Part shown: positions 1-60,552 of the stretch, piece after piece
Position numbering within the stretch: position 1 is the first letter of the stretch
Layout of the letters: the number at the start of each line of letters is the position of its first letter
DNA from: a virus
Taxonomy: Duplodnaviria; Caudoviricetes
Virus record (IMG/VR): IMGVR_UViG_3300048548_000571
Coordinates: 1 to 60,552 of that record
DNA length: 60,552 nt
Strand: one strand, 5' to 3'
Program-made: the position numbers and the translations under genes
Notes under the pieces: model-generated
What the model was told of the DNA's origin: nothing
Databases searched by the model: none
Seen by the model: only the letters and a program-made list of their open reading frames with translations

Positions 1-890
1 CCTTCATAGTGTTGTCTCAAGAATTCTACAGCACCAAGAGATAAACCGTCGTCTGCACAGTGGGGTCCGATAACCAGATTAGGAAATTCATTTCTCAATT
101 TGGTGTTGATAATAGTATTTTGTGCAATACCACCAGAATAGTATACGACATCACTCTTTTCGCAATACTTTGTAAAGTGTTTCACATACAAATCTTCGGT
201 GATTTCGTGAGCAAAGTATATCCCTTGATTGATATCTGCATCAGTGTCCATATCAAATGTCCACAGATAATCAAGGAAATGTAAACTCATTCTCTTCTGC
301 TTGAGTTTCACTTTGCGTAGTAAATGATTAGAGGTAGATCCATATTCCTTTTTTGCCATGATCTTACCTGCACGGTCGAGCACATGACCCTCCATGCCCA
401 TCTTACCACCAAGATTTCCTAGGATCTGACCGAAACTAGGCATCTCATCTAGATTATATTGTACTAGTTTCTCACCACCATGCATGATAGTATGTGAGTT
501 CTCATTATCACCATATCCATCAAATACAAATCCATAATCATACTTGTCACCAAGCATGAAGTAACTCAATATGTGTGCATAGTGATGATCTACACGAAAC
601 ACAGGACAATCAAATCCCATGTCTTTAAACATAGGGACATCAAGAATCTCAAATAGTTTGCTACAATCAGTCTTGATGAATGGATGCTTATGTGTATCCA
701 TGACAATAGCGATAGCGTCCACCTTGGTGACACCCCATCGCTTTAATACACTAGTCCACAGATTAAGACTGTTGTGACCATGGTGTTTAGATTGTAAATC
801 ACGCTCTGACTTATAATATCTGACCTTAACACCATCTGTGTATGTGATGTTAGTGTCATGCTCACAGAGTCTTAATCCTATGAAGTTCAT
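1..890 (-). CDS. Carbamoyltransferase (NodU/CmcH/TobZ family), 3'-truncated by window edge; missing from ORF track
   Basis: Manual translation from ATG 890: MNFIGLRLCEHDTNITYTDG..SERDLQSKHHG, DHHYAHILS (HHxAH), FDGYGD, AGKIMAKKEYG, YSGGIAQNTIIN, PHCADDGLSLGA. These are the Kae1-like domain motifs of the family. ATGA overlap with the upstream gene. Confidence 0.88.
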   Translation of the reverse strand, partial: MNFIGLRLCEHDTNITYTDGVKVRYYKSERDLQSKHHGHNSLNLWTSVLKRWGVTKVDAIAIVMDTHKHPFIKTDCSKLFEILDVPMFKDMGFDCPVFRVDHHYAHILSYFMLGDKYDYGFVFDGYGDNENSHTIMHGGEKLVQYNLDEMPSFGQILGNLGGKMGMEGHVLDRAGKIMAKKEYGSTSNHLLRKVKLKQKRMSLHFLDYLWTFDMDTDADINQGIYFAHEITEDLYVKHFTKYCEKSDVVYYSGGIAQNTIINTKLRNEFPNLVIGPHCADDGLSLGAVEFLRQHYE

Positions 891-1120
891 TCAAACATCG
901 GTCCCCATGTACCACGATCACCAGGTTGTCTGTTCTCTAGTTTATCCATCAGACTGTCAATATCTTTAAGTGATTCAAGTTTGACAATAATCTCACTGAT
1001 AGCATTACAGACCATGGGACGTTCTTGTCGCGCAGCGAATGCTAATGCATTACGCAATGATGCACTCGCCTCGTCAATTGATTCTTCTACTGATTTTGAT
1101 AATGCCATTGTTAAATCCAA
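887..1120 (-). CDS. Hypothetical cyanophage protein
   Basis: 77-aa ORF tightly packed in the minus-strand operon. Confidence 0.7.
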   Translation of the reverse strand: MDLTMALSKSVEESIDEASASLRNALAFAARQERPMVCNAISEIIVKLESLKDIDSLMDKLENRQPGDRGTWGPMFE

Positions 1121-1620
1121 TTTGGTTTGCGTTCTGGTATACGTCTGTAGTTATCACGCACCCATGGTTTGGATGCTATGTACCACTTGTATGCTGTGAA
1201 TGTATCTATGCTAGTGTTATGCTTGTAGACATCAGGCATTGCTCTCACAAATGGTGTGACAGTATCAATACTGCCCTGTGGGAACATATAATATGCATGA
1301 GACAATGTATTATAGCATGAATGTTGCTTATTGAAGCGTAGTGTATACTCACCACACAAACTAATGCCCCATTGTATCAACCACCACGAGTTGTGAATAG
1401 ACTCTGCTGCCCACACTGTGCATGGATGATTACGAAAAGCACCCTTGGCAGTTTTATATGGTGTGCCATCCATCTTTGGTAGTGTACCATAACTATGATA
1501 CCAATCTGATGCAACAATAGAGAGCATTTGACAGCACTCTAGTGGCATCTTGACAATATGTTTGTCAGGTAGGCAAGTAGCACATTCAGCTGGATACTTG
1601 CTCGTTACGAAGATGTTCAT
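1111..1620 (-). CDS. Pyrimidine-dimer DNA glycosylase / endonuclease V-like protein
   Basis: MNIF..CA..LPDKHIVKMPLECCQMLS N-terminus and NHPCTVWA motif. Confidence 0.75.
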   Translation of the reverse strand: MNIFVTSKYPAECATCLPDKHIVKMPLECCQMLSIVASDWYHSYGTLPKMDGTPYKTAKGAFRNHPCTVWAAESIHNSWWLIQWGISLCGEYTLRFNKQHSCYNTLSHAYYMFPQGSIDTVTPFVRAMPDVYKHNTSIDTFTAYKWYIASKPWVRDNYRRIPERKPNWI

Positions 1621-2266
1621 CGCCCAGGTATGCCTCCCTGTTGATACGGATGTTGAAACTGAATGTCAGTCTCATCTTGTGTCTGTTTTCAATACCCACT
1701 TTAACATGGTGATTGAGAAATGGTGGGAATAACACAATGTTTCCATCTTCTGCACCCACCATGAATGAATCTTGATAGTATCCCTTGATTTTAGAGTCCT
1801 GATGTGGCCATGGTGGTTGTGTTCTCATCCCACGTTCCATGTTTGTGAACTGTAACTGTCCACGACAGCAATTCTTTGCGAAGTAAATACCAGACCAAAA
1901 TGGATTGATGTTGTAAGGTGACAGGTGATTGTGTATCTCTTGTCCCTGCCCTTCATAGTATGCATTATACCAGAATTGTGTCAATGATATATCTGGTGGT
2001 GCATCGATTGCAACCATCATCTCTTTACAATGTGCTAGTATGTCATTGTGTACCGAAGCAAGCAACTCCATTGACATGTAAGGATCATTGACATTCTCTT
2101 CTACCTGTCCAGGGAATGATGTATTGACTGGTAGAATCCATCCTTTTGGTTTTCTATCGGTTTTAGGAATGTCAGGAAACTCGTGTGTACCGTGTTTCTT
2201 GAATCTACTGAATAATAATGGAGTTGAGAATACAGGTACATGATACACCAACTTCTCATTTATCAT
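1586..2266 (-). CDS. Putative 2OG-Fe(II) oxygenase (TIGR02466-like)
   Basis: FSTPL start, WYN..HNH, WSGIYF, VLFPPFLNHHV, RLTFSFNI. Confidence 0.8.
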   Translation of the reverse strand: MINEKLVYHVPVFSTPLLFSRFKKHGTHEFPDIPKTDRKPKGWILPVNTSFPGQVEENVNDPYMSMELLASVHNDILAHCKEMMVAIDAPPDISLTQFWYNAYYEGQGQEIHNHLSPYNINPFWSGIYFAKNCCRGQLQFTNMERGMRTQPPWPHQDSKIKGYYQDSFMVGAEDGNIVLFPPFLNHHVKVGIENRHKMRLTFSFNIRINREAYLGDEHLRNEQVSS

Positions 2267-2550
2267 AACTTACCACCAACAATAGCGGAACCAACTACTC
2301 TTGTATATTTCTCTAGTGTACCATCTTGTTCACACTTGAGGTGCCAATGTGTCATCGTGATCACACCATCTCTAGTCGCACCAGTGAGCATTGCACGTCC
2401 TTGTTTAGTCATCGTAGAGAACAAACCAAACCTAGTCTCCCAGATGTAGAATACATCATCGATCAGTTCTGCGTGATCAGGTAGTCCTCTCTCCTTACAT
2501 ACAGACAGATCATTCTTCTGTTGTTCAGTCAGATGCTCGCCATTGTCCAT
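2263..2550 (-). CDS. Hypothetical protein
   Basis: ORF; start placed at MDNGEH, downstream of a GGAG SD-like sequence. Confidence 0.6.
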   Translation of the reverse strand: MDNGEHLTEQQKNDLSVCKERGLPDHAELIDDVFYIWETRFGLFSTMTKQGRAMLTGATRDGVITMTHWHLKCEQDGTLEKYTRVVGSAIVGGKL

Positions 2551-2722
2551 AACTATTTGTTCTCCTTTGTTGTTGATACTCATCAACAATATCTAAAATA
2601 TGTTGAGAGATTTGTGATGCTGCATCATCATCCCAGTCACTATCATCTAGTGTACGACCCATATTAAACACCTCATGCAGTTTGATGTTGATAGAGTCAA
2701 TTAACAAGTCATGCTTTGTCAT
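2525..2722 (-). CDS. Hypothetical protein
   Basis: 65-aa ORF in operon. Confidence 0.55.
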   Translation of the reverse strand: MTKHDLLIDSINIKLHEVFNMGRTLDDSDWDDDAASQISQHILDIVDEYQQQRRTNSYGQWRASD

Positions 2723-2762
2723 AGCAAGTTCTATTAAACTTTGGTATATAGCGATTCAAAGT

Positions 2763-2921
2763 TCATTTATTGAGAGATTGATATACTGCTTCAATATGCA
2801 TGTTACCATGAATATATCCAGCGATAATAATACTAATCACAAACAAAAAACATGCCACTAGACTCAAGACTAGTGGCACTGTAGGATTTTCTATTTCAGA
2901 TTTCGGTGTTTCGTCGCTCAT
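2763..2921 (-). CDS. Small single-pass membrane protein
   Basis: Hydrophobic stretch VPLVLSLVACFLFVISIIIAGYI. Confidence 0.6.
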   Translation of the reverse strand: MSDETPKSEIENPTVPLVLSLVACFLFVISIIIAGYIHGNMHIEAVYQSLNK

Positions 2922-3075
2922 CGAGATACCTAATAATATCACCACGCCATTCCATCAACTCATTGTAGCATAGTTGCTCATGTGCTGCCTGTCGCAATAC
3001 ATGGTCTGGTTTTAATACAGACTCATAGAATAGATGAAATGCATCAATACGTTTTCTTTGTTTATCGTCGTTCAT
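2896..3075 (-). CDS. Hypothetical protein (59 aa, below ORF-track cutoff)
   Basis: MNDDKQRKRIDAFHLFYESVLKPDHVLRQAAHEQLCYNELMEWRGDIIRYLDERRNTEI; fills the gap and has an ATGA overlap. Confidence 0.65.
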   Translation of the reverse strand: MNDDKQRKRIDAFHLFYESVLKPDHVLRQAAHEQLCYNELMEWRGDIIRYLDERRNTEI

Positions 3076-3302
3076 TCGTCGAATACCTTACACATAGGGG
3101 AACCAGGGTGATCATCACAGAACTTATCTAATACTTTGTCTTGATGACGTGTTGAGGGATCAGCAATCTTACCTTCTGTCTTTGGATCCCACTCATCGGG
3201 AGAATGTGTCTCGTTACAGTGTAGATCTACCTTGTATTCATTCCACTTATCATTAGGATCATAGAGTGGATCGTTAGGATCGCGTTGGCGTGGTTGTGAC
3301 AT
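3072..3302 (-). CDS. CP12-like protein (C-terminal CP12 motif only)
   Basis: Ends LDKFCDDHPGSPMCKVFDE, matching the CP12 C-terminal CxxxPxxxxCxx(Y/F)D motif. Confidence 0.6.
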   Translation of the reverse strand: MSQPRQRDPNDPLYDPNDKWNEYKVDLHCNETHSPDEWDPKTEGKIADPSTRHQDKVLDKFCDDHPGSPMCKVFDE

Positions 3303-3481
3303 TAGCATTGCTCCTTATTGAATAGTTTACGACACTTTTTTACTTCTTTGAGTTCATCTTTAATCATCTGATAAGCATCTTCAGGAGTGATACGTCTTGA
3401 CATTTCCATGGCAATAGTGTATTCAACTCTTGTACCAAAGTGTTTGAGTGCTTCCTCAAATGAGTTTAGCTCTTCGTACAT
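3302..3481 (-). CDS. Hypothetical protein (59 aa, below ORF-track cutoff)
   Basis: MYEELNSFEEALKHFGTRVEYTIAMEMSRRITPEDAYQMIKDELKEVKKCRKLFNKEQC; TAATG coupling to the next gene. Confidence 0.65.
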   Translation of the reverse strand: MYEELNSFEEALKHFGTRVEYTIAMEMSRRITPEDAYQMIKDELKEVKKCRKLFNKEQC

Positions 3482-3750
3482 GCTGCCTCCTTCTCTGCTT
3501 TTGCCTCTTCTGCTTTACGCTTGCGTGACTGCTCGATTACACTGAAGTCAAGACTACCAGGGTAGACAGCATTATAAGTGTCACAGACGTTCTTGAGAGA
3601 GTCCTCACGCTTTTTAGACTGCAAACCACGGGCACGTAGTTCCTGACGTGTTGGAATGGCACTGTGAGGTGCTTGAGCACGAAAGAAAGGAGCGAGGCAT
3701 GCAGCATCATGGATGTTGAGCGCAGAACGGTCGGGCAATGAACCTTGCAT
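3466..3750 (-). CDS. Hypothetical early protein
   Basis: Start MQGSLP lies just downstream of a sigma70 promoter. Confidence 0.6.
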   Translation of the reverse strand: MQGSLPDRSALNIHDAACLAPFFRAQAPHSAIPTRQELRARGLQSKKREDSLKNVCDTYNAVYPGSLDFSVIEQSRKRKAEEAKAEKEAACTKS

Positions 3751-3775
3751 TATGTAGGTGGTGATCAACTGATTA

Positions 3776-3804
3776 ATCATACACCATGCTGCCAGTCCTG
3801 TCAA
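3776..3804 (-). promoter_or_regulatory. Sigma70-type early promoter
   Basis: TTGACA-N17-TATGAT. Confidence 0.8.
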
Positions 3805-3806
3805 CC

Positions 3807-4796
3807 CTATGTGGCAGCCGCAACGTCTGGATTCAGAACCTCGATCTCCTTGAACTCTTTATACTTGAATCTGTACACAATAATGTCATCGAGAGTACCA
3901 TCCTTGTAGATATACTCAAAGTCTAACATATACTGCCAAGGATGAAGATATCTCTGGTTGCCAAATATATCTTCACCTCTTACAAGTGGTGTAGTCTCAT
4001 CATCCATTCCTGGCAGCAATGAGTACACGTACTTTGCTTGATCTACAGTCAATAACTCTGCGCGGATCAGTGCCTCAATATGTTTGTCCGAGACCTGATC
4101 ATAACCAACGTGGATCTTCTTATCAATTCTAGTTTTGATTGTGAATGGATTAAATCTACCTCTAAATTCGCTGACCCACTCTGTATATGCACATCCAATC
4201 ACAATGTTTAGACTTTCTTCTCCAAAGAAATAATCAGGTTTAGACCAATTCTTCAATCCAAACAAGTATGATTCCATCTTAACAGCATCTCCATGTGCTG
4301 ATAGATCTAGTAATGAAGTACAATGAATACCAAGATGAGTAGGTACACCCTCAACATCGTGCTTAAATCCTACAAATGTGGGACGCAAATCAGCGGCAGA
4401 ACTACCAATACTCTCATACATCTCATTATATTGTTTGATTAGATGAGTAGATCTGGTTTGCTCTTTGAAATACTTTATGCTGCTGTTGAAATAGTTTAAC
4501 CCCAAGTCTCCTACAGGTCTTATAAACCTACTAGTGTATCCAAGATGTGTGTCACCATTGTAATCAACAGTGAGTTTCTTCAACTCATTTCTAGCAGGTT
4601 CGTGATATTCTTTCAGGAAAGGAGTAAAGTCCAGAGCAGCATTGAGTCTTTCCTTGACAGGACTAGACAATTCTGGTTCATATCTCTCTTGCACCAAACC
4701 AGTATACAACCACGGCATGGTTGCAGAAGAACAGATATGTTCTTGACGGAAGATACTATACTTCTCTACTTCAGTGTAGCGATCAGAAAATATCAT
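3807..4796 (-). CDS. Hypothetical protein
   Basis: 329-aa ORF, no motif recognised. Confidence 0.75.
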   Translation of the reverse strand: MIFSDRYTEVEKYSIFRQEHICSSATMPWLYTGLVQERYEPELSSPVKERLNAALDFTPFLKEYHEPARNELKKLTVDYNGDTHLGYTSRFIRPVGDLGLNYFNSSIKYFKEQTRSTHLIKQYNEMYESIGSSAADLRPTFVGFKHDVEGVPTHLGIHCTSLLDLSAHGDAVKMESYLFGLKNWSKPDYFFGEESLNIVIGCAYTEWVSEFRGRFNPFTIKTRIDKKIHVGYDQVSDKHIEALIRAELLTVDQAKYVYSLLPGMDDETTPLVRGEDIFGNQRYLHPWQYMLDFEYIYKDGTLDDIIVYRFKYKEFKEIEVLNPDVAAAT

Positions 4797-5143
4797 TCGT
4801 TTGATTCGATAATTTGTCCTAGCTCATTGTATAATGCATAGAAAATATATTGTGATGGTTCAGTACACGTTGCTTGAGACTCTGGGAAACTATCCTCCAA
4901 GAAGTCTACAACACCATCCAATGACTCTAACTCAATTAGATTATATTCAGACAGATCCATTTGAGTCCACAGATCCAATGGCAGAATGCCTTTGTAAATC
5001 TCTCTAGACTCATTGATCTTTGCTACATCGTCAGTATTGTTCCAACCATATGCTCTGATGTAGATCATAGGTACACCACGCAGGGCAACATGCCTACCAA
5101 TACTGGTAGAGAGATCATAAATTTGATAGTTCTGGTTAATCAT
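4793..5143 (-). CDS. Hypothetical protein
   Basis: 116-aa ORF with 4-nt overlaps at both ends. Confidence 0.7.
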   Translation of the reverse strand: MINQNYQIYDLSTSIGRHVALRGVPMIYIRAYGWNNTDDVAKINESREIYKGILPLDLWTQMDLSEYNLIELESLDGVVDFLEDSFPESQATCTEPSQYIFYALYNELGQIIESNE

Positions 5144-5658
5144 TTAGATAATTTCCATGCGATTGTGACTCTCAAACCTTTGTACGCTCTATTTACTTCT
5201 GTTGATGAGTGGTATACAGAACCAGGGAAATACACTGCTCTGTTAGGTCTTGGGAAGACAACAGTTAGCATCCCATCACCATCATAGAATTGTGTACCAC
5301 CACTCCAGTTTTCATTCCACTTCATGTTAGCATAGAATAGAAATGTTCTGCCATTCTCCTCATATGAGTCTTGATGGAGGGTTCCAGGTTGACCATATGT
5401 GGCACCATTGGCATACACACGTTCTAGTTTTAAAGAGTCATCTCCTACAGTTTGTCTTATCTTATTTAGAAGATAGTCGTAGAAGAATGGATCCTTGCTG
5501 AAGTCAATATACCAAAATGGAGTCATGTACATCCTACGAGGATCCTGATCATTAAGTGACCCAGATCCATAGTTCCAGTTGACTATCTTTGGTTGTAGGA
5601 TATCATTCTCTTCAGGAGTCAACCAGTCTTCATACTTAATCAGATCGTCCATACTCAC
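5140..5658 (-). CDS. 2OG-Fe(II) oxygenase
   Basis: HQD, W..NWSGGT.F, PNRAVYFPG..YH, RVTIAWK. Confidence 0.85.
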   Translation of the reverse strand: MSMDDLIKYEDWLTPEENDILQPKIVNWNYGSGSLNDQDPRRMYMTPFWYIDFSKDPFFYDYLLNKIRQTVGDDSLKLERVYANGATYGQPGTLHQDSYEENGRTFLFYANMKWNENWSGGTQFYDGDGMLTVVFPRPNRAVYFPGSVYHSSTEVNRAYKGLRVTIAWKLSK

Positions 5659-6316
5659 GTAACATTTGATATCTAAAATTATTCAGTCTTTTTCCAATTG
5701 CGATAAACTCTAGATCTTCCTCGTTATTATCATAAAGTGGGCACAGATCTCTCAAGATATCATTACACGTCAGAGAATAATCAATACAAAAATTGCGATG
5801 AAAACTATCTTTGATCTCTGTCTCCATCCACCCTAGCATAACTTTACGCTCACCTTTTGTGACAGGTGCAACTCTATGCTGTAAGTTGGAGTCGTAGATA
5901 ATAAACTTACCCTTCTCTGGTTTAGTAACCACCTCAACATTTCCTACCTTGATAATCAACTCACCACCTTCAAAGTCATCATTAAGATAGACAGTATAGT
6001 TTAAGTTCGGATATAACTTCCTGATAGGATAGTTATCATTGTGGTATCCATACTCATCTCCCTCTTTATACCAAGAGAATAGAGGCACAGAGTGTTTAGT
6101 GGCGAGAAATATATTGTTCAGGATTTTACTTTTCATGATATATGGTTTTACCGCAGAACAATAGTTTAACCAGATATTGTTCTCGTCCATCTGCATATTC
6201 TTTTTTATCTTTTCTGGGTTAGTATTGTTTCCACTGTGGAACCACTCTTCACTCCAATCTTTACCAATGTAATCAATGATTTCATTAGGTATAATGTCAC
6301 TCTTCTCCCAAAGCAT
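5636..6316 (-). CDS. PKHD/PiuC-like 2OG-Fe(II) oxygenase
   Basis: YGYHND, TVYLND.FEGGEL, HRVAPVTKGERKVMLGW. Confidence 0.85.
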   Translation of the reverse strand: MLWEKSDIIPNEIIDYIGKDWSEEWFHSGNNTNPEKIKKNMQMDENNIWLNYCSAVKPYIMKSKILNNIFLATKHSVPLFSWYKEGDEYGYHNDNYPIRKLYPNLNYTVYLNDDFEGGELIIKVGNVEVVTKPEKGKFIIYDSNLQHRVAPVTKGERKVMLGWMETEIKDSFHRNFCIDYSLTCNDILRDLCPLYDNNEEDLEFIAIGKRLNNFRYQMLREYGRSD

Positions 6317-7274
6317 CTATCTCTTCCTGTGTGTATAATGTAGTGTAATCGATACCGTTTTCAACAAACTCCTCACATCTCATCATCTGCATGATTTCTT
6401 TGGTCAGATCAGCAACAACACGTCGTGACTTATTCCATTTAGCAGATAGTTCACTGATGTTAGTGATTCTACTCAAGATCAAGTCTGTTGATGCATCAGT
6501 GTCTCTCTTCACAAAGCAATCATCTGTGTCTAGATATCCAGTCAAACTCTTATCATCGTTGACTCTATCTGGAAACTGCGTGGCGAACATCTTTGGATCC
6601 ATTGGCCACTTGATTTCATCAATACCCTTAAACCACTCAATGTCAAAGTTTTCCATACCCATTGCTTGAATAGAATCCCAAGAAAAGTATTCTTTACCAG
6701 AGTTTCTAACGTTTGCTCTCCATTTGATCCAGTTGTCTTTCTCTCCAGGATAGTTGTCAGTGACATCAGGCAATACACGCCAATCAGTTGCATTTAGCAT
6801 GTTTTGCTTTTCAGCGATTCTCTTTGATAGAGTAGAATCCCAGAAAGCATGCTCTTGAGAGATGGAAGTAATCTTATCATTAATCTGGAATTGATTAACA
6901 ATTCTTTGTGCCTCTAGGAATGCCTCAAGATTATTCTTTAGCTCGACAACATCATCTACTGTGAATGCTTTAAACACATAAGATTGGAAGTAACTCTCTT
7001 TTGTGGTGAAGTTATACTTCTGCTTTCTTCTCTGTACATTTGCTGTACCATCATTATAGAGGACGACGTACTCGATAGTGTCAGTTTCAGTATGCCACTT
7101 CTCACCAAGAACTTCCGTCTTGAATCTCTCTACCAGATCTGGTTTGAGTTTGTAAGAGGGAGCACCCACTTGTCCCGTAAGTTTGTTGGTAACATTAATA
7201 CCAGTCTCTACAACGAAGTTGGAGATGAAATCCATTTCGTAGATTGCTCTTCTTACGAATTTTTCTTCTGCCAT
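6297..7274 (-). CDS. Virion-associated protein with tail-fibre assembly chaperone-like domain
   Basis: LNATDWRVLPDV...WIKWRANVR..WP motif; lies downstream of fibre genes. Confidence 0.6.
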   Translation of the reverse strand: MAEEKFVRRAIYEMDFISNFVVETGINVTNKLTGQVGAPSYKLKPDLVERFKTEVLGEKWHTETDTIEYVVLYNDGTANVQRRKQKYNFTTKESYFQSYVFKAFTVDDVVELKNNLEAFLEAQRIVNQFQINDKITSISQEHAFWDSTLSKRIAEKQNMLNATDWRVLPDVTDNYPGEKDNWIKWRANVRNSGKEYFSWDSIQAMGMENFDIEWFKGIDEIKWPMDPKMFATQFPDRVNDDKSLTGYLDTDDCFVKRDTDASTDLILSRITNISELSAKWNKSRRVVADLTKEIMQMMRCEEFVENGIDYTTLYTQEEIDALGEE

Positions 7275-7279
7275 GGGTA

Positions 7280-7951
7280 TTAATGGGTGAGTGGCGATGG
7301 GGTTTTAATATACCATCCAGTTACAATGTATTTATTGTCTTCGCCCATAACCATGTTGCCCTTATGGACATGAGTCATGCATGCTGGGAATAATACAACT
7401 GTTCCTTGGGTTGGTCTAATTCTTCTTTTCTGGAATCTGAACTCGGTCTCTCCACCCTCTTCAATATCATTCAAGTAGATCATCCACGTAACTTCACGTT
7501 GAGAGTATTCGTGTGATGCATTTTCATAATGCCACAGGTGATAACCACCACCAGATGGTGTTCTTTGAAATTTGATATCAGTAGATACCATTGTCATTCC
7601 TTTCAACTGGTCAAACTCATCCATGTAATGCATCATACATGACTTCAGGAATTGATTGATCTGTGCTGATCTATCAGAAGCATGATAGTTCACCATAAAT
7701 GATGCATCATGTCTGTTGCCCTTGCCTTTGTACTGCGATCCACCATCGGAAACGCCATACAAACTTTGTGGAGTACCTACTGCTAATGCAGCACTATTTT
7801 CATCCAGAACATCATTTCCATACTTAATCATTTCTTCACAGAAAGGTTTGGGTACAAATCCTTCCCAGACACCAATGAAATCTTGAAAGTCAGATCTCGT
7901 CGCTGCCTTATTCCTCATCAACTCAAGAGGACGATACGGTGCTAATCCCAT
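7280..7951 (-). CDS. 2OG-Fe(II) oxygenase (prolyl-4-hydroxylase-like)
   Basis: GGGYHLWHYE, WMIYLNDIEEGGETEF, FPA..THVHKG, KYIVTGW. Confidence 0.88.
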   Translation of the reverse strand: MGLAPYRPLELMRNKAATRSDFQDFIGVWEGFVPKPFCEEMIKYGNDVLDENSAALAVGTPQSLYGVSDGGSQYKGKGNRHDASFMVNYHASDRSAQINQFLKSCMMHYMDEFDQLKGMTMVSTDIKFQRTPSGGGYHLWHYENASHEYSQREVTWMIYLNDIEEGGETEFRFQKRRIRPTQGTVVLFPACMTHVHKGNMVMGEDNKYIVTGWYIKTPSPLTH

Positions 7952-7953
7952 AA

Positions 7954-10900
7954 TTAATATGCTTTGATAATATACTTAACTTTGTGGAAGTTTTCGACTA
8001 GTGGAACTTTTTTGTTCGGTTTGAATGTGACGTTTGGAATAGGTTTCTTAAACGATTCATTCAAAGTGAACGTACCACTATTTAGTGCTACATCTACATC
8101 TGATTGTGTGAATCCAATGTTGATAGTAGTACCAGCATTGCCCAGTCCTCTTCTAGCACTACCAACACCAGAAACGTTACCATAAGAGAAATCAGTATTG
8201 ATATCAGTAACAGCTTGTGTTGTCAAGAAGTGACTGTGAGTCTCTACAGAAGCATCAAGATCTTCTAACATAATTTGAGGGGTGTAAGATTCAACTCTGG
8301 CTTGTGATTCATCAACATCAATAACAGCACCAGCGAGAACACCACCAGCAACTGATTGACCTGGCCCTGCTCCCACTGCTGCAGCAGGAGCTGACGCGGG
8401 CGCTTGGTTAACCAAGTTATTGAACGGATAAGTAGAACCCGTCCACTCGGAGCTACCAACTAGTTGCAATCTATCCCTAACACCATTTTCTACATGGTGA
8501 GGCCACCATACAGACATACTCCAGTCTTTTGCCCATGCAGCGGATCCACTAAAAGTGTTGTTGGCAGCATCAGGGAGACTAGGTGCAATTCTTTCTAGGA
8601 ATTCTTCAAATGTTTCCCCAGTATTGCCTCGGAAGAATCTTGACATTGTTGCCGAGAATTCACCACCAGCATAATCGTCAATCTTCCCTTTCCACCTTTG
8701 AGCAAAGTCCGCTGGATCACCTCTATCTTGCCAGTATTCGTCACCTAAATCAGCATCAATCCAAGCACCTTGTCCCAGACCTAACATCTCATCATCATCG
8801 ATGCGAATTTGCCATCCCAAGATACGAGCGTTCCAAGGAATTAATGGATCTTGAGAAGGACCTGTTTGTGCAGAAACAACAAAGTGTGAGTGTGCAGGCG
8901 TATTTACTCTAGCATCCAATAGAGGACCGATGATAGCATTAACGTTACCAGTTACAGTGAAGTCAACGTCTTCTTGAATTGGTTCATTGAAGACAGTTTT
9001 AACAGTGCCAATATCAAAGAATATACTTTCATCAGATGTATCACCACTACCAATCCATTGCTGGAATGGTGTGCTTTGTTGACCAGTACCAGTTGGGTCT
9101 CCAGTAGTAACATCAACATTGTCAATGTACCACCATCCACCAATATTTCCTGGTTCAAATGTACTAGGTGATGGCAAGAACGCAGATGAACCTGCGTTAC
9201 CATCAACTCTACCAGTTCCTGCTAGTTTTCTGTTCCTATAATCAGGAACTTTGAAGTTACCAGTCGCTGTATTTGTGGTTTCATCCCAATTACCAGTACC
9301 CCCATATTGATTACCAATTACGAGAAAGAGATCGAGATAGTCTGCGACGTTATATGATTCACCATCGCAAGCCAAATACCCAGGATAACGAGAGTCACGA
9401 CCACCCGAAAGATCACCATATGTATCACTTACCCATGCTGCAGGAGAGGTATTTCTACCAGGACCGAGGGATTGTTTCAGAATAGTAAGAACTGTTCCGA
9501 TTGCCATTCCATCGTCCTTTGATTCTACCACAACATTGGCAGAATTGGAAGCATCGTAATAAACTTTTGCGTTTTTCTTGGCATACCAGGTGCCTCTCAA
9601 TTCTGGTGCTGCTGGTTCTGATGCCCAGGTGGTTGCAGACCACGCAAATGTGTTACCGCTACCAGTACCAACAGTAACATTAGTAGTTATTACATTGTTG
9701 AGAGTTGTTCCAGTGACTAAAAATACTCTGAATCCTGTATTTACATCTGGATCAAATGTCACTGGTCCCTCGACTGGTGCAGCGAAGTCAATAGAGATCT
9801 TACCATAACCAGAAGCATCAATCTGAATAGGTCTGTTGATGCCAGTGACAATAACAGTAGCACTAGCAACAGACTTACCTGTAGGTTGACCAGTCAGATT
9901 CGATGGTGTTGTATAGTTTGCATCTGTATCTGCACCCAGTTCTGTAGTGATATCCCAACTAGAAATAGTTCTAGTTCCCACCTTAATAATCATGCCTGTA
10001 GTAGCATTATTATTTGGGGATGATTGGGTATAAATCTGTAATTTGTCACCATTCTGTACATCAACAGGGAAGGTAGCCTTTGAAGTAACACTACCATCTG
10101 CTCTATGTACTCTAACACGAGATGTCAAATAGTTGCTACCAGGATTAGTAGAAACAAGTGTTGCTTGTACTGTTGTACCAGCACCAAGACCAGTAATACC
10201 ATTAACAGGTGCAATCGCAGATTCAATTTGTGTATCAACTGGTTGATTAGCTACATCAGGGAAACTAAACGCTCCTGGTGTTGTTGATGGGAAGTTACCA
10301 GTGGTGACATTCCAACTGGATAGATTAATACCCTCACCAATTGAGAGAAGATTTTCAACACTGACGTTAGCATTTGTACCAGTATTATATGCTAGTTGTA
10401 GATACTGTCCATTAGTAATGGTTACAGTTGTCGTAGTCGCATTGTTGAATGTAACTGCTGATCCATTTTCTGCCAGGACATCAAAATTATTATCATCCGT
10501 AATAAAATCATTGTTATCAGAAACACCAGCTAAAGCATTACCACTAGTGACCACAAGAGCAGGAGCATTCAGTCCAGTTACCCTCAAGATCTCACTGTAT
10601 ACCCTAGTATCAAATGGTTGATTAATAATATCAGTGAAATTAGGGAATGGTTCTGGTACGTTAGGTGGTCTAACAAACGTAGTGATATTCCATCTTTCTG
10701 TTCTCGCACCAACAGCAAGAGACAGATATGTTTGCGATCCTTCTGACTGACTAGATCTTAATCTAACTTGTAGTTTGTCAGTATTACTTACAACTATCGC
10801 ATTTGATAGTGTAGGGATAGTCCAAGCACCATAAACAGTCTCGCCCTGACTTACTCGCTGGACTCTTACTGCAAAATCATCAACACTAGAACTGTAAAAA

Positions 10901-11211
10901 CTGGAGTAGATATTAACAGAAGCTTCTGTATTTGTGGTTAGACCAGTGATGACAATCGATGCTTCACCTGCTCTAGTACCATCTGCCCAGGTGAATAAAG
11001 TATTCTTATCTACCTCTTCAAGGTCACTAAATGCAAATGGATCTGGCGCAAAATCTTCTGGTATCGTGACAATATACCAGAGTGTGGTTTGATCACCGAT
11101 CTGAACCGTAACCGTCTGCGTTGTATTCCATGCTGAAGGAGCTTTGAACCTTAATCGGATCGTTTGTCCTTCATCTACATATACTGGGTTTGATCCGAAT
11201 GAAAAGCTCAT
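7954..11211 (-). CDS. Tail fibre protein with phage tail collar domain
   Basis: Thr/Ser-rich beta repeats; collar motif IGTVLT..GYLACDG..Y.DLF.VIG..YG..FKVPDYR; HSH motifs; ends KYIIKAY. Confidence 0.8.
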   Translation of the reverse strand: MSFSFGSNPVYVDEGQTIRLRFKAPSAWNTTQTVTVQIGDQTTLWYIVTIPEDFAPDPFAFSDLEEVDKNTLFTWADGTRAGEASIVITGLTTNTEASVNIYSSFYSSSVDDFAVRVQRVSQGETVYGAWTIPTLSNAIVVSNTDKLQVRLRSSQSEGSQTYLSLAVGARTERWNITTFVRPPNVPEPFPNFTDIINQPFDTRVYSEILRVTGLNAPALVVTSGNALAGVSDNNDFITDDNNFDVLAENGSAVTFNNATTTTVTITNGQYLQLAYNTGTNANVSVENLLSIGEGINLSSWNVTTGNFPSTTPGAFSFPDVANQPVDTQIESAIAPVNGITGLGAGTTVQATLVSTNPGSNYLTSRVRVHRADGSVTSKATFPVDVQNGDKLQIYTQSSPNNNATTGMIIKVGTRTISSWDITTELGADTDANYTTPSNLTGQPTGKSVASATVIVTGINRPIQIDASGYGKISIDFAAPVEGPVTFDPDVNTGFRVFLVTGTTLNNVITTNVTVGTGSGNTFAWSATTWASEPAAPELRGTWYAKKNAKVYYDASNSANVVVESKDDGMAIGTVLTILKQSLGPGRNTSPAAWVSDTYGDLSGGRDSRYPGYLACDGESYNVADYLDLFLVIGNQYGGTGNWDETTNTATGNFKVPDYRNRKLAGTGRVDGNAGSSAFLPSPSTFEPGNIGGWWYIDNVDVTTGDPTGTGQQSTPFQQWIGSGDTSDESIFFDIGTVKTVFNEPIQEDVDFTVTGNVNAIIGPLLDARVNTPAHSHFVVSAQTGPSQDPLIPWNARILGWQIRIDDDEMLGLGQGAWIDADLGDEYWQDRGDPADFAQRWKGKIDDYAGGEFSATMSRFFRGNTGETFEEFLERIAPSLPDAANNTFSGSAAWAKDWSMSVWWPHHVENGVRDRLQLVGSSEWTGSTYPFNNLVNQAPASAPAAAVGAGPGQSVAGGVLAGAVIDVDESQARVESYTPQIMLEDLDASVETHSHFLTTQAVTDINTDFSYGNVSGVGSARRGLGNAGTTINIGFTQSDVDVALNSGTFTLNESFKKPIPNVTFKPNKKVPLVENFHKVKYIIKAY

Positions 11212-11241
11212 TTAGTGCCTACGACCGTCACTATTTCTGTA

Positions 11242-11250
11242 GTATTTATC
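11242..11250 (-). promoter_or_regulatory. T4-type late promoter
   Basis: GATAAATAC about 30 nt upstream of the fibre gene. Confidence 0.6.
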
Positions 11251-12682
11251 AAGTTTGTCGAACGTTGTACCATACACCACCGTCGTCAATCTCAACCTGA
11301 ATAGGTGAAGAAGCTTTAACTTCTACTGGAATATCAACATCATCAATAACTATTTGTTCACTAGTAACTGTCACGTCAGGTGTGATAACAGGTTCTTCAC
11401 CAAGGAACTTATCCTCTGATGATGGAATGTCAATAGCATCTGGCATTTGGTCAATGTTGATATTAAATATCGATTCTTTCTCCACAAATTGACCACCAAG
11501 ACCATATGCTTTCATTTTTACCTTACCCTGACTATATCCCCTGTTGTTCCATCTAGGTATTGTACCAGATGTTTCATCACCAATCAATAAATTAACTGTA
11601 GTTTGTGATGGATCTGCACCAGTAAATGCAGGATGAGTGATCATGACACCATCTAGGTCTGTATATTCAACTGTCAAATCATATGAGGTGACCTCATCAA
11701 ATTCAAGTATTGCTTGAAAACTAGAGTCACCCCAATCAATCGTAGATGGGATAGTAAGAGATGCTGATGGTGGTTGAATAACAGTAAGAAGTAGTGACAC
11801 AGAATCTTGTAATCTACCACCATATCCTGGTGATGATGCATATAGAGTATATGTTGTTGTTTCTGTGGGTGATAGTGAAAGTGTCCCACTCAAATTCTGC
11901 AATCCAAGACCTGGTGAAATAGACATGGTTGTAGCATCACCAGAAGTAGACCACACAAGATTTGTACTATTGCCACGCAAAATTGTACTACCATTAGGGA
12001 ATGATGCGATAATCTCTGGTATCTCTTTTACATTAACAGGTATACTAAACGAATCATTTCTTGTTGGTGGTGCATAACTTACACTGTAAGTATATGTTGT
12101 GTTTGATGTAGGGTTAGCAACGAAAGAACCACCTCCATATTGAGAAGATGATAATGATCCTGGTGCGCCTTGACCAGAAATAGATCCAGTATACATGTAC
12201 TGTGAATCATTAGCAGACCAACTAACAGTTATAGCATCACCTTCAACAATAGTTTGAGTAGCAGTTGAACCATTAACAGTTAACTGTGGGTTTGGATTAG
12301 CATATATGCACCCAGAGTTTACATTAGCACTGCTGTTATAATTCACAGCATTGGAATCCATACAACCATAAGTTGCAGGTGGTCCAGAAAATGTACTGTT
12401 GCCAGTGAAAGTACCACCACCACTGACATATACAATCATGTCATTGTAGTCATTGTCAGCACCAGCACCTTGTCTATCATCTAAACCCAAAGTTTGACTA
12501 TTCAATCTTCTCAAGGCTGTATTTCCAGGACCACTACCGCTGCTACTTAAGTTATATGTCTGACCGAACCCAACATTAACAGATCTACTACCACTATTGG
12601 GTCCAATAGTTCCCCCTGGCATGCCGTAAATATAGTTTGAATCTCCAGCACTTCTTTGCCAGGAAATGTTGATGCTTGGCAT
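11249..12682 (-). CDS. Virion structural protein (Ig/PKD-like repeats; shared C-terminal module, paralog 1)
   Basis: P..TTTYTL repeats; C-terminal PDAIDIPSSEDKFLGEEPVITPD..DIPVEVK...IQVEIDD. Confidence 0.75.
   Translation of the reverse strand: MPSINISWQRSAGDSNYIYGMPGGTIGPNSGSRSVNVGFGQTYNLSSSGSGPGNTALRRLNSQTLGLDDRQGAGADNDYNDMIVYVSGGGTFTGNSTFSGPPATYGCMDSNAVNYNSSANVNSGCIYANPNPQLTVNGSTATQTIVEGDAITVSWSANDSQYMYTGSISGQGAPGSLSSSQYGGGSFVANPTSNTTYTYSVSYAPPTRNDSFSIPVNVKEIPEIIASFPNGSTILRGNSTNLVWSTSGDATTMSISPGLGLQNLSGTLSLSPTETTTYTLYASSPGYGGRLQDSVSLLLTVIQPPSASLTIPSTIDWGDSSFQAILEFDEVTSYDLTVEYTDLDGVMITHPAFTGADPSQTTVNLLIGDETSGTIPRWNNRGYSQGKVKMKAYGLGGQFVEKESIFNINIDQMPDAIDIPSSEDKFLGEEPVITPDVTVTSEQIVIDDVDIPVEVKASSPIQVEIDDGGVWYNVRQT
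11385..11440. repeat. 56-bp exact direct repeat, copy 1 (copy 2 at 14965-15020)
   Basis: ataacaggttcttcaccaaggaacttatcctctgatgatggaatgtcaatagcatc is identical at both loci; a diverged third copy lies at ~12818-12873. Confidence 0.9.
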
Positions 12683-14826
12683 TAGATACTCCTAATATTT
12701 CTCCATGTTCCATCATCATCGATCTCAACCTGAATGGGTGTATCAGATTTGATTTCTACTGGTATATCTATGTCATCAATGTACAGTTGTTCACTAGTAA
12801 GTGTTACATCAGGTGTAATAACAGGTTCTTCATCAAGGAATTTATCTTCAGATGATGGGATAGACAATTGATCTGGCAATTCATCGATATTAATTGTTGT
12901 TGTAGCACTGTCAGTTCCCTGTAGTGAACCCATACCATAAACAGTCAATCTAAAATCTACCTGACGTGCCCCAAAATCATCATACAATTGATCAGCAGTT
13001 ACAGTGTATGTGCCACCAACGTTTCCCCCACCAAGCGTAGCAATTTGAACATATCCATTACCATCCTTCTGCATCTCTAAAGCACCACCATCAGGAGATC
13101 CGCCGTCAGCAGTGATAGTCAAGAAGAAACTTCTAACGAATGTCGCTTGTCTTTGAGAAGAATTTACACTACTAATCATGTCAAAAGCAACTTCATATTG
13201 ATTTGCTGATACTAACTTCGGATAACCAGAAGTCAATGCAATTGATCCATTAGGATCTATGAGTCCACTTGCTCTCATCTGGGTGTCTGAAATACCCACA
13301 GTCATAGTTGGGTTGCTACCACCACTAATGTCAACAATATATTTCAAAGATTCAAGAGGATGACCCTCCGTGCCACTCAAACCAGGTTGAATGTACCTCG
13401 TAATAGAGACAGATACATTACTCAAAGGTGTTGTAGTTATATTTGGACCAGAATTATCAACATTAGTTGTCTCTGTTGATGTGTTAACAGCATTCGAGTA
13501 ATCATACTGCAGAACAATGTCATTACCATAGTCTGTAGTAAATGGTCCAATCAAATCTACAGTGGGTGGTTGATTAACAGTGATAAGTAGTTCAGCTGAA
13601 GCAGTTCCAGCAAGACCACCAACAGAAAAAGTATATAATGTTGTTTCTGTAGGTACTAGAGTTATATTTCCACTTAAATTCTGTGCTCCAAGGTTAGGAG
13701 ATAACTGTGCTGTTGATGCATATCCATCTGTTGTCCAACTTAATTGTACAGACTGACCTCTAGTAATAGTATTTGCTGGTGCATTACTAGTAAAATTTAC
13801 ACTTGGTATTTCGTATATCGTTGCAGTAATAGACGAAGATACAACTCCACCACTACCAGTAACTTCTAAAGTGTATGTTTTCGTTCCTATGTTGCCACCC
13901 TGCTGGTCAGATTGAGGAGTTACTGTAAACGAATTAGATGTTGTAGACGGAGCAATATAACCAAAATCAGTAAGAGTGATACCACTCATGTTTCTACTGC
14001 CATCGACTGCCCACTCGATGTCAACATTCTCACCCTCAATTAAATTAACAGTAGTTGAGTTTGCTCCATTTTGTTTGAAGTGGAAGTATGTGATTTGTGG
14101 TGGGGGGAGAGTATATGACAATACCATCCATCCATTACCTATGTTTGCATATCCACTGTTAACAATCCATCCAATGTCTCCCTGATCCCACCAACCAGAG
14201 TTGCCACCAATACCACTAAATCCACTGTAAGTAGCAGAACCAGCAGATCCACCAAATACACCAAGTGTTGATCCACCGCCGCCACCTCCACGGTGACCAA
14301 ACGGTGCGTTGCCGCCTGTTCTCCAGGATGGTCCTCCACCTTGATTACTAGTTGCACCACCGCCAATACCAGCACCGCCAGAATAAAGTCCTTGACTAGA
14401 ATAACCAGTATCGGGGTGAAATCTACCAGCACCACCACCGCCAGCACACCATGCAACATATCTATTAACACCACTATCATAAACAGCACTGGCACCGCCA
14501 CCACCTCCACCAGAACGGTGACCGTCACCACCTGGTGCTATAGGAGAAGTACCACCAGTACCACCTGATCCATATCCAGAACCTCGGTTATTGAATCCGT
14601 CAAATCCTCTTCTTCCAAGATAAAAAGTTAGAGTGTATGCATAAGATCTTGAGTTGATAGTAAAGTTACCTGCTCTACCTGAAGCACCATTTTCAATGTA
14701 CCACTCACCACCAACAGGTTTAGATCCGCCACCACCTGCGCCTGCGAAACTAAAATTGACATTTGTTGCTCCTGCAGGGACTGTGTAACTAAACGTACCC
14801 CAGGAATTATTAGAGAATGTTGGCAT
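12682..14826 (-). CDS. Virion structural protein (Gly-rich N-terminus; paralog 2)
   Basis: GAGGGG Gly-rich domain, PKD-like repeats, same C-terminal module. Confidence 0.75.
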   Translation of the reverse strand: MPTFSNNSWGTFSYTVPAGATNVNFSFAGAGGGGSKPVGGEWYIENGASGRAGNFTINSRSYAYTLTFYLGRRGFDGFNNRGSGYGSGGTGGTSPIAPGGDGHRSGGGGGGASAVYDSGVNRYVAWCAGGGGAGRFHPDTGYSSQGLYSGGAGIGGGATSNQGGGPSWRTGGNAPFGHRGGGGGGSTLGVFGGSAGSATYSGFSGIGGNSGWWDQGDIGWIVNSGYANIGNGWMVLSYTLPPPQITYFHFKQNGANSTTVNLIEGENVDIEWAVDGSRNMSGITLTDFGYIAPSTTSNSFTVTPQSDQQGGNIGTKTYTLEVTGSGGVVSSSITATIYEIPSVNFTSNAPANTITRGQSVQLSWTTDGYASTAQLSPNLGAQNLSGNITLVPTETTLYTFSVGGLAGTASAELLITVNQPPTVDLIGPFTTDYGNDIVLQYDYSNAVNTSTETTNVDNSGPNITTTPLSNVSVSITRYIQPGLSGTEGHPLESLKYIVDISGGSNPTMTVGISDTQMRASGLIDPNGSIALTSGYPKLVSANQYEVAFDMISSVNSSQRQATFVRSFFLTITADGGSPDGGALEMQKDGNGYVQIATLGGGNVGGTYTVTADQLYDDFGARQVDFRLTVYGMGSLQGTDSATTTINIDELPDQLSIPSSEDKFLDEEPVITPDVTLTSEQLYIDDIDIPVEIKSDTPIQVEIDDDGTWRNIRSI

Positions 14827-16346
14827 TACGTTATCTGTCTTACGTTCATCCAGTTATCACTATTATCAATTTCGACCTGAATAGGTTCGTTTGATTTAAT
14901 TTCCACTGGTATATCTATATCATTGATTACAATATTTTCAGATGTGACCTGTACATCAGGAGTAATAACAGGTTCTTCACCAAGGAACTTATCCTCTGAT
15001 GATGGAATGTCAATAGCATCAGGAGTCATATCAATAACAATATCGACATTCTTGGTTTCCTGCACAATTAGAGATCCATACCCATCAGCAGTAAATTGTA
15101 GTTCCAACGCTGTTGGTCCTACGGTATCATAAGGAAGACTAGTTCCAGGAATAGTATACATGGCACTATAAGAATTTCCTGTAGTGTTTGGTATAGCAAT
15201 GGGAGACATTGTAGAACCAGGTCCCTCATATTCATCAGTCTGTACTGTCACGAGAGTAACACCAGTTCCAGAAGGATCTGTGTTTGTACCACTAACCTCG
15301 ATTGTTATATCATCCCCATAATTTACACTGGATGGAACTACTATGTTTAACGTAGGTATTGTCAACACAGTGATAGTAGCGGTGTCACTACCACTACCAC
15401 CAGCACCAGTAACTGAAATTGTATATGTTATATCTGTAGTAGGAGAGACAGTTCTTGATCCAGTTAAATTTACAGCACCAATACCCTGGTTAATAGCAGC
15501 ATTACTAGCATCTGAAGAAGTCCAATCTAGAGATGCAGATTGACCCACAACAATGGTCGAAGGTGTCGCTGTTAATGTAGCAGTTGGTATTCGATATACA
15601 GTAAGATCAATAAAACGTTCTCTTGTATACACAGCATTATATGCAGTAATTGTGTACCTAGTGTTACTGCTAGGACCCACCACTGAAGATCCTGATGTGG
15701 CAAGGTTTTGTCCCAGTGCAGCACTACGAACCCCTTCTACATCTCCACCAGCAGACCACGAAACAGTTGCAGTTTGTCCTTCAATGATAGCAGTAGGAGA
15801 GAGTGATATACTTAATGAAGGTTGTTCATAATTCTGCTGCCAAACATATACAGCACCATGTCTACCAAATCTTCTGTAACCATTACCACCCTGTTGACCA
15901 CCGTTGCCAACACGTACATAGTATGAGTTACCAGGTACAGCGCCACTGTTGCCACGCGGACGACAACAGCGACTAGCGCCGCCTCCGCCACCACCACCAG
16001 TGAAGCTAGGTGATCTCCACTGACCAGCACCACCATATCCATATGGTCCATATCCAGAGTTAGCACGAGCATATTCACCATTAGAATAGTTGACGTAACC
16101 AGTCTGACCATAAGAATAATTTCCATAACCACCAGATCCACCAGAATTTAGATTTCCTGGGTTTCCACCATATCCTATCGTGCCAGGAGCACAACTATAT
16201 CCACCACCTTGTGCTGGTCTACCGTAACCTGCACTAGGGCGAGCGCCACCACCGCCCCCACCAACTGCCATGTAGCAGATATATTTTACATCACTGCTGA
16301 CATAATGATTGGTAGATGATGTGTAAAGTCGGCACGTCCATCCCAT
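14826..16346 (-). CDS. Virion structural protein (Gly-rich N-terminus; paralog 3)
   Basis: VGGGGGG Gly-rich domain, PKD-like repeats, same C-terminal module. Confidence 0.75.
   Translation of the reverse strand: MGWTCRLYTSSTNHYVSSDVKYICYMAVGGGGGGARPSAGYGRPAQGGGYSCAPGTIGYGGNPGNLNSGGSGGYGNYSYGQTGYVNYSNGEYARANSGYGPYGYGGAGQWRSPSFTGGGGGGGASRCCRPRGNSGAVPGNSYYVRVGNGGQQGGNGYRRFGRHGAVYVWQQNYEQPSLSISLSPTAIIEGQTATVSWSAGGDVEGVRSAALGQNLATSGSSVVGPSSNTRYTITAYNAVYTRERFIDLTVYRIPTATLTATPSTIVVGQSASLDWTSSDASNAAINQGIGAVNLTGSRTVSPTTDITYTISVTGAGGSGSDTATITVLTIPTLNIVVPSSVNYGDDITIEVSGTNTDPSGTGVTLVTVQTDEYEGPGSTMSPIAIPNTTGNSYSAMYTIPGTSLPYDTVGPTALELQFTADGYGSLIVQETKNVDIVIDMTPDAIDIPSSEDKFLGEEPVITPDVQVTSENIVINDIDIPVEIKSNEPIQVEIDNSDNWMNVRQIT
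14965..15020. repeat. 56-bp exact direct repeat, copy 2
   Basis: Identical to 11385-11440. Confidence 0.9.
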
Positions 16347-16360
16347 TTTCTACTTCCCGA

Positions 16361-18142
16361 TTAGAACTTGATGATGTAATGAACCATAATGAATGGAGTA
16401 ACAACCTGGTTCAATACATCAACTCTTTCAATATCAACGTCAATGTATGATTGCATGTTGTCAGTAGGAATATTAAATGGGGAATAGTTATAAACAAAGT
16501 TTTGGTTGTACGCCGTTGGTCTCTGAAGTCTATGTAAGTGGTTTGGTTCTCCATTAGGAATATTGAGGGTTGTTTCATCCATGCCATTAAATCCATCAGA
16601 GTTGGCAGAAAAAGAATTCTGCTGACTTCCTGTCATACCCTGACCATCAGTGTCATAGTTTCCAGTATAATTCAATACACTGACATCAGCACGGTGAGAG
16701 TGTGCCTGAAACTCATCAATGGTCAAGATGTAACCTTCAGTCTCTCTGATCATGTTATATCTCAAGTTTCCATTGAAGCTAATGTCTGAAGATGATCCTT
16801 CCACTTCCATACCAGCTTGCAATGAAACGGCACTAGTGCCATCTACTCTGACTACGCCATCACCATTATCATCTTCGAGTGAGATATTTCCATTGTGTCC
16901 ATTTTCAATGCGCCATGGTGTATTGAAGTTCCAGGATAGTTTATCACCAGTAACATATCCTTCACCAGGGTTGATGATGGCAAGAATCTTCCACTTTGTT
17001 CTACCACCGTCATCGCCTTGCATACGAATCTTGAATACTGCACCAGCGCCAGACCCACCTTGCATCTGGAAATTTTCTTCTACATAATCATTATCATCTT
17101 CCCAATAATCATACCGACTTCCAGTATCGTCCCAAAAGTCAGAACCAGCATTATTATAGAACCACTGATCAGTAGTTCCTGTTTGAAATCCTTCAGCTCC
17201 AAGAGGTGCAGAAACTGATGTAACTTTAAAAATTCTATTACCTGTTCCTGCCAGTTCATCCCACTCGACAACTGAACACTCGTCATCTACTTTATATCCA
17301 GATCCTCTCTGACCATTGACATATGCATTAAGTCTAACTTTCGACCTATTGAATTCACCATTTGGTTTTTGGTTTGGTTCGATGGTGACATTCATGACAC
17401 AACCAACACCATCGGTTAATCGATCTGTATTACCGCTGTTGTTTCTCCTGATTCTGAAGTCTCCTGTGATATTTTCATTGGGATTATTCCACCAGTTGGG
17501 ATTGTTCCCAGGAGCATTTCTATAACCATAATCACCAAATTCAGAACCTGCCCATGTATTTACAGTTAATCCAGAACCATCCACCTGTGTTACTTGACGC
17601 ATTAAGAATCCTGTAATAGCACCACCACCACCTACAGATCCATTGTATCCACTCCAACTAACGATACCATTGTTGGTAGAAGAACCAGAAGTATAATTGA
17701 CAAAGATTCTATTCTCCTGACCTTCAAGGACTGCCTGACACTCTACACCAACCTTTGTTGTGCTGGGTTTATTTTCCATGAAGACATTAGTATAATCTCC
17801 ACTACCACCACTAGGAATAATAACTTTAGATCCTAGATCGGGCAACTGAAAACTACCAAGATCATCTATCTCTGGATTTGGGTCTCTTAAAGTAGTTTTC
17901 TCTTTCTTGAATCTACACTCTTCACCAACACCGAGAATCTGTGCTAACAAATAATAATCTTTTGCATTATGTACTGACCCATCACACTTTAAGAATCCAC
18001 CAGGCAAATCATCCTTGAATTTTGCCGTATTAGGATCATTGTTGATACCGATACCAGGGGTCGTATGAATTTGGATAGTGCCAGGAACACCACCAAACAA
18101 AGACTTATTTCTTGTATAGTTAGTAGATTTAGACCTTACCAT
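16361..18142 (-). CDS. Tail collar domain protein (short fibre/baseplate-associated)
   Basis: GTIQIH..GGFLKCDGS...Y.LLAQILG..FQLPDLG; HSH/HLH; ends YIIKF. Confidence 0.78.
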   Translation of the reverse strand: MVRSKSTNYTRNKSLFGGVPGTIQIHTTPGIGINNDPNTAKFKDDLPGGFLKCDGSVHNAKDYYLLAQILGVGEECRFKKEKTTLRDPNPEIDDLGSFQLPDLGSKVIIPSGGSGDYTNVFMENKPSTTKVGVECQAVLEGQENRIFVNYTSGSSTNNGIVSWSGYNGSVGGGGAITGFLMRQVTQVDGSGLTVNTWAGSEFGDYGYRNAPGNNPNWWNNPNENITGDFRIRRNNSGNTDRLTDGVGCVMNVTIEPNQKPNGEFNRSKVRLNAYVNGQRGSGYKVDDECSVVEWDELAGTGNRIFKVTSVSAPLGAEGFQTGTTDQWFYNNAGSDFWDDTGSRYDYWEDDNDYVEENFQMQGGSGAGAVFKIRMQGDDGGRTKWKILAIINPGEGYVTGDKLSWNFNTPWRIENGHNGNISLEDDNGDGVVRVDGTSAVSLQAGMEVEGSSSDISFNGNLRYNMIRETEGYILTIDEFQAHSHRADVSVLNYTGNYDTDGQGMTGSQQNSFSANSDGFNGMDETTLNIPNGEPNHLHRLQRPTAYNQNFVYNYSPFNIPTDNMQSYIDVDIERVDVLNQVVTPFIMVHYIIKF

Positions 18143-19572
18143 TAGTATGCTCTGATGATGTATATACAGGTGAGTTTGGGTTGTGCAGTAGTGAATTCAA
18201 TTGATAATGCTCCTTCATTCTGCGTATTGTCTGGATTTGTGCTAGGGGGCAAATTAACATTAGCAAGAATACTCGACTGGGGTTTTAATCTGGTCGAATC
18301 AAAATCAATATCAAATGTGCCATGATCATGAGGATAAATTTTATCCGTACCAGGTGCATCTGCTAGAAAGTCATATGCTGGGTGACTCAACAAAGTTCTG
18401 CCGCTAACGTCATTTTCTGGTTGAGTATCATTAAAGTAATTCCTGATTCCCACTGGAACATTAACTTCATTTCCACCAGCACCATATGGAATACTTTGTT
18501 CATTTGGTCCGCCAATAAAGTATGCATCCTCGTGTTTATCTGTATCAAGGAAAGCTGGCGTCAATGGCGTATATCTCAACTCTCTTGGTTTAAGGTTAAT
18601 TGGAGGAGATTCTGAATACGATAAACCAAAAACTTTATTAGGAACACCATCATTTCTTCCATCAGGACTCTCCTCACCATTATTTCCCTGCTCTGGCCAT
18701 CTGTAAGAAAGTAGTGCAGGATAATTTGGTGCATCGTTTACAGATTGGAAATTTCCAAACAAACCACCAATGATACCTGGTCGAATGTTTACAGGAGTTC
18801 CAACTTCACTTCTTTCTGTAGGATCACCAGTATGTCTGCCTTGGATATTATTATCAGTCCAACCAAAGAATATAAGGTCACCATCACCAACATCACCAAC
18901 ATCACCACCACTGTCGATGTCAACCGCTGACACATATAATGTATATGATATTGGAAAGTAAGGAACAACACCATCACCAGGATATCTCGGGTCGTCATTC
19001 CTAATAGTCGAGACGTTTCCAGGATGATTATGTCTAGTAATATGCTTTCTACCTAGTTTTCTAGGAGCAACATATACTGTCTTTGTTCCTTCACCAGCAA
19101 GAATAGTATTACCAGTAATTTTTCCTTGATAACCAGTTCTGTCGCTTGGACTAATTTGGAAAATAATGTCTGTCGTGATGTCAGTATAACTACCAGTAAG
19201 TGCCATTCCTTGAGTATTCTGTTTCTTACTACCAACGATAGAGCTCATAATAGATCTAGCGTCAGTATCACTATCCGCCGCTCTTCCAGTAAGAGGAAAA
19301 TAGTCATTCTCAATATCCATCAGCATTCTACCATTTAGATCTGGTAGAGTAATCAGTCCAGTATATGATGGGAATGTTCCGTTGAAATTACTACTAGTTC
19401 CCATGTTATATGAGTCACCAATAGTAGCAGCCAACAGAGGGAAATCATCCGCAGGTAATGTTCCCCCATCACAAATGACCCAACCATGGGGGATAGAACT
19501 TAATCCCCCTGTCCACGCCATAATGGTGCCGATAACGGCACCTTTTGCTTCATGTCTTTCCTGATAAAACAT
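18142..19572 (-). CDS. Tail collar domain protein
   Basis: IGTIMAWTG..IPHGWVICDG...FPLLAATIG..Y..LPDLNGR; ends YIIRAY. Confidence 0.82.
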   Translation of the reverse strand: MFYQERHEAKGAVIGTIMAWTGGLSSIPHGWVICDGGTLPADDFPLLAATIGDSYNMGTSSNFNGTFPSYTGLITLPDLNGRMLMDIENDYFPLTGRAADSDTDARSIMSSIVGSKKQNTQGMALTGSYTDITTDIIFQISPSDRTGYQGKITGNTILAGEGTKTVYVAPRKLGRKHITRHNHPGNVSTIRNDDPRYPGDGVVPYFPISYTLYVSAVDIDSGGDVGDVGDGDLIFFGWTDNNIQGRHTGDPTERSEVGTPVNIRPGIIGGLFGNFQSVNDAPNYPALLSYRWPEQGNNGEESPDGRNDGVPNKVFGLSYSESPPINLKPRELRYTPLTPAFLDTDKHEDAYFIGGPNEQSIPYGAGGNEVNVPVGIRNYFNDTQPENDVSGRTLLSHPAYDFLADAPGTDKIYPHDHGTFDIDFDSTRLKPQSSILANVNLPPSTNPDNTQNEGALSIEFTTAQPKLTCIYIIRAY

Positions 19573-19575
19573 GTA

Positions 19576-22500
19576 TCAAACCTCTGCGATATACCAACCG
19601 ACCTTACCACCAGGAACTGCTGTTTGACCAGTTGGTGTAGAAGATCCAGCAAAGATCAGCGTAAATGCTGCATATGGAGTCTGAACAATCAGTTCACCAC
19701 CATCATATCCATCACCAACCAAATTTCCAGAATTAGAAACACCACTCATTAGCGCAGTTCCAGTATTGTCAGTACCACCCTGAACATTAACGTCAGAAGG
19801 TGCTCTAACGATCATACTCATGTTATATGTAAGGAGTCCACCTATATCTATAATGCGAATCATATCGCCAATTAGACAATCACCTAGTGGTGGTAGTTTG
19901 ACAACAGTATTTTGACTTGCGTTGACAAAATAGTTAACATTTGGTTCTGTTTGAACAGTTTGTTCTGCAGTATACTCCCACTTACGACCACCAGTTCTGG
20001 TGATGTAGTTCTCAATACTAGCGATTGTCATGCCGCCTCGTTCATCAACTGCGAAGATCTCATCACCACTAGAGTTGACCGTTAGATCACCACCATTGAT
20101 GGTAATGTCTCCCGTAACAGTAATGTCGCCGCCGAATGTTGCGGTTCCATCGCCAACTGCAGATAATGTACCAGTAACTGTGAGGTCACCAGTAGAATTT
20201 TCAAACGTCAGTTTCTCGGTAGTTCCATCTTCACCGAAGACCTTAATGTCACCACCGTTGATTGTTAGATCACCAGTTGCAGTATCAACTTCCAGAGTAG
20301 TTCTTTCTGTGATACTGGTAGAACCGCCGTTGGTTAGTCTGAAGAACTCAACGCCCTCGACAGTAGCACCTCTGACCTTCAGAGTATTGTTAACAGTAAG
20401 AGTGCCAGCAATAGTTGTATTACCATTTGTACCCTCAACAACAAACTTATCAAATCCCTGTCCGACACTCAATCTTCCATTGAGTTTGGTATTACCTGTA
20501 GTAGAATCTACTCTGAATACCTCGGTTGCAGGAGTGCCACCATCAGTAACACGCAGTGACTGAATATCTGTGGAGATAAGTTCAGCGACTTTAACGATTT
20601 CAATGTTATCTAGAATCAGATAATCGTTGGTGGTTAGAGTTCCACCGAATTCTGCAACACCAATTCTGATGTCAGCAGTAGAAACACCAGCACTCGTGTT
20701 ACCTGTGTCTAGTTCACCATTGTTGTCTAGATCAAATCCAGTGATGTAAGATGCGTTAGCAGACTTATCAAGTTTAGCGATGATGCTCTCATCGGGGTGA
20801 TCTGCTCTAGTAGCAGTACCATCAACACCTCTCTTAACACCTAGTCTATAACCAAGAGTATCAGTTGGGTCGGTGACGTTGATCAGAGCAGTAACTTGGA
20901 CAATCTCCGAGTATTGCTGATCTGCTGCAACAGTAGCACCATTTGAATCAACAGAATCAACTGCTTGTGGATGTCCTCTATCGATGAGAAGAAGATCACC
21001 GATCTTAAAGTCATCAGGTGCAGGTGCTGTGATTGGTAAGTAGTAGAGTTCACCAGAAGCATTGACTTGGTTAACTCTGAAGGTTAGATCCTGACCACCA
21101 GCAGCACCACCAAGTTGATCGGAGGTGATAGTTAGAGGATCGTTATCAGAATATCCAGAACCAGGAGCGACTAGACTGATAGTTACATCACCAGAACCAT
21201 CGATCTCAACGTTAAACAGTGCTCCAGTACCGTTGCCAGTAGTGGTTGCTTGGAGGTTATCATACAGTACGTTTGCAACCCAGTCAGAGCTGTTTGTTGG
21301 ACTGATGCTATCAACAGCAGCAATCTGACCACCTGCTAGTAGGAATGTATCGCTACCCCATGGTGCAACACCACCAGTATCGATCTTCTTACCAGTCTCA
21401 TAATACTTGAGGAAGGTGATGTTAGGATCTTCCAGAGATCCAACCTGATGATCTCCAGTAGAGGTAGAGAATCTTGCTCTGTTGATCTTAATAATACCTG
21501 CATTCAAACCACCAGAAAGTGTGATAGTACCATCAGAAGTGGTGCTACCTTGTACCTTCAGGGAGTTTCTAACAGTAGTGAAACCACCCAGACCAGCGAT
21601 ATCAACTGATGCTGCGTTAGCACCAATGTTAACAGAAGTTGTTGCTGCGCCATCAAAGAGGTTAGCTTCTGCTGCTAGAGTGAAGATACGAGCAGTAGAT
21701 GAACCAGCGAAAGCAGCGATTTCTAGTGTTCCAGCAACCTTGGTTTGATATGTACCAATGTAAGTAGATGTTGCCAGGTTAGGAGCACCACCACCAATGT
21801 TGATAGAACAGTTAGATGTAATTGCGTCTTCGACAGATGCAATGTCAACAAAAGCACTCTTGGAACGCTTGTGAATCTCTAGTGTAGTAGATCCAGCGTT
21901 ACCACCAATTCTCAATGTATGAGAAGCAGTGTCTGCTACGTTCATACCAACACTGATCGACTGATCAGATTGAGTGGTGTTACCGAGCGACAGAGATTCA
22001 GCAGCACCTAGACCAATGAAGAAGTCAACATTAGTATTGAGGAACTGGAATGTTTCTGCAGTAGAGTTCAGATCTCCACCGTCGATGCTCAAGTCATCTT
22101 CGATTAGAGTATTGCCAGTGATTCTAGCATCACCATAGACTACGAAGTTTCTATCAAGTTCTCTCTCGGCAAGACCACCGATGGAAGTGTTAATACCAAA
22201 TCTACCACCAGTCTGATAAGTAGAAGTGACAGAAGCAGGATCAGAAGTCGAAATACGAACAGTTGCAATAGCATCAGGATCGTCGCTTTCACCACCAACC
22301 AAGAATGCATTGTCTACTGTAAAGTAGGTCTTTGCATTAGATGCTTCAGCAAAGTAGTTGTTTACATCTACCAGACCAGTATTGTCATATGTGACCAGAG
22401 TCTTACCACTGATGAATGCAGTACCAACAACGTCTAGGTTAGCACGAGGATCGGTGTCTACACTGACATTAGCAACATTGGTTGCTTCTTTAGCAGAACG

Positions 22501-25500
22501 TCCAATCGTGTTGATGCCAAGTCTGAAGTCACCGAATGTATCAGTGTCAGTTCTCAATGCTTCAGCACCGATTACACCAAGTTCCTTCCATCTGGATAGA
22601 GAGATCTCGATCTTCGCACCAGGACCTTCTGCCGACCAATCGTAGACGTTCTGTGCAATCTGGTTGAACAGTTGAACCTTACAAGTGGATGCAAGTGGAT
22701 CGAATGCAGAAGCTAGAACCTTCCAAGATCCATTGAAGAATGTGTTAGAGAAGTTAGAGATGCGTAGGGTTTCTCCTACTTTGACATTCAACTGCTGGTT
22801 GCTAACACCCGCACCCCACTGAATTTCAATGGTTGTTGTGTTGTCAGAAGTTAGCGAGAAGATAGAAGCATCAGGAATCTCGGTGAAGAAGTTGGTGTAA
22901 ATCCAACCCAGAGAACCACTTCTGTTTACTTCCAGACCCTTGTACAGGATATCACCAGCAGTAGGTGTGATAGAAGAACCATAGGTAACATTCTGTGCTG
23001 TGTACCATGCAGTGCCACCAGCAGCAAGTAATCCTGTGTTATTTGGAGTGATGTTGGAGGGGAATCCACCTGCAACATGAGTTCTCCAAGTATAAGATTG
23101 ACCAGGAGTCTCTACAGTACCGCGTGGGTTAAATCTGTAGACCGCAGCGTTGATGCTGTTCTTGGTGAGAACAATGTCACCATCCAATCTGTTTCTGAAA
23201 GCTGTTCTATCCTGCGTAGGATCGTCTCCAGACTGCGTTAGAGACAGGATACGAAGTGAATCACCATCCAGAGGGTCAACGTTGATCTGAACGGGATTGT
23301 TCAGGAAGGTCTCACCTTCAATCGTTACCTTATCATTGAAGGTAACTGCGTTATCGAAGGTAGTAACCAGTGCTCCGATGCTATCGCTATCGTCTCCACT
23401 GTCTTCTAGTGCTGCCTGCTCAAGGAACGTCTCTTCGCCTGTAATAGCGTTGATCTTACGGTTACCGATATAGAGGTCACCGTTGGAGTTTAGACCCGTG
23501 TAGAAGACGATACCGCCGTCTTCACGCTTCGCTTGTGCATAGAAGTCTTGCTTATCAGATAGAACGACTTCCTGACGGAGTGGGAAACCAGTTGAGTAGT
23601 TACCAGGACCGAAACCAAGGTACTCAAACGTGTGGTTACCAGATCTTGCAATCGAAGGACGACGCAGTTCTGTATAGTATCTACTCTGTAGAGGATATAC
23701 AGAGTCACCAGAGATAGGAATCTGTCTGTTCTCGGAACCTACAGATGCGTTACCTTCTTGTGCTCGAATTCTGTTATCAATTACTTTAGCATTGACATCA
23801 GCAGTTGAATTTGTAAACTGGAAGTTTGCAAATGGTCTGGTTGCAAGCATGTCTGTAACTGCTTCCTTCGTCTCACTGTACTTGTAATCGTTAAGAGTAA
23901 CAAGACCGTGGACATAGTTGTCAGCAGCAGCAACAGATGCTGGAGGATCAAGTTTCGTAAGATCTCTGTTTCCACTATCATCGATCTGGAACCACAGTGG
24001 GTCGTTCTTGTAATCCAGAGGATACAGATTAGAGATAGGTTGAGAGAACTTGTAGTAATGGAAGTTAGTTCCAACACCAGCACCCAGAGGATATGGAGAG
24101 ATGTTACCACGAACTGCTGTCAAGTAGTAAACACCTTCCTGCTGGAGAGGAATCTGCTCTTGAATAGTCTCCACATCAAAGATGTAGAAGGTATCATCAA
24201 TATCAGGTACATCCTCGACCGCAGAAATTGTGTAGGTATCACCACCAGGAGTGGTAACTTTATCACCAGGTACTACAGTGTAGACATTAGCACCTTCAAT
24301 TCTGTAGAGATAGTTCTTTCTCTCGGAGCGACTGATTTGTGTTGGCCACGCATCTTTCTGACCGTTGAGATCAAAGAACGTGCCATTGTTTTGTACAAAG
24401 GTGGTAGGATTGCTAGCGTCGAAATCTAACTTACCAGTGATGTTCTTCAGGATAATAAATGCAGTCAAGTCTGCTTGATAGTATCCATGAACAAATCCAG
24501 ATCCAGAGCAATTACCAGTCCAACTAACGTAGTTGGCGTCATCGCTATTGTAGATGCTGGTTTGAATACCTGCACCCTGTGGAGATCCAATCTCAACAAT
24601 AGTGAAGATCTCATTCTTCAGTTGCTGGTTGATGATCGTATGATCGAAAACAGTCAGTTCTAGTCTGTCTTCATCAGCGAAATTAGATCCAACTCTTGCC
24701 GACTGAATTGTAACTGCAATCTTGGATTCAAACTCGATCTGTAGAGGATTCTCGTATGGATCGTAGAAGTTTCCACTGATGTCAACACCAGCAGCGTTAA
24801 GAGTCGCCAGAGATTGACCTAGTTTCTCGGCAGGTCTTGCAGGGTTCTCAAACTGTGCAATAGTAGGTGCGCCATTACTGAATGGTTCCAGAATGAATCT
24901 CTGGGGTTTCAGTCTTCTTCTGTCATCAGTTCTTGTCTTAATGACATAACCATTGAGAGGTTCGCGAACTGTCGATAGATACTTGGGAATGACATAACGT
25001 AGACGATAGATTCTGTCCAGAGGTGTACGCTCATCCTCAATTCTCTCGAAGAATGTATCGGGAGTGAAGAGATTACCAGTGCCATCTAGGAAGTCAGCAG
25101 CATGGAATCTGGTAAGGATTGCATCAGGATCTAAACCACCTGAAGACTCATCCTTAACGTTAATGTACCATCTGTTGAACGAAACTGGATCATATCTCAA
25201 TGGCGATGTCTTCTTGTTACCGTAGACAACAAAGTCACTACCACTACCAGAAGTAAAGATTACTGCATTTGTGCCTGCTTGAGCATCTGCCTGACTAGTG
25301 TGAACACTGAACTTATTAGGCGTCTCAAATCTTGGGTAGTAGTATACGTTCGTTGGAACTGTCGATGCACCAGCAATAGTTGGTAGCTGGGAACTTGCGT
25401 CACCAGATGTTGCGAAGAAAATCTGTTGTGCAGGAACGTTAGGAATGGGTACATCGAAGATGTGAGGAACATCAGTTTCGATGTAAATTCCAGAAACATT

Positions 25501-28500
25501 ACAGACATAACGATGTAGATCATACTGATCATCGAGAACATACTGCTGAACCAGAATCTCAACTTGAGGATCTACTGCTTCTGTTTCAGAAGAATAGATG
25601 TAAATACCTGCCGAAGCATTCTCTTTGGTTGCTGCCAGCATCAATTTAGTGCCTGCAGTGTTGTCAAACTCACTGGTGCCATTGAATACACCAGGAGCTG
25701 TCAATCTGCCAGGAGCGATCACATAGTATGTTCTGTTAGTTTCAAATCCTCTTGGTAGTCTGACAAGACGCTTATCAACCTGATCATTAAGTGCTCTTGG
25801 GACTAGTCTGACAGGAGTGCCAGTTTGTAGTCCATGAGGGTCAGTTTGACCATTACCAGTATCAATAGTGAATACTGTCGCTCTACCAATAAGTTGAGCA
25901 GAATCAATGATTGGTTCAACTCTAGTTACCTGATTTCCGTTGCCATTGAGAATTAGATTGACAACATCATACAGGTTCTGAATAGCAGTGGTGATGTTAT
26001 TACACTCTGGATAATCTGTATCCTGGGTGATGTCTTCATCAACTACACGCTGCGATGAAGAATAACGGTTGACGTTTTCAAAGTAGAACCATGCAGTAGT
26101 GCTATCACCACCAGCATTAAATGGTTGGTCGGTATTAACGTCCTTAATAGTGATCGTTGTAGCATTAACAATCTGATCAATAATTACAGGAGAGTTGGAA
26201 TCTAGTAGAGTTCCAAGGCGAGTGGAACCCTCATCCAACTTACCATTGGTAAAGTCGGTTTGACTGTAGTGACTGACATTCATGCCAGGTACAAGACCAG
26301 AAGTATCACCAACAGTTACGGTTGCAGATCCATTAACAGTGGTACAATTCTTGATCAGTAGATTGAAGTTACGGATAGCACCGAACGACAATCTTCTCAA
26401 GTGATCATATGCCAGTAGTGTTTCAGTTAATTCTCCATCGACATACGATACGTTACCGCCAGAGATGTAAGATTCTGCAGCATAGATTGTATTGATGTTA
26501 CCGCCGACACGAAGGTCTTTAACAACAGCATCAATAATGAATCCCATGTCTCTTTCACACTTGGTGATAGTCAGGGAAGAATTGGTCAGCAGAGCAGGAT
26601 ACAGCGTAGTGATGTATCCATAAGTTTCTTCTGCTAGATATGATCTGTTCTTCTCGATGAGATTAGCAGCATCATATGCCATGTTAAAGTCATCGTTACC
26701 ATCACCATCTAGGTCAAAGTTGATGTTGAGACTAGGAGGTGTAAGACTAGACAGCGATGACTTATAAGTCTTGACACCAGATGGTTCTAGAGTTGCATGA
26801 TAAGTGTTCTTACCACCTGCGCCACTGCCAGGTAGTTTAACATAGAGTCTGTCATCTTGCTTGGCACCTAGTCTGTAACCACCGATGGATGCAGCAGGTC
26901 TAGAAGATGGATCTTGATTGGTATCACCTGCGAGATATAGTTTGTTGTGGTTTGCTTGATCATTAGATGCTTCAATATCAAGGGTGTAATACTGTAGAGT
27001 AGAAGTTCCTTCTGCAGCAGTGTTAACAACCTTGGGAGGAATGATAGCATCAATGTAACCACCCTTGTCCTGGTTGAATGCAAATCCTTTGAATCCAACA
27101 GAGTGAAGTGAGGTGTTACCGAAGTTAGAGTTCGAGTTGGTGATAGACATGTCACCACCACTTTCCATCAGGAAGTGATCGTGGAAACCAACAGCGAAGA
27201 CCGAGACGCACTGGATGAAGGAGTCATCAGAAGCACGAATGTGGAAGTTTCTCCACTCATCCTTCCAATATGCATCACCCTTGGCGTGGTAAGGAACAGT
27301 TGCAAATGCATCAGTTAGTGATGCTTGGTTCCAAGTGTTAGTAAATCTGTCGTAGCGGATGAATGCACGGTCGTCTTTCTGTAGCGAAACACCCGTGTAC
27401 TGTGCAACAACCATCGATTTGAATCCAGTTGCCTTGGATCCATCTGCCCACATACCACACTGACCCCAGGTGGAACGAATGGAGCAGTTAAAGACATAAG
27501 GAGATGCAGACTCAACGGAGTCAATCTCTGCCTGAATGACTGCATTGGTGCCAAGACCATTAGCAGTGGTGTAAGTGATACCAGAAACCAGTCCTAGACC
27601 AGCAGCGGTGATAGGAATGATGTAGGTGAATACCTTTGGATTGTTATCATCAATGGTATCAACCTTGAATGTTCCGTTGACTTCATCAGATAGTCCACTG
27701 TTGATAACAGCGATGTACTGACCTTTGAAGTAACCGTGTTCAATCTTGGTAGTGACAGTAAATCTAGCAGTAGAAGTGCCAGGAATGTCAACAACTTCAA
27801 TACTTTCAACCGTTCTGGTATCAGATAGAGGACCAACAATTCTGGTCTCTTGTACCAGTGCTTCTAGTTCACCATCATCAATGGTAGGTTGGAACTGTGC
27901 AAATGCTCTACCAACTTTCTCATAGAAACGATCTAGTTCTTCATTACCTGCATAGGTCATGATGCAGATCTTATGGTGAGAATACTCGGGAATCTTCAGA
28001 TCCGTAGAGTTCTTCTTGTAGTAAACCTTACCTACCTTGTCTGCTTGATCATATAGTGGGGAGTTCTCGGAGAGGTCACCATCCTTGATAGTGAACTGCC
28101 ACAGGTAACAACCACCAGTCAGTTTGAAGATACCAGTTCTCTCTTGATCGCCATCTACAGGATCGGGAACATACAGAGGTCTGACAATGGTGCGACGGAG
28201 GTCATAACCGATCAGAGAACAACCTCTGGGAACGATACAACCGCCCTCGGTAGAGTTGAACTTGTAAAGTACGTTGTCGGGGTTGCCTAGGTCAAGGATG
28301 CTGTCATCCTGCCACTCCTGAAGTGCTCTGTTGTAATCAAATACAGGAACAACACCAGTAACCTGAACCGATGCAAGAACAGAAAGACTACCAGCATTGA
28401 TAACGTCCGTCAGGATCGCTACAAGGGTCTGGATGCTCGTCTGAACGTCAATACATGCACCAGGGTTACCAGACTCGTCATACTCGATGTCAGGGGTGTT

Positions 28501-30657
28501 AGCGCCTGCAATAGCAGGACCAGGGGAGATAGTCAGATCCTTATCATATAAGGAGTTCGTGACTGCCAGTTTCATCATGTCACGCGCTTTGTTGTAAGCG
28601 GTGATGCTTTCTGCCTCTTCGCCTACAATACCATCAGCAATTGGATTTCCATCTCTATCAAAGTAAGTCTTTGCAACAGAGATGATGTTGCTGTTACCAC
28701 CATTTCTGATGTCAGCAAGTACACCATCAACAATGAATCCGATGTCACGCTTACACTTCTGCTCACCAGCAGTTTCGTGATCAGTAACAGTTTCAGCAGG
28801 AAGTTGAGAGAGATTGCCGTCAGTTAGAACAGTCTCGACAATAGCTGCAAGGTTGCCCAGCATGCTAGCAACATCAGCACATAGAGGAGTACCGTTAGGA
28901 TCAGCAGTAATTGTAGAATCTTTGGTGAATAGTTCATTTCTGAATGCCGAGATCATCAGGTCTCTTGCCTTATTGAAGGCAGCAATAGACTCCGACTGCT
29001 CACTTTCTAGAGATCCAGTAATAAACTGTGTACCTGCCTCATTGAAGTATGTCTTCAGATACTTACGGGTATATCTGTTACCACCAGCAAGTGCAACGTC
29101 AAGGGAGAGAGCATCGATGTACTCACCAAGGTCACGCTTACACTCGATTTCATTTGCACTAGCAAAGGATCCTAGAGTTTCTGCAGGTAGTTGAGATAGA
29201 TTGCCATCATTGATGACAGTCGTCAAAATTGCAGTTAGAGTTGTGATAGCAGACTGTACGTTAGCACAACCACCACCGTCAACTGTAATCGTAGAATCCT
29301 GAACCAGAAGAATATTCTGGACAGCAGAAATCATCAGATCACGCGCTTTATTGAAAGCAGTGATACTTTGTGCCTCTTCTCCTACGAGTCCGTTAGAAAT
29401 TGGGGATCCGTTAACAAAATATGTGCCAGCATGACGGCGAACGTACTCGTTACCACCACTAATGAGATCGAGCCCAAGATAGTCAACAAATAAACCCAGG
29501 TCACGTTTGCATTTTGCTTCATTTGTAAGATCAGAACCAGTTGTTTCTACGGGAATTCCCGATGGGTCAGCAGCATTAAATGCATCAGTAACGATCTGTG
29601 TAAGAGTCGTGATTGCAGACTCTACGTTAGCACATGCGTTGGGGTCAATTGTGATAGTAGAATCAGTGATCGTCAACTGATTCTTCATTGCTTGGATCAT
29701 CAGATCCCTAGCAGCATTATATGCATCGACGGTAGCAGCTGCTTCACTAATGATGTAAGAGAATACACCACCTTGGAAATATTTCAGGGTGAACTTACGG
29801 GTATACTCATTACCACCTTTTACAAGGTCAATACCAATGTAATCAACTAGAAGACCGATGTCACGCTTACACTTTGCCTCATCAGCAGGATCAGCGGCAT
29901 TAGCACCTGCTTGCATGGTTGTCCATGCAGTGTCAATGATCTCCTGTCTGTTCTGCTGAATCAGACGATATGCATCCTTAAATCTGTATACAGGATCGTC
30001 TGCAGGGTCACCAGGGAAGAAGAAATCAGGGTGTGCTACAGCGATCTCTGCTGCTGCTCTATCAACAATCTCTTGCTTGTTCTGCTGGATTAGACGATAT
30101 CCATCTTTAAATCTGTACTCTGCTTCGGATGTACCGTTGCCACCAGGATAGAAGAAGTCGGGAAACTCTACTGCAATATGTGCAGCAGATTTATCTACAA
30201 TTTCCTTACGATTCAACTGTACTAGACGATATGCGTCAGCATATCGAGACCCATCATCAGTTTGGTTGTCACCAGGATGGAAGAAATCAGGGTGTTGTAC
30301 GAAAATTTCTGCAGCAGCACGATCAACGATCAACTGCTTATTTGCTTCAATCAGGTTGCCAGAGTCAAAATATCTAGATTCTGGGTTAGCAGTGTCTACA
30401 AGACCAGGGCGGTTATCAATAAAGTGGTTACCAGGCATCAGCATAATGCTGAACTGGTCAAACCTGTCATTATCCTTACCAGGCAAGTAAGAATAACGTG
30501 CTACTTCAATAAAAGCACGTTGAATAGTTTTAAACGGACGGAGAGGTGAATTGCCTCGGTTGTCTAACTCGTCTGTCGCGTTAAAGTCATCTGGTGATAC
30601 GTATAGATACTTACCTGTTTTACTTGAGTAAAGGTTATCAAGTCTTGTAAGAGGCAT
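19576..30657 (-). CDS. Giant virion structural / tail fibre-like protein (3693 aa)
   Basis: MPLTRLDN..LYVSP.D..ATD..GNSPLRPFKTIQRA N-terminus typical of cyanomyophage giant structural proteins; internal repeats; late promoter upstream. Confidence 0.8.
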   Translation of the reverse strand: MPLTRLDNLYSSKTGKYLYVSPDDFNATDELDNRGNSPLRPFKTIQRAFIEVARYSYLPGKDNDRFDQFSIMLMPGNHFIDNRPGLVDTANPESRYFDSGNLIEANKQLIVDRAAAEIFVQHPDFFHPGDNQTDDGSRYADAYRLVQLNRKEIVDKSAAHIAVEFPDFFYPGGNGTSEAEYRFKDGYRLIQQNKQEIVDRAAAEIAVAHPDFFFPGDPADDPVYRFKDAYRLIQQNRQEIIDTAWTTMQAGANAADPADEAKCKRDIGLLVDYIGIDLVKGGNEYTRKFTLKYFQGGVFSYIISEAAATVDAYNAARDLMIQAMKNQLTITDSTITIDPNACANVESAITTLTQIVTDAFNAADPSGIPVETTGSDLTNEAKCKRDLGLFVDYLGLDLISGGNEYVRRHAGTYFVNGSPISNGLVGEEAQSITAFNKARDLMISAVQNILLVQDSTITVDGGGCANVQSAITTLTAILTTVINDGNLSQLPAETLGSFASANEIECKRDLGEYIDALSLDVALAGGNRYTRKYLKTYFNEAGTQFITGSLESEQSESIAAFNKARDLMISAFRNELFTKDSTITADPNGTPLCADVASMLGNLAAIVETVLTDGNLSQLPAETVTDHETAGEQKCKRDIGFIVDGVLADIRNGGNSNIISVAKTYFDRDGNPIADGIVGEEAESITAYNKARDMMKLAVTNSLYDKDLTISPGPAIAGANTPDIEYDESGNPGACIDVQTSIQTLVAILTDVINAGSLSVLASVQVTGVVPVFDYNRALQEWQDDSILDLGNPDNVLYKFNSTEGGCIVPRGCSLIGYDLRRTIVRPLYVPDPVDGDQERTGIFKLTGGCYLWQFTIKDGDLSENSPLYDQADKVGKVYYKKNSTDLKIPEYSHHKICIMTYAGNEELDRFYEKVGRAFAQFQPTIDDGELEALVQETRIVGPLSDTRTVESIEVVDIPGTSTARFTVTTKIEHGYFKGQYIAVINSGLSDEVNGTFKVDTIDDNNPKVFTYIIPITAAGLGLVSGITYTTANGLGTNAVIQAEIDSVESASPYVFNCSIRSTWGQCGMWADGSKATGFKSMVVAQYTGVSLQKDDRAFIRYDRFTNTWNQASLTDAFATVPYHAKGDAYWKDEWRNFHIRASDDSFIQCVSVFAVGFHDHFLMESGGDMSITNSNSNFGNTSLHSVGFKGFAFNQDKGGYIDAIIPPKVVNTAAEGTSTLQYYTLDIEASNDQANHNKLYLAGDTNQDPSSRPAASIGGYRLGAKQDDRLYVKLPGSGAGGKNTYHATLEPSGVKTYKSSLSSLTPPSLNINFDLDGDGNDDFNMAYDAANLIEKNRSYLAEETYGYITTLYPALLTNSSLTITKCERDMGFIIDAVVKDLRVGGNINTIYAAESYISGGNVSYVDGELTETLLAYDHLRRLSFGAIRNFNLLIKNCTTVNGSATVTVGDTSGLVPGMNVSHYSQTDFTNGKLDEGSTRLGTLLDSNSPVIIDQIVNATTITIKDVNTDQPFNAGGDSTTAWFYFENVNRYSSSQRVVDEDITQDTDYPECNNITTAIQNLYDVVNLILNGNGNQVTRVEPIIDSAQLIGRATVFTIDTGNGQTDPHGLQTGTPVRLVPRALNDQVDKRLVRLPRGFETNRTYYVIAPGRLTAPGVFNGTSEFDNTAGTKLMLAATKENASAGIYIYSSETEAVDPQVEILVQQYVLDDQYDLHRYVCNVSGIYIETDVPHIFDVPIPNVPAQQIFFATSGDASSQLPTIAGASTVPTNVYYYPRFETPNKFSVHTSQADAQAGTNAVIFTSGSGSDFVVYGNKKTSPLRYDPVSFNRWYINVKDESSGGLDPDAILTRFHAADFLDGTGNLFTPDTFFERIEDERTPLDRIYRLRYVIPKYLSTVREPLNGYVIKTRTDDRRRLKPQRFILEPFSNGAPTIAQFENPARPAEKLGQSLATLNAAGVDISGNFYDPYENPLQIEFESKIAVTIQSARVGSNFADEDRLELTVFDHTIINQQLKNEIFTIVEIGSPQGAGIQTSIYNSDDANYVSWTGNCSGSGFVHGYYQADLTAFIILKNITGKLDFDASNPTTFVQNNGTFFDLNGQKDAWPTQISRSERKNYLYRIEGANVYTVVPGDKVTTPGGDTYTISAVEDVPDIDDTFYIFDVETIQEQIPLQQEGVYYLTAVRGNISPYPLGAGVGTNFHYYKFSQPISNLYPLDYKNDPLWFQIDDSGNRDLTKLDPPASVAAADNYVHGLVTLNDYKYSETKEAVTDMLATRPFANFQFTNSTADVNAKVIDNRIRAQEGNASVGSENRQIPISGDSVYPLQSRYYTELRRPSIARSGNHTFEYLGFGPGNYSTGFPLRQEVVLSDKQDFYAQAKREDGGIVFYTGLNSNGDLYIGNRKINAITGEETFLEQAALEDSGDDSDSIGALVTTFDNAVTFNDKVTIEGETFLNNPVQINVDPLDGDSLRILSLTQSGDDPTQDRTAFRNRLDGDIVLTKNSINAAVYRFNPRGTVETPGQSYTWRTHVAGGFPSNITPNNTGLLAAGGTAWYTAQNVTYGSSITPTAGDILYKGLEVNRSGSLGWIYTNFFTEIPDASIFSLTSDNTTTIEIQWGAGVSNQQLNVKVGETLRISNFSNTFFNGSWKVLASAFDPLASTCKVQLFNQIAQNVYDWSAEGPGAKIEISLSRWKELGVIGAEALRTDTDTFGDFRLGINTIGRSAKEATNVANVSVDTDPRANLDVVGTAFISGKTLVTYDNTGLVDVNNYFAEASNAKTYFTVDNAFLVGGESDDPDAIATVRISTSDPASVTSTYQTGGRFGINTSIGGLAERELDRNFVVYGDARITGNTLIEDDLSIDGGDLNSTAETFQFLNTNVDFFIGLGAAESLSLGNTTQSDQSISVGMNVADTASHTLRIGGNAGSTTLEIHKRSKSAFVDIASVEDAITSNCSINIGGGAPNLATSTYIGTYQTKVAGTLEIAAFAGSSTARIFTLAAEANLFDGAATTSVNIGANAASVDIAGLGGFTTVRNSLKVQGSTTSDGTITLSGGLNAGIIKINRARFSTSTGDHQVGSLEDPNITFLKYYETGKKIDTGGVAPWGSDTFLLAGGQIAAVDSISPTNSSDWVANVLYDNLQATTTGNGTGALFNVEIDGSGDVTISLVAPGSGYSDNDPLTITSDQLGGAAGGQDLTFRVNQVNASGELYYLPITAPAPDDFKIGDLLLIDRGHPQAVDSVDSNGATVAADQQYSEIVQVTALINVTDPTDTLGYRLGVKRGVDGTATRADHPDESIIAKLDKSANASYITGFDLDNNGELDTGNTSAGVSTADIRIGVAEFGGTLTTNDYLILDNIEIVKVAELISTDIQSLRVTDGGTPATEVFRVDSTTGNTKLNGRLSVGQGFDKFVVEGTNGNTTIAGTLTVNNTLKVRGATVEGVEFFRLTNGGSTSITERTTLEVDTATGDLTINGGDIKVFGEDGTTEKLTFENSTGDLTVTGTLSAVGDGTATFGGDITVTGDITINGGDLTVNSSGDEIFAVDERGGMTIASIENYITRTGGRKWEYTAEQTVQTEPNVNYFVNASQNTVVKLPPLGDCLIGDMIRIIDIGGLLTYNMSMIVRAPSDVNVQGGTDNTGTALMSGVSNSGNLVGDGYDGGELIVQTPYAAFTLIFAGSSTPTGQTAVPGGKVGWYIAEV

Positions 30658-30696
30658 AATTAACCCAATCCTGCTGGACTATAATTTCTTCTGGAT

Positions 30697-30704
30697 TATT
30701 TATA
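30697..30704 (-). promoter_or_regulatory. T4-type late promoter
   Basis: Exact TATAAATA 40 nt upstream of the giant gene. Confidence 0.8.
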
Positions 30705-30705
30705 C

Positions 30706-30734
30706 AATAAAACCTCCCCTTGTGAGGGAGGTTT
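30706..30734 (-). terminator. Rho-independent terminator after the tRNA cluster
   Basis: AAACCTCCCT-CACAA-GGGGAGGTTT followed by TATT. Confidence 0.75.
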
Positions 30735-30773
30735 CAAGCACACGGAAGGGGTTTGGTTTGGCAGTATCGCCAA

Positions 30774-30847
30774 CTCCTCCACCTGGAATCGAACCAGGAA
30801 CCTATTGATTAACAGTCAACCGCTCTGCCTGATTGAGCTATAGAGGA
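30774..30847 (-). tRNA. trnN: tRNA-Asn(GTT)
   Basis: TCCTCTA TAGCTCAATCAGGCAGAGC GGTTGACT GTT AATCAA..GGTTCGATTCC..GGAGGAG cloverleaf; CCA not encoded. Confidence 0.93.
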
Positions 30848-30898
30848 ATGGGAGGGGGCGCTGTTTCTAAAATACAGATCTTTTGTACTCCCCCAAAG

Positions 30899-30971
30899 TG
30901 GAGAATAGGAGACTCGAACTCCTGACATCCTGCTTGCAAAGCAGGCGCTCTACCAGCTGAGCTAATTCCCC
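30899..30971 (-). tRNA. trnA: tRNA-Ala(TGC)
   Basis: GGGGAAT TAGCTCAGCTGGTAGAGC GCCTGCTT TGC AAGCAGG..GTTCGAGTC..ATTCTCCA; G3-U70 pair. Confidence 0.95.
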
Positions 30972-31561
30972 CCAGAACCGACTCGTTCAGTTTCGTCTAG
31001 ATAACTGAACCAACCAGTAATGATGTACTTATCTTCATTCGGAGCAACTTGTCCCTTATGAGTATAAGTCCAGTCTGATGGCCAGATAACTGTCTTACCT
31101 TTTTTAGGTTTGACAGTATAGTTCTGGTGCATAAAATCTGTACCACCACCCTCTTCAATATCATTAAGATATGTCATCCAGACTAGGTGTCTGTTGTTAT
31201 GAGGGTGCATTGCATTGCATCTTTCAGTATGCCACTTGTAAAAACCTTCACCAGGTTTGTACCACTGAATGTTAACAGATTCAGCAACTCCCCATGGAGA
31301 GTATACGTTACAAGTAGGATATTTGTCAATATATTTCTTCCCAACGTCGAATAAATGCTCTAGATATTCTTCGACAGGAGGAGCAAGATGCTTCTCAAAT
31401 GGATATATGGTAAGATCTGTAGACTTCTTGGCATCAGTGACACCAGTTGTAGTCTCTCCAGGATTTCTGCGATTTATTGAAAAATCCGAATTTTGAAAGA
31501 AGTCAATTAGCCTGTCGCAAACTGAAACATCTTTAATTTTCGCTTCTAAAATAAAATCCAT
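30962..31561 (-). CDS. 2OG-Fe(II) oxygenase between tRNA genes
   Basis: Start MDFILE (the track's longer N-terminus is tRNA-Leu sequence); GFYKWHTE, WMTYLNDIEEGGGTDF, WTYTHKG, KYIITGW. Confidence 0.88.
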   Translation of the reverse strand: MDFILEAKIKDVSVCDRLIDFFQNSDFSINRRNPGETTTGVTDAKKSTDLTIYPFEKHLAPPVEEYLEHLFDVGKKYIDKYPTCNVYSPWGVAESVNIQWYKPGEGFYKWHTERCNAMHPHNNRHLVWMTYLNDIEEGGGTDFMHQNYTVKPKKGKTVIWPSDWTYTHKGQVAPNEDKYIITGWFSYLDETERVGSGGN

Positions 31562-31572
31562 TATATCCTGAA

Positions 31573-31654
31573 TGTCGATGAGAGGACTTGAACCTCCACG
31601 GATAAATCCACTGGAACCTAAACCCAGCGCGTCTACCAATTCCGCCACATCGAC
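31573..31654 (-). tRNA. trnL: tRNA-Leu(TAG)
   Basis: GTCGATG TGGCGGAATTGGTAGACGC GCTGGGTT TAG GTTCCAG, long variable arm, GGTTCAAGTCC. Confidence 0.93.
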
Positions 31655-31658
31655 GGAG

Positions 31659-31731
31659 AGCCTGTTGACAGACTTGAACTGACGACCTACGCTTTACAAA
31701 AGCGTTGCTCTACCAGCTGAGCTAAACAGGC
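31659..31731 (-). tRNA. trnT: tRNA-Thr(TGT)
   Basis: GCCTGTT TAGCTCAGCTGGTAGAGC AACGCTTT TGT AAAGCGT..GTTCAAGTC..AACAGGCT. Confidence 0.93.
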
Positions 31732-32258
31732 ATGCGAGCAAATTCAAAGAAACCATAACGACTGCCCCAAATTTGCTTCTTGGTCCCCACGAGATAACCA
31801 CGATCTATTACATGATAATAGTCTTCACCAAGAATTGCTTCATTCTTGACATAAGTTTCACCATCTCTATGGGGAACAATGCAATCACAACCTTCAACAG
31901 ACCCGATATACTCGGATTTGTTTGGGTTGTATGATAGAATTGTATCACATGTACCCTTATGTGTCAAGCCCTCGTCGTATTTGATTTGATCGAGATTGAC
32001 ACATCCACGATACCGATTTTTGTCGAAATCGTAGTTTTTCATGCGAATCTTACCATTTTCTAGACATGCCTCAACAATAAACTGTCTATAGGGAGCATGC
32101 AACTGATAGTTGTATGCTTGTTCCCCATAAAACATATTGTCGGTCCCAGGCACCTTTTTGTGGTGCAAACGGACCATAGCAAACCTAGATGGATAAGAAA
32201 ATGCCTGAACTTTGTTTTCCCACGTTCCCTCAAACCATTCTATAAATTGTTCAATCAT
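31722..32258 (-). CDS. cpeT: CpeT/CpcT-type phycobiliprotein lyase
   Basis: Start MIEQF; F.G.W.NK.QAF..P..FA, YGEQAY...PYRQ, C.V, DRG....QIWGS..G.FEF. Confidence 0.88.
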   Translation of the reverse strand: MIEQFIEWFEGTWENKVQAFSYPSRFAMVRLHHKKVPGTDNMFYGEQAYNYQLHAPYRQFIVEACLENGKIRMKNYDFDKNRYRGCVNLDQIKYDEGLTHKGTCDTILSYNPNKSEYIGSVEGCDCIVPHRDGETYVKNEAILGEDYYHVIDRGYLVGTKKQIWGSRYGFFEFARMPV

Positions 32259-32517
32259 CTTTAGGTAATAGTTCAGGATTATCAACAGTGAGTTCAAACA
32301 TACAAGGATGACATTCTTCTGCCATAAGATATGAAGACCATTTGTATAGATCTTCATCATCCCAGTCTTGACCTTCCAACGCTTCGGTTTGAATCGCTGG
32401 ATGATCTTGGACGATCAGCGGAAGTTCGTCAAAGGTATATGGTATACCTTGGATGAAATACATGCGTACAACGGTGCCCATATAAAAGACATAGGACTGT
32501 GTTAGTGAGTATTTCAT
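32251..32517 (-). CDS. Conserved hypothetical cyanophage protein
   Basis: 88-aa ORF directly upstream of cpeT, with a late promoter. Confidence 0.7.
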   Translation of the reverse strand: MKYSLTQSYVFYMGTVVRMYFIQGIPYTFDELPLIVQDHPAIQTEALEGQDWDDEDLYKWSSYLMAEECHPCMFELTVDNPELLPKDD

Positions 32518-32522
32518 AACAT

Positions 32523-32550
32523 TTCCACTACATTTTATTTAGTAGTGGAA
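32523..32550 (-). promoter_or_regulatory. 9-bp hairpin containing late promoter CTAAATA and covering the RBS of the downstream gene
   Basis: TTCCACTAC-TAAATAAAAT-GTAGTGGAA, 5 nt before ATG 32517. Confidence 0.65.
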
Positions 32551-32633
32551 TAGGGCAAGCGAGACTTGAACTCGCACGAACTATGTTCTTCAGATTTTAA
32601 GTCTGATGTGTCTACCGATTCCACCACTGCCCC
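32551..32633 (-). tRNA. trnL: tRNA-Leu(TAA)
   Basis: GGGGCAG TGGTGGAATCGGTAGACAC ATCAGACT TAA AATCTGA, long variable arm, GTTCAAGTC; no intron. Confidence 0.92.
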
Positions 32634-32646
32634 TCGGGACCTCTGT

Positions 32647-32675
32647 ATTATATCACAGGAACATCCCTTTGTCAC
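32647..32675 (-). promoter_or_regulatory. Sigma70-type promoter for tRNA-Leu(TAA)
   Basis: GTGACA-N17-TATAAT. Confidence 0.7.
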
Positions 32676-32898
32676 TCATATAACGAAGTGCTTCTTTCAT
32701 TCCACCAATATGTTGGTTGCCAATGGCAATTTGTGGATATGTTGCCTCTTCGCCAAATTCTCCTTTGAATGCAGATTCGTCAAAATGACGATTTAGGCGA
32801 TATTCGAGATATTCGTTAATTTCGTGTAAATCCTTGAGCAGCATGCCCATGCGTTCACACTCTTGACTGCCGTTACTGTAGATTACTGCTGTGGTCAT
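32653..32898 (-). CDS. Glutaredoxin-like protein (single Cys, SQEC)
   Basis: Start MTTAVIYS; ATYPQI..HIGG thioredoxin-fold motifs. Confidence 0.7.
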   Translation of the reverse strand: MTTAVIYSNGSQECERMGMLLKDLHEINEYLEYRLNRHFDESAFKGEFGEEATYPQIAIGNQHIGGMKEALRYMSDKGMFL

Positions 32899-33010
32899 AT
32901 TCAATGACGATTTTTCTATGTTGAGTTTTTTTGTCGCAACAGACGATATATTGTACTTCAGCATCTAATAGTTCGCCAACCTTCTCTAGGAGATTCTTGG
33001 CGATATTCAT
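32873..33010 (-). CDS. Small hypothetical protein
   Basis: MNIAKNLLEKVGELL...RKIVIEYD; start uncertain. Confidence 0.5.
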   Translation of the reverse strand: MNIAKNLLEKVGELLDAEVQYIVCCDKKTQHRKIVIEYDHSSNLQ

Positions 33011-33011
33011 A

Positions 33012-33326
33012 TTAGTCACGCTGACGCCAGTCGTCTGGTTTGTCTCTTCCGAACCATTCATTGATGTCATCTGCTCCGTCAAATCGTTCTTTCCAGTTAT
33101 TCGGATCAGGATCACCTAAACCCATTTTGTTCATAAAATCGTCAATACTGCCCTCTTGGATATCTTGAGCAGCTTGTCTTCGTGCCTTGTTTAACCAATC
33201 ACGAGCAGTTGTGTGCCTTTTTGCTAATTTCTCTACCCAGATCATATCATCTAGGGGCACTTGTTTTTTGTTTGCAATGCATCGACAGATGGACTCCAGT
33301 CGGAGTCGATAGGCAGTAGAAAGCAT
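33012..33326 (-). CDS. Conserved hypothetical protein
   Basis: 104-aa ORF in early operon. Confidence 0.72.
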   Translation of the reverse strand: MLSTAYRLRLESICRCIANKKQVPLDDMIWVEKLAKRHTTARDWLNKARRQAAQDIQEGSIDDFMNKMGLGDPDPNNWKERFDGADDINEWFGRDKPDDWRQRD

Positions 33327-33328
33327 TT

Positions 33329-33523
33329 TTATTCTCGGAGTTGTTCTTCTAGATCAGACATTCTAGAATATTCTGCATGTGCGATTTGCTGTCGCTCACT
33401 GATAATATTTAGAATATCATCCATAATTATTTGTGTTTCCACATAGTTGTCAAAATACAGTTCAAGAGATTCCTTGAGATACCTGTATCGATGCCACTCT
33501 GGAGAATATGGTTTGTAGTGCAT
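33329..33523 (-). CDS. Hypothetical early protein
   Basis: 64-aa ORF right after a consensus promoter. Confidence 0.65.
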   Translation of the reverse strand: MHYKPYSPEWHRYRYLKESLELYFDNYVETQIIMDDILNIISERQQIAHAEYSRMSDLEEQLRE

Positions 33524-33545
33524 GATAAAGCGATTTCATACGAGG

Positions 33546-33574
33546 ATTATAGGGCATTTTTGCCGTTTTGTCAA
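33546..33574 (-). promoter_or_regulatory. Consensus sigma70 early promoter
   Basis: TTGACA-N17-TATAAT. Confidence 0.88.
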
Positions 33575-33580
33575 CTCAAC

Positions 33581-33647
33581 CTTTTTGGGGAAAAATTGGT
33601 GGCGAATTTTTTTCGGAATTCTGGTATCAGAAGGTCGATTTTCAGTT
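33581..33647. repeat. Intergenic A/T-tract element, copy 1
   Basis: Similar to 45856-45923; identical 18-mer gaatttttttcggaattc. Confidence 0.75.
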
Positions 33648-34757
33648 GAGGAAGATCGACAGTGCTTTGACCGTCATCGTACCAGCAACAGTAACGTCAA
33701 GAACACCAGCAGTCTGTACTTTGCTAGCACCCTTCAGGAACTTGAGATCAAATCCCATAGCAGACTTCAGCAACCATCCCTGTCCACCTAACGTAGGTCC
33801 CAACTTAACATCCCACGTCGCAGGTGCTTTAGTCTTCACATTAGGCATAGGAACGCCTTTGATGTCATCTACTTTGAAACCAGTGATGTTATTATACATC
33901 GGTCCAAGGGTTTTGAGTGAGTATCCACCCAGTTGTGACTGCATGTTAAGGTTAGCAGATGCAACGATGTTGTAGTGTCCCTTGGTTTTGATCGTATAGT
34001 TGCCTTGAATATCGTGAACAATAGATCCTGATGTGTTGATAGTCGTGGTAGCACCTGGTTTGTTCTGTTCGGTAGTAACCTCACCTGTTCCATCAGACAC
34101 TTCACGACCATTGATATTCTTGTTCAAGAATTCAGCATCCATGGTGATATCACCAGCATACATATTGATCTTGCCACTACCGTTACCAACCTCAAGGTTA
34201 ATAACTTCACCAGCCTTCAGTGTAAGCGTCTTGACGGCGTTAATGATGATGTTGTCACCTTTGATACCACAATCGTCTCCTTGCGCCTCAAAACTCATTG
34301 CACCTTCAGCATAGACGCTGTAGGCAGGCGATTCTTTCGACTTTGGTTTAGATGCAGACTTTCCTGGTGCTGCTTCGGTATCGTTAGGTCCAGTTGCTTG
34401 AATGGAGATAGTTCCATTCGCTTTCTGAAGTTGATCACCTGTATTCATGATGAGTTTACCACCACAACCAGACTGCCCTGGCACACCTGTGGAAAACACC
34501 ATGTTACCTGTCTCGTCAAAGAACATAGCACTTTGACCGTTGGTGACAGTAAAACCACCTGGTTGACCGTCAGCACCCTCCCAACTCATGCATGTCCAAC
34601 CATCAGACACCCAATGAACTGTAGGTTTTGCAGAACAAAACTGCTCCGTAGACACCTCTTCCTTTCTGCCACTAGCAGGTTCTGCGGCAGGTTTGTCAGA
34701 ATTAATTGACGAATATAAATTACGAAAATTATTTTTAGTATCAAATGTCATGGGCAA
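33642..34757 (-). CDS. gp5 C-terminal-like baseplate spike protein
   Basis: Follows gp5; beta-helix-like periodic sequence; ends IFLN. Confidence 0.65.
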   Translation of the reverse strand: MPMTFDTKNNFRNLYSSINSDKPAAEPASGRKEEVSTEQFCSAKPTVHWVSDGWTCMSWEGADGQPGGFTVTNGQSAMFFDETGNMVFSTGVPGQSGCGGKLIMNTGDQLQKANGTISIQATGPNDTEAAPGKSASKPKSKESPAYSVYAEGAMSFEAQGDDCGIKGDNIIINAVKTLTLKAGEVINLEVGNGSGKINMYAGDITMDAEFLNKNINGREVSDGTGEVTTEQNKPGATTTINTSGSIVHDIQGNYTIKTKGHYNIVASANLNMQSQLGGYSLKTLGPMYNNITGFKVDDIKGVPMPNVKTKAPATWDVKLGPTLGGQGWLLKSAMGFDLKFLKGASKVQTAGVLDVTVAGTMTVKALSIFLN

Positions 34758-37700
34758 TCAATATAGCGACCAGTACCGATCTTAACAAGACCAACTGTGT
34801 TGATCTCTTGTGTATCTAGACATACCATACTTGGTTTAAAGATAGCACCACTACCACCACCGCCAATTATCTTGACAATGGGAGTAGAAGAGTAAGATGT
34901 CTTTCTATCTATAATCTTAACAGAGATGACATATCCTCGATCATCAATTTCAGCAATAGCACCGCCACGCAGTCCGTTGATGAACACATCAGGAGCAGAA
35001 GTATATTTAATACCAGGTGCAATCATAGTGAAGGAGTCAATGATACATCTCAAGTCAGAGTCTTCAGGTAAATTACGCTTGTAACCTAGTCCTCCTCTAG
35101 TGACTCTAATCTCACTAACAAATCCTTTGTCATCTAGTAGAGCGATACCTGTAGCACCAAAACCCTCTCCAGAGAAGATTACTCGGGGTGCCTCTGCATA
35201 TGCATCACCAGTCTCCTTGATTGGAACACTAATGATTGATCCATCATCACCAGTGATAGGATCATCAGACTCTGGTTTCTTGTGATCACCTGGATCTTTC
35301 TCGCCAGTAGGATCATCATCACCATCATCATCACGAATAAATCTTTCAGCACGTTCGATAGTAGCACTACATGAAGCAGCAGTGTCAACGATCTTGAAGT
35401 AGAACACTTCATCGTCTTCAATGATACCATCATCTTTAATACCGATGGTAACTTTAGCTGTGTCTTCCTTCAGTTTGAATGTACCTTGTAGTGTGTCGCC
35501 AATAAAATCTTCGGCAGACACATCACCATAGATGATGTATTGGAATTGTCTTCCTTCGGTGTAACCCTCACTCTCAATAGTGAATACAATATCTTCTCCC
35601 TCTTTGTAGATCTGCTTGTCCGTTCTAACACTGATACTTACATCAGTTGTCGGATCATATGGAGGATCATCGAAAGGATCAGGCAGAATAACATTGAAGT
35701 CTGCAAGGATCGTGATAGGTGCGACAGCACCAGTATCATTACCCTCCTCATCATTGAGTTGGAATATAAAGTCCTGATCCACTTCCATCTCGATGTCTGG
35801 CATCAACTTCACCTTGACTTCTGCTCTACACAGAGGAACAGCGATGTCCTGTAGTTCATCGTTCTCATCTACAAATTGATCCTCAAAAGTATCATATTGA
35901 GTGACTTTAAAGGTTCCCTTTAGTAGATCAACATCATCGATACTTCTTGACGAATCATCAATGTATTCCTCAACGATGTCACCAACTAAAGCATAACTTA
36001 AGGTAGATCCATCAGCAACATTAGTTGTGTTGATAGTGAATAGAATCTCATCACCACCACCCACTAACTGTGGTTTTCCTACGACACTATAACGTTTCGT
36101 GCCATCGTAGTCAATAGGAAGTGGGGGATCACCATCGCCATCATCATCAGGATCATCTGGGAATTCATCTGGATCGATTGGTACGTAATCTTCGTAAGCA
36201 AACCTACAAGAACCATCATCAACAGTTGCTTCAGGATTATAGTTTTCAGCTTCTGGAACTCTACATCCTAAAATTTCTGCAACTGGATCTTCTGGGAAGA
36301 ATCCTGGTGGTGTATCAGGTCCACTACCCTCATTGCCAGGTGGTTCTCTCGGATCGTCTGGATCGTTTGGATCTGGTTGATTGGAAGGAACTCCACCGAT
36401 AAAAATAACTCTAGTAGGTTTAGGATCTGGATAGTCTTGACTCTCTTCACAAGAGAATCTTTCTCCAGTGTCACCCTCTTCTAGGTCTTGGAGAAGGTTA
36501 TCCAACCAGTCGTCACTGTCTTCATCAGTACCACAGTCATTACACTTGACAGTCTCTTTAGAACAGTTGCTATCGGGTCCACTACAAGAGATACCCAGGA
36601 ATGACATGACCTTATTGAGAGCACCGCCGATCATGTCCAACGGTGCCGCTAGTATTCCTAATATACTTTGCAACGGTCCAAGGATACTACTTATCAGACC
36701 CTCGATAAGTTCTAGAATCTTATTGATAATACCATCAACTAAATTGATGACTGCACATGCTGCTGGAGAGAAAACATCCATGATAAAATTGAACAGCAAG
36801 TCTGTCAGGAAACTTACCAACTTTTCAATCAGATCTTCAATAGCACAACCAAGTGCCTTCAGAATCTGATCAAGGATTTTCTTTACAGTCTTGAGGAAGT
36901 TACCCTTCTTTCTCTCTGGTCTGTGGTCTTGCTTTGGATCTTTAGGGATCTTTCTTTCTGCTTCCTCGGGTATATTCAGTCCAAGAACTGTCAAGACAAG
37001 TTTCTCAACACCCTCTCGTAAAGTCGTAATAATTTCCGACTGAACACGACCCATAAAACTACTTACGAGTCTATTGATTCGACTGATGTGGTGTCTTGCA
37101 ATCGATACCTTATCATAGATGAATCCATTGATCTTACTGACATAGAAGCTACCAATCTGTCCACCAGATGCTTGGTTTGCTGCTAACAGATCGCCAATGA
37201 TATTGGTGATTCCTTTGTCAAGATTACTCTCGTTACCACACTTTGGGTTAGCAATAGTGATACAGTTCTGTGAACCAGTAGGGTTAGTCTCACTATGCTT
37301 TGCACGAAGCGCAGCAATGATAGCAGGAGCACCCTTCTCTAGGTTAGAACGAGCAGCGTCAGGTTGTCCACCATCTACGTTAGCACCTGTGTCAGGATCA
37401 GTACCATTTGCTCTATCTTGAGAGCGATTTTGCTGTGGGGTACTATCAGCATCTGTATGGGTAGTAAAGTTTCTAGGACCATCACTACCACCAGCAGGGT
37501 CAGTATTCTTGACGACAGTAGCACCAGCAGTGTGTCCAACCGATCCCATGATGATAGGTTTCTGCCTGTCATTGTCAAGGAAGAAACCAATGACCCAGTT
37601 ACCTGCTCGCAGTTCTGCTGTAGCACCAGTCACACCACCATCACTGAATGGTGTAGTCACAGGCATGACTACGTTTGCCCATGGCAATTCTTCAGTTGGT

Positions 37701-37864
37701 GTTGCTTGTCCTTCTCTTAAGTGGACACCAACAATACGCACACGATATCTACTAGATCCTTTAGGATCCGACTCTCTACCTGTCTCAACCTGTCCAATCC
37801 ACCAGTTGAAACCATCGGAACCAATTTGATTAGTAGCAAGCAGTGATGATAATACTGGATCCAT
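34748..37864 (-). CDS. gp5: Baseplate hub gp5-like protein (OB-fold N-terminus) with large insertion
   Basis: GFNWWIGQVE..RYRVRIVGVH..LPWA..GNWVIGFFLD..QKPIIMGS. Confidence 0.85.
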   Translation of the reverse strand: MDPVLSSLLATNQIGSDGFNWWIGQVETGRESDPKGSSRYRVRIVGVHLREGQATPTEELPWANVVMPVTTPFSDGGVTGATAELRAGNWVIGFFLDNDRQKPIIMGSVGHTAGATVVKNTDPAGGSDGPRNFTTHTDADSTPQQNRSQDRANGTDPDTGANVDGGQPDAARSNLEKGAPAIIAALRAKHSETNPTGSQNCITIANPKCGNESNLDKGITNIIGDLLAANQASGGQIGSFYVSKINGFIYDKVSIARHHISRINRLVSSFMGRVQSEIITTLREGVEKLVLTVLGLNIPEEAERKIPKDPKQDHRPERKKGNFLKTVKKILDQILKALGCAIEDLIEKLVSFLTDLLFNFIMDVFSPAACAVINLVDGIINKILELIEGLISSILGPLQSILGILAAPLDMIGGALNKVMSFLGISCSGPDSNCSKETVKCNDCGTDEDSDDWLDNLLQDLEEGDTGERFSCEESQDYPDPKPTRVIFIGGVPSNQPDPNDPDDPREPPGNEGSGPDTPPGFFPEDPVAEILGCRVPEAENYNPEATVDDGSCRFAYEDYVPIDPDEFPDDPDDDGDGDPPLPIDYDGTKRYSVVGKPQLVGGGDEILFTINTTNVADGSTLSYALVGDIVEEYIDDSSRSIDDVDLLKGTFKVTQYDTFEDQFVDENDELQDIAVPLCRAEVKVKLMPDIEMEVDQDFIFQLNDEEGNDTGAVAPITILADFNVILPDPFDDPPYDPTTDVSISVRTDKQIYKEGEDIVFTIESEGYTEGRQFQYIIYGDVSAEDFIGDTLQGTFKLKEDTAKVTIGIKDDGIIEDDEVFYFKIVDTAASCSATIERAERFIRDDDGDDDPTGEKDPGDHKKPESDDPITGDDGSIISVPIKETGDAYAEAPRVIFSGEGFGATGIALLDDKGFVSEIRVTRGGLGYKRNLPEDSDLRCIIDSFTMIAPGIKYTSAPDVFINGLRGGAIAEIDDRGYVISVKIIDRKTSYSSTPIVKIIGGGGSGAIFKPSMVCLDTQEINTVGLVKIGTGRYIDCP

Positions 37865-37882
37865 ACCAATGAGGTTTATTTT

Positions 37883-37889
37883 TATTTAG
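37883..37889 (-). promoter_or_regulatory. Late promoter
   Basis: CTAAATA upstream of gp5. Confidence 0.6.
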
Positions 37890-39268
37890 GTTGTAACTTC
37901 GGAAGTCTCGTCAGGCATACCGTAAGAGTCTCTGACTAGTGTCACATAGGTGTTACCTTTAGCACCTTTAGTATCTAGTGCGTGGTTCAACTTTGCAACG
38001 AGATATACACCACTGTGTTCTTTGTCGTGTATGTCTTCACCTTTCTTTGATTTCTCATTAGTAGGGACATAGTTAGGAACTAGAACCTCAATGGTATCAC
38101 CGATCTTTAGGTCCAATCTAACAGGTAGTTTAATCTTCAGTTGTTGATTGTTCTGTGACTCTAGTCTAGAAATGTTCTGTGCAATATAATTCTTCTGCCA
38201 GTCAGGGAACTCGGCAGTGTCTTTCTTGCCACCATCCTTGTCTTCTGGAGAGGCAACCTCCTTACCATCAAACCATGTCTCATGATCCAATAGCACCGAC
38301 ATGACTCTACTTGGACTCTTTGCAAGTTCTGATTGACCTTTAGCAAGACCAGACTGTGATCCCAAGTGCTTCATGTCATCAAAGTTATCAGCTAGATTGT
38401 ATGCATACTCTTCATAAGCACCAGTGCTAAAGTTATAGAAGCAGATGACATTAGAGTAAGCACCCGCTCTTAACTTCGCAAGGATGTCAATCTCATTTTG
38501 AAAGTCAACGTCTAGAATTTTGTTGGTAGAATTTTGCTCGTTCAATTGAGCAGGTTCTAGAGTAAATGTATCGACAGGAGGATTCTTCTCCACATCATTC
38601 AGAAGATCAATCGACCTGAAATTATATCCCTCACGGTTTTCATAGAAATAATATCCAGCAGTGCCTGATGATTTTTGTAATGAACCACCAACAGAAGAAG
38701 ATGAACCACCAACAGAGAGACCTTCATTGACTGCTTTACTTCGCAGTGAATTGATGATAGAGAAGGGAGTCTTTTTACCTGGAAGCATCCTCACTTTGAA
38801 TAGAGTAGGATCTCCTCGATATGTTTTAGTAGAAGACAGACCTTCAGTTAACAGAGTTCTAACTAATGCATCTGGTTTTCCTGCCAGGGTTAGAGGAACC
38901 TTTTCTGTTTCATTCAGCAGTGCTTCTCTAGAGATGAGTCCAAGAGAATACCTCTGAAATCTCTCCGAACTAAACCTGTTGTAAACTTTATAGACCTTGA
39001 ATGAATACTCAACAACATCATCACCGCCAGCGCCATATCTAAACTTCATGTTGACATCTTCATACCCCTGAATAGGTAGTGAAGAAATCAAGTTCACACC
39101 AGTGTCTACGATGTCTAGGGTGCCATGAATTGTAGGTAAATCGATGTCTTCAAAGTAATCAAACCTAGTAACAAGGTTACCAATAGGTTTTGATTCCCCT
39201 TCAAGATCAACGATTTCAATTTCTTCTAGTATAAGACTAGATGCATATGGTAACTCTTGTTCTGCCAT
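37886..39268 (-). CDS. Baseplate hub protein (gp27-like)
   Basis: YFEDI..P.I.G.L.IVD, YYFYENREGYNFRSID, SGVYLV..L.H, LVRDSYG; position next to gp5. Confidence 0.72.
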   Translation of the reverse strand: MAEQELPYASSLILEEIEIVDLEGESKPIGNLVTRFDYFEDIDLPTIHGTLDIVDTGVNLISSLPIQGYEDVNMKFRYGAGGDDVVEYSFKVYKVYNRFSSERFQRYSLGLISREALLNETEKVPLTLAGKPDALVRTLLTEGLSSTKTYRGDPTLFKVRMLPGKKTPFSIINSLRSKAVNEGLSVGGSSSSVGGSLQKSSGTAGYYFYENREGYNFRSIDLLNDVEKNPPVDTFTLEPAQLNEQNSTNKILDVDFQNEIDILAKLRAGAYSNVICFYNFSTGAYEEYAYNLADNFDDMKHLGSQSGLAKGQSELAKSPSRVMSVLLDHETWFDGKEVASPEDKDGGKKDTAEFPDWQKNYIAQNISRLESQNNQQLKIKLPVRLDLKIGDTIEVLVPNYVPTNEKSKKGEDIHDKEHSGVYLVAKLNHALDTKGAKGNTYVTLVRDSYGMPDETSEVTT

Positions 39269-41787
39269 TAACCCACCACACTGTTGAGATTATAATATGA
39301 ATGTAAACTATGGTCACGACCCTCGTCTATGGTGCCCTCACTAGTAGGTTGAGCACCCGTAGCCGCAGTCTTTCTGGGACTCGCTGGGTTATTTATCATT
39401 GCGATTGTCTGTCCCCTCTCGGAAGCAGACGGTCCCTGTAAGGAAGCAATCTCACGACTCACTGGTTGTAATGATGATGTCTTTTCTGGTGGAGTTGGAG
39501 ATAATGTTGCCTTTGGTTTCGGTCCTGGTCCTACAGTTTCTCTTATTTTATTAGTAAATTCCTCAAAAGTAATCGGATTACCATTTGGATCAAAATATTT
39601 ATCTACTGCTCTACCAATACCATCTCTACCACTCACGAAAGTTCCGATACCAGGAACTCTAACACGTTCTCTCGTTCCTTTATTAGTTCCAATTTTATCA
39701 ATTCTTCCCAAGGAAGGTCTCAAATCATCAGCAGTAATTTTATCATCGGACGGAGTATCTGGTACAACTGGCGGATCATCTGGTTGTCTAGGTGGTTTCT
39801 TCTCCCACACCCGACCCGCAATGAAGTCAGCAACAAATTGCTTGTAATTTTCTGGATCATTACCATCAGATGCTGGTGCATATGCATTCACAATAGCAGC
39901 GAACGCTTCATTAGGATCTTCAAATGCTTCCAAGTTCATGTAACCACTATGGTTCTTGTCCCATAGTCTGACGAACTCTTTGACGGCATCCTCTCTCGTT
40001 TCAAACTGCATGAAAGTTCCGTCTGTATTCCTCATATTGAATGGATTGTTTCCACGCTCACTCTTACCCCACCCTGTCTCCATTGCAGAGATAGCAGCAG
40101 CAACTTCAGGGTGCTTTGCACCAGCAGCCTTCGCCATCTCATAGATCTCACCAGCATACTCCTGCTGCTCTTCATTTGATGCCATTGGGTTCCCAGTAGC
40201 AGGTGCATTAGAAGCAGGACCAGAGTTAGGTGATCCTGATCTAGATCTATTGCCACCACCAAACAAGTTCTTTAAAGCATTTCCAAGACTAGCAAAGACT
40301 CCTTTCTTTTCATTAGAACCATCAGCACCACCGCCACCACGTCCTTCACTAGTTACCTTTCCACCCTTCGCCTTTGTTACCAGTGTTGATGGGAGACCGA
40401 ACGCTTGAGCAAGAGGTCTAGCAACTTGAGCAATTTGAGAAGATGCTTCTGCATTATCAACAGAACCTGCTAATTGTGTAGTAGCTGCAAGTGCTGCACC
40501 ACCTGGAACCATGAAGACTAACTTCATTGCATCCTGTAGTAGTTGCACCTGGCGATCAGTCTCTCCACCACCTAGCGAAGGTAACTGCATCGGTGTAAAT
40601 CCAACCTTACCTCCAAGAGATGACTGTGGTTTTTCAGTTCCTTGTTCATACTGTGGAGTAGAAATATTGTAATTGTTGTTGACAACAGGTGATTGAGGTT
40701 GGGGTGGTGCTTCTTGAGGAACAGGTCTCACCTTACCATCCATCGCACTTGCTTCACCTTGAGTGTAGTTATTGTCAAGTGGGATGACCATCTCATCACC
40801 ATGCAACTCTGCAAGGTAACCACTGTCAGGACCAGAGATAATACCACCAGTTTCTGCGCGTGGAACATCATCTTCTTCAGGATCCTCACCGTATTGAGGA
40901 GTATCAACACTCATGTCCTCACCAAGTCCCTCAAACTGATCGTCTAAAGACTCATCCCCTTTTGTTGTGAGATCATCAGCCGAGAAAGTGTCTGATACTT
41001 TTAGTTTGTCGTCCGCACGATTAATATCAGCAGCGCCTTGCTTCTTATCAGTCTCTGATTTTGCCAGAGCAGTTTGCTCATTGATAGCATCAGCAATTTT
41101 GTTTAACTTGTCTTCAATGCTATCTGTTCTTTGACTTAACTGATTAACAACATCAGTCTTGATTGCTTGTACACCAGTAGCAACGTCTTTAGTTTCTTTT
41201 ACATTGTTGTTGATAGACTGTGCCGTCTTCTCTAGTGACGCAGCAATCTTGTTTACAGCAGAAAGAATATCCTCTCTACTAACTCTCTGCTTGGAACCTG
41301 ATGCTGCCTCTGCAGTTTCTTCACCAGTGTTGGGAACCTTTTCTTCCTGTGGTTCTACATCTTCTGGTGGTCTCTTGGCACTAACAAAATTATAGTTATC
41401 AAACTGTTCACGAAATCTCTGTGTGGCATTCTTTGTTTTTACTGCCTTGCCGTCAGCGTCTCTGTTATCTACAAAGTTCCAGAACTGTGCCTTTGGATTC
41501 TTTAGCAGTTTGACACGATCAACTGCCTGCTTAATGTCCTGCTTCTTACCAGTGATGTAAGACCCACCGAACTTACTCTTCAGTGCTGACTTAAAAAAGT
41601 ATCCTTTCTCTACACCTAACTCTTCTAGACTATCATAGCCTGCTTTCTTTGCCTTCTCTTCTGCTACTTCTCTCTCTTGTCTAGCAAATTTTCTGGCAGC
41701 AAGAACTTTAGAGATCGCAGCACCCATGTGCCCTGGACCTTTATCGTAGTCAACTGTGCTAGAGAATCCCTCTGTAAATGCTGCCAT
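39268..41787 (-). CDS. Tape-measure-like protein with glucosaminidase (GH73-like) muralytic domain
   Basis: Coiled-coil N-terminus; GG..GPDSGY.AELHGDE.VIPL; AAAISAMETGWGKS..NNPFNM. Confidence 0.7.
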   Translation of the reverse strand: MAAFTEGFSSTVDYDKGPGHMGAAISKVLAARKFARQEREVAEEKAKKAGYDSLEELGVEKGYFFKSALKSKFGGSYITGKKQDIKQAVDRVKLLKNPKAQFWNFVDNRDADGKAVKTKNATQRFREQFDNYNFVSAKRPPEDVEPQEEKVPNTGEETAEAASGSKQRVSREDILSAVNKIAASLEKTAQSINNNVKETKDVATGVQAIKTDVVNQLSQRTDSIEDKLNKIADAINEQTALAKSETDKKQGAADINRADDKLKVSDTFSADDLTTKGDESLDDQFEGLGEDMSVDTPQYGEDPEEDDVPRAETGGIISGPDSGYLAELHGDEMVIPLDNNYTQGEASAMDGKVRPVPQEAPPQPQSPVVNNNYNISTPQYEQGTEKPQSSLGGKVGFTPMQLPSLGGGETDRQVQLLQDAMKLVFMVPGGAALAATTQLAGSVDNAEASSQIAQVARPLAQAFGLPSTLVTKAKGGKVTSEGRGGGGADGSNEKKGVFASLGNALKNLFGGGNRSRSGSPNSGPASNAPATGNPMASNEEQQEYAGEIYEMAKAAGAKHPEVAAAISAMETGWGKSERGNNPFNMRNTDGTFMQFETREDAVKEFVRLWDKNHSGYMNLEAFEDPNEAFAAIVNAYAPASDGNDPENYKQFVADFIAGRVWEKKPPRQPDDPPVVPDTPSDDKITADDLRPSLGRIDKIGTNKGTRERVRVPGIGTFVSGRDGIGRAVDKYFDPNGNPITFEEFTNKIRETVGPGPKPKATLSPTPPEKTSSLQPVSREIASLQGPSASERGQTIAMINNPASPRKTAATGAQPTSEGTIDEGRDHSLHSYYNLNSVVG

Positions 41788-41805
41788 TAGTTACTGCCCC
41801 CCTGA

Positions 41806-41813
41806 TATTTATG
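41806..41813 (-). promoter_or_regulatory. Late promoter
   Basis: CATAAATA 19 nt upstream of ATG 41787. Confidence 0.6.
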
Positions 41814-44800
41814 AGTACAGAGCAATGTTCTGTAGTGCCTTGCCGAAGCGAAGACCCCTGTGTGGAGAGGGAGGAGCAGTAGTGCTCCCAGACGCTGAAT
41901 GATGTAACTCTGGTTCCTTCGGTGGTGCCTGCATGATCAAGATGGTAGACATACCTTCTCCCTCCTCATCATACTCAAGAATTTCAGGAGCAAATCTTTT
42001 AGTAGCCTCAATCAAATCCTTGTTTGTATCAGAAGCATTGTATGCGTCAAGCATTTCTGACACTGGTTGGAAGGAATACACCAGGTTCTTCATAACTTTT
42101 TCAGGACCCTCTTCACCCACAACAATTTGTTCTTGTCCTTCTAGTCCAACATCTCCGCCATCTTTATATCCATCACCTTTATAACTTAAGTGGAAGATAG
42201 CAGTGTTCGTGCCCTTGATTAGCGCATTGATGCCTTCACCTTTGCCAGGAGTATTTCTTACATCATCCAACTGCACAGGAACTTTTGGAAACCCTGGCAT
42301 GTTAATGTCAACTGCATATGGTTTAGGACCAGAGTGGTTGTGTCTGTTAGCACCATGTCTAATCAATTCAGCTATCTCTTTGTCAGTCATGTCTTTGGTG
42401 AATGGTCTTGCATCGGATGTCTCTGGTTTCATACCCATAGAGACCATCTTCTTAACGACAGGTACGGTGTCTTTAATCAGACCAGACTGACTCTTATCTT
42501 GGTTCTCGAAGTGTGCATGCGACCACCCACCAACTTGCATGGCAGTAGAACCAGTCAAACCGAAGCGCAAATCATCGGTGTTACCAAATTCTAAATCAGA
42601 AAACTCACTTGGAAGTGCAGAACCATCACCATCATAATTTCCTCTACCACCAAAGAGATTGTTAATATTATTCCAGAGACCACTTATCATTCCAAGAGGT
42701 CCACCTGTTGTCGAAGGTTCTCTCTTCAAATCCTCTTGCTCTGCAACATTCAGACCCATGCCACCCAACATTGCATCCTCTTCATTAGTATCACCTACGT
42801 TGTTAATTGCATTAGCAATAGGTTCCATCGAACCTCCAATGTTTGGACGAGCTAATGATTTTGGTACATCAAATTCTTCTGTCAATTTAGAAGCAACTTG
42901 AGTGAACATAGGAGCAACTGACTGTGCCATTGGTCCCACCTCTCCCAAAAAGTTTTTGGATGCTGCAACTAATGCACCACCAATCGGAGACAATAGTTTG
43001 CTAGTATAATCATCAGGAATAATTGCTTCAGTTCCATGAAGCACAGCAGGTCCCGCTTTAGTAAGACCACCAACTTCTTTCTGCTGAACACCATCCACCA
43101 TCTTCTGATCTTCAGCGGTGAATTCTCTGCCAGCAATAGCATTGAAAATATCATACATCAATAGTCCAGTATCAGCAGCAATAGATACTGCTTCAGCAAC
43201 CGCTGGAACAACAGCACCAACACCACTAACTGCAGCAGGAGCAGTCACTGCAGTAACTACACCAGCAGTACCACCAGCAGCAGCAAGCCATGCTCCTACA
43301 GCGTCACCCCTGTTTGCTCTATCAACAGCATCAGCAGCACTGACAGCAGATCCAGCAACAGGAACCATCCTTCCACCAAACTTTGTCGTTGCTATTGCTA
43401 TTCTTTTAGCAACAGGAGAATTTTTTACAAAAGCAAGTCCTCTTTTACCATATCGTATAGCATCATCACCAAATCTCTGACCGAATCTCATCACGCCACT
43501 AGCAGCCCTCTGGACACCTTTGATAGCATCATCACCAAATTTTGTTAGGTTAGTTTTCCCCTTGTTAAGGAGATTGCCTGCTCTCTCCTTATTTCTGGAT
43601 ATGAATCCACCAACACGCTCTTTATTTCTAGCTACAACACCACCAAGGTTTTCCTTCTGCTTGTTTAAAAAGTTGCCAGCTCTATCCTTCTGACTGTTTA
43701 AGAAGTTACCTGCTCTAGCCTTCTGTCTATTTAAAAAGTTACCTGCTCTACGTTTTAGATTGCTTGGCGCAAACTTCATCCTCAAGAGACGAAGACGTGA
43801 CCTCAACCATTTAGGTGCAAACCTTTTCCACAAGAATTTAGCAAACCTCTTTAGGTAGTTGCTTAATCCACCGCCGCCACCACCTCCTCCGCCTTTGGGA
43901 GGACCATCATCTTTCTTGGTGCCAAAGGTGCTAGCTACATCTTCCTGCCCCGTCGCCATTGCTTTGTCAACAGCAGTCTGGCGTTCATCTATTTCTGCTT
44001 TCTTTGCTGCTGTCTGTGCTTCAAATGCACCAAGAATAGCATCAAACTTATCGTTCAGTCCAGAATGTGTCGTCTCAATACTATTCAGATTGCTGATGGT
44101 TGTTGCCATCGCATCAGAAATCATCAGGTTCTGTTTCTTCAGTTCATTATCAATACTATCAAGTTGTCCTTGAATTTTCTGAAGATTTTGAACAACTGTT
44201 TTTAAAATCCTGTTGTTAGTGACATTACCAGTCGCTTCTCTCTTTTTCTTCTCTGGTTTTTGATAGTCACTACCCAGAGACTTGTTCACTGCCTCTAGCA
44301 TGCCAGGTGGCAGTAGATCTACAATGTCAGATAGATCTGGTTGCTCCTGGTCTCTTTGCTGAACAACTTCTTGTACTGCTTGCTCAACTACCTCTACTGC
44401 AGGTTCTAGGTTCTCTTTTACCTCCTCTTCTGCATCCTTTACTATCTCCTCCGCCTCATCGTCTATCTTTTCTTCTACTTCATCTGCCTTTTCTTGCTTC
44501 TCTTCTACTTTAGGCAGTTTCTTCTCTTGAATTTCAGCAACTCTTGCTTTAGTTGCTTCCTCTTCAATTTTTCTGTCAACTTGTTCCCTAAATGGTTGCT
44601 CTAAATACTGATCAACCAACCAGGTTTGGAATTCTTTTAGCGCCTCATAATAATCTGTAAACCCAAGACCACTCTCATTAAATTGTGGATACCCTCGGGT
44701 ATCTTTCTGCATGTTTGCAATGACAGTATCAGCGTCAGCATCAGACAGTTTAACTGTTGATGTATAACTACCACCACCAGGTTTTGTCTTACCTGTGAGT

Positions 44801-44919
44801 TTCCAGTGTAATTCCTTCCAAGTGTTACTAGTGTGTGCTGTTCCACCAGGACGACCCTTCCCATACCACGGTTGGTCGGGGTCCATTACATGAAATGGTG
44901 GATCGATGTTAAAATTCAC
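41809..44919 (-). CDS. Tape-measure-like tail protein
   Basis: Coiled coil, 11-aa RAGNFLN repeats, Ala/Gly hydrophobic segment, LHGTEAIIP and VGEEGPE motifs. Confidence 0.68.
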   Translation of the reverse strand: MNFNIDPPFHVMDPDQPWYGKGRPGGTAHTSNTWKELHWKLTGKTKPGGGSYTSTVKLSDADADTVIANMQKDTRGYPQFNESGLGFTDYYEALKEFQTWLVDQYLEQPFREQVDRKIEEEATKARVAEIQEKKLPKVEEKQEKADEVEEKIDDEAEEIVKDAEEEVKENLEPAVEVVEQAVQEVVQQRDQEQPDLSDIVDLLPPGMLEAVNKSLGSDYQKPEKKKREATGNVTNNRILKTVVQNLQKIQGQLDSIDNELKKQNLMISDAMATTISNLNSIETTHSGLNDKFDAILGAFEAQTAAKKAEIDERQTAVDKAMATGQEDVASTFGTKKDDGPPKGGGGGGGGGLSNYLKRFAKFLWKRFAPKWLRSRLRLLRMKFAPSNLKRRAGNFLNRQKARAGNFLNSQKDRAGNFLNKQKENLGGVVARNKERVGGFISRNKERAGNLLNKGKTNLTKFGDDAIKGVQRAASGVMRFGQRFGDDAIRYGKRGLAFVKNSPVAKRIAIATTKFGGRMVPVAGSAVSAADAVDRANRGDAVGAWLAAAGGTAGVVTAVTAPAAVSGVGAVVPAVAEAVSIAADTGLLMYDIFNAIAGREFTAEDQKMVDGVQQKEVGGLTKAGPAVLHGTEAIIPDDYTSKLLSPIGGALVAASKNFLGEVGPMAQSVAPMFTQVASKLTEEFDVPKSLARPNIGGSMEPIANAINNVGDTNEEDAMLGGMGLNVAEQEDLKREPSTTGGPLGMISGLWNNINNLFGGRGNYDGDGSALPSEFSDLEFGNTDDLRFGLTGSTAMQVGGWSHAHFENQDKSQSGLIKDTVPVVKKMVSMGMKPETSDARPFTKDMTDKEIAELIRHGANRHNHSGPKPYAVDINMPGFPKVPVQLDDVRNTPGKGEGINALIKGTNTAIFHLSYKGDGYKDGGDVGLEGQEQIVVGEEGPEKVMKNLVYSFQPVSEMLDAYNASDTNKDLIEATKRFAPEILEYDEEGEGMSTILIMQAPPKEPELHHSASGSTTAPPSPHRGLRFGKALQNIALYS
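43560..43750 (-). repeat. 33-bp (11-aa) tandem coding repeats
   Basis: RAGNFLNRQKA/RAGNFLNSQKD/RAGNFLNKQKE/NLGGVVARNKE/RVGGFISRNKE/RAGNLLNKGK. Confidence 0.85.
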
Positions 44920-45086
44920 TAGTAACTACTCCGAGATGCCTCTTGTTTTTTCTTTTCCTCGTTGATGTGATTAATCAATAGGGATGTGTATACTTCACGC
45001 TCCCAAGGCATCATGTTTTCGATCTCTGTCAAGCTATATTTATGGTACTGCATGAAAGCAAAGTTAGTCTTGTAATAGCCCTCCAA
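44919..45086 (-). CDS. gp51: gp51-like baseplate hub assembly protein; missing from track; start uncertain, possibly reached by -1 frameshift from gp26
   Basis: LEGYYKTNFAFMQYHKYSLTEIENMMPWEREVYTSLLINHINEEKKKQEASRSSY; frame stays open up to 45110. Confidence 0.8.
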   Translation of the reverse strand: MEGYYKTNFAFMQYHKYSLTEIENMMPWEREVYTSLLINHINEEKKKQEASRSSY

Positions 45087-45103
45087 ACTATTATGGAAGA
45101 CCG

Positions 45104-45817
45104 CTATCCGAAAAAACTTTGTAATCCCTCAATCGTATACTCACATTCGTTACCTGTATTGGGATTAGTAACAGTAAATGTATGAGTAAGACGAGGCATT
45201 GACTCATAAAACTCTTGGATAGATTCAAACTGTTTGGTAGTCAGTGACTCAACGAACTCACGAAACTCTTTCTTGGTTGTCGTAGAAGAATCATACACCT
45301 CCTCACCATCAAACAGTTGATCGACATGATCAGCAATAAAGTTAAAGATCTCGTCAGTTTCAATACCTTTCTCTAAAAACTGCGACTGAATAAACCTATC
45401 CATACTAGGATAGTTCATGATAATACCAGTGGTATCCGTCAACATAATTTTGTTAGTGTGTCCCTCTGGTCTGAACACCTCAACATCATCGATGTTAATG
45501 TTTGCAGTTACAGGTGTGGTATTGTCATCATTACACGTAACTTTCATCTCAATCATCTCACCGACAGCAGCGGCACGGATCTTGAGAAATAGATACTCCA
45601 GATCAAAAGAAGGTAGTTGATCTACCTTAATCCTACTGATCACACATGCTTTAAGAACATTCTTGACAGCATTGATGATCTGTTTTTCATCTTCAGACTC
45701 TAATGCTACTAGTAATACTTTCTCTTCCTTTACTAGAAATGGTCTGTATTTAATAGTCTTTCCACTAGAAGGTAACTTCAGTTCATACTGTGGTACACCA
45801 AGTTTTGGTAATGCCAT
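45104..45817 (-). CDS. gp26: Baseplate hub subunit gp26-like
   Basis: LPSSGKTIKYRPFLVKEEK.LL, FDLEYLFLKIR...VGE, IEGLQSFF. Confidence 0.88.
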   Translation of the reverse strand: MALPKLGVPQYELKLPSSGKTIKYRPFLVKEEKVLLVALESEDEKQIINAVKNVLKACVISRIKVDQLPSFDLEYLFLKIRAAAVGEMIEMKVTCNDDNTTPVTANINIDDVEVFRPEGHTNKIMLTDTTGIIMNYPSMDRFIQSQFLEKGIETDEIFNFIADHVDQLFDGEEVYDSSTTTKKEFREFVESLTTKQFESIQEFYESMPRLTHTFTVTNPNTGNECEYTIEGLQSFFG

Positions 45818-45839
45818 GAATATTTGAGTTCAAATCGTA

Positions 45840-45850
45840 TATTTATTTAG
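45840..45850 (-). promoter_or_regulatory. Late promoter
   Basis: CTAAATAAATA upstream of gp26. Confidence 0.65.
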
Positions 45851-45855
45851 CGCGA

Positions 45856-45923
45856 CTTTTTGAGTCAATTTTTGGTGGGGAATTTTTTTCGGAATTCAGG
45901 TAACCGAAAGGTCAATTTCAGTT
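45856..45923. repeat. Intergenic A/T-tract element, copy 2
   Basis: Similar to 33581-33647. Confidence 0.75.
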
Positions 45924-46676
45924 CAACCCTAATGCATCACGAGCAGATTGTGCTGCCTGATCAATTGCTTTCCTGACACCAGAGTCAGATCCACCAATGT
46001 ATCCCTTCAGGTTGTTGTGTACAATAGTATGCTTGGCATAGTAGAAGTTGACAGTCACCTTTGTGATCTGCGAGGTGCCATAGGATAGAGGAACAGAATC
46101 AATAGAGTATGGATAGCAGTCCTCTAGAATATACATCATCGATGCTCTTTCATTCGGAGCACTAGGACCCTTTTCAGTCTTGGTAATCTTCAGTTGTGCC
46201 ATGTATTTGGATGGGAATTGCATCCTCACTTCACGTTCTCTTGCCAATGGGGATTCTTTCTTGAGATCTTTTAGTCTGACACCTTTCTTCTCTACAATTA
46301 CTTCCTTGCCAGAACCATTAAAGATATAGTTGGTCCAAGCATTAAAAAATTTGAGTGGAGTCATGTTAGCATCACACATCCATGTCAGTGACAAGTCACT
46401 AAAAAATCTAGCGTATGGATAGTGAACTTGATTCTCTCCCAAGTATCTGCCCTGCAACTGTCCAGTTGCTGCCTGTAAGTTTGGCAGTTGTGCCTCTTCA
46501 CACATGATGTGCAGAATTCCCTCATCTTTTTCATACTCTGGGAAGACAACAGCAAGTGCTGATTTCAAATCCGATGCTGACTCGGGGAAGGCAAAGTCTA
46601 CATCATAACCATTAGTCATAGACATGCCGCCGTAAGCAGACATCTCTACCAAAAAATTATGCAAGGATTTAGTCAT
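45918..46676 (-). CDS. Tail tube-fold protein (gp54/gp19-like)
   Basis: MCEEAQLP, FSDLSLTWMCD, FFNAW, YILEDCYP.SI....LSY, KVTVNF.Y. Confidence 0.75.
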   Translation of the reverse strand: MTKSLHNFLVEMSAYGGMSMTNGYDVDFAFPESASDLKSALAVVFPEYEKDEGILHIMCEEAQLPNLQAATGQLQGRYLGENQVHYPYARFFSDLSLTWMCDANMTPLKFFNAWTNYIFNGSGKEVIVEKKGVRLKDLKKESPLAREREVRMQFPSKYMAQLKITKTEKGPSAPNERASMMYILEDCYPYSIDSVPLSYGTSQITKVTVNFYYAKHTIVHNNLKGYIGGSDSGVRKAIDQAAQSARDALGLN

Positions 46677-46683
46677 CTAAATA
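46677..46683 (+). promoter_or_regulatory. Late promoter for the plus-strand gp4-gp2-gp48-gp53 operon
   Basis: CTAAATA 26 nt before the ATG. Confidence 0.65.
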
Positions 46684-46708
46684 GATACGGAAGGTGTGCG
46701 GAAACATT

Positions 46709-47170
46709 ATGCCTTACTCTGGAAAATATAAACCAGCCTACCCACGAAAGTACAAGGGCAATCCCACTAACATTATTTATCGCAGTTTGTGGGAGCGTAA
46801 GTTCATGGACTTCTGTGATCATAATGGAAACATCATTGAGTGGGGTAGCGAGGAAGTAATTATTCCTTATCGTTGTCCTACTGATGGCAGAGTACACAGA
46901 TACTATCCAGACTTTTATATCAAAGTCAGGGGTCGTGGTAATATAATTGCAAAGTATCTGGTCGAAGTGAAACCAAAGAAACAAACACAAAAACCGAATG
47001 AGAAACCAAAACGAAAGACAGCTGCTTGGAAGAGAGAAGTTCTAACTTACCTAAAGAATCGCGCCAAATGGGAAGCGGCGGAGGACTTCTGTGAGGACAG
47101 GCAGATGAAATTTATTATCCTCACCGAAGATCACCTAGGGATAAAACAAAATGGTAAGAAAAAAGGCTAA
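46709..47170 (+). CDS. gp4: Head completion nuclease
   Basis: YSGKYKP..P.KYKGNPTNIIYRSLWERKFM..CD, WGSEE..IPY, HRYYPDF, EVKP, N.AKW.AA. Confidence 0.92.
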   Translation: MPYSGKYKPAYPRKYKGNPTNIIYRSLWERKFMDFCDHNGNIIEWGSEEVIIPYRCPTDGRVHRYYPDFYIKVRGRGNIIAKYLVEVKPKKQTQKPNEKPKRKTAAWKREVLTYLKNRAKWEAAEDFCEDRQMKFIILTEDHLGIKQNGKKKG

Positions 47171-47816
47171 AGGATTCGGAACCAATAACTATACTACTAT
47201 CTTTGAGAAAGTTAGTGATGCTACAGGTGGAGACAAGAAGTCTCTTGGTTGGTACAAGGGTAAAGTAAAACAACTAGCCGCAACATACGAGGCAACACCA
47301 ACCAAACTAATACGACAAGAGAAAAGAGATGAGCGTGACCAGGTGCAGGATGAAAATCTACTGCGCTTGAAAGTAAGAGAGGGTCACCTATACTTCTTTG
47401 AATACAAAGCAAAGTCAAAGTGGTTGCCATACTATGATAAGTTTCCACTCGTCTATGTTATCAAGCAAGACCAGGAGGGATTCTATGGTGCCAACCTTCA
47501 CTACATCAAACCAAAGAGAAGAGTAAAGATCGTACAGAAACTAGAGAAAGGTTTGATTGACATGCCCATCACATTGGTGCATAAATATCTTTATAATCAC
47601 TGCGAAAGTAAGTTCCTAGATCTTGCCATAGATGAGTGGGAGACTTCTATCTTCCTACCTGTCGAAGACTTTATCATGACTAGAGGTACAGGCAAACTAC
47701 CATACGATAGAGAACTTGTGTGGGAAGAGACTGAATCCAAGTACAATGATCGTATCAAAGCACAACGAATCATCAAAGGTTATGGTAAACAATCAGACAA
47801 GGAGATGGTGACGTAA
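47151..47816 (+). CDS. gp2: DNA end protector protein
   Basis: GHLYFFEYKAK..LPYYDKFPLV, F.GANLHY. Confidence 0.85.
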   Translation: MVRKKAKGFGTNNYTTIFEKVSDATGGDKKSLGWYKGKVKQLAATYEATPTKLIRQEKRDERDQVQDENLLRLKVREGHLYFFEYKAKSKWLPYYDKFPLVYVIKQDQEGFYGANLHYIKPKRRVKIVQKLEKGLIDMPITLVHKYLYNHCESKFLDLAIDEWETSIFLPVEDFIMTRGTGKLPYDRELVWEETESKYNDRIKAQRIIKGYGKQSDKEMVT

Positions 47817-48919
47817 TGCCAAACTTCCGAGAGAATGCCGAGGAGCAGGCAGCACTGAATAAGAAACACGCAAAGACAAAACAAGGGAAACTTGAACAAG
47901 CTGCAGAAGACGCAAGGCAAGCAGGACTAGGAAAGGTAACTACTATAGGACCAGGAACCGCTGGTCCCTCAATTACTACATCCAGTCCTAATATACTGCA
48001 GTATCCATCCTATTCTCCGATGACAAAGGAGACTGATTATGTTTCATTCTCTTTCTTTGATTACACACCAGCGTTCAAAGGAGTGTCGAACAATAAAGGT
48101 GACTCCACATCCGAAGCGGCATCTCTAGGTGCTAGATACAAACAGTATTCTGGATCTATCACAGACATGACCAAGGCGAAAGGATACTCACCAATCGTCA
48201 TGTACATGCCACAAGATATTCAAGGACAGTATGGTGCCAACTGGGGTGGCGCTGGGTTCGGAGCGTTCTTCTCAACCATCGCGAGTGCAATGACAAATGT
48301 TGGTTCAGATGGAGATTTTGGTGCATCTCTCAAGACTGCTGGAGAAGACTTCAAAGGATTTATGAAGATAGCAGGGTACAAGGCTGCTGTTGCAGCAATG
48401 AACAAAGGACTGGGAACTAACGTTAGTGTAACCCAATTGATGCAAGGTGTTAGTGGCACAATCATAAACCCTAACATTGAACTGATGTATGAAGCTCCAG
48501 AAATGAGAGGGTTTCAATTAAGATTCAAGATGATGGCACGATCAGAAGATGAAGGTAATACTATTCGCTCCATCTACAATACATTTAAGAGAGCAATGCT
48601 TCCTACTTTTGGTGGTAGTGTTGGCAAATCTTCAGATGGAAAAGGCGGTGGACTGATAGGAGATCTAGGAAAAGCTGGGTCACTAATGACTGTACCTAAA
48701 ATTGTACAGGTTCAGTTCATGACTGGAGCTAACATGAATACATATGTACCCCAGTACAAACCATGTGCTATCACACAGGTTGATCTCACCCACACTGCAG
48801 ATGGTTCTTGGGCTGCATACACAGGTGGCATGCCAGTTGCTGTAGAGATGGCAGTAACATTTAAAGAAACCAAACTCATCTTCGCAGACGAAATCAAAGA
48901 CGGGGAGGCTACCTTCTAA
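47816..48919 (+). CDS. gp48: Baseplate tail tube cap
   Basis: MYMPQDI..YGANW, NPNIELMYEAPEMR.F.L.FKM, KPCAIT, P.AVEM..TFKET. Confidence 0.85.
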   Translation: MPNFRENAEEQAALNKKHAKTKQGKLEQAAEDARQAGLGKVTTIGPGTAGPSITTSSPNILQYPSYSPMTKETDYVSFSFFDYTPAFKGVSNNKGDSTSEAASLGARYKQYSGSITDMTKAKGYSPIVMYMPQDIQGQYGANWGGAGFGAFFSTIASAMTNVGSDGDFGASLKTAGEDFKGFMKIAGYKAAVAAMNKGLGTNVSVTQLMQGVSGTIINPNIELMYEAPEMRGFQLRFKMMARSEDEGNTIRSIYNTFKRAMLPTFGGSVGKSSDGKGGGLIGDLGKAGSLMTVPKIVQVQFMTGANMNTYVPQYKPCAITQVDLTHTADGSWAAYTGGMPVAVEMAVTFKETKLIFADEIKDGEATF

Positions 48920-49602
48920 TGCTATTCAACATGATCCCAGACATCAGATACGATGTCAAACCAGTAAAGTATCCTTTCTCGGAATCAGATTTTGTAACTG
49001 CAAAGAACTTCTTCAGAAGATACAAACTAAACGATGATGTTTTTGATTATGCATTGTACTACAATAAGTATGCAATCATAGAGGGAGAACGCCTCGACAA
49101 TGTTGCTGAAAAATTCTATGACAATCCAAACTTTGATTGGATCATTGCAATCACAAACAACCTAGTCAATCCTCTGTTTGATTGGCCAATGGATGAGTAT
49201 ACTGTGAGGAAGTATGCTGAAAAGAAATATGATGATCCTTACTCCGAGATTTTATACTACGAGACCAGGGAAGTAAAGACTGATCAGACAATGATCTCTG
49301 ATGAAAGTTATCAAAGGAAAAAAGTTGTTGCTCTAGAGGGTGGTCTAAAAGTATCGAAGAAGTTCTACGACAGTTCTTTCACATACTTTGATGGGTCTAC
49401 CAATGTAACGGTGCCAGGTAGTTCTGTATCATATGCAGTGACTGCACTAGAGCATGAGATAAAAGAGAACGAAAAGAAAAGAGAAATTTATATCCTGAAG
49501 GGTGATTTGATTCCAGGATTTATCAACGAGTTTAAGTCTAAAAACAAGTACATCAAATCTTCAGACTACATTTCAGTTAAGCTTAAAAAAACGGGGGTGT
49601 GA
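48919..49602 (+). CDS. gp53: Baseplate wedge subunit
   Basis: KNFFRR, Y.IIEGERLD.VA.KFY....DWII..TN....P.FDWP, E..ENEKKR.I.IL. Confidence 0.88.
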   Translation: MLFNMIPDIRYDVKPVKYPFSESDFVTAKNFFRRYKLNDDVFDYALYYNKYAIIEGERLDNVAEKFYDNPNFDWIIAITNNLVNPLFDWPMDEYTVRKYAEKKYDDPYSEILYYETREVKTDQTMISDESYQRKKVVALEGGLKVSKKFYDSSFTYFDGSTNVTVPGSSVSYAVTALEHEIKENEKKREIYILKGDLIPGFINEFKSKNKYIKSSDYISVKLKKTGV

Positions 49603-49612
49603 CCCCCCGTTA
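49585..49612. terminator. Terminator between convergent gp53 and gp32
   Basis: AACGGGGG/CCCCCGTT stem with a T-run on the minus strand. Confidence 0.75.
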
Positions 49613-49618
49613 ATCTTA

Positions 49619-50521
49619 TCATTCTTCAGCGAGTCGCTGGAAGTATGAGAGTGCATCGTCATCGTCTGACTCACCAGTGGAGACAGTAGGTGCTGGTGCT
49701 TTGGGGGTGATATCAGGAGCGTTAAACCCACCAGTGGTAGGGATAGGATCCTCATCCTCCTCGTACTGTGCCTGTTGGACAGGACGTGAGACACCGAGCA
49801 CAGTATTCATACGGCTCTCGATCTCATCATATGCTTTGAATTGATCGGCAGTAGTGAATGCTTCCAGACTGTATGCTTGCTTCCAGAGTTGTTCCATCTC
49901 GTCATCATCAGCACTCAATGCAGAAGGTGCTGCGAACTCGGAAGCATCGTAGTTCCAATAACCACCAATGGTACGGATCTTCAGTTTGAAGTTAGCACCT
50001 TCCCACAGGTCAAAAGGATTGACAGGGGTTTCATCATCGAACTCGGGTTGCATTGCGGCAAGAACCTTGTCGTGGATCTTCTTGCCATACTTGTAGAGGA
50101 ACACCTTGCCTTCGTTGTCAGGATTAGCAGAATCCTTGACGACATAGATGTTGCTGTAGTAGGAGAGTTTACGCTTGCGATTGCGAGCGATCTCCTTGTC
50201 GCTCTCAACTCCACTGTTCCAGAGTTTGTTGTTGGCGGCACAGACAGGGCACTGCTCACCTTTAGTGGTGGGGCAGTTGTCGATCAACCAACCACCAGGA
50301 CCTTGGAAGGCGTGGTTGTAGAGCTTTGCCCAGGGGAGGGATTCACCCTCGGGTGCTGGCAGGAAACGGACGACGGCGTAACCATTACCAGTAGCGTCAA
50401 GTGCGGGCTTCCAGAGTCTCTCGTCGCCGCTGCTGTTTGCATTGGTGGACTTCTGAAGTTCCTTCTGGAGGAAATCAAAGTTGCTCTGGGACTTGCGCTT
50501 AAGTTCTGCGAAATTAGACAT
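49619..50521 (-). CDS. gp32: Single-stranded DNA-binding protein
   Basis: DERLWKP..D..GNGYAVVRFLP, HAFQGPGGW.I.NC.TT...CPVC, PFDLWEGANFKLKI, acidic tail. Confidence 0.96.
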   Translation of the reverse strand: MSNFAELKRKSQSNFDFLQKELQKSTNANSSGDERLWKPALDATGNGYAVVRFLPAPEGESLPWAKLYNHAFQGPGGWLIDNCPTTKGEQCPVCAANNKLWNSGVESDKEIARNRKRKLSYYSNIYVVKDSANPDNEGKVFLYKYGKKIHDKVLAAMQPEFDDETPVNPFDLWEGANFKLKIRTIGGYWNYDASEFAAPSALSADDDEMEQLWKQAYSLEAFTTADQFKAYDEIESRMNTVLGVSRPVQQAQYEEDEDPIPTTGGFNAPDITPKAPAPTVSTGESDDDDALSYFQRLAEE

Positions 50522-50571
50522 GGATGTTTTGGATGTTAGGATGTGGCTTATGTGACCCCCGTCACGATCGT

Positions 50572-50600
50572 ATTATAACACAGGCAGAAGTCGGGGTCAA
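50572..50600 (-). promoter_or_regulatory. Sigma70-type promoter of gp32
   Basis: TTGACC-N17-TATAAT. Confidence 0.8.
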
Positions 50601-50938
50601 TACCCTTCTGCCTTGAGTGTGTCTCTCATGACCTCGATCTTTTCGACCAGCTCATCAAAGACAACGTTAGCGTCCTCGTCTTCGGACGCCCCAAACATGA
50701 CAGCAGCTTGTTTAATGCTGTCTGCCATGTCAATTGCCTCGGGATCATCAGACAACTTCAGTCTAGTATAGAAGACCTTCTGCTTGACGATCATCTCTTG
50801 TAACACATCGAAATATTCTAGTTTTCTTTCGGGAGATAACGCAGGAAATGTCATCGCTGCTCTCATACAATACTCTTGCATGGTTGCAAGTTCTTGTAGG
50901 TCACCTTTGACCATCTCCGACTTAAAGAAATCAGTCAT
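50597..50938 (-). CDS. DUF1825-like protein
   Basis: FFKSEMV..., KQKVFYTRLKLSDDPEA pattern; usual neighbour of gp32/gp33. Confidence 0.7.
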   Translation of the reverse strand: MTDFFKSEMVKGDLQELATMQEYCMRAAMTFPALSPERKLEYFDVLQEMIVKQKVFYTRLKLSDDPEAIDMADSIKQAAVMFGASEDEDANVVFDELVEKIEVMRDTLKAEGY

Positions 50939-51180
50939 ACCAACAATAGTTTAGCTCTACTAGTTTTCTTAATGTAATTTAGTTTCTGTGCGTCGTACTT
51001 AAGTTTTTCCTTAAGTGGTTTGCTAATGAGTTTAGGAACTGATTCGATCTCAATGTCATGAGTCTCGCAGTAAAACACGATTGCATCAATGTAGTTCATT
51101 GCATTATCAAATGCAATTTTCTCTATGTCTTGAGAGAATTTTGCAGTAGTCATAAATTTATCCTCCAGTTTGTCTAGCAT
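50935..51180 (-). CDS. gp33: Late transcription co-activator
   Basis: FSQDIE, NYIDAIV.YCE...IE.E..PKLISKPLKEKLK.DA..LN. Confidence 0.9.
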   Translation of the reverse strand: MLDKLEDKFMTTAKFSQDIEKIAFDNAMNYIDAIVFYCETHDIEIESVPKLISKPLKEKLKYDAQKLNYIKKTSRAKLLLV

Positions 51181-51850
51181 ATTTTCCCTGGTATTCTTGG
51201 ATGTACTCTTGTAATTTGAAAAGATATTCTTTCTTGGGCGGCATAACTTTCACTTGAGTGTCACCATTTTCACAAGCAACAATAGTAACCAACTTCTTTA
51301 CTGACAAACCATATACTTCTTGCAGCATACATGCGTAGCCACATTCTTGTACAAAATAGTCGTAAAGGTATTGCTCCTTCTTCGGTGCTTCCGCTGTCTT
51401 GAAATCAATGATGGCAAGTTCCCCCTCATACTCTGCAATGCAGTCAACTCTTCCTGCAATTTGTAAATAATCAGAGTATAGTGCCGCCTCTTGTAGATAT
51501 ACCCTATTTATACGATCAAGAACTTCACGAGATGAATGAAACATGCACCAGGGAAGAGGCATGTCCTTGTACTTTGTGGTATCAAGTTCATTGTTGATGT
51601 AGTCTTCAACCAGTTTATGGTAGCGTGTACCTCTACCAGAAGCACGAGTAGATTTGGCTGTCGCTGCCTTGTCACCTACCCGTCTCCTCCATTTAGCTAG
51701 ACCTGCTTGTTTCTTTGAATTATTACCAATCACAGTGGTGATCGATGGATACTTACCACCAGTAGGGGTGACATAGTATCGCTTACCATCGATGGTTTCA
51801 GTTACCATCTCAACTGGTGTTAGATCACCAACATGATTAAAGATATTCAT
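51158..51850 (-). CDS. PD-(D/E)XK exonuclease
   Basis: YPSITTV, WRRRVG, RGT..H, IAGRVDCIAEY..ELAIIDFKT. Confidence 0.88.
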   Translation of the reverse strand: MNIFNHVGDLTPVEMVTETIDGKRYYVTPTGGKYPSITTVIGNNSKKQAGLAKWRRRVGDKAATAKSTRASGRGTRYHKLVEDYINNELDTTKYKDMPLPWCMFHSSREVLDRINRVYLQEAALYSDYLQIAGRVDCIAEYEGELAIIDFKTAEAPKKEQYLYDYFVQECGYACMLQEVYGLSVKKLVTIVACENGDTQVKVMPPKKEYLFKLQEYIQEYQGKYARQTGG

Positions 51851-52602
51851 TAAAGACCCAAGTTAATTTTACTAATGAGATAGGATTTGACTAGACCAGA
51901 ACGAACGATGTCTTCAATGTCATACTCGACTAGAGAAAACTCATCCATGTCCTGAAGAATACGTTGGAAGTCAATGATACCTGACTTCTCATTTGCTTTT
52001 TGCAAGTCAGACTGACGAGCATCACCACAGAACATGATCTTTGTGTCTTGACCACAGCGAGTCATGATTGAATCAAGTTCGTGGAAGTTTAAGTTCTGAC
52101 ATTCATCGATGATAACAATGGAGTTATCCAGTGTAGTACCACGGAGGAATGAGGTGGACCAGAATGATACAGTTTCTTGTGCCTTCAGATTTTCATACAG
52201 CATTTCAAAGCTGTTGTCATCAGGCATCTCGAACATGTATTTTACCATGTTCTTGTAAGGAATCTGATACAAAGATGCTTTATCTTCATGGGTTCCTGGT
52301 AGGAAACCGATCTCCCTCGTAGCGACCAAGGATCTAACGATATAAACTTTATCATATGGGGTGTCCTCATCTAATACATCACGGAGAGCAAGGTACAACG
52401 CAACAAATGTTTTACCTGTACCAGCACACCCATAAGCATAGATATTTTGCCCCTTACCATACTCATCAAACATCAATCTTTGATTGTCTGTGAGTGGTTC
52501 AATTGGTAGGAGATAGGAAGAATTGACAGGTTTCTTCCTTTTCATTTGCTTTGTAGACATACCATTAATGTCAGGTTGATTACGCTTTCTTGCTCTAGGC
52601 AT
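51850..52602 (-). CDS. phoH: PhoH-like ATPase
   Basis: GCAGTGKT, REIGFLPG, SFLRGTT, DECQN, GD..QSDL, IVRSGLV. Confidence 0.95.
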   Translation of the reverse strand: MPRARKRNQPDINGMSTKQMKRKKPVNSSYLLPIEPLTDNQRLMFDEYGKGQNIYAYGCAGTGKTFVALYLALRDVLDEDTPYDKVYIVRSLVATREIGFLPGTHEDKASLYQIPYKNMVKYMFEMPDDNSFEMLYENLKAQETVSFWSTSFLRGTTLDNSIVIIDECQNLNFHELDSIMTRCGQDTKIMFCGDARQSDLQKANEKSGIIDFQRILQDMDEFSLVEYDIEDIVRSGLVKSYLISKINLGL

Positions 52603-52605
52603 GGG

Positions 52606-52845
52606 TCACCACTCAATAGTTGAATTTCTGATTTTGGATGCACGAGTCATGATATCGTTCCATCCTGGATGAGTTTTACTCATCTTGTGTTTCCACTCAC
52701 CGACTTCACCAACACCAGCAACACCTGCTTGCCAGTCTTTATCCCAGTCAGGATTGGTCAGTCTCCATTGATCGTATTCTCTTACAGACATGTGGAGTTC
52801 TTTAGTCTCCCCAGTCTGGGTGTTCTTAACTGGATACGTCGGCAT
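52606..52845 (-). CDS. Small conserved protein (MPTYP N-terminus)
   Basis: MPTYPVKN..TGE pattern; upstream of phoH. Confidence 0.7.
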   Translation of the reverse strand: MPTYPVKNTQTGETKELHMSVREYDQWRLTNPDWDKDWQAGVAGVGEVGEWKHKMSKTHPGWNDIMTRASKIRNSTIEW

Positions 52846-53062
52846 CTTCTTCCTCCTCTTGTGGTTTCTTGTTGAATCCAAATGGTCCAACCTTTTCTTT
52901 AACTCGTTCCTTCATCACACAACCAGTCAGTGCCTCCATTACTTTCAGCACGTCTTCTGCTTTTGTGGGTCCTGGTCCAAGTCGTTCTACAACGTAGTTA
53001 TACTTCGCGAAGAACTCATCACTTACATTTTTGTAATCATCAACTGTGATTGGTTCAGTCAT
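52826..53062 (-). CDS. Hypothetical protein
   Basis: ORF coupled (ATGA) to the thyX stop. Confidence 0.65.
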   Translation of the reverse strand: MTEPITVDDYKNVSDEFFAKYNYVVERLGPGPTKAEDVLKVMEALTGCVMKERVKEKVGPFGFNKKPQEEEEDADVSS

Positions 53063-53694
53063 TGCCATTCTAAAGCCTCGGATACTGTAGGGAATTGTTC
53101 AATAAAGATTTTGCGAGCACCTTCTGCAATGTCCATGTGTTCTTTCTGTGTACCATGTGCCGAGCGAAGATCGATATAATGGATCCATGATCTGCATGAG
53201 CCTGTCATGTAGATTTTTGTTGGCACGGCGAGGGGTAGTACAAAACGAGCACACTCCTTTGCAATTGATGCGTCAAGCATTTGCTTGTAGAGTTTCATTC
53301 CTGCATCAAAGTGCTGTTGCATTTTGATCTGGAACTCTTGACGGACAAAGGGATCGATATCATCAATAGAGTTCTGTCGATTCTTTGTGTCCTGTCGTCG
53401 CAAGTCAGGTAGTGGGATCTCGCCTAGCAGAGATGAGTCTGCATAGCGTTGGGAAAACTCTTGAAATGTGAACGAACGGTGACGCAGCACTTGAGCTGCT
53501 ACACCGCGTGTTGTATTTATCTCAAGCGTCATGTATGCCTGTTCAAAGACAGACCAGTGCTGATGTTGTACGCAATACTTAAGGAGTCCCGCTACCTTCG
53601 GGTTCTCCTGGTTCGCTGGATTGCTCACCCTCGCTACGTACCCCATCGTCTGCTCCGCCTCGGGAGTCACGCTTACGAGATTCACTGATGTCAT
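53059..53694 (-). CDS. thyX: Flavin-dependent thymidylate synthase
   Basis: HWSVFE, QVLRHRSFTFQEFSQRY (RHRx7SxR), ECARFVLP, R...GTQKEH. Confidence 0.96.
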   Translation of the reverse strand: MTSVNLVSVTPEAEQTMGYVARVSNPANQENPKVAGLLKYCVQHQHWSVFEQAYMTLEINTTRGVAAQVLRHRSFTFQEFSQRYADSSLLGEIPLPDLRRQDTKNRQNSIDDIDPFVRQEFQIKMQQHFDAGMKLYKQMLDASIAKECARFVLPLAVPTKIYMTGSCRSWIHYIDLRSAHGTQKEHMDIAEGARKIFIEQFPTVSEALEWQ

Positions 53695-53851
53695 ACCCAA
53701 ATCCTTTTCGTTTCTGTTCGTTTTTGATTAGTGCTCGTTCAAGCATTGCATCATAAAGATCACTCACCCCTGTCTGAATTTCTTCAGAAGTCATGGTGTT
53801 GATGTTTTTCATTGCTTTCTTCAGTCGCCTGACCTTTGATAGCTTCTTCAT
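53579..53851 (-). CDS. Hypothetical basic protein; C-terminal part overlaps thyX
   Basis: ORF fills the gap; contains KGFG motif, then runs ~115 nt into thyX. Confidence 0.5.
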   Translation of the reverse strand: MKKLSKVRRLKKAMKNINTMTSEEIQTGVSDLYDAMLERALIKNEQKRKGFGYDISESRKRDSRGGADDGVRSEGEQSSEPGEPEGSGTP

Positions 53852-53868
53852 ATTATATCATAGATTGG

Positions 53869-54036
53869 TTAGTCTGCATAGCCATCATCGTCTCCATCGT
53901 ATCTAGCATAAGCAGCTGACACATCATGGCGATCCGATTTGATGTATGCATTGGGGTCGGAATAGATCTCTGCTTCTAAAGCATTGAGCAAAGACTTAAG
54001 ATTCTTGTGGATTAATTTTAATCTCTCTCTGTCCAT
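53869..54036 (-). CDS. Small conserved cyanophage protein (55 aa, not in track)
   Basis: MDRERLKLIHKNLKSLLNALEAEIYSDPNAYIKSDRHDVSAAYARYDGDDDGYAD; GGGAG SD. Confidence 0.72.
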   Translation of the reverse strand: MDRERLKLIHKNLKSLLNALEAEIYSDPNAYIKSDRHDVSAAYARYDGDDDGYAD

Positions 54037-54065
54037 GTGTACTCCCTTTAATTATATAGTAGCAT

Positions 54066-54090
54066 AAAAAAAGAGGGGTTGCAACCCCTC
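54066..54090 (-). terminator. Rho-independent terminator
   Basis: GAGGGG-TTGCAA-CCCCTC-TTTTTTT. Confidence 0.85.
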
Positions 54091-54098
54091 CGAAAGTA

Positions 54099-54272
54099 TT
54101 ACATTAAGATTCTTCTGCAGATTCTCTTACATTGTGTCTGGTTTAGCGCGTCACATTCAATTAGACATTCATAGTAGTCATCTAGTTTTTGATTTTCTGT
54201 TTGTAGATTGTCAAGTGTGTCTTCTAGATGTCTCCATTCGTCAAGTTGATTTCGTGACAGTAGTGTGTGCAT
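54099..54272 (-). CDS. Small Cys-rich protein (CxxxC..CxxxC)
   Basis: MHTLLSRNQLDEW...DYYECLIECDALNQTQCKRICRRILM; GGAGG SD. Confidence 0.72.
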   Translation of the reverse strand: MHTLLSRNQLDEWRHLEDTLDNLQTENQKLDDYYECLIECDALNQTQCKRICRRILM

Positions 54273-54345
54273 ATCCACCTCCAATTCGACTGATCAAATA
54301 ATATAGAGAGGGGGTTTGGTTCATGACTACCTCCGATAATGCTAT

Positions 54346-54376
54346 ATTATATAGGACTATTGTAGTAGATATTACA
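54346..54376 (-). promoter_or_regulatory. NtcA box next to a TATAAT -10 element
   Basis: TGTA-ATATCTAC-TACA (54361-54376); TATAAT at 54346-54351. Confidence 0.65.
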
Positions 54377-54396
54377 GTTGTTTGATGTGTTACCAC

Positions 54397-54425
54397 AAAA
54401 AAAGAGAGGTAACGATACCTCTCTT
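54397..54425 (-). terminator. Rho-independent terminator ending the riboswitch-led operon
   Basis: AAGAGAGGTA/TACCTCTCTT stem plus T-run. Confidence 0.82.
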
Positions 54426-54444
54426 AACGAAAACGTATTAAGTT

Positions 54445-54603
54445 TTATTGATTCACTTTCCAGCTGGACGTGCCTCGTGATTTTAGATAAACCATTTTGG
54501 CATATGTTATACCACGATAAGTCAAGAGTCTAAAGACTTTATCTGGATCGTGTTTAGCAGAATCATAGACTGGAAGATCATATTCAAATCTGATCTTCAG
54601 CAT
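54445..54603 (-). CDS. DUF4278-like small protein (52 aa, not in track)
   Basis: MLKIRFEYDLP...LLTYRGITYAK; YRGxxY motif. Confidence 0.62.
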   Translation of the reverse strand: MLKIRFEYDLPVYDSAKHDPDKVFRLLTYRGITYAKMVYLKSRGTSSWKVNQ

Positions 54604-54611
54604 CTTTCCCC

Positions 54612-54707
54612 CTACATCTTTTGTAGGAGGAGGATCTCACCGTAAAGTAATGCGATGAATGCTGCACAACCTAGGGATGTTACTCCAACTAATTGTAGTG
54701 CTTGCAT
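54612..54707 (-). CDS. 31-aa hydrophobic peptide (not in track)
   Basis: MQALQLVGVTSLGCAAFIALLYGEILLLQKM; fills the gap between neighbouring genes. Confidence 0.5.
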   Translation of the reverse strand: MQALQLVGVTSLGCAAFIALLYGEILLLQKM

Positions 54708-54712
54708 GTCGA

Positions 54713-54880
54713 TCACTTAACGTAGGTGCGACCGCGATAGCAGAATGTGCCATGAGCTTCCTTGCTTTCTACACAACGCTGATCGTACCCAACACCACGG
54801 TAAGAGGTGTGAGTGATTTGTGCGTCGTGAAGTGCCGCTGCCTTCTGGATCTGCTTCTTGATGAGAGTTAAGGTGTTCAT
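54713..54880 (-). CDS. DUF4278-like protein (55 aa, not in track)
   Basis: MNTLTLIKKQIQKAAALHDAQITHTSYRGVGYDQRCVESKEAHGTFCYRGRTYVK; two YRGxxY motifs; AGAGGA SD. Confidence 0.75.
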   Translation of the reverse strand: MNTLTLIKKQIQKAAALHDAQITHTSYRGVGYDQRCVESKEAHGTFCYRGRTYVK

Positions 54881-54915
54881 GAGTATGTCCTCTGAAGTTA
54901 GGGTGGTTTAATCCC

Positions 54916-55131
54916 CGTTCCTTCAGTCGTTTGCGTCCCAATCCAACCACCTATTCGTGATCAGACCAATACCAATCACATTCTGGGTTTGATTCCTTTA
55001 CGGTATCAACCAACTCGATCTTCAATACATCGTCGATGTATTTGTTTGCCCGAATCCTCAACATGATAGCATCGGTTTGCTGGCATGATAGAGTTGTATA
55101 CAGAAGTAATTCTGGTATCATGGGATGAACG
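54916..55131 (-). promoter_or_regulatory. Glutamine riboswitch-like aptamer 2 (glnA/Downstream-peptide class) with an ORF-sized P2 loop
   Basis: CGTTCA-TCCCA ... TGGGA-CGCAAA-CGACT-GAAG-GAACG; P1 CGTTC/GAACG. Confidence 0.75.
54951..55121 (-). CDS. 56-aa two-Cys protein nested in aptamer 2 (not in track)
   Basis: MIPELLLYTTLSCQQTDAIMLRIRANKYIDDVLKIELVDTVKESNPECDWYWSDHE; aligns with 55157-55357. Confidence 0.72.
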   Translation of the reverse strand: MIPELLLYTTLSCQQTDAIMLRIRANKYIDDVLKIELVDTVKESNPECDWYWSDHE

Positions 55132-55134
55132 CTC

Positions 55135-55367
55135 CGTTCCGCGACTTACTTGCGTCTTATGTATAAGATCCTTCGCACTGACCTTCCACTTTTGTCTTGA
55201 GATATCCAATTAAAGCCCACTTCGACCGTTGGTCTAGGTTGGGATCCATCTGAATTTCCACACGACGTTGGAGGAACCTTTCACATGACATGTGCCACCC
55301 GTAGGGGGAACCGTCTTGATGATGGGCAAGGGTCAATGCCAGTAGGATACTGATCATAAGATGAACG
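55135..55367 (-). promoter_or_regulatory. Glutamine riboswitch-like aptamer 1 with an ORF-sized P2 loop
   Basis: CGTTCA-TCTTATG ... CATAAGA-CGCAAGTA-AGTCG-CG-GAACG. Confidence 0.75.
55157..55357 (-). CDS. 66-aa two-Cys protein nested in aptamer 1
   Basis: Hydrophobic N-terminus, SC-x35-C; ATG and TAA lie in the two arms of P2. Confidence 0.75.
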   Translation of the reverse strand: MISILLALTLAHHQDGSPYGWHMSCERFLQRRVEIQMDPNLDQRSKWALIGYLKTKVEGQCEGSYT

Positions 55368-55375
55368 ATTGCTAT

Positions 55376-55405
55376 AGTATAGCACTACTATATAGCATTT
55401 GTCAA
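55376..55405 (-). promoter_or_regulatory. Sigma70-type promoter of the riboswitch transcript
   Basis: TTGACA-N18-TATACT, 8 nt before aptamer 1. Confidence 0.7.
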
Positions 55406-55406
55406 A

Positions 55407-55422
55407 TGTATCGACTGTTACA
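55407..55422. promoter_or_regulatory. NtcA binding site
   Basis: TGTA-ACAGTCGA-TACA (minus strand), abutting the -35 hexamer. Confidence 0.7.
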
Positions 55423-55427
55423 TTTAA

Positions 55428-55694
55428 CTATTTTTTATTCTTTGGTGGTTCGTTAGGGTCCACCCAAAGTTTGGGGTTGGCTCTCCCCTCTGTCTGTGTC
55501 ATGGTAACAAAGTCTTTACCATACATGTCCCAGTAGTGATCAAAGATATCCACACGTCCAGGAGCAGTTACGATATCAAACTTGGTGATACCATCTTGAG
55601 AATACTCTACCATGTAAGCAGAGTATGGAAGACTGCGATCCTGGCAAAGGGTAGGATCACATTCCTGATGCAGCATCTTGATTCCTTTTCCCAT
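55428..55694 (-). CDS. Conserved hypothetical cyanophage protein
   Basis: Start MGKGIK, overlapping the upstream stop codon. Confidence 0.7.
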   Translation of the reverse strand: MGKGIKMLHQECDPTLCQDRSLPYSAYMVEYSQDGITKFDIVTAPGRVDIFDHYWDMYGKDFVTMTQTEGRANPKLWVDPNEPPKNKK

Positions 55695-56128
55695 CAGCCG
55701 CGATTCCCCCATTGAATGTGAGGGAATGCCTCGGACACCACTGCTTTGGTGATCTTCCAACGCTTACCCAGTTTCTTATCCTTGACCAGAGTCAGAACCT
55801 CTGCTTCACCAGCAGTCAGACCCTCTAGCATCTGGATGAACAGTTCCTCACGTCGGGACTGTTTAAGGGTGCTGCTACCGCCCTTGAAGAAGAGATACAG
55901 CTTTCGGTACTCTTTCTCCAGGACCGAGTGTTCCGTCCCTTCAGGGGCATCGTTGACGGTGTAGGGGACCTCTCCTGGTGGCAGCATGCTGACGATGCTC
56001 TCGTCAAAGTTTGCAATCAAGAGAGCACGAAGGGCATTAGTATTGTATTGCAATAGCAACTTCTTCTTCTCTGCCTTGGTCTTCGCATTGCTCACTTTCT
56101 GGAGCACTTCATTAATAAGCAAATTCAT
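55694..56128 (-). CDS. Conserved T4-like phage protein downstream of rnh
   Basis: I.EVL.KVS.AKTK, LPPG.VPY, RREELFIQMLEGL...EAEVL..VKDKKL. Confidence 0.78.
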   Translation of the reverse strand: MNLLINEVLQKVSNAKTKAEKKKLLLQYNTNALRALLIANFDESIVSMLPPGEVPYTVNDAPEGTEHSVLEKEYRKLYLFFKGGSSTLKQSRREELFIQMLEGLTAGEAEVLTLVKDKKLGKRWKITKAVVSEAFPHIQWGNRG

Positions 56129-56988
56129 TTTGTAAATGGTGATGAACTACGAAAAAAGAATTCCTGCAACAGATCATTCAGTTGATGTTCCTTGAAGTAT
56201 TCCAAAGGAACTTTCTTTCCACTGATATTTATCGAGTTATATTCATCGAGAATTTTCTGCTCGATCTCTTCAGGAACACAATCAAAATCAATCAGGTTAC
56301 GGTTGCGATGATAGTTCGCAAGTTGCTGTGTGTTGTCACAGAACTGTGATGGTTCTTGTGTGACCCACTTCGCTACCTTCTTTTGACTGATAGGTTTCTG
56401 CCTGACTCCTGCAACAAATGTGTCATCATCTGACAGGAAGTTAGGGATACCATCTGACTTGTCACCACGCATCACATGCTCCTTGATATATTGCCAAGGA
56501 TCATCGTGTGCTACAGGTCTTTTCGTGATTGGATTGTACTGTGTAATGCCTGGGTATTTCTGCAATTGAATGAAATCCTTATCCCCAGATAGAATAAGAA
56601 TCTTGTCCAGTGGTTCTTTGTTCTTACAGAGTGTAGAGATTACATCATCTGCTTCAGCACCATGGACTTCTACTACTTTGTAAGGAAAGTATTCTCTGAT
56701 CTCATCTCTGATCTTGTTTAGGACTTCAAAGATTGCTGTCCAGTTGTGAGATGATTCTGCTCTTGCTTTCTTTCTACTTGCTTTGTAGAAAGGAAAGATG
56801 TCCTTACGCCAGTAGTGTCTGCTATCGTATGCGAGAACAACTTCACCATATTCTTCGGTGTATTGTCTCTCATAAGAACGAAGACTGGTAAGGACCATAT
56901 GCCTCACCAGTTTTTCGTTCAGTTCACTTTGTTTGATCTGTGCCATCAGGTTACTAATCATAACCTGATTCATATCAATAATAACCAT
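56125..56988 (-). CDS. rnh: T4-type RNase H (5'-3' exonuclease)
   Basis: IDMNQ, YWRKD.FP.YK..RK, EADDVI, SGDKDF.QL, GDKSDGIPN. Confidence 0.93.
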   Translation of the reverse strand: MVIIDMNQVMISNLMAQIKQSELNEKLVRHMVLTSLRSYERQYTEEYGEVVLAYDSRHYWRKDIFPFYKASRKKARAESSHNWTAIFEVLNKIRDEIREYFPYKVVEVHGAEADDVISTLCKNKEPLDKILILSGDKDFIQLQKYPGITQYNPITKRPVAHDDPWQYIKEHVMRGDKSDGIPNFLSDDDTFVAGVRQKPISQKKVAKWVTQEPSQFCDNTQQLANYHRNRNLIDFDCVPEEIEQKILDEYNSINISGKKVPLEYFKEHQLNDLLQEFFFRSSSPFTK

Positions 56989-57208
56989 CCTCTTCAGGGT
57001 CCTCCTCGTCTACGAAACGTACAGATAAAAGTTCTTCGTTAACAACCATACCATCTTCGTCATACATTTCTGGGTGCTGTGGTAAATTACTTCTTGTGTT
57101 CATGTATGCATAGAGAAAATCGTTTGCTGTCCATCCAATCAGTGTACCAACAATCATGAATAACACCATCAAGATTGATGAAAATGTGAGGATAACTGCA
57201 GTAGTCAT
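56975..57208 (-). CDS. Small membrane protein
   Basis: Start MTTAVIL; one TM helix, then HPEMYDEDG. Confidence 0.68.
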   Translation of the reverse strand: MTTAVILTFSSILMVLFMIVGTLIGWTANDFLYAYMNTRSNLPQHPEMYDEDGMVVNEELLSVRFVDEEDPEEDGYY

Positions 57209-57221
57209 GGTCTTTCTCCTA

Positions 57222-57383
57222 TTAGGTAGATGTCTCCTCCTTCCAGGTAAATTCAAATCTTAATTGAAATACTTTGCCGAGGAGCGATAAAGTGTGTTTG
57301 ATCCTGATCCCCTTACCTGGGGGTTCCTTCGTCCTCCTCCGAAGCATTAACTCCACACCTTTATTTATCTCGGGTTCAGTCAT
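57222..57383 (-). CDS. 53-aa hypothetical protein (not in track)
   Basis: MTEPEINKGVELMLRRRTKEPPGKGIRIKHTLSLLGKVFQLRFEFTWKEETST; ATGA overlap. Confidence 0.6.
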   Translation of the reverse strand: MTEPEINKGVELMLRRRTKEPPGKGIRIKHTLSLLGKVFQLRFEFTWKEETST

Positions 57384-57631
57384 TTTCTCTTTGAGCTTAC
57401 GAGTCCTTTGTCGATCAAAAACTTTGCTGTCTGGTGGAGTCCTCCGATTGCTTCACCATCTATAATAACATACGGATACCCTTTTGCCAAGGGGTATTTC
57501 GTGACCATTGTCTCCCTGCTGATGTCCTGTCCAACCACGTAGGAATTGTACTCTAGGTTGGCACGTTTCATTAGGACTTTCACCTTGTCACAGTAACTAC
57601 AACCAGGGATAGTGAAAATTTGAATCTTCAT
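57380..57631 (-). CDS. nrdC: Glutaredoxin
   Basis: GCSYCDKVK, YPYVIIDG..IGG. Confidence 0.88.
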   Translation of the reverse strand: MKIQIFTIPGCSYCDKVKVLMKRANLEYNSYVVGQDISRETMVTKYPLAKGYPYVIIDGEAIGGLHQTAKFLIDKGLVSSKRK

Positions 57632-58218
57632 GGGATGTCAATTGAAAGGTTGAATGACAGAGAGATTCTTTCATCCTCTGTTGTGTTGCTGTTCACATTG
57701 TGTTGCAGGTTAGATGGGAACAACACCACTCTACCCTCTTCAGGTGGGATGCCCCAGACATTGTGGTGCAGTCCATAAAGTGCATGTCCCTGGGGAGAAT
57801 GCAACACCAGTTCACCTGATCCTTCTGATGCCTTGACCCAAAGGACACCAGAAAAGAAGGCGTGTGGATGGGTGTGTGGCATGTTCCAAGCACCGTTTGG
57901 GTTGGAGTTGAACCAGAGATTGTGAAGACCAAACTTGGTGCCTTGGAATCCACGTTCTGCAAATGCATCTGACATTAAGTCACATCCTGGTAAGAGTACA
58001 GTCTCCCAAATCCTATCACAAATAGAACGAAAGTCGGGGTCTTGGTGAATATCAGATGACGACTGATACCCACCCACGTTACTCACCTGTACAGTTTCAT
58101 ACTTACTCTTGTACTGCTTGGTGTAGTCAATGATGTCATTCCTATACTCATCAAAGTCAGGAATCATCGCGGTGTATACAGGAGTTGGAAACAACTCCAT
58201 CTTTCCATAATCAATCAC
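57628..58218 (-). CDS. Putative 2OG-Fe(II) oxygenase (TIGR02466-like)
   Basis: LFPTP, SNVGGYQS, WFN..HTHP..FSGV, LFPSNLQHNV, RISLSFN. Confidence 0.85.
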   Translation of the reverse strand: MIDYGKMELFPTPVYTAMIPDFDEYRNDIIDYTKQYKSKYETVQVSNVGGYQSSSDIHQDPDFRSICDRIWETVLLPGCDLMSDAFAERGFQGTKFGLHNLWFNSNPNGAWNMPHTHPHAFFSGVLWVKASEGSGELVLHSPQGHALYGLHHNVWGIPPEEGRVVLFPSNLQHNVNSNTTEDERISLSFNLSIDIP

Positions 58219-58442
58219 GCAAAACCTCCTTTGCTTTTCTTTTTCTTGGGATCAACCACATCCATATGCGATAGGAACTGACTAGGACACTGGAACCACC
58301 GTGCGTGTGCTACCTGCCAGTCCTCATACAGTTCTGACTGACCATTGGTGAACACAATCCTGTAGTGATGCCTGTCGTATGGTTTGTCACAGGTCTGCTT
58401 GAAGTACCTAGGATCGTTTGGTTTGATCAGATCGTAAGACAT
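58215..58442 (-). CDS. Conserved hypothetical protein
   Basis: F.QT.DKPYDRHHY pattern; ends KGGFA. Confidence 0.7.
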   Translation of the reverse strand: MSYDLIKPNDPRYFKQTCDKPYDRHHYRIVFTNGQSELYEDWQVAHARWFQCPSQFLSHMDVVDPKKKKSKGGFA

Positions 58443-58443
58443 T

Positions 58444-58465
58444 AAAAAAGGGGTCCGAAGACCCC
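58444..58465 (-). terminator. psbD terminator
   Basis: GGGGTC-TTCG-GACCCC-TTTTTT. Confidence 0.88.
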
Positions 58466-58472
58466 TAGTATA

Positions 58473-59528
58473 TCACAGAGCGTTGCCTCTTGGCAATACC
58501 TCTTCAGGAAATACAAAGTTTTCATGCGGTTGATCGACTGGTGCCAACCATGCACGTAGACCTTCATTCAATAGGATGTTCTTTGTGTAGAACGTCTCGA
58601 ACTCTGGATCTTCTGCTGCTCTGATCTCTTGGGATACAAAGTCATAAGCACGAAGGTTGAGAGCAAGACCAATAATACCGATGGAACTTGTCCACAGACC
58701 CATAACAGGAACAAAGAGCATAAAGAAATGCAACCACCTCTTATTACTAAATGCAATGCCAAAGATTTGAGACCAGAAACGGTTTGCTGTAACCATTGAA
58801 TAAGTCTCTTCCTCTTGTGTGGAATCGAATGCTTTGAAAGTGTTTGCTTGATCACCATCTTCATACAGAGTGTTCTCCACAGTGACACCGTGGATTGCTG
58901 ACAGCAGTGCTCCTCCCAGGATACCTGCAACACCCATCATATGGAATGGGTTGAGCGTCCAGTTATGGAAGCCCTGTAGGAAGAGTAGGAATCTAAATAT
59001 CGCTGCAACACCAAACGAGGGCGCAAAGAACCAACTGGACTGTCCGAGAGGATAGATGAGAAACACACTGACAAAAACAGCGATAGGCCCAGAGAACGCA
59101 ATAGCATTGTACGGACGAATTCCAATTAACCTAGCCAACTCGAATTGACGAAGCATGAAACCAATGAGGGCAAATGCACCGTGGAGAGCCACAAAAGCCC
59201 AGAGTCCCCCAAGTTGGACCCACCTGACGAAATCTCCTTGAGCTTCAGGACCCCAAAGTAGAAGAAGAGAATGACCCATAGAGTCAGCAGGCGTTGACAC
59301 AGCAGCTGTAAGGAAATTAGCACCTTCAAGGTAACTAGACGCAAGCCCGTGGGTATACCAGGAAGTAGCAAACGTCGTGCCAGTAAGCCAGCCCCCAATT
59401 GCGAGATAAGCAGTGGGAAAAAGAAGTAGTCCAGACCAACCCACAAAGACAAAGCGATCTCGTTTAATCCAGTCATCCAGGATGTCAAACCAGTCCCTCC
59501 TTGATTGTTTTAGCGTTGAAGCAACCAT
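58473..59528 (-). CDS. psbD: Photosystem II D2 protein
   Basis: [39 protein letters not shown]. Confidence 0.99.
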
Positions 59529-59541
59529 AGTTATTTAACCA

Positions 59542-59835
59542 TTAGTAGAGTGATTCTTCTTGTTCTGTCAGGACTACCACATCCGAAGTTGGGTATGCCA
59601 CGCAGGTCAGAACAAAACCTGCTTCTAGTTGATCGTCATCCAGAAAGGATTGATCTTCTTGATCTACAGTACCCGATTCAATCTTACCAGCACAAGTAGA
59701 ACACGCACCAGCACGACAGGAATAAGGCAGATCAACACCTGCTTCATCAGCAGCGTCTAGAATATATTGATCATCCTCACAGGTGATATCATGATCACCT
59801 TCGGATGTCTTGAGTGTTACGTTAAAAGTTGTCAT
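59542..59835 (-). CDS. petF: Plant-type [2Fe-2S] ferredoxin
   Basis: Start MTTFNV; [23 protein letters not shown]. Confidence 0.97.
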
Positions 59836-59848
59836 GTTTCCAGAAAAT

Positions 59849-59870
59849 AAAAAAGGACCCCGAAGGGTCC
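59849..59870 (-). terminator. psbA terminator
   Basis: GGACCC-TTCG-GGGTCC-TTTTTT. Confidence 0.85.
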
Positions 59871-59892
59871 TCATATTATACCACGTTTTCGA

Positions 59893-60552
<660 letters not shown>

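What the first reader, a model, noticed from the sequence alone, without database searches (positions are those of the whole stretch)
54916..55367. Protein genes nested inside tandem glutamine-riboswitch aptamers
Seen (minus strand): two units of the form CGTTCA-[P2 5' arm]-[~180-190 nt]-[P2 3' arm]-CGCAA...GGAACG. Unit 1 has P2 TCTTATG/CATAAGA; its 5' arm contains the ATG and its 3' arm the TAA of a 66-aa ORF. Unit 2 has P2 TCCCA/TGGGA; a 56-aa ORF starts at the A of the 5' arm and fills the loop. Known: CGUUC/GAACG P1 with CGCAA/AGUA/GAA junction elements fits glnA/Downstream-peptide glutamine aptamers, which normally have short P2 hairpins. Inference: ligand-stabilised folding would loop out each gene and bury its start codon, while ribosomes on the nested ORFs would disrupt the aptamer. 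One RNA could then switch the nested genes off and the downstream gene on. I do not know of a description of this, but could not check the literature.
Basis: partly seen in the sequence, partly recalled or inferred. Interest (0 to 1): 0.95.

Follow-up and report, generated by a model that had tools for sequence, protein, structure and literature searches.

The report
Genes nested inside phage glutamine riboswitch
In this cyanophage, two small protein genes sit inside hairpin loops of a glutamine-sensing RNA switch, a layout shared by hundreds of related phages that hides the switch from standard searches.

Summary
The same conserved RNA segments occur in 283 GenBank cyanophage records and in two sets of at least 119 and 120 IMG/VR contigs.

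Orthologous loci exist with and without an ORF in each P2 loop. Four of the 7 ORF-free loci tested pass Rfam's glutamine riboswitch cut-off (RF01739, 35.6-46.8 bits). The window itself gives no hit.

The P2 closing pairs covary across the 150-230 nt ORFs. The ORFs are real genes (dN/dS 0.17-0.30). They are paralogous two-Cys helix-hairpin proteins of unknown function.

The RNA is not two side-by-side aptamers but one interleaved fold. An outer Gln-I-type aptamer pairs the first CGUUC with the last GAACG. Its P3 stem (AGUCG/CGACU) carries an inner, permuted aptamer-like junction.

Downstream lies a DUF4278/IF17-like gene. Reciprocal glutamine control of the nested genes and this downstream gene is plausible but only inferred.

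The parts
55376..55405 (-). Sigma-70-like promoter, TTGACA-18 nt-TATACT with TG before the -10. The -10 ends 8 nt before the first C of the aptamer, so the transcript probably starts at the aptamer.
   Evidence: 11 of 12 consensus positions; a comparable -35/-10 pair in 114 of 139 distinct loci, with the -10 ending 7-9 nt before CGTTCA in 104 of them. RNA-library contigs from 3 studies end at 55336-55355 (weak hint only).
55362..55367 (-). CGUUCA(1): 5' strand of the outer P1 (CGUUC), plus A.
   Evidence: Pairs with GAACG at 54920-54916 (pair probability 0.96 in the window). Invariant in all loci.
55355..55361 (-). P2(1) 5' arm UCUUAUG. It contains the ORF1 start codon.
   Evidence: pair 3: C-G in 19, U-A in 15, U-G in 1 of 35 ORF-bearing loci.
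55157..55357 (-). Nested gene 1: a 66-aa two-Cys protein (phrog_6471). It fills the P2(1) loop.
   Evidence: E 2.8e-41; dN/dS 0.165; 79 of 80 relatives flanked by both RNA halves; pLDDT 80.7, helix-loop-helix between the Cys residues.
55155..55161 (-). P2(1) 3' arm CAUAAGA. It contains the ORF1 stop codon UAA.
   Evidence: (the stop ends 2 nt before the core in 31 of 38 ORF1 loci).
55142..55154 (-). Junction CGCAAGUA (pocket CGC and the AGUA half of loop E), then AGUCG, the 5' strand of P3.
   Evidence: aligned to RF01739 J2/3 and P3. (ACGCAAGTA in 148 and ACGGAAGTA in 7 of 155 loci). (P3 covariation).
55126..55140 (-). Inner hairpin: GGAACG(1), GAG loop, CGUUCA(2). In this class of loci the loop plus the preceding G spell GGAG, 10 nt before the ORF2 AUG.
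   Evidence: GAACG/CGTTC in 152 and CAACG/CGTTG in 3 of 155 loci, none one-sided. (pair probability 0.83 in the window). (GAG loop in 121 of 124 ORF2-bearing loci against 1 of 15 compact loci).
55121..55125 (-). P2(2) 5' arm UCCCA. Its last A is the A of the ORF2 AUG.
   Evidence: pair 1: U-A in 91, C-G in 6; pair 4: C-G in 74, U-A in 17, U-G in 4, other in 1, of 97.
54951..55121 (-). Nested gene 2: a 56-aa two-Cys protein (phrog_504), paralogous to gene 1.
   Evidence: E 5.9e-25; dN/dS 0.22-0.30; hhalign probability 91.6%, E 8e-7; pLDDT 82.4.
54936..54940 (-). P2(2) 3' arm UGGGA.
54915..54935 (-). CGCAAA (inner pocket CGC), then CGACU (P3 3' strand), GAAG (the GAA half of loop E), GAACG (outer P1 3' strand), and G54915, the partner of C55152 in the long-range pair.
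   Evidence: (C/G in 148 and G/C in 7 of 155 loci, no mismatch). (C/G in 50 and G/C in 32 of 82 loci, no mismatch)..
54713..54893 (-). AGAGGA Shine-Dalgarno-like site (54893-54888) and the regulated gene (54880-54713): a 55-aa protein with two YRG motifs, DUF4278/IF17-like (phrog_545).
   Evidence: PF14105, E 4.8e-4, 20.9 bits, below the 25.3 cut-off. (E 3.8e-34). (142 of 144 distinct downstream proteins have at least 2 YRG motifs). (9 of 10 relatives hit PF14105, one above the cut-off).

Best explanation
This is the 5' part of an early phage mRNA, and it is one interleaved double glutamine aptamer.

Anatomy:
- The outer domain is a Gln-I (glnA-type) three-way junction.
  - P1 pairs CGUUC at the 5' end of the transcript with GAACG about 450 nt downstream.
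  - It also has P2(1), the junction CGCAAGUA, and a P3 stem AGUCG/CGACU.
  - The AGUA and GAA halves of loop E, and the long-range C:G pair, complete it.
- P3 is capped by an inner, circularly permuted aptamer-like junction.
  - It contains the hairpin GAACG-GAG-CGUUC, P2(2) and a second CGC...GGAACG-G pocket signature.
- Each P2 loop has been colonised by a cassette that encodes a small two-Cys helix-hairpin protein.
  - The start codon lies directly after the four conserved P2 pairs.
  - The stop codon lies in the P2 3' arm or, in most phages, inside the aptamer core.
- Downstream lies a DUF4278 (IF17-like) gene, the usual target of glutamine riboswitches.

Proposed mechanism (inferred): folding and translation of the nested genes exclude each other.
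- When ribosomes occupy ORF1 or ORF2, the long-range helices cannot form.
- When the RNA folds and glutamine locks P1 and the long-range pairs, both nested start sites are buried. In this class of loci that includes the GGAG in the inner hairpin loop.
- The DUF4278 start site is then freed (ON), as shown for cellular glutamine riboswitches.

My odds:
- Anatomy and nested real genes: 0.9.
- Interleaved topology: 0.85.
- The outer domain binds glutamine: 0.75.
- Reciprocal control of the nested genes against the downstream gene: about 0.4.
For: Family identity:
- The compact orthologues score 46.8, 43.6, 42.9 and 35.6 bits on RF01739 (cut-off 35). Each is one hit spanning both units.
- S-SM2 unit 1 alone scores 28.5 bits on RF01739 and 29.8 bits on RF01704.

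Nesting:
- All four states of the two P2 loops occur at the same site, among 155 distinct loci.
  - ORF in both loops: 79.
  - Compact P2(1) with an ORF in P2(2): 59.
  - Both compact: 15.
  - ORF in P2(1) with compact P2(2): 2.
- In unit 2 the ATG is at offset 10 in 100 of 105 loci. The stop falls inside the core in 97 of 105.

P2 covariation across the ORFs. The cross-unit control shows none (0.772 observed against 0.781 shuffled).

Coding:
- dN/dS is 0.165-0.30, and the third codon position varies most.
- The two families are paralogous.

Topology:
- The inner hairpin shows a double change in 3 loci and no one-sided change.
- The long-range pair is C:G in 198 loci and G:C in 39, with none mismatched. 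Under the tandem parse these pairs are only 50% paired (against 100%).
- P3 shows double changes: U-A to G-C in 3 loci and G-C to A-U in 2.
- The RNAalifold consensus is the interleaved fold.
- The MFE structure of the 459-nt window RNA is the interleaved fold, with z = -2.62.
- Across 61 ORF-bearing loci, mean pair probabilities are P1-outer 0.95, P2(1) 0.69, P2(2) 0.84 and inner hairpin 0.73. The tandem P1 helices reach 0.02 and 0.01.

Expression signals: a promoter directly upstream, and the region is present in metatranscriptome contigs from 3 studies.

Direction of the switch:
- Klahn 2018 (PMC6212724) and Huang 2019 (PMC6698751), passages read, report ON switches for DUF4278/IF17 genes.
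- In a crude model, forcing the outer P1 raises accessibility of the downstream start site in 21 of 36 loci and lowers it in 2. The mean rises from 0.49 to 0.57.
Against: - The window itself gives no glutamine-riboswitch hit. There is nothing at the gathering score, nothing at E up to 10, and only a 12.1-bit fragment.
- There are no ligand-binding, structure-probing or translation data.
- The helices that matter for topology are almost invariant, so support rests on a few substitution types that may each be a single event. The shuffle controls ignore phylogeny.
- In the pair-probability model P3 is weak (mean 0.27; 0.34 in the window).
- P3 has two C.A mismatches in the second core class.
- The compact L011 RNA folded alone does not give the interleaved MFE, and its z-score is -1.41.
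- The GAG-loop/GGAG link to ORF2 holds only in core class 1. In class 2 just 1 of 68 ORF-bearing loci has GAG.
- Closing a 170-200 nt loop with 4-7 base pairs is costly, and ribosomes can load before the 3' half is made.
- Free-standing homologues of the nested protein exist without any aptamer flanks (L226-L228). The genes therefore do not need the RNA.
- The modelled effect on the downstream start site is small.
- RNA-library contigs cannot exclude contaminating DNA.
Confidence: 0.5

Rival explanations
1. Passive cassette site. The P2 loops are simply places where insertions do not harm the aptamer. The invariant riboswitch segments act as recombination anchors for swapping small-gene cassettes. 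The nested genes are made constitutively from the early promoter, and glutamine controls only the DUF4278 gene once ribosomes have cleared.
For: - Many unrelated-looking alleles of the nested protein occupy the same slot between invariant flanks.
- ORF-free and ORF-bearing forms coexist.
- Free-standing homologues exist.
- A homing-endonuclease gene has also landed inside the element.
- The GGAG-loop link is absent in class 2.
Against: - The start codon sits at a fixed register inside the P2 arm, and stop codons lie inside the arm or core.
- 79 of 80 ORF1 relatives are nested.
- With the AUG inside P2 and 4 nt from P1, folding is hard to separate from initiation.
- The GAG loop tracks ORF2 in class 1.
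Confidence: 0.3
2. One reading: two independent aptamers side by side, each closing its own P1 around its own gene.
For: - Both units have the CGUUCA...CGCAA...GGAACG order.
- Each compact unit alone scores 26-34 bits on RF01739 or RF01704.
- In class 2 both units carry the same AGCCGACU segment.
Against: - The double change CAACG/CGUUG would break both P1 helices.
- The long-range pair would be mismatched in 39 of 237 loci.
- The AGUA and GAA halves of loop E sit in different units.
- Only the spanning alignment passes the Rfam cut-off.
- The tandem P1 helices have pair probabilities of 0.02 and 0.01.
Confidence: 0.07
3. In ORF-bearing loci the aptamer no longer senses anything. The conserved segments persist as translation signals, RNA-processing sites, recombination sites or homing sites.
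For: - There is no CM hit in the window.
- A homing-endonuclease gene targets the invariant junction.
- No binding data exist.
Against: - The core is letter-for-letter the same in compact and ORF-bearing loci, although the ORFs have diverged to dS above 1.
- Long-range P2 pairs are kept by compensatory change only within a unit.
- All pocket positions and both long-range pairs are retained.
Confidence: 0.08
4. Chance motif matches around ORFs that are not genes.
For: None beyond the shortness of the motifs.
Confidence: 0.01

Closest known systems
Glutamine-I riboswitch (glnA RNA motif, Rfam RF01739) in front of gifB/DUF4278 genes of cyanobacteria (Klahn 2018, PMC6212724; Huang 2019, PMC6698751; passages read)
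   Same: - P1 CGUUC/GAACG, a P2 hairpin, the CG(G/C)AAGUA junction, P3, GAAG, and the long-range pair.
- A DUF4278 gene downstream.
- Compact phage orthologues pass the family cut-off.
   Different: - P2 carries a 200-nt protein gene.
- P3 carries a whole second aptamer-like junction with another gene.
- The pocket triplet is CGC with a G partner, as in Gln-II, in most loci.
- The window itself is invisible to the model.
Tandem or triple glnA aptamers (Weinberg 2010, PMC2864571, section read; a 2023 review, PMC10265488, passage read, citing Ames and Breaker 2011, which is not held)
   Same: Two sets of aptamer core sequence in one leader.
   Different: The strands here are interleaved, not side by side. 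The units share one P3 helix. The inner unit is circularly permuted and lacks loop E. I could not read Ames and Breaker 2011 to see whether such an arrangement is drawn there.
Glutamine-II riboswitch (Downstream-peptide motif, RF01704)
   Same: The CGUUCA-hairpin-CGCA...GGAACGG signature, a C:G long-range pair, no loop E in the inner unit, and marine picocyanobacterial DUF4278 targets.
   Different: - No pseudoknot is needed. The inner P1 is a plain hairpin.
- Scores stay below the cut-off of 33 bits (25.7-32.1).
Group I and II introns that carry endonuclease or maturase ORFs in peripheral loops (recalled knowledge, not tested here)
   Same: A conserved RNA fold whose peripheral hairpin loop houses a protein gene, with closing pairs kept across the ORF and ORF presence or absence varying among relatives.
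   Different: - This is a ligand-sensing aptamer, not a ribozyme.
- The ORFs encode 50-75 aa two-Cys proteins, not mobility enzymes.
- The start codon is part of the helix.
Leader ORFs inside Mg2+-responsive mgtA/mgtCBR leaders (mgtL and similar; recalled knowledge)
   Same: Translation of an ORF embedded in a sensing leader competes with alternative RNA structures.
   Different: Those are short regulatory peptides without conserved protein function. Here the ORFs are conserved proteins under purifying selection, placed inside the aptamer itself.

Membership tests
Glutamine-I riboswitch (RF01739) | Covariance-model score at or above the gathering score (35 bits) | tested here: not met
   Window: no hit at the gathering score, none at E up to 10, and a 12.1-bit fragment only. 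Natural ORF-free orthologues: 4 of 7 loci pass (46.8, 43.6, 42.9, 35.6 bits); the other three score 34.3, 34.1 and 30.1. The failure in the window comes from the 200-nt inserts, not the core.
Glutamine-I riboswitch (RF01739) | P1 CGUUC/GAACG enclosing the junction | tested here: met
   55367-55363 pairs with 54920-54916. The helix is invariant. It is in the MFE structure in 58 of 61 loci, with mean pair probability 0.95.
Glutamine-I riboswitch (RF01739) | P2 helix next to P1, supported by covariation | tested here: met
   Met for both the compact and the ORF-bearing forms.
Glutamine-I riboswitch (RF01739) | P3 helix flanked by the AGUA and GAA halves of loop E | tested here: met
   AGUCG/CGACU is flanked by AAGUA and GAAG. 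Double changes in P3 occur in 5 of 82 class-2 loci. That AGUA/GAA is the loop-E signature is recalled. Huang 2019 (passage read) states only that glnA has a loop E motif.
Glutamine-I riboswitch (RF01739) | Long-range base pair closing the ligand pocket | tested here: met
   C:G in 198 loci and G:C in 39, none mismatched out of 237. 18 of 18 paired. The pair is described in Huang 2019 (passages read).
Glutamine-I riboswitch (RF01739) | Selective binding of L-glutamine | not testable with these tools
   Needs in-line probing or ITC.
Glutamine-II riboswitch (RF01704) | Score of at least 33 bits, and a pseudoknot between CGUUC and a GGAACG hairpin loop | tested here: not met
   The best scores are 32.1 and 29.8 bits. 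The inner P1 is a simple hairpin.
Side-by-side tandem riboswitch | Each aptamer closes on itself | tested here: not met
   the within-unit long-range pairs are only 50% paired; pair probabilities 0.02 and 0.01.
DUF4278 (PF14105), downstream protein | Pfam score at or above 25.3 bits | tested here: inconclusive
   Window protein: 20.9 bits, E 4.8e-4. Nine of 10 relatives hit at E of 0.004 or better, one above the cut-off at 32.3 bits. Two YRG motifs occur in 142 of 144 distinct proteins.

The most novel reading that the evidence does not exclude
A single RNA fold works as a three-gene, two-way translational switch that also reads ribosome traffic. Glutamine locks an interleaved double aptamer whose helices span two translated genes. 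This shuts both nested small-protein genes and opens the IF17-like gene. Ribosomes on the nested genes in turn hold the sensor open. The phage would thus combine the host's nitrogen status with its translational capacity in one leader.
Probability: 0.35. Interest if true: 0.92.

Novelty: new variant of a known kind. Interest (0 to 1): 0.8.

Why it matters
**Census.** A 2017 survey found only two glutamine aptamers in two cyanophage genomes and concluded that phages rarely use riboswitches (McCown 2017, PMC5473149, passage read). Here the element's junction is present in 283 GenBank cyanophage records, none with an annotated feature under it. It is also present in more than 239 IMG/VR contigs. 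Model searches miss it because genes interrupt the hairpins.

**RNA biology.** An aptamer can keep its fold with 150-230 nt protein genes inside two of its stems. Two ligand-pocket signatures can share one helix in an interleaved topology. In the text I could search, I found no description of either point.

**Phage-host biology.** The element links a phage IF17-like gene, a possible regulator of host glutamine synthetase, and a large family of unknown two-Cys mini-proteins to a glutamine signal. That makes phage sensing of host nitrogen status directly testable.

Tried and rejected
**Loop deletion in silico.** Natural loop-free orthologues served instead.

**Custom covariance model.** I did not build one. 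A hit spanning 450 nt would exceed any model's window.

**Protein function.**
- Pfam gave nothing for either nested protein.
- The PDB fold search gave no match better than E 2.9.
- BFVD returned only uncharacterised cyanophage proteins.
- The Atlas returned only viral hypothetical clusters.
- A homologue search returned only unnamed or hypothetical phage proteins.
- The profile search found 305 cluster representatives and no named relatives.

**Host copies.** One scan of genome contigs gave 9 hits. Eight are on MAG contigs and one on a Nonlabens isolate assembly contig. The largest is a contig of 193,981 bases labelled Synechococcus. I suspect, but did not check, that they are mis-binned phage DNA. 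This gives no evidence for or against a cellular version.

**Other copies in the window.** None was found.

**RNA evidence.**
- Contigs from four RNA runs in three studies cover 54500-55355.
- Nothing covers 55356-55387 except a trace (depth 0.27) in one run.
- I laid no DNA run beside them, so this is only a weak hint of a transcript start.
- The skips of 174-190 nt in those contigs come from related phages with other cassettes.

**Other tests.**
- The idea that the intergenic junction alone forms a permuted aptamer using the unit-1 3' arm and the unit-2 5' arm is rejected. There is no covariation between them.
- Other ORFs preceded by CGTT[CG]A in the loci were chance matches inside other genes.
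- The large ORF upstream of unit 2 in L037 gave no Pfam hit.

**Literature.**
- Searches found no paper describing genes inside a glutamine aptamer.
- Ames and Breaker 2011 and Ren 2015 are not held.
- Supplements are closed. The additional files of Weinberg 2010 may show such inserts.
Full report
**What the window is.** The window is a 60.5-kb fragment of a T4-like cyanomyovirus. CheckV puts its completeness at 31%. Its closest isolate is Synechococcus phage S-CAM3, 84% identical over the locus. The locus lies between an RNase H gene and thyX.

**The observation.**
- CGTTCA at 55367-55362.
- P2 arms TCTTATG and CATAAGA around a 66-aa ORF (55357-55157). The ATG is in the 5' arm and the TAA in the 3' arm.
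- CGCAAGTA-AGTCG-C-GGAACG at 55154-55135, then GAG.
- CGTTCA at 55131-55126.
- P2 arms TCCCA and TGGGA around a 56-aa ORF (55121-54951).
- CGCAAA-CGACT-GAAG-GAACG at 54935-54916.

A strong sigma-70-like promoter (11 of 12 consensus positions, with TG before the -10) ends 8 nt upstream. A 55-aa gene with two YRG motifs follows at 54880-54713.

**Is it a glutamine riboswitch?** The window gives no Rfam hit other than five tRNAs. There is nothing even at E up to 10 over the locus.

Relatives settle the matter. The locus is conserved in 410 phage records. In S-SM2, unit 1 is a compact hairpin version that matches both glutamine families just below their cut-offs.

I then collected two sets of loci:
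- 119 IMG/VR contigs found through the unit-2 core;
- 80 contigs found through the ORF1 protein alone.

Each P2 can be a 12-32 nt hairpin or can hold an ORF, and all four combinations exist.

All seven loci with at least one compact unit matched RF01739. Four passed its gathering score, at 46.8, 43.6, 42.9 and 35.6 bits.

The downstream protein is DUF4278-like. The window protein is below the cut-off, but 9 of 10 relatives hit and one is above it. DUF4278 is the standard target of cyanobacterial glutamine riboswitches (PMC6212724, passages read).

**The nested ORFs are genes, and they fit the RNA exactly.**
- In unit 2 the ATG begins 10 nt after the C of CGTTCA in 100 of 105 loci.
- In 97 of 105 loci the frame runs through the P2 3' arm and stops at a TGA inside the core. 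These proteins end in WDAND.
- In this window and S-CAM3, a short insertion ends ORF2 10 nt before the arm.
- In unit 1 the stop codon lies within the P2 3' arm in 31 of 38 loci.
- Substitutions peak at third codon positions, and median dN/dS is 0.165-0.30.
- The proteins belong to phrog_6471 and phrog_504.
- Each family has two invariant Cys residues. The families are homologous to each other (hhalign probability 91.6%).
- Both are predicted to be a helix-loop-helix clasped between the two Cys residues, after a hydrophobic N-terminus (pLDDT 82 and 81).
- No function could be assigned.
- Of 80 ORF1 relatives found without reference to the RNA, 79 have both RNA halves. The 80th is truncated.
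- Free-standing relatives do exist, with no aptamer flanks: 3 loci, 2 of them distinct.

**P2 closes across the genes.**
- In 97 distinct ORF-bearing unit-2 sequences, pair 1 is U-A in 91 and C-G in 6.
- Pair 4 is C-G in 74, U-A in 17, U-G in 4 and unpaired in 1. No shuffle out of 500 reached the observed pairing or covariation.
- In 35 ORF-bearing unit-1 sequences, pair 3 is C-G in 19, U-A in 15 and U-G in 1.
- Pairing the unit-2 5' arm with the unit-1 3' arm shows no covariation: 0.772 observed against 0.781 shuffled.
- A second core class gives further arm variants around its ORFs.

**The topology is interleaved, not tandem.**

*Rfam.* The four hits above the cut-off each span both units. 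They align the first CGUUC with the last GAACG, and AGU...ACU as P3.

*P3.* AGUCG in unit 1 is complementary to CGACU in unit 2. The AGUA and GAA halves of loop E sit in different units.

*Long-range pocket pair.*
- This pair is C:G in Gln-II and has an equivalent in Gln-I (PMC6698751, passages read).
- It links unit 1's CG[C/G] to the base after the last GGAACG.
- In class 1 it is C/G in 148 loci and G/C in 7.
- In class 2 it is C/G in 50 and G/C in 32.
- No locus is mismatched.
- On 18 compact composites the interleaved assignment is 18 of 18 paired. The within-unit assignment is 9 of 18 for each unit.

*Inner hairpin.* Three loci with different cassettes carry CAACG together with CGUUG. This double change keeps the inner hairpin but would break both P1 helices of a tandem model. 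No one-sided change was seen in 155 loci.

*P3 covariation.*
- In class 2, P3 is AGCCGACU against AGCCGACU: six pairs plus two C.A mismatches.
- It shows two different double changes: U-A to G-C in 3 loci and G-C to A-U in 2.

*Folding.*
- RNAalifold on 13 compact composites returns the interleaved fold.
- The MFE structure of the 459-nt window RNA is the same fold. Its z-score is -2.62, and 1 of 100 shuffles folded as well.
- Over 61 ORF-bearing loci the outer P1 has mean pair probability 0.95. The two tandem P1 helices have 0.02 and 0.01.

*Points against the interleaved fold.*
- P3 has low probability: 0.27 on average and 0.34 in the window.
- L011 folded alone does not give this MFE.
- The informative substitutions are few and may be clonal.

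*The inner junction.* It is a hairpin, P2(2), CGC and the G after GGAACG. It keeps every pocket letter in 237 of 237 loci. I take it as a probable second, permuted ligand site, at about 60% odds.

**How it most likely works.**

Shown:
- The promoter places the transcript start at about the first aptamer base: 104 of 139 loci have the -10 ending 7-9 nt upstream.
- ORF1's AUG is about 10 nt from the 5' end and inside P2(1).
- ORF2's AUG is inside P2(2), 4 nt after the inner hairpin.
- In class 1 the hairpin loop reads GAG in 121 of 124 ORF2-bearing loci but in only 1 of 15 compact ones. With the preceding G this makes GGAG, and its second G is the inner long-range partner. The Fisher test gives 1.7e-15 but is not corrected for phylogeny.
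- In class 2 this link is absent: 1 of 68 ORF-bearing loci has GAG.

Inferred:
- Ribosomes on either ORF, and ribosomes terminating in the core, prevent the long-range helices from forming.
- The folded, glutamine-locked RNA hides both nested start sites.
- By analogy with the ON switches reported for DUF4278/IF17 genes (PMC6212724, PMC6698751), folding should release the downstream start site.
- A crude constraint model agrees, but only weakly: accessibility is 0.57 against 0.49, rising in 21 of 36 loci and falling in 2.

Main rival: the P2 loops are merely tolerant cassette sites, and glutamine controls only the downstream gene.

**Expression.** Contigs from metatranscriptomic libraries of three studies match 54500-55355 at 99% or better. 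They stop 12-31 nt short of the aptamer's first base. This fits the predicted transcript start but does not prove it.

**Known or new?**
- Glutamine riboswitches in T4-like cyanophages are known (PMC9964418, passages read).
- Tandem or triple glnA aptamers are known (PMC2864571; PMC10265488, passage read).
- The DUF4278 link is known.
- I found nothing on protein genes inside the aptamer, or on an interleaved topology, in eight full-text searches.
- Ames and Breaker 2011 and Ren 2015 could not be read. Supplements are closed.
- The 2017 census reported only two cyanophage glutamine aptamers (PMC5473149, passage read). The junction of this element is in 283 GenBank cyanophage records with no annotation under it.

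**Verdict.**
- The family assignment is supported.
- The tandem parse is replaced by an interleaved double aptamer.
- The nested genes are real.
- The regulation is inferred.
- I class the element as a new variant of a known kind, with high interest.

Noticed in passing
L224 (Synechococcus phage Sf-CH5) 535-1126; also L037 3-569, L065, and a remnant in L050 (about 590-535 on the minus strand): A gene annotated as a homing endonuclease is inserted inside the second CGTTCA of the element, duplicating CGTT. L050 keeps only about 60 nt of its 3' end. The invariant riboswitch junction may be a homing target. Pfam gave no hit for the L037 copy.
   Followed up: partly
L003 (Syn9) about 1023-1070; L004 (S-SM2) about 1012-1055; also L044, L060, L098: Some phages have a third element after the last GGAACG: ACGGAUC, a covarying GNRA hairpin, then AGAAGGUU. 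It resembles the 3' two-thirds of a Gln-I aptamer. It could pair with the GAAC of the outer P1 3' strand, which would make it a candidate expression platform. The window lacks it.
   Followed up: no
IMG/VR loci L225 and L229 onward: A second core class, with AGCCGACU in both P3 strands and proteins ending in DAKAD, occurs in at least 120 contigs. ORFs sit in P2(2) in 68 of 82 loci and in P2(1) in 41 of 82.
   Followed up: yes
L226-L228, 501-641: Homologues of the nested two-Cys protein (40-43% identity to P0161) stand alone, without any aptamer sequence, on other viral contigs.
   Followed up: partly
L090 440-676 and L060: Variants in which the arrangement is disturbed. In L090, ORF1 has lost its stop and reads through the junction (79 aa). 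In L060, a deletion fuses ORF1 to other sequence.
   Followed up: no
window 54941-54970 (minus strand): Compared with S-RIM2 and most phages, the window and S-CAM3 carry an insertion of about 30 nt. It ends ORF2 at TAG before the P2 3' arm, instead of at the TGA in the core.
   Followed up: partly
window 30774-32633 (minus strand): Five tRNA genes in a cluster.
   Followed up: no
L054 2684-2774 and 3805-4007; L011 1021-1116: PhotoRC-II RNA motifs and a group I intron lie a few kb from the riboswitch locus on related contigs.
   Followed up: no
L214-L222 (genome contigs): The junction occurs on contigs of MAGs labelled Synechococcus, Tabrizicola, Verrucomicrobiales, Bacteroidales and Euryarchaeota, and on one Nonlabens isolate assembly contig. 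One is a 193,981-base contig. They may be phage contigs binned with cellular genomes, but I did not check this.
   Followed up: no

Follow-up and report, generated by a model that had tools for sequence, protein, structure and literature searches.

A predicted composite glutamine riboswitch in a marine cyanophage, with one aptamer nested in the P3 helix of another

Glutamine riboswitches and the cyanophage locus

[quoted passage not shown] Glutamine riboswitches also occur in tandem (Weinberg 2010, PMC2864571); Sherlock et al. (2022, PMC9481103) counted 157 doublets, which are treated there as separate riboswitches giving pseudo-cooperative control. The glutamine-I aptamer (RF01739) has been crystallised and its E-loop is GAAGUAA/UGAAGC (PMC5393176), and glutamine riboswitches located upstream of DUF4278/IF17 genes are ON switches (PMC6212724, PMC6698751). 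For cyanophage genomes, a 2017 survey reported only two glutamine aptamers (PMC5473149). Our literature search, which took in the tandem-riboswitch review, Weinberg 2010 and the glutamine-II structure paper of Huang et al. (2019, PMC6698751), found no account of a second core inside P3 that shares one helix, and the words ‘nested’, ‘circular’ and ‘inserted’ are absent from the main text of PMC9481103. Glutamine riboswitches and their tandem occurrence are known, and an aptamer nested in the P3 of another, which we did not find described, is apparently new.

The window studied here is the whole stretch of 60,552 nt of IMGVR_UViG_3300048548_000571 (Caudoviricetes), from a marine cyanophage, and the element lies on its minus strand. 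We searched with the 861-nt region around the element, and 410 phage records matched at least part of it; almost all of them are Synechococcus T4-like cyanomyophages, the closest being S-CAM3 with 88% identity. Set against the two aptamers of the survey in PMC5473149, this number indicates that covariance-model annotation undercounts phage riboswitches. In the window, Rfam at gathering threshold returned five tRNAs only and no glutamine family, and none of its glutamine families was found over 54000-56000 at E ≤ 10; this reflects P2 loops filled by ORFs of 170–200 nt, with which the model cannot cope, and not a missing element. The signature patterns of the composite recur on several hundred contigs of viral and metagenome origin, usually with ORFs in the loops. 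A scan of genome contigs with ACGCAAGTA-N5-CGGAACG gave 109 stretches against ∼280 expected by chance (596 Gb, 16 fixed bases); judged from record titles alone nearly all of these look like chance, and the sole cyanobacterial title belongs to a 194 kb Synechococcus MAG contig.

Transcription is predicted to start a few bases ahead of the first CGUUC, from a promoter that is a consensus match only, and relatives have comparable −10 boxes directly upstream of this CGUUC. The ORFs g1, g2 and g3 follow in series on the minus strand, and the terminator-like hairpin after g4, likewise a consensus match only, is the probable end of the transcription unit. Positions 54429-55339 are covered at ≥99% by contigs from four metatranscriptome runs; these contigs may stem from carried-over DNA, and they give no strand, ends or level. 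Apparent joints in them that skip 174–190 nt fit relatives with another g2 or with none and were rejected as processing, and the coverage gap at 55350-55393 in three of the runs was not accepted as evidence of a 5′-end. We consider it probable that positions 55367-54892 of the minus strand form a composite glutamine riboswitch in which one aptamer sits inside another (Table 1), glutamine being the predicted ligand.

Table 1. Features of the element and its transcription unit, in the direction of transcription
Feature	Position	Strand	Basis or remark
Sigma-70-like promoter	55376..55405	(-)	TTGACA, 18 nt, TATACT, with TG; 11/12 consensus positions
a: CGUUC, outer P1 5′ strand, partner f	55363..55367	(-)	Covariation, RNAalifold, Rfam alignment
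P2a 5′ strand UCUUAUG	55355..55361	(-)	Pairs with CAUAAGA; contains g1 start codon 55357-55355
g1, 66-aa ORF in P2a loop	55157..55357	(-)	ORF call; no Pfam family
P2a 3′ strand CAUAAGA	55155..55161	(-)	Contains g1 stop codon (UAA)
J1: CGCA then AGUA (E-loop 5′ half)	55147..55154	(-)	Aligned with CGGAAGUA in RF01739
b: AGUCG, 5′ strand of shared P3	55142..55146	(-)	Covariation, RNAalifold
c: GGAACGG, inner P1 3′ strand, partner d	55134..55140	(-)	c/d covariation
d: CGUUC, inner P1 5′ strand	55127..55131	(-)	Two bases (AG) after c; c/d covariation
P2b 5′ strand UCCCA	55121..55125	(-)	Pairs with UGGGA 54940-54936; g2 start codon 55121-55119
g2, 56-aa ORF in P2b loop	54951..55121	(-)	ORF call; no Pfam family above cut-off
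P2b 3′ strand UGGGA, then J2 CGCAAA	54930..54940	(-)	Near-invariant columns in the 150-row alignment
e: CGACU, 3′ strand of shared P3	54925..54929	(-)	Covariation; last two bases also in alternative hairpin
GAA (E-loop 3′ half), G, f = GAACG (outer P1 3′ strand), G	54915..54924	(-)	Aligns to GAAGGAACG of RF01739
CUUCAG, alternative helix with CUGAAG 54926-54921	54892..54897	(-)	Covariation; abuts ribosome-binding purines
g3, 55-aa DUF4278-like (IF17-like) protein	54713..54880	(-)	PF14105 match below cut-off
g4	54445..54603	(-)	ORF between g3 and terminator-like hairpin; no PF14105 match
Intrinsic-terminator-like hairpin	54402..54425	(-)	After g4; consensus match only

Two cores and the pairing of their P1 strands

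The element resembles glutamine-I (RF01739) in its P1 of CGUUC/GAACG, whose register follows from covariation and RNAalifold, in a P2 placed directly after CGUUCA, in a junction of the form CGxA, in the E-loop AGUA/GAA that leads into P3, and in the G/C after the 3′ strand. In the window this P2 has 7 bp (UCUUAUG/CAUAAGA) and its loop, a 201-nt ORF, is atypical. The flanks AAGUAAG...CUGAAG equal the P3 and E-loop of the crystallised aptamer (PMC5393176); in 38 of 129 loci an A replaces the first G of the E-loop GAA, a change that tracks the alternative helix described below. The gathering threshold of RF01739 (35 bits) is not reached by the window and is passed by the composite in 4/8 compact relatives, in which both P2 loops are short (38.4–40.3 bits), and there only as one aptamer with an insert of 38–46 nt in P3. 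Unlike glutamine-I, the phage P3 is closed by a second aptamer core and not by a loop, the junction C and tail G are as in glutamine-II, and the P2 loops of the window hold whole ORFs. In 61 Cyanobiaceae genomes we found 24 chromosomal RF01739 matches, all of which are, by eye, singlets with a P3 or 3′ hairpin of their own. Of these, 23 resemble glutamine-I and have a P1 of CGUUG/CAACG, and one resembles glutamine-II and has CGUUC/GGAACG.

We propose that the outer unit would be a canonical glutamine-I aptamer, with P1 formed by a and f, then P2a, CGCA, the E-loop AGUA/GAA and the P3 AGUCG/CGACU, and that this P3 would be closed by a second, circularly permuted core in place of a hairpin loop. 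The inner core would consist of a P1 of GGAACG (55140-35) and CGUUC (55131-27) with a 2-nt loop, P2b (UCCCA/UGGGA) and the junction CGCAAA, and the same 5-bp helix would serve as its own P3, entered from the other end. The conserved core residues are all present in both cores: CGUUCA at 55367-62 and 55131-26, CGCA junctions at 55154-51 and 54935-32, and GGAACGG at 55140-34 and 54921-15. Moreover, the inner CGUUCA, CGCA and GGAACGG columns are near-invariant in 150 aligned rows and also in 41 compact rows. The P2 stems persist across the loops that bear ORFs; P2a has on average 5.4 contiguous pairs against 3.35 with shuffled partners (54 unique loci), and P2b has 5.6 against 4.5, including swaps like CCCCA/UGGGG. 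Since P3 is closed by the inner core, either site should fold more readily once the other has folded, and because both cores keep every conserved binding-site residue, two-site binding and cooperativity remain plausible: we regard two functional glutamine sites as rather likely, and we put forward cooperativity between them only tentatively, as a prediction from the conserved residues.

The earlier note on this DNA had read two aptamers interlocked into a single pseudoknotted sensor, a picture of side-by-side units in which the first CGUUC would pair with the first GGAACG and the second with the second. The four P1 strands follow one another as a (CGUUC, 55367-63), c (GGAACG, 55140-35), d (CGUUC, 55131-27) and f (GAACG, 54920-16), and because both CGUUC/GGAACG copies are normally identical most loci are silent on the register. 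Natural double mutants, however, show that a pairs with f and c with d. An IMG/VR scan anchored on the e side gave 7 loci with c = GCAACG, all 7 of which have d = CGUUG, and a = CGUUC and f = GAACG are unchanged in them; in seven apparent exceptions the supposed a = CGUUG was a spurious match lying within P2a or g1. Scanning metagenomes for d = CGUUG while leaving the c base free gave at least 118 stretches (96 unique contexts, 1 chance match), and c was GCAACG in 117/117 of the real d = CGUUG loci among the matches listed. In 7 of these loci, again among the matches listed, a is CGUUU and f is AAACG, so that an outer U-A pair and a swapped inner G-C pair are found in one RNA where a-c and d-f would mismatch; this a-f covariation comes from 7 similar loci, probably of one lineage. 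Conversely, c = GGAACG accompanies d = CGUUC in all 150 rows of the alignment. Between c and d lie 2 nt in 231 loci, 3 nt in 39 loci and more than that in 4. A scan for f = GCAACG returned 78 stretches, of which the 6 that passed the filter are unrelated coding DNA, and it gave no a-f information.

Structure prediction agrees where the loops are short. For 41 unique compact elements, RNAalifold returned the helices a-f, P2a, b-e, c-d and P2b and no others, and 9 of the 25 pairs show compensatory changes. In the window, ViennaRNA gave b-e a probability of 0.005 and a-f 0.0, and c was assigned to d with 0.46 and to a with 0.47; an outer P1 here needs to close over 447 nt, across two ORFs that ribosomes may be translating, and we treat this prediction as the ligand-free default and not as a refutation. 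The nested register is thus strongly supported. The fold is wholly nested and holds no pseudoknot, AGUCG/CGACU being an ordinary outer P3 that the inner core uses as well, and the reading of the locus as interlocked by a pseudoknot should be replaced by that of an aptamer within an aptamer sharing P3.

A single working sensor could also account for the nested fold if only the outer aptamer binds glutamine and the inner unit is a P3 cap or a decoy for a and f. Indeed, the inner unit is without an E-loop (A/C instead of AGUA/GAA) and its P1 loop is very short, the 2-nt c-d linker being tight if the G after c also makes a long-range pair; moreover, one relative has an upstream stand-alone aptamer with a mini-P3 (35.1 bits), and single sensors thus occur in these phages. 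A mere cap, however, would not need the invariant CGUUCA, CGCA and GGAACGG, and the only change in the inner P1 is at C5:G36, one of two unconserved pairs of the binding helix according to Huang et al. (PMC6698751). The decoy variant is further weakened by the c/d swap, which destroys full a-c and d-f complementarity in >117 loci. Hence we regard a single sensor as unlikely.

Less probable still are two tandem aptamers with a P1 each (a-c round g1 and d-f round g2) that are interlocked by an AGUCG/CGACU pseudoknot. This arrangement is suggested by the linear order and by the a-c probability in the window, it agrees with tandem glutamine riboswitches being on record as 157 doublets (PMC9481103), and two of eight compact loci have a to d aligned as a unit by RF01704 slightly above its cut-off of 33 bits (35.7 and 34.0), although one of these alignments has 8 flagged non-canonical pairs in the 3′ helix. 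Against it, the c/d swap (7/7 in the first scan, 117/117 in the second among the matches listed) mismatches a-c and d-f and leaves c-d and a-f perfect, a = CGUUU fits only f = AAACG in 7 loci, and both RNAalifold and RF01739 choose the nested register. Moreover, canonical connectivity, as given in PMC6698751, joins the E-loop exit strand to the P1 of the same P2 and junction, which is a-f.

The nested arrangement also sets the element apart from its nearest described relatives. Like the doublets of PMC9481103 it has two glutamine-type cores on one mRNA leader, but here the units are incomplete alone and nested, and one helix serves both; two complete aptamers in series were not found, each half being without a P3 and one E-loop strand. 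With glutamine-II (Downstream-peptide, RF01704) it shares the CGCA junction, the GGAACGG tail, the association with short DUF4278 ORFs and, 3′ of the junction, a helix that has its 3′ strand near the ribosome site. The C of the phage CGCA and the G after GGAACG resemble the glutamine-II C19:G41 pair (PMC6698751), and by this analogy the G after f may be a long-range pair partner. In contrast to glutamine-II, the phage CUGAAG/CUUCAG helix abuts the G35-equivalent without a spacer and consumes that residue (numbering of PMC6698751), and it competes with the aptamer; with a-f/c-d, the P1 register differs as well. What is conserved here is hence not the pseudoknot fold of glutamine-II: CGUUC does not form a pseudoknot with a GGAACG in a 3′ hairpin loop, since d does not pair with f, and RF01704 scores on relatives are mostly below 33 bits. 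On the same register and spacer arguments we dropped the possibility that the second aptamer is a glutamine-II aptamer with CUGAAG/CUUCAG as its P2. In the tandem glycine and ydaO riboswitches coupling is by tertiary contacts or internal symmetry, not by an aptamer inserted in a stem. A natural, compact composite (∼90-nt core) would be a test case for ligand cooperativity via direct helical coupling.

Covariation of the shared P3 helix

The earlier note had also seen AGUA with AGUCG in one aptamer and CGACU with GAA in the other, neither having a P3 of its own, and had proposed that the two 5-mers form a common helix. The motifs are present on the minus strand exactly as described (AGUA 55150-55147 followed by b, and e followed by GAA 54924-54922); the AGUA and GAA halves of the E-loop flank the helix on either side, and the helix spans the second ORF, g2. 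Each half alone, with the P3 positions deleted, falls below the Rfam cut-off of 35 bits (28.5 for S-SM2, and 34.3, 34.1 and 30.9). In S-SM2, which is without g1, the first unit is a short-hairpin version and its matches are sub-threshold (RF01704 29.8 bits, RF01739 28.5 bits).

Because ∼0.8 complements of 5 nt are expected by chance within ∼800 nt of a single sequence (800/1024), the complement in one window proves nothing, and we therefore compared relatives. In the window and 12 isolate phage loci, b is AGTCG and e is CGACT in 13/13 sequences, which is uninformative on pairing. We then scanned IMG/VR with the five b positions left free, which gave at least 119 stretches. Four more scans, each requiring a change at one of the b positions, gave 61, 56, 28 and 5 stretches; the corresponding scan with position 4 not C gave 0 stretches, so that pair 4 is invariant and says nothing either way. 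Thus, the sample of loci was enriched on purpose for b variants and e was never selected, and because enrichment selected b only, compensation in e is an honest test.

The b-side motif was present in 256 loci among the matches listed, and the e side was also present in 247 of them. All five pairs are kept (Watson–Crick or G.U) in 245 of these 247, two of which have e one base off the register of the search pattern, and the other 2 loci have one mismatch. The commonest combinations are AGUCG/CGACU (117 loci), AGUCA/UGACU (42), GGUCG/CGACU (41) and AAUCG/CGAUU (14), followed by GGUCG/CGAUU (8), GAUCG/CGAUU (7) and AGACU/AGUCU (5); AAUCU/AGAUU, AGUCU/AGACU and AUUCG/CGAAU occur in 3 loci each, and AGUCG/CGAUU and AGUCA/UGGCU in 1 each. 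Covariation of the two 5-mers, the check that the note had named, is thus seen as compensatory changes at 3/5 pairs: pair 2 changes from G-C to A-U or U-A, pair 3 from U-A to A-U, and pair 5 from G-C to A-U or U-A, while pair 1 changes from A-U to G.U and pair 4 not at all.

For statistics we used an alignment of 150 rows, which holds the window, the complete set of 102 unique variant rows, and 47 rows picked at random from the 109 of reference type. In this alignment 99.7% of 750 b-e cells are paired, and in 70 cells both sides have changed; none of 500 shuffles attained the paired fraction, the number of double-changed cells or the covariation score, and controls with a slid partner had only 1.5–36.8% of cells paired. 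Two coarser measures are unexceptional, pairs with a double change being attained in 159 of 500 shuffles and the number of further pair types in 76 of 500. On a FastTree built without the P3 columns, which phage recombination makes rough, independent contrasts on supported branches went the same way in about 4.9 of 5 cases at pair 5 (0 opposite), about 3.3 of 4 at pair 2 and 3/3 at pair 3, which makes ∼11/12 overall and never the opposite way; each pair singly has p ≥ 0.06 in these tests, which are underpowered. Together these observations confirm the motif pairing, and we hold the AGUCG/CGACU helix to be real with near certainty. That the two 5-mers match by chance, as is expected in one sequence, or through coding constraint, since g2 runs through J2 and e in most relatives (its C-terminus ...WDAND* lying across CGACU in many of them), is rejected as having almost no probability, because the non-coding b changes together with e, some of the e changes are non-synonymous, both strands persist in compact loci that lack g2, and the slid controls collapse.

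The competing helix and the genes of the leader

The strand that completes P3 has a second partner. Next to the ribosome site of the DUF4278 (IF17-like) gene lies CUUCAG, with which CGACUGAAG also pairs and covaries. CUGAAG consists of the last two e bases, the E-loop GAA and the G atop the outer P1, so that neither P3 nor the E-loop nor the final outer-P1 pair can coexist with its CUUCAG helix. Across relatives 97.6% of 872 cells of this helix are paired, with 53 double changes (G-C to A-U). GAAG accompanies CUUCAG or CUUUAG, AAAG accompanies CUUUAG only, and 0 of 83 CUAAAG loci are paired with CUUCAG; where position 4 of e is U, its partner in the alternative helix is G, or A in four loci. 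In the window, ViennaRNA gives the CUGAAG/CUUCAG helix as the default, with a probability of 0.72–0.998. Because P3 and the CUUCAG helix are mutually exclusive and covary separately, they carry the usual signature of a riboswitch expression platform, and the CUGAAG/CUUCAG pairing looks like the switch.

As we propose, CUGAAG would pair with CUUCAG next to the g3 ribosome site when glutamine is absent, and in the presence of glutamine the cores would fold, P3 and the E-loop would claim the CUGAAG strand and the g3 ribosome site would be freed, which is an ON switch. The direction of switching is suggested by the local helix, which takes the first two bases of AGGAG in most relatives, and by the published ON switches of DUF4278/IF17 genes. 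The logic is weak in the window, where the helix reaches no further than the first purine of the ribosome site GAGGA, and ON control of g3 by glutamine, the weakest step of the model, is a reading towards which we lean only slightly. The gene under control is presumed to be g3. It matches PF14105 with 20.9 bits (E 4.8e-4; cut-off 25.3 bits), and of 14 proteins, namely the window g3 and g4 and 12 positional counterparts, 13 match this family at E ≤ 0.01 and 5 are above the cut-off. If so, an IF17-like protein of the phage, a possible inactivator of the host glutamine synthetase, would be put under direct glutamine control early in infection.

The ORFs in the P2 loops vary among relatives. The gene g1 is absent from S-SM2, where P2a is a short hairpin, and from 41 compact loci, and in the compact loci g2 is replaced by a short hairpin as well; other relatives have neither ORF, only g2, or other ORFs in the P2b loop, and phage Sf-CH5 has an annotated homing endonuclease gene within the c-d loop. 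The closing stems of P2 take in the start codons of both ORFs and the stop codon of g1, and in most relatives the g2 ORF reads on across J2 and e to its stop codon, the UGA or UAA of CGAC-UGA. We read g1 and g2 as passengers in insertion-tolerant loops. In this the element resembles group I introns, structured RNAs that tolerate whole ORFs in hairpin loops; unlike them it does not splice, and the phage RNA serves as the leader of an mRNA, with loops that would be translated themselves.

Ribosomes could play a further part. In an extension of the nested model that we consider rather unlikely, the permuted aptamer in P3 would make the element a cooperative two-glutamine sensor that also depends on translation for its assembly: ribosomes moving along g1 or g2 would pull it apart, and the folded sensor would silence g1 and g2 while turning the IF17-like g3 on. 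If this were true, the riboswitch would combine signals of nitrogen status and of translational activity, and mobile ORFs, including a homing endonuclease, would have landing pads in its loops. As to compact forms of the element, the genome paper of phage S-CREM1 lists, without comment at that entry, a 99-nt glnA match of 44 bits (PMC9964418), which is the size of the compact composite.

Small reading frames in the P2 loops

The P2 5′ strands contain the start codons of g1 and g2, the small ORFs housed in the P2 loops of the composite glutamine riboswitch, and the stop codon of g1 falls within the P2a 3′ strand; among relatives these ORFs are variously present, missing or swapped for others. 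About 31 additional bases (window 54951-54985; columns ∼370-405 of A1, the 150-row alignment) are common to the window and S-CAM3, and owing to these bases g2 ends early in both, at a UAG (54953-51). In most relatives g2 continues across P2b, the J2 junction and strand e of the shared P3 helix (...W-D-A-N-D), and its stop codon is a UGA or UAA within CGAC-UGA-AGG. Thus, in relatives with a read-through g2, the terminating ribosome would be placed over P3 and the E-loop, ∼45 nt upstream of the downstream gene g3.

Coordinates of features in the window and in related loci (L-numbers)
Feature	Size or score	Location	Strand	Position relative to riboswitch or genes
g1	66 aa	window 55157-55357	minus	entire ORF inside P2 loop of one core
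g2	56 aa	window 54951-55121	minus	entire ORF inside P2 loop of other core
g4	52 aa	window 54445-54603	minus	downstream of g3
Five clustered tRNA genes		window 30774-32633	minus	
AACGGAUCC-hairpin-AGAAGGUU module		L002 1022-1075; also L059, L188		between f and CUUCAG
Annotated homing endonuclease gene		L613 (Synechococcus phage Sf-CH5) 552-1124, region 529-1131		between c and d
Stand-alone glutamine-I-like aptamer	35.1 bits	L074 6502-6553		upstream of composite

Tails and insertions in relatives

Between strand f and g3, many phages carry an extra conserved module, AACGGAUCC-hairpin-AGAAGGUU, within the loop that runs from GGAACGG to CUUCAG. In one lineage (L107, L132, L151, L177, L248 and L249) the tail after f reads ...UUACUAAAAAUCAAAUG and lacks both CUUCAG and the GGAG ribosome site; here e (CGAUU or AGAUU) could alternatively pair with an AAUC directly upstream of the start codon. 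In Sf-CH5 the annotated homing endonuclease gene occupies the inner P1 loop, with GGAACGG (c) on one side and the following CGUUCA (d) on the other, and the sequence before d in L125, L085, L400 and L413 looks like remnants of the same insertion.

Other aptamer arrangements

The stand-alone aptamer of L074 has a mini-P3 (AG-CCGA-CU) followed by C-GGAACGG, and is devoid of the GAA strand. In L410, a single contig, the b-side half is gone while J2, e and f (CGACUGAAGGAACGG) are retained, apparently through a deletion that joined g1-like sequence to other DNA. Ahead of most chromosomal glutamine-I aptamers of Cyanobiaceae (L365-L388), an inverted repeat, GUUCAC-N-AUGAACA, is conserved ∼40-70 nt upstream of the RF01739 matches; our guess is that it may serve as a promoter element or as a regulator site.

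g4 and the tRNA genes

The g4 product had no Pfam match at E ≤ 0.01; it contains a TYRGITY motif resembling DUF4278 proteins. The window also carries a tRNA gene cluster, and such clusters are usual for T4-like cyanophages.
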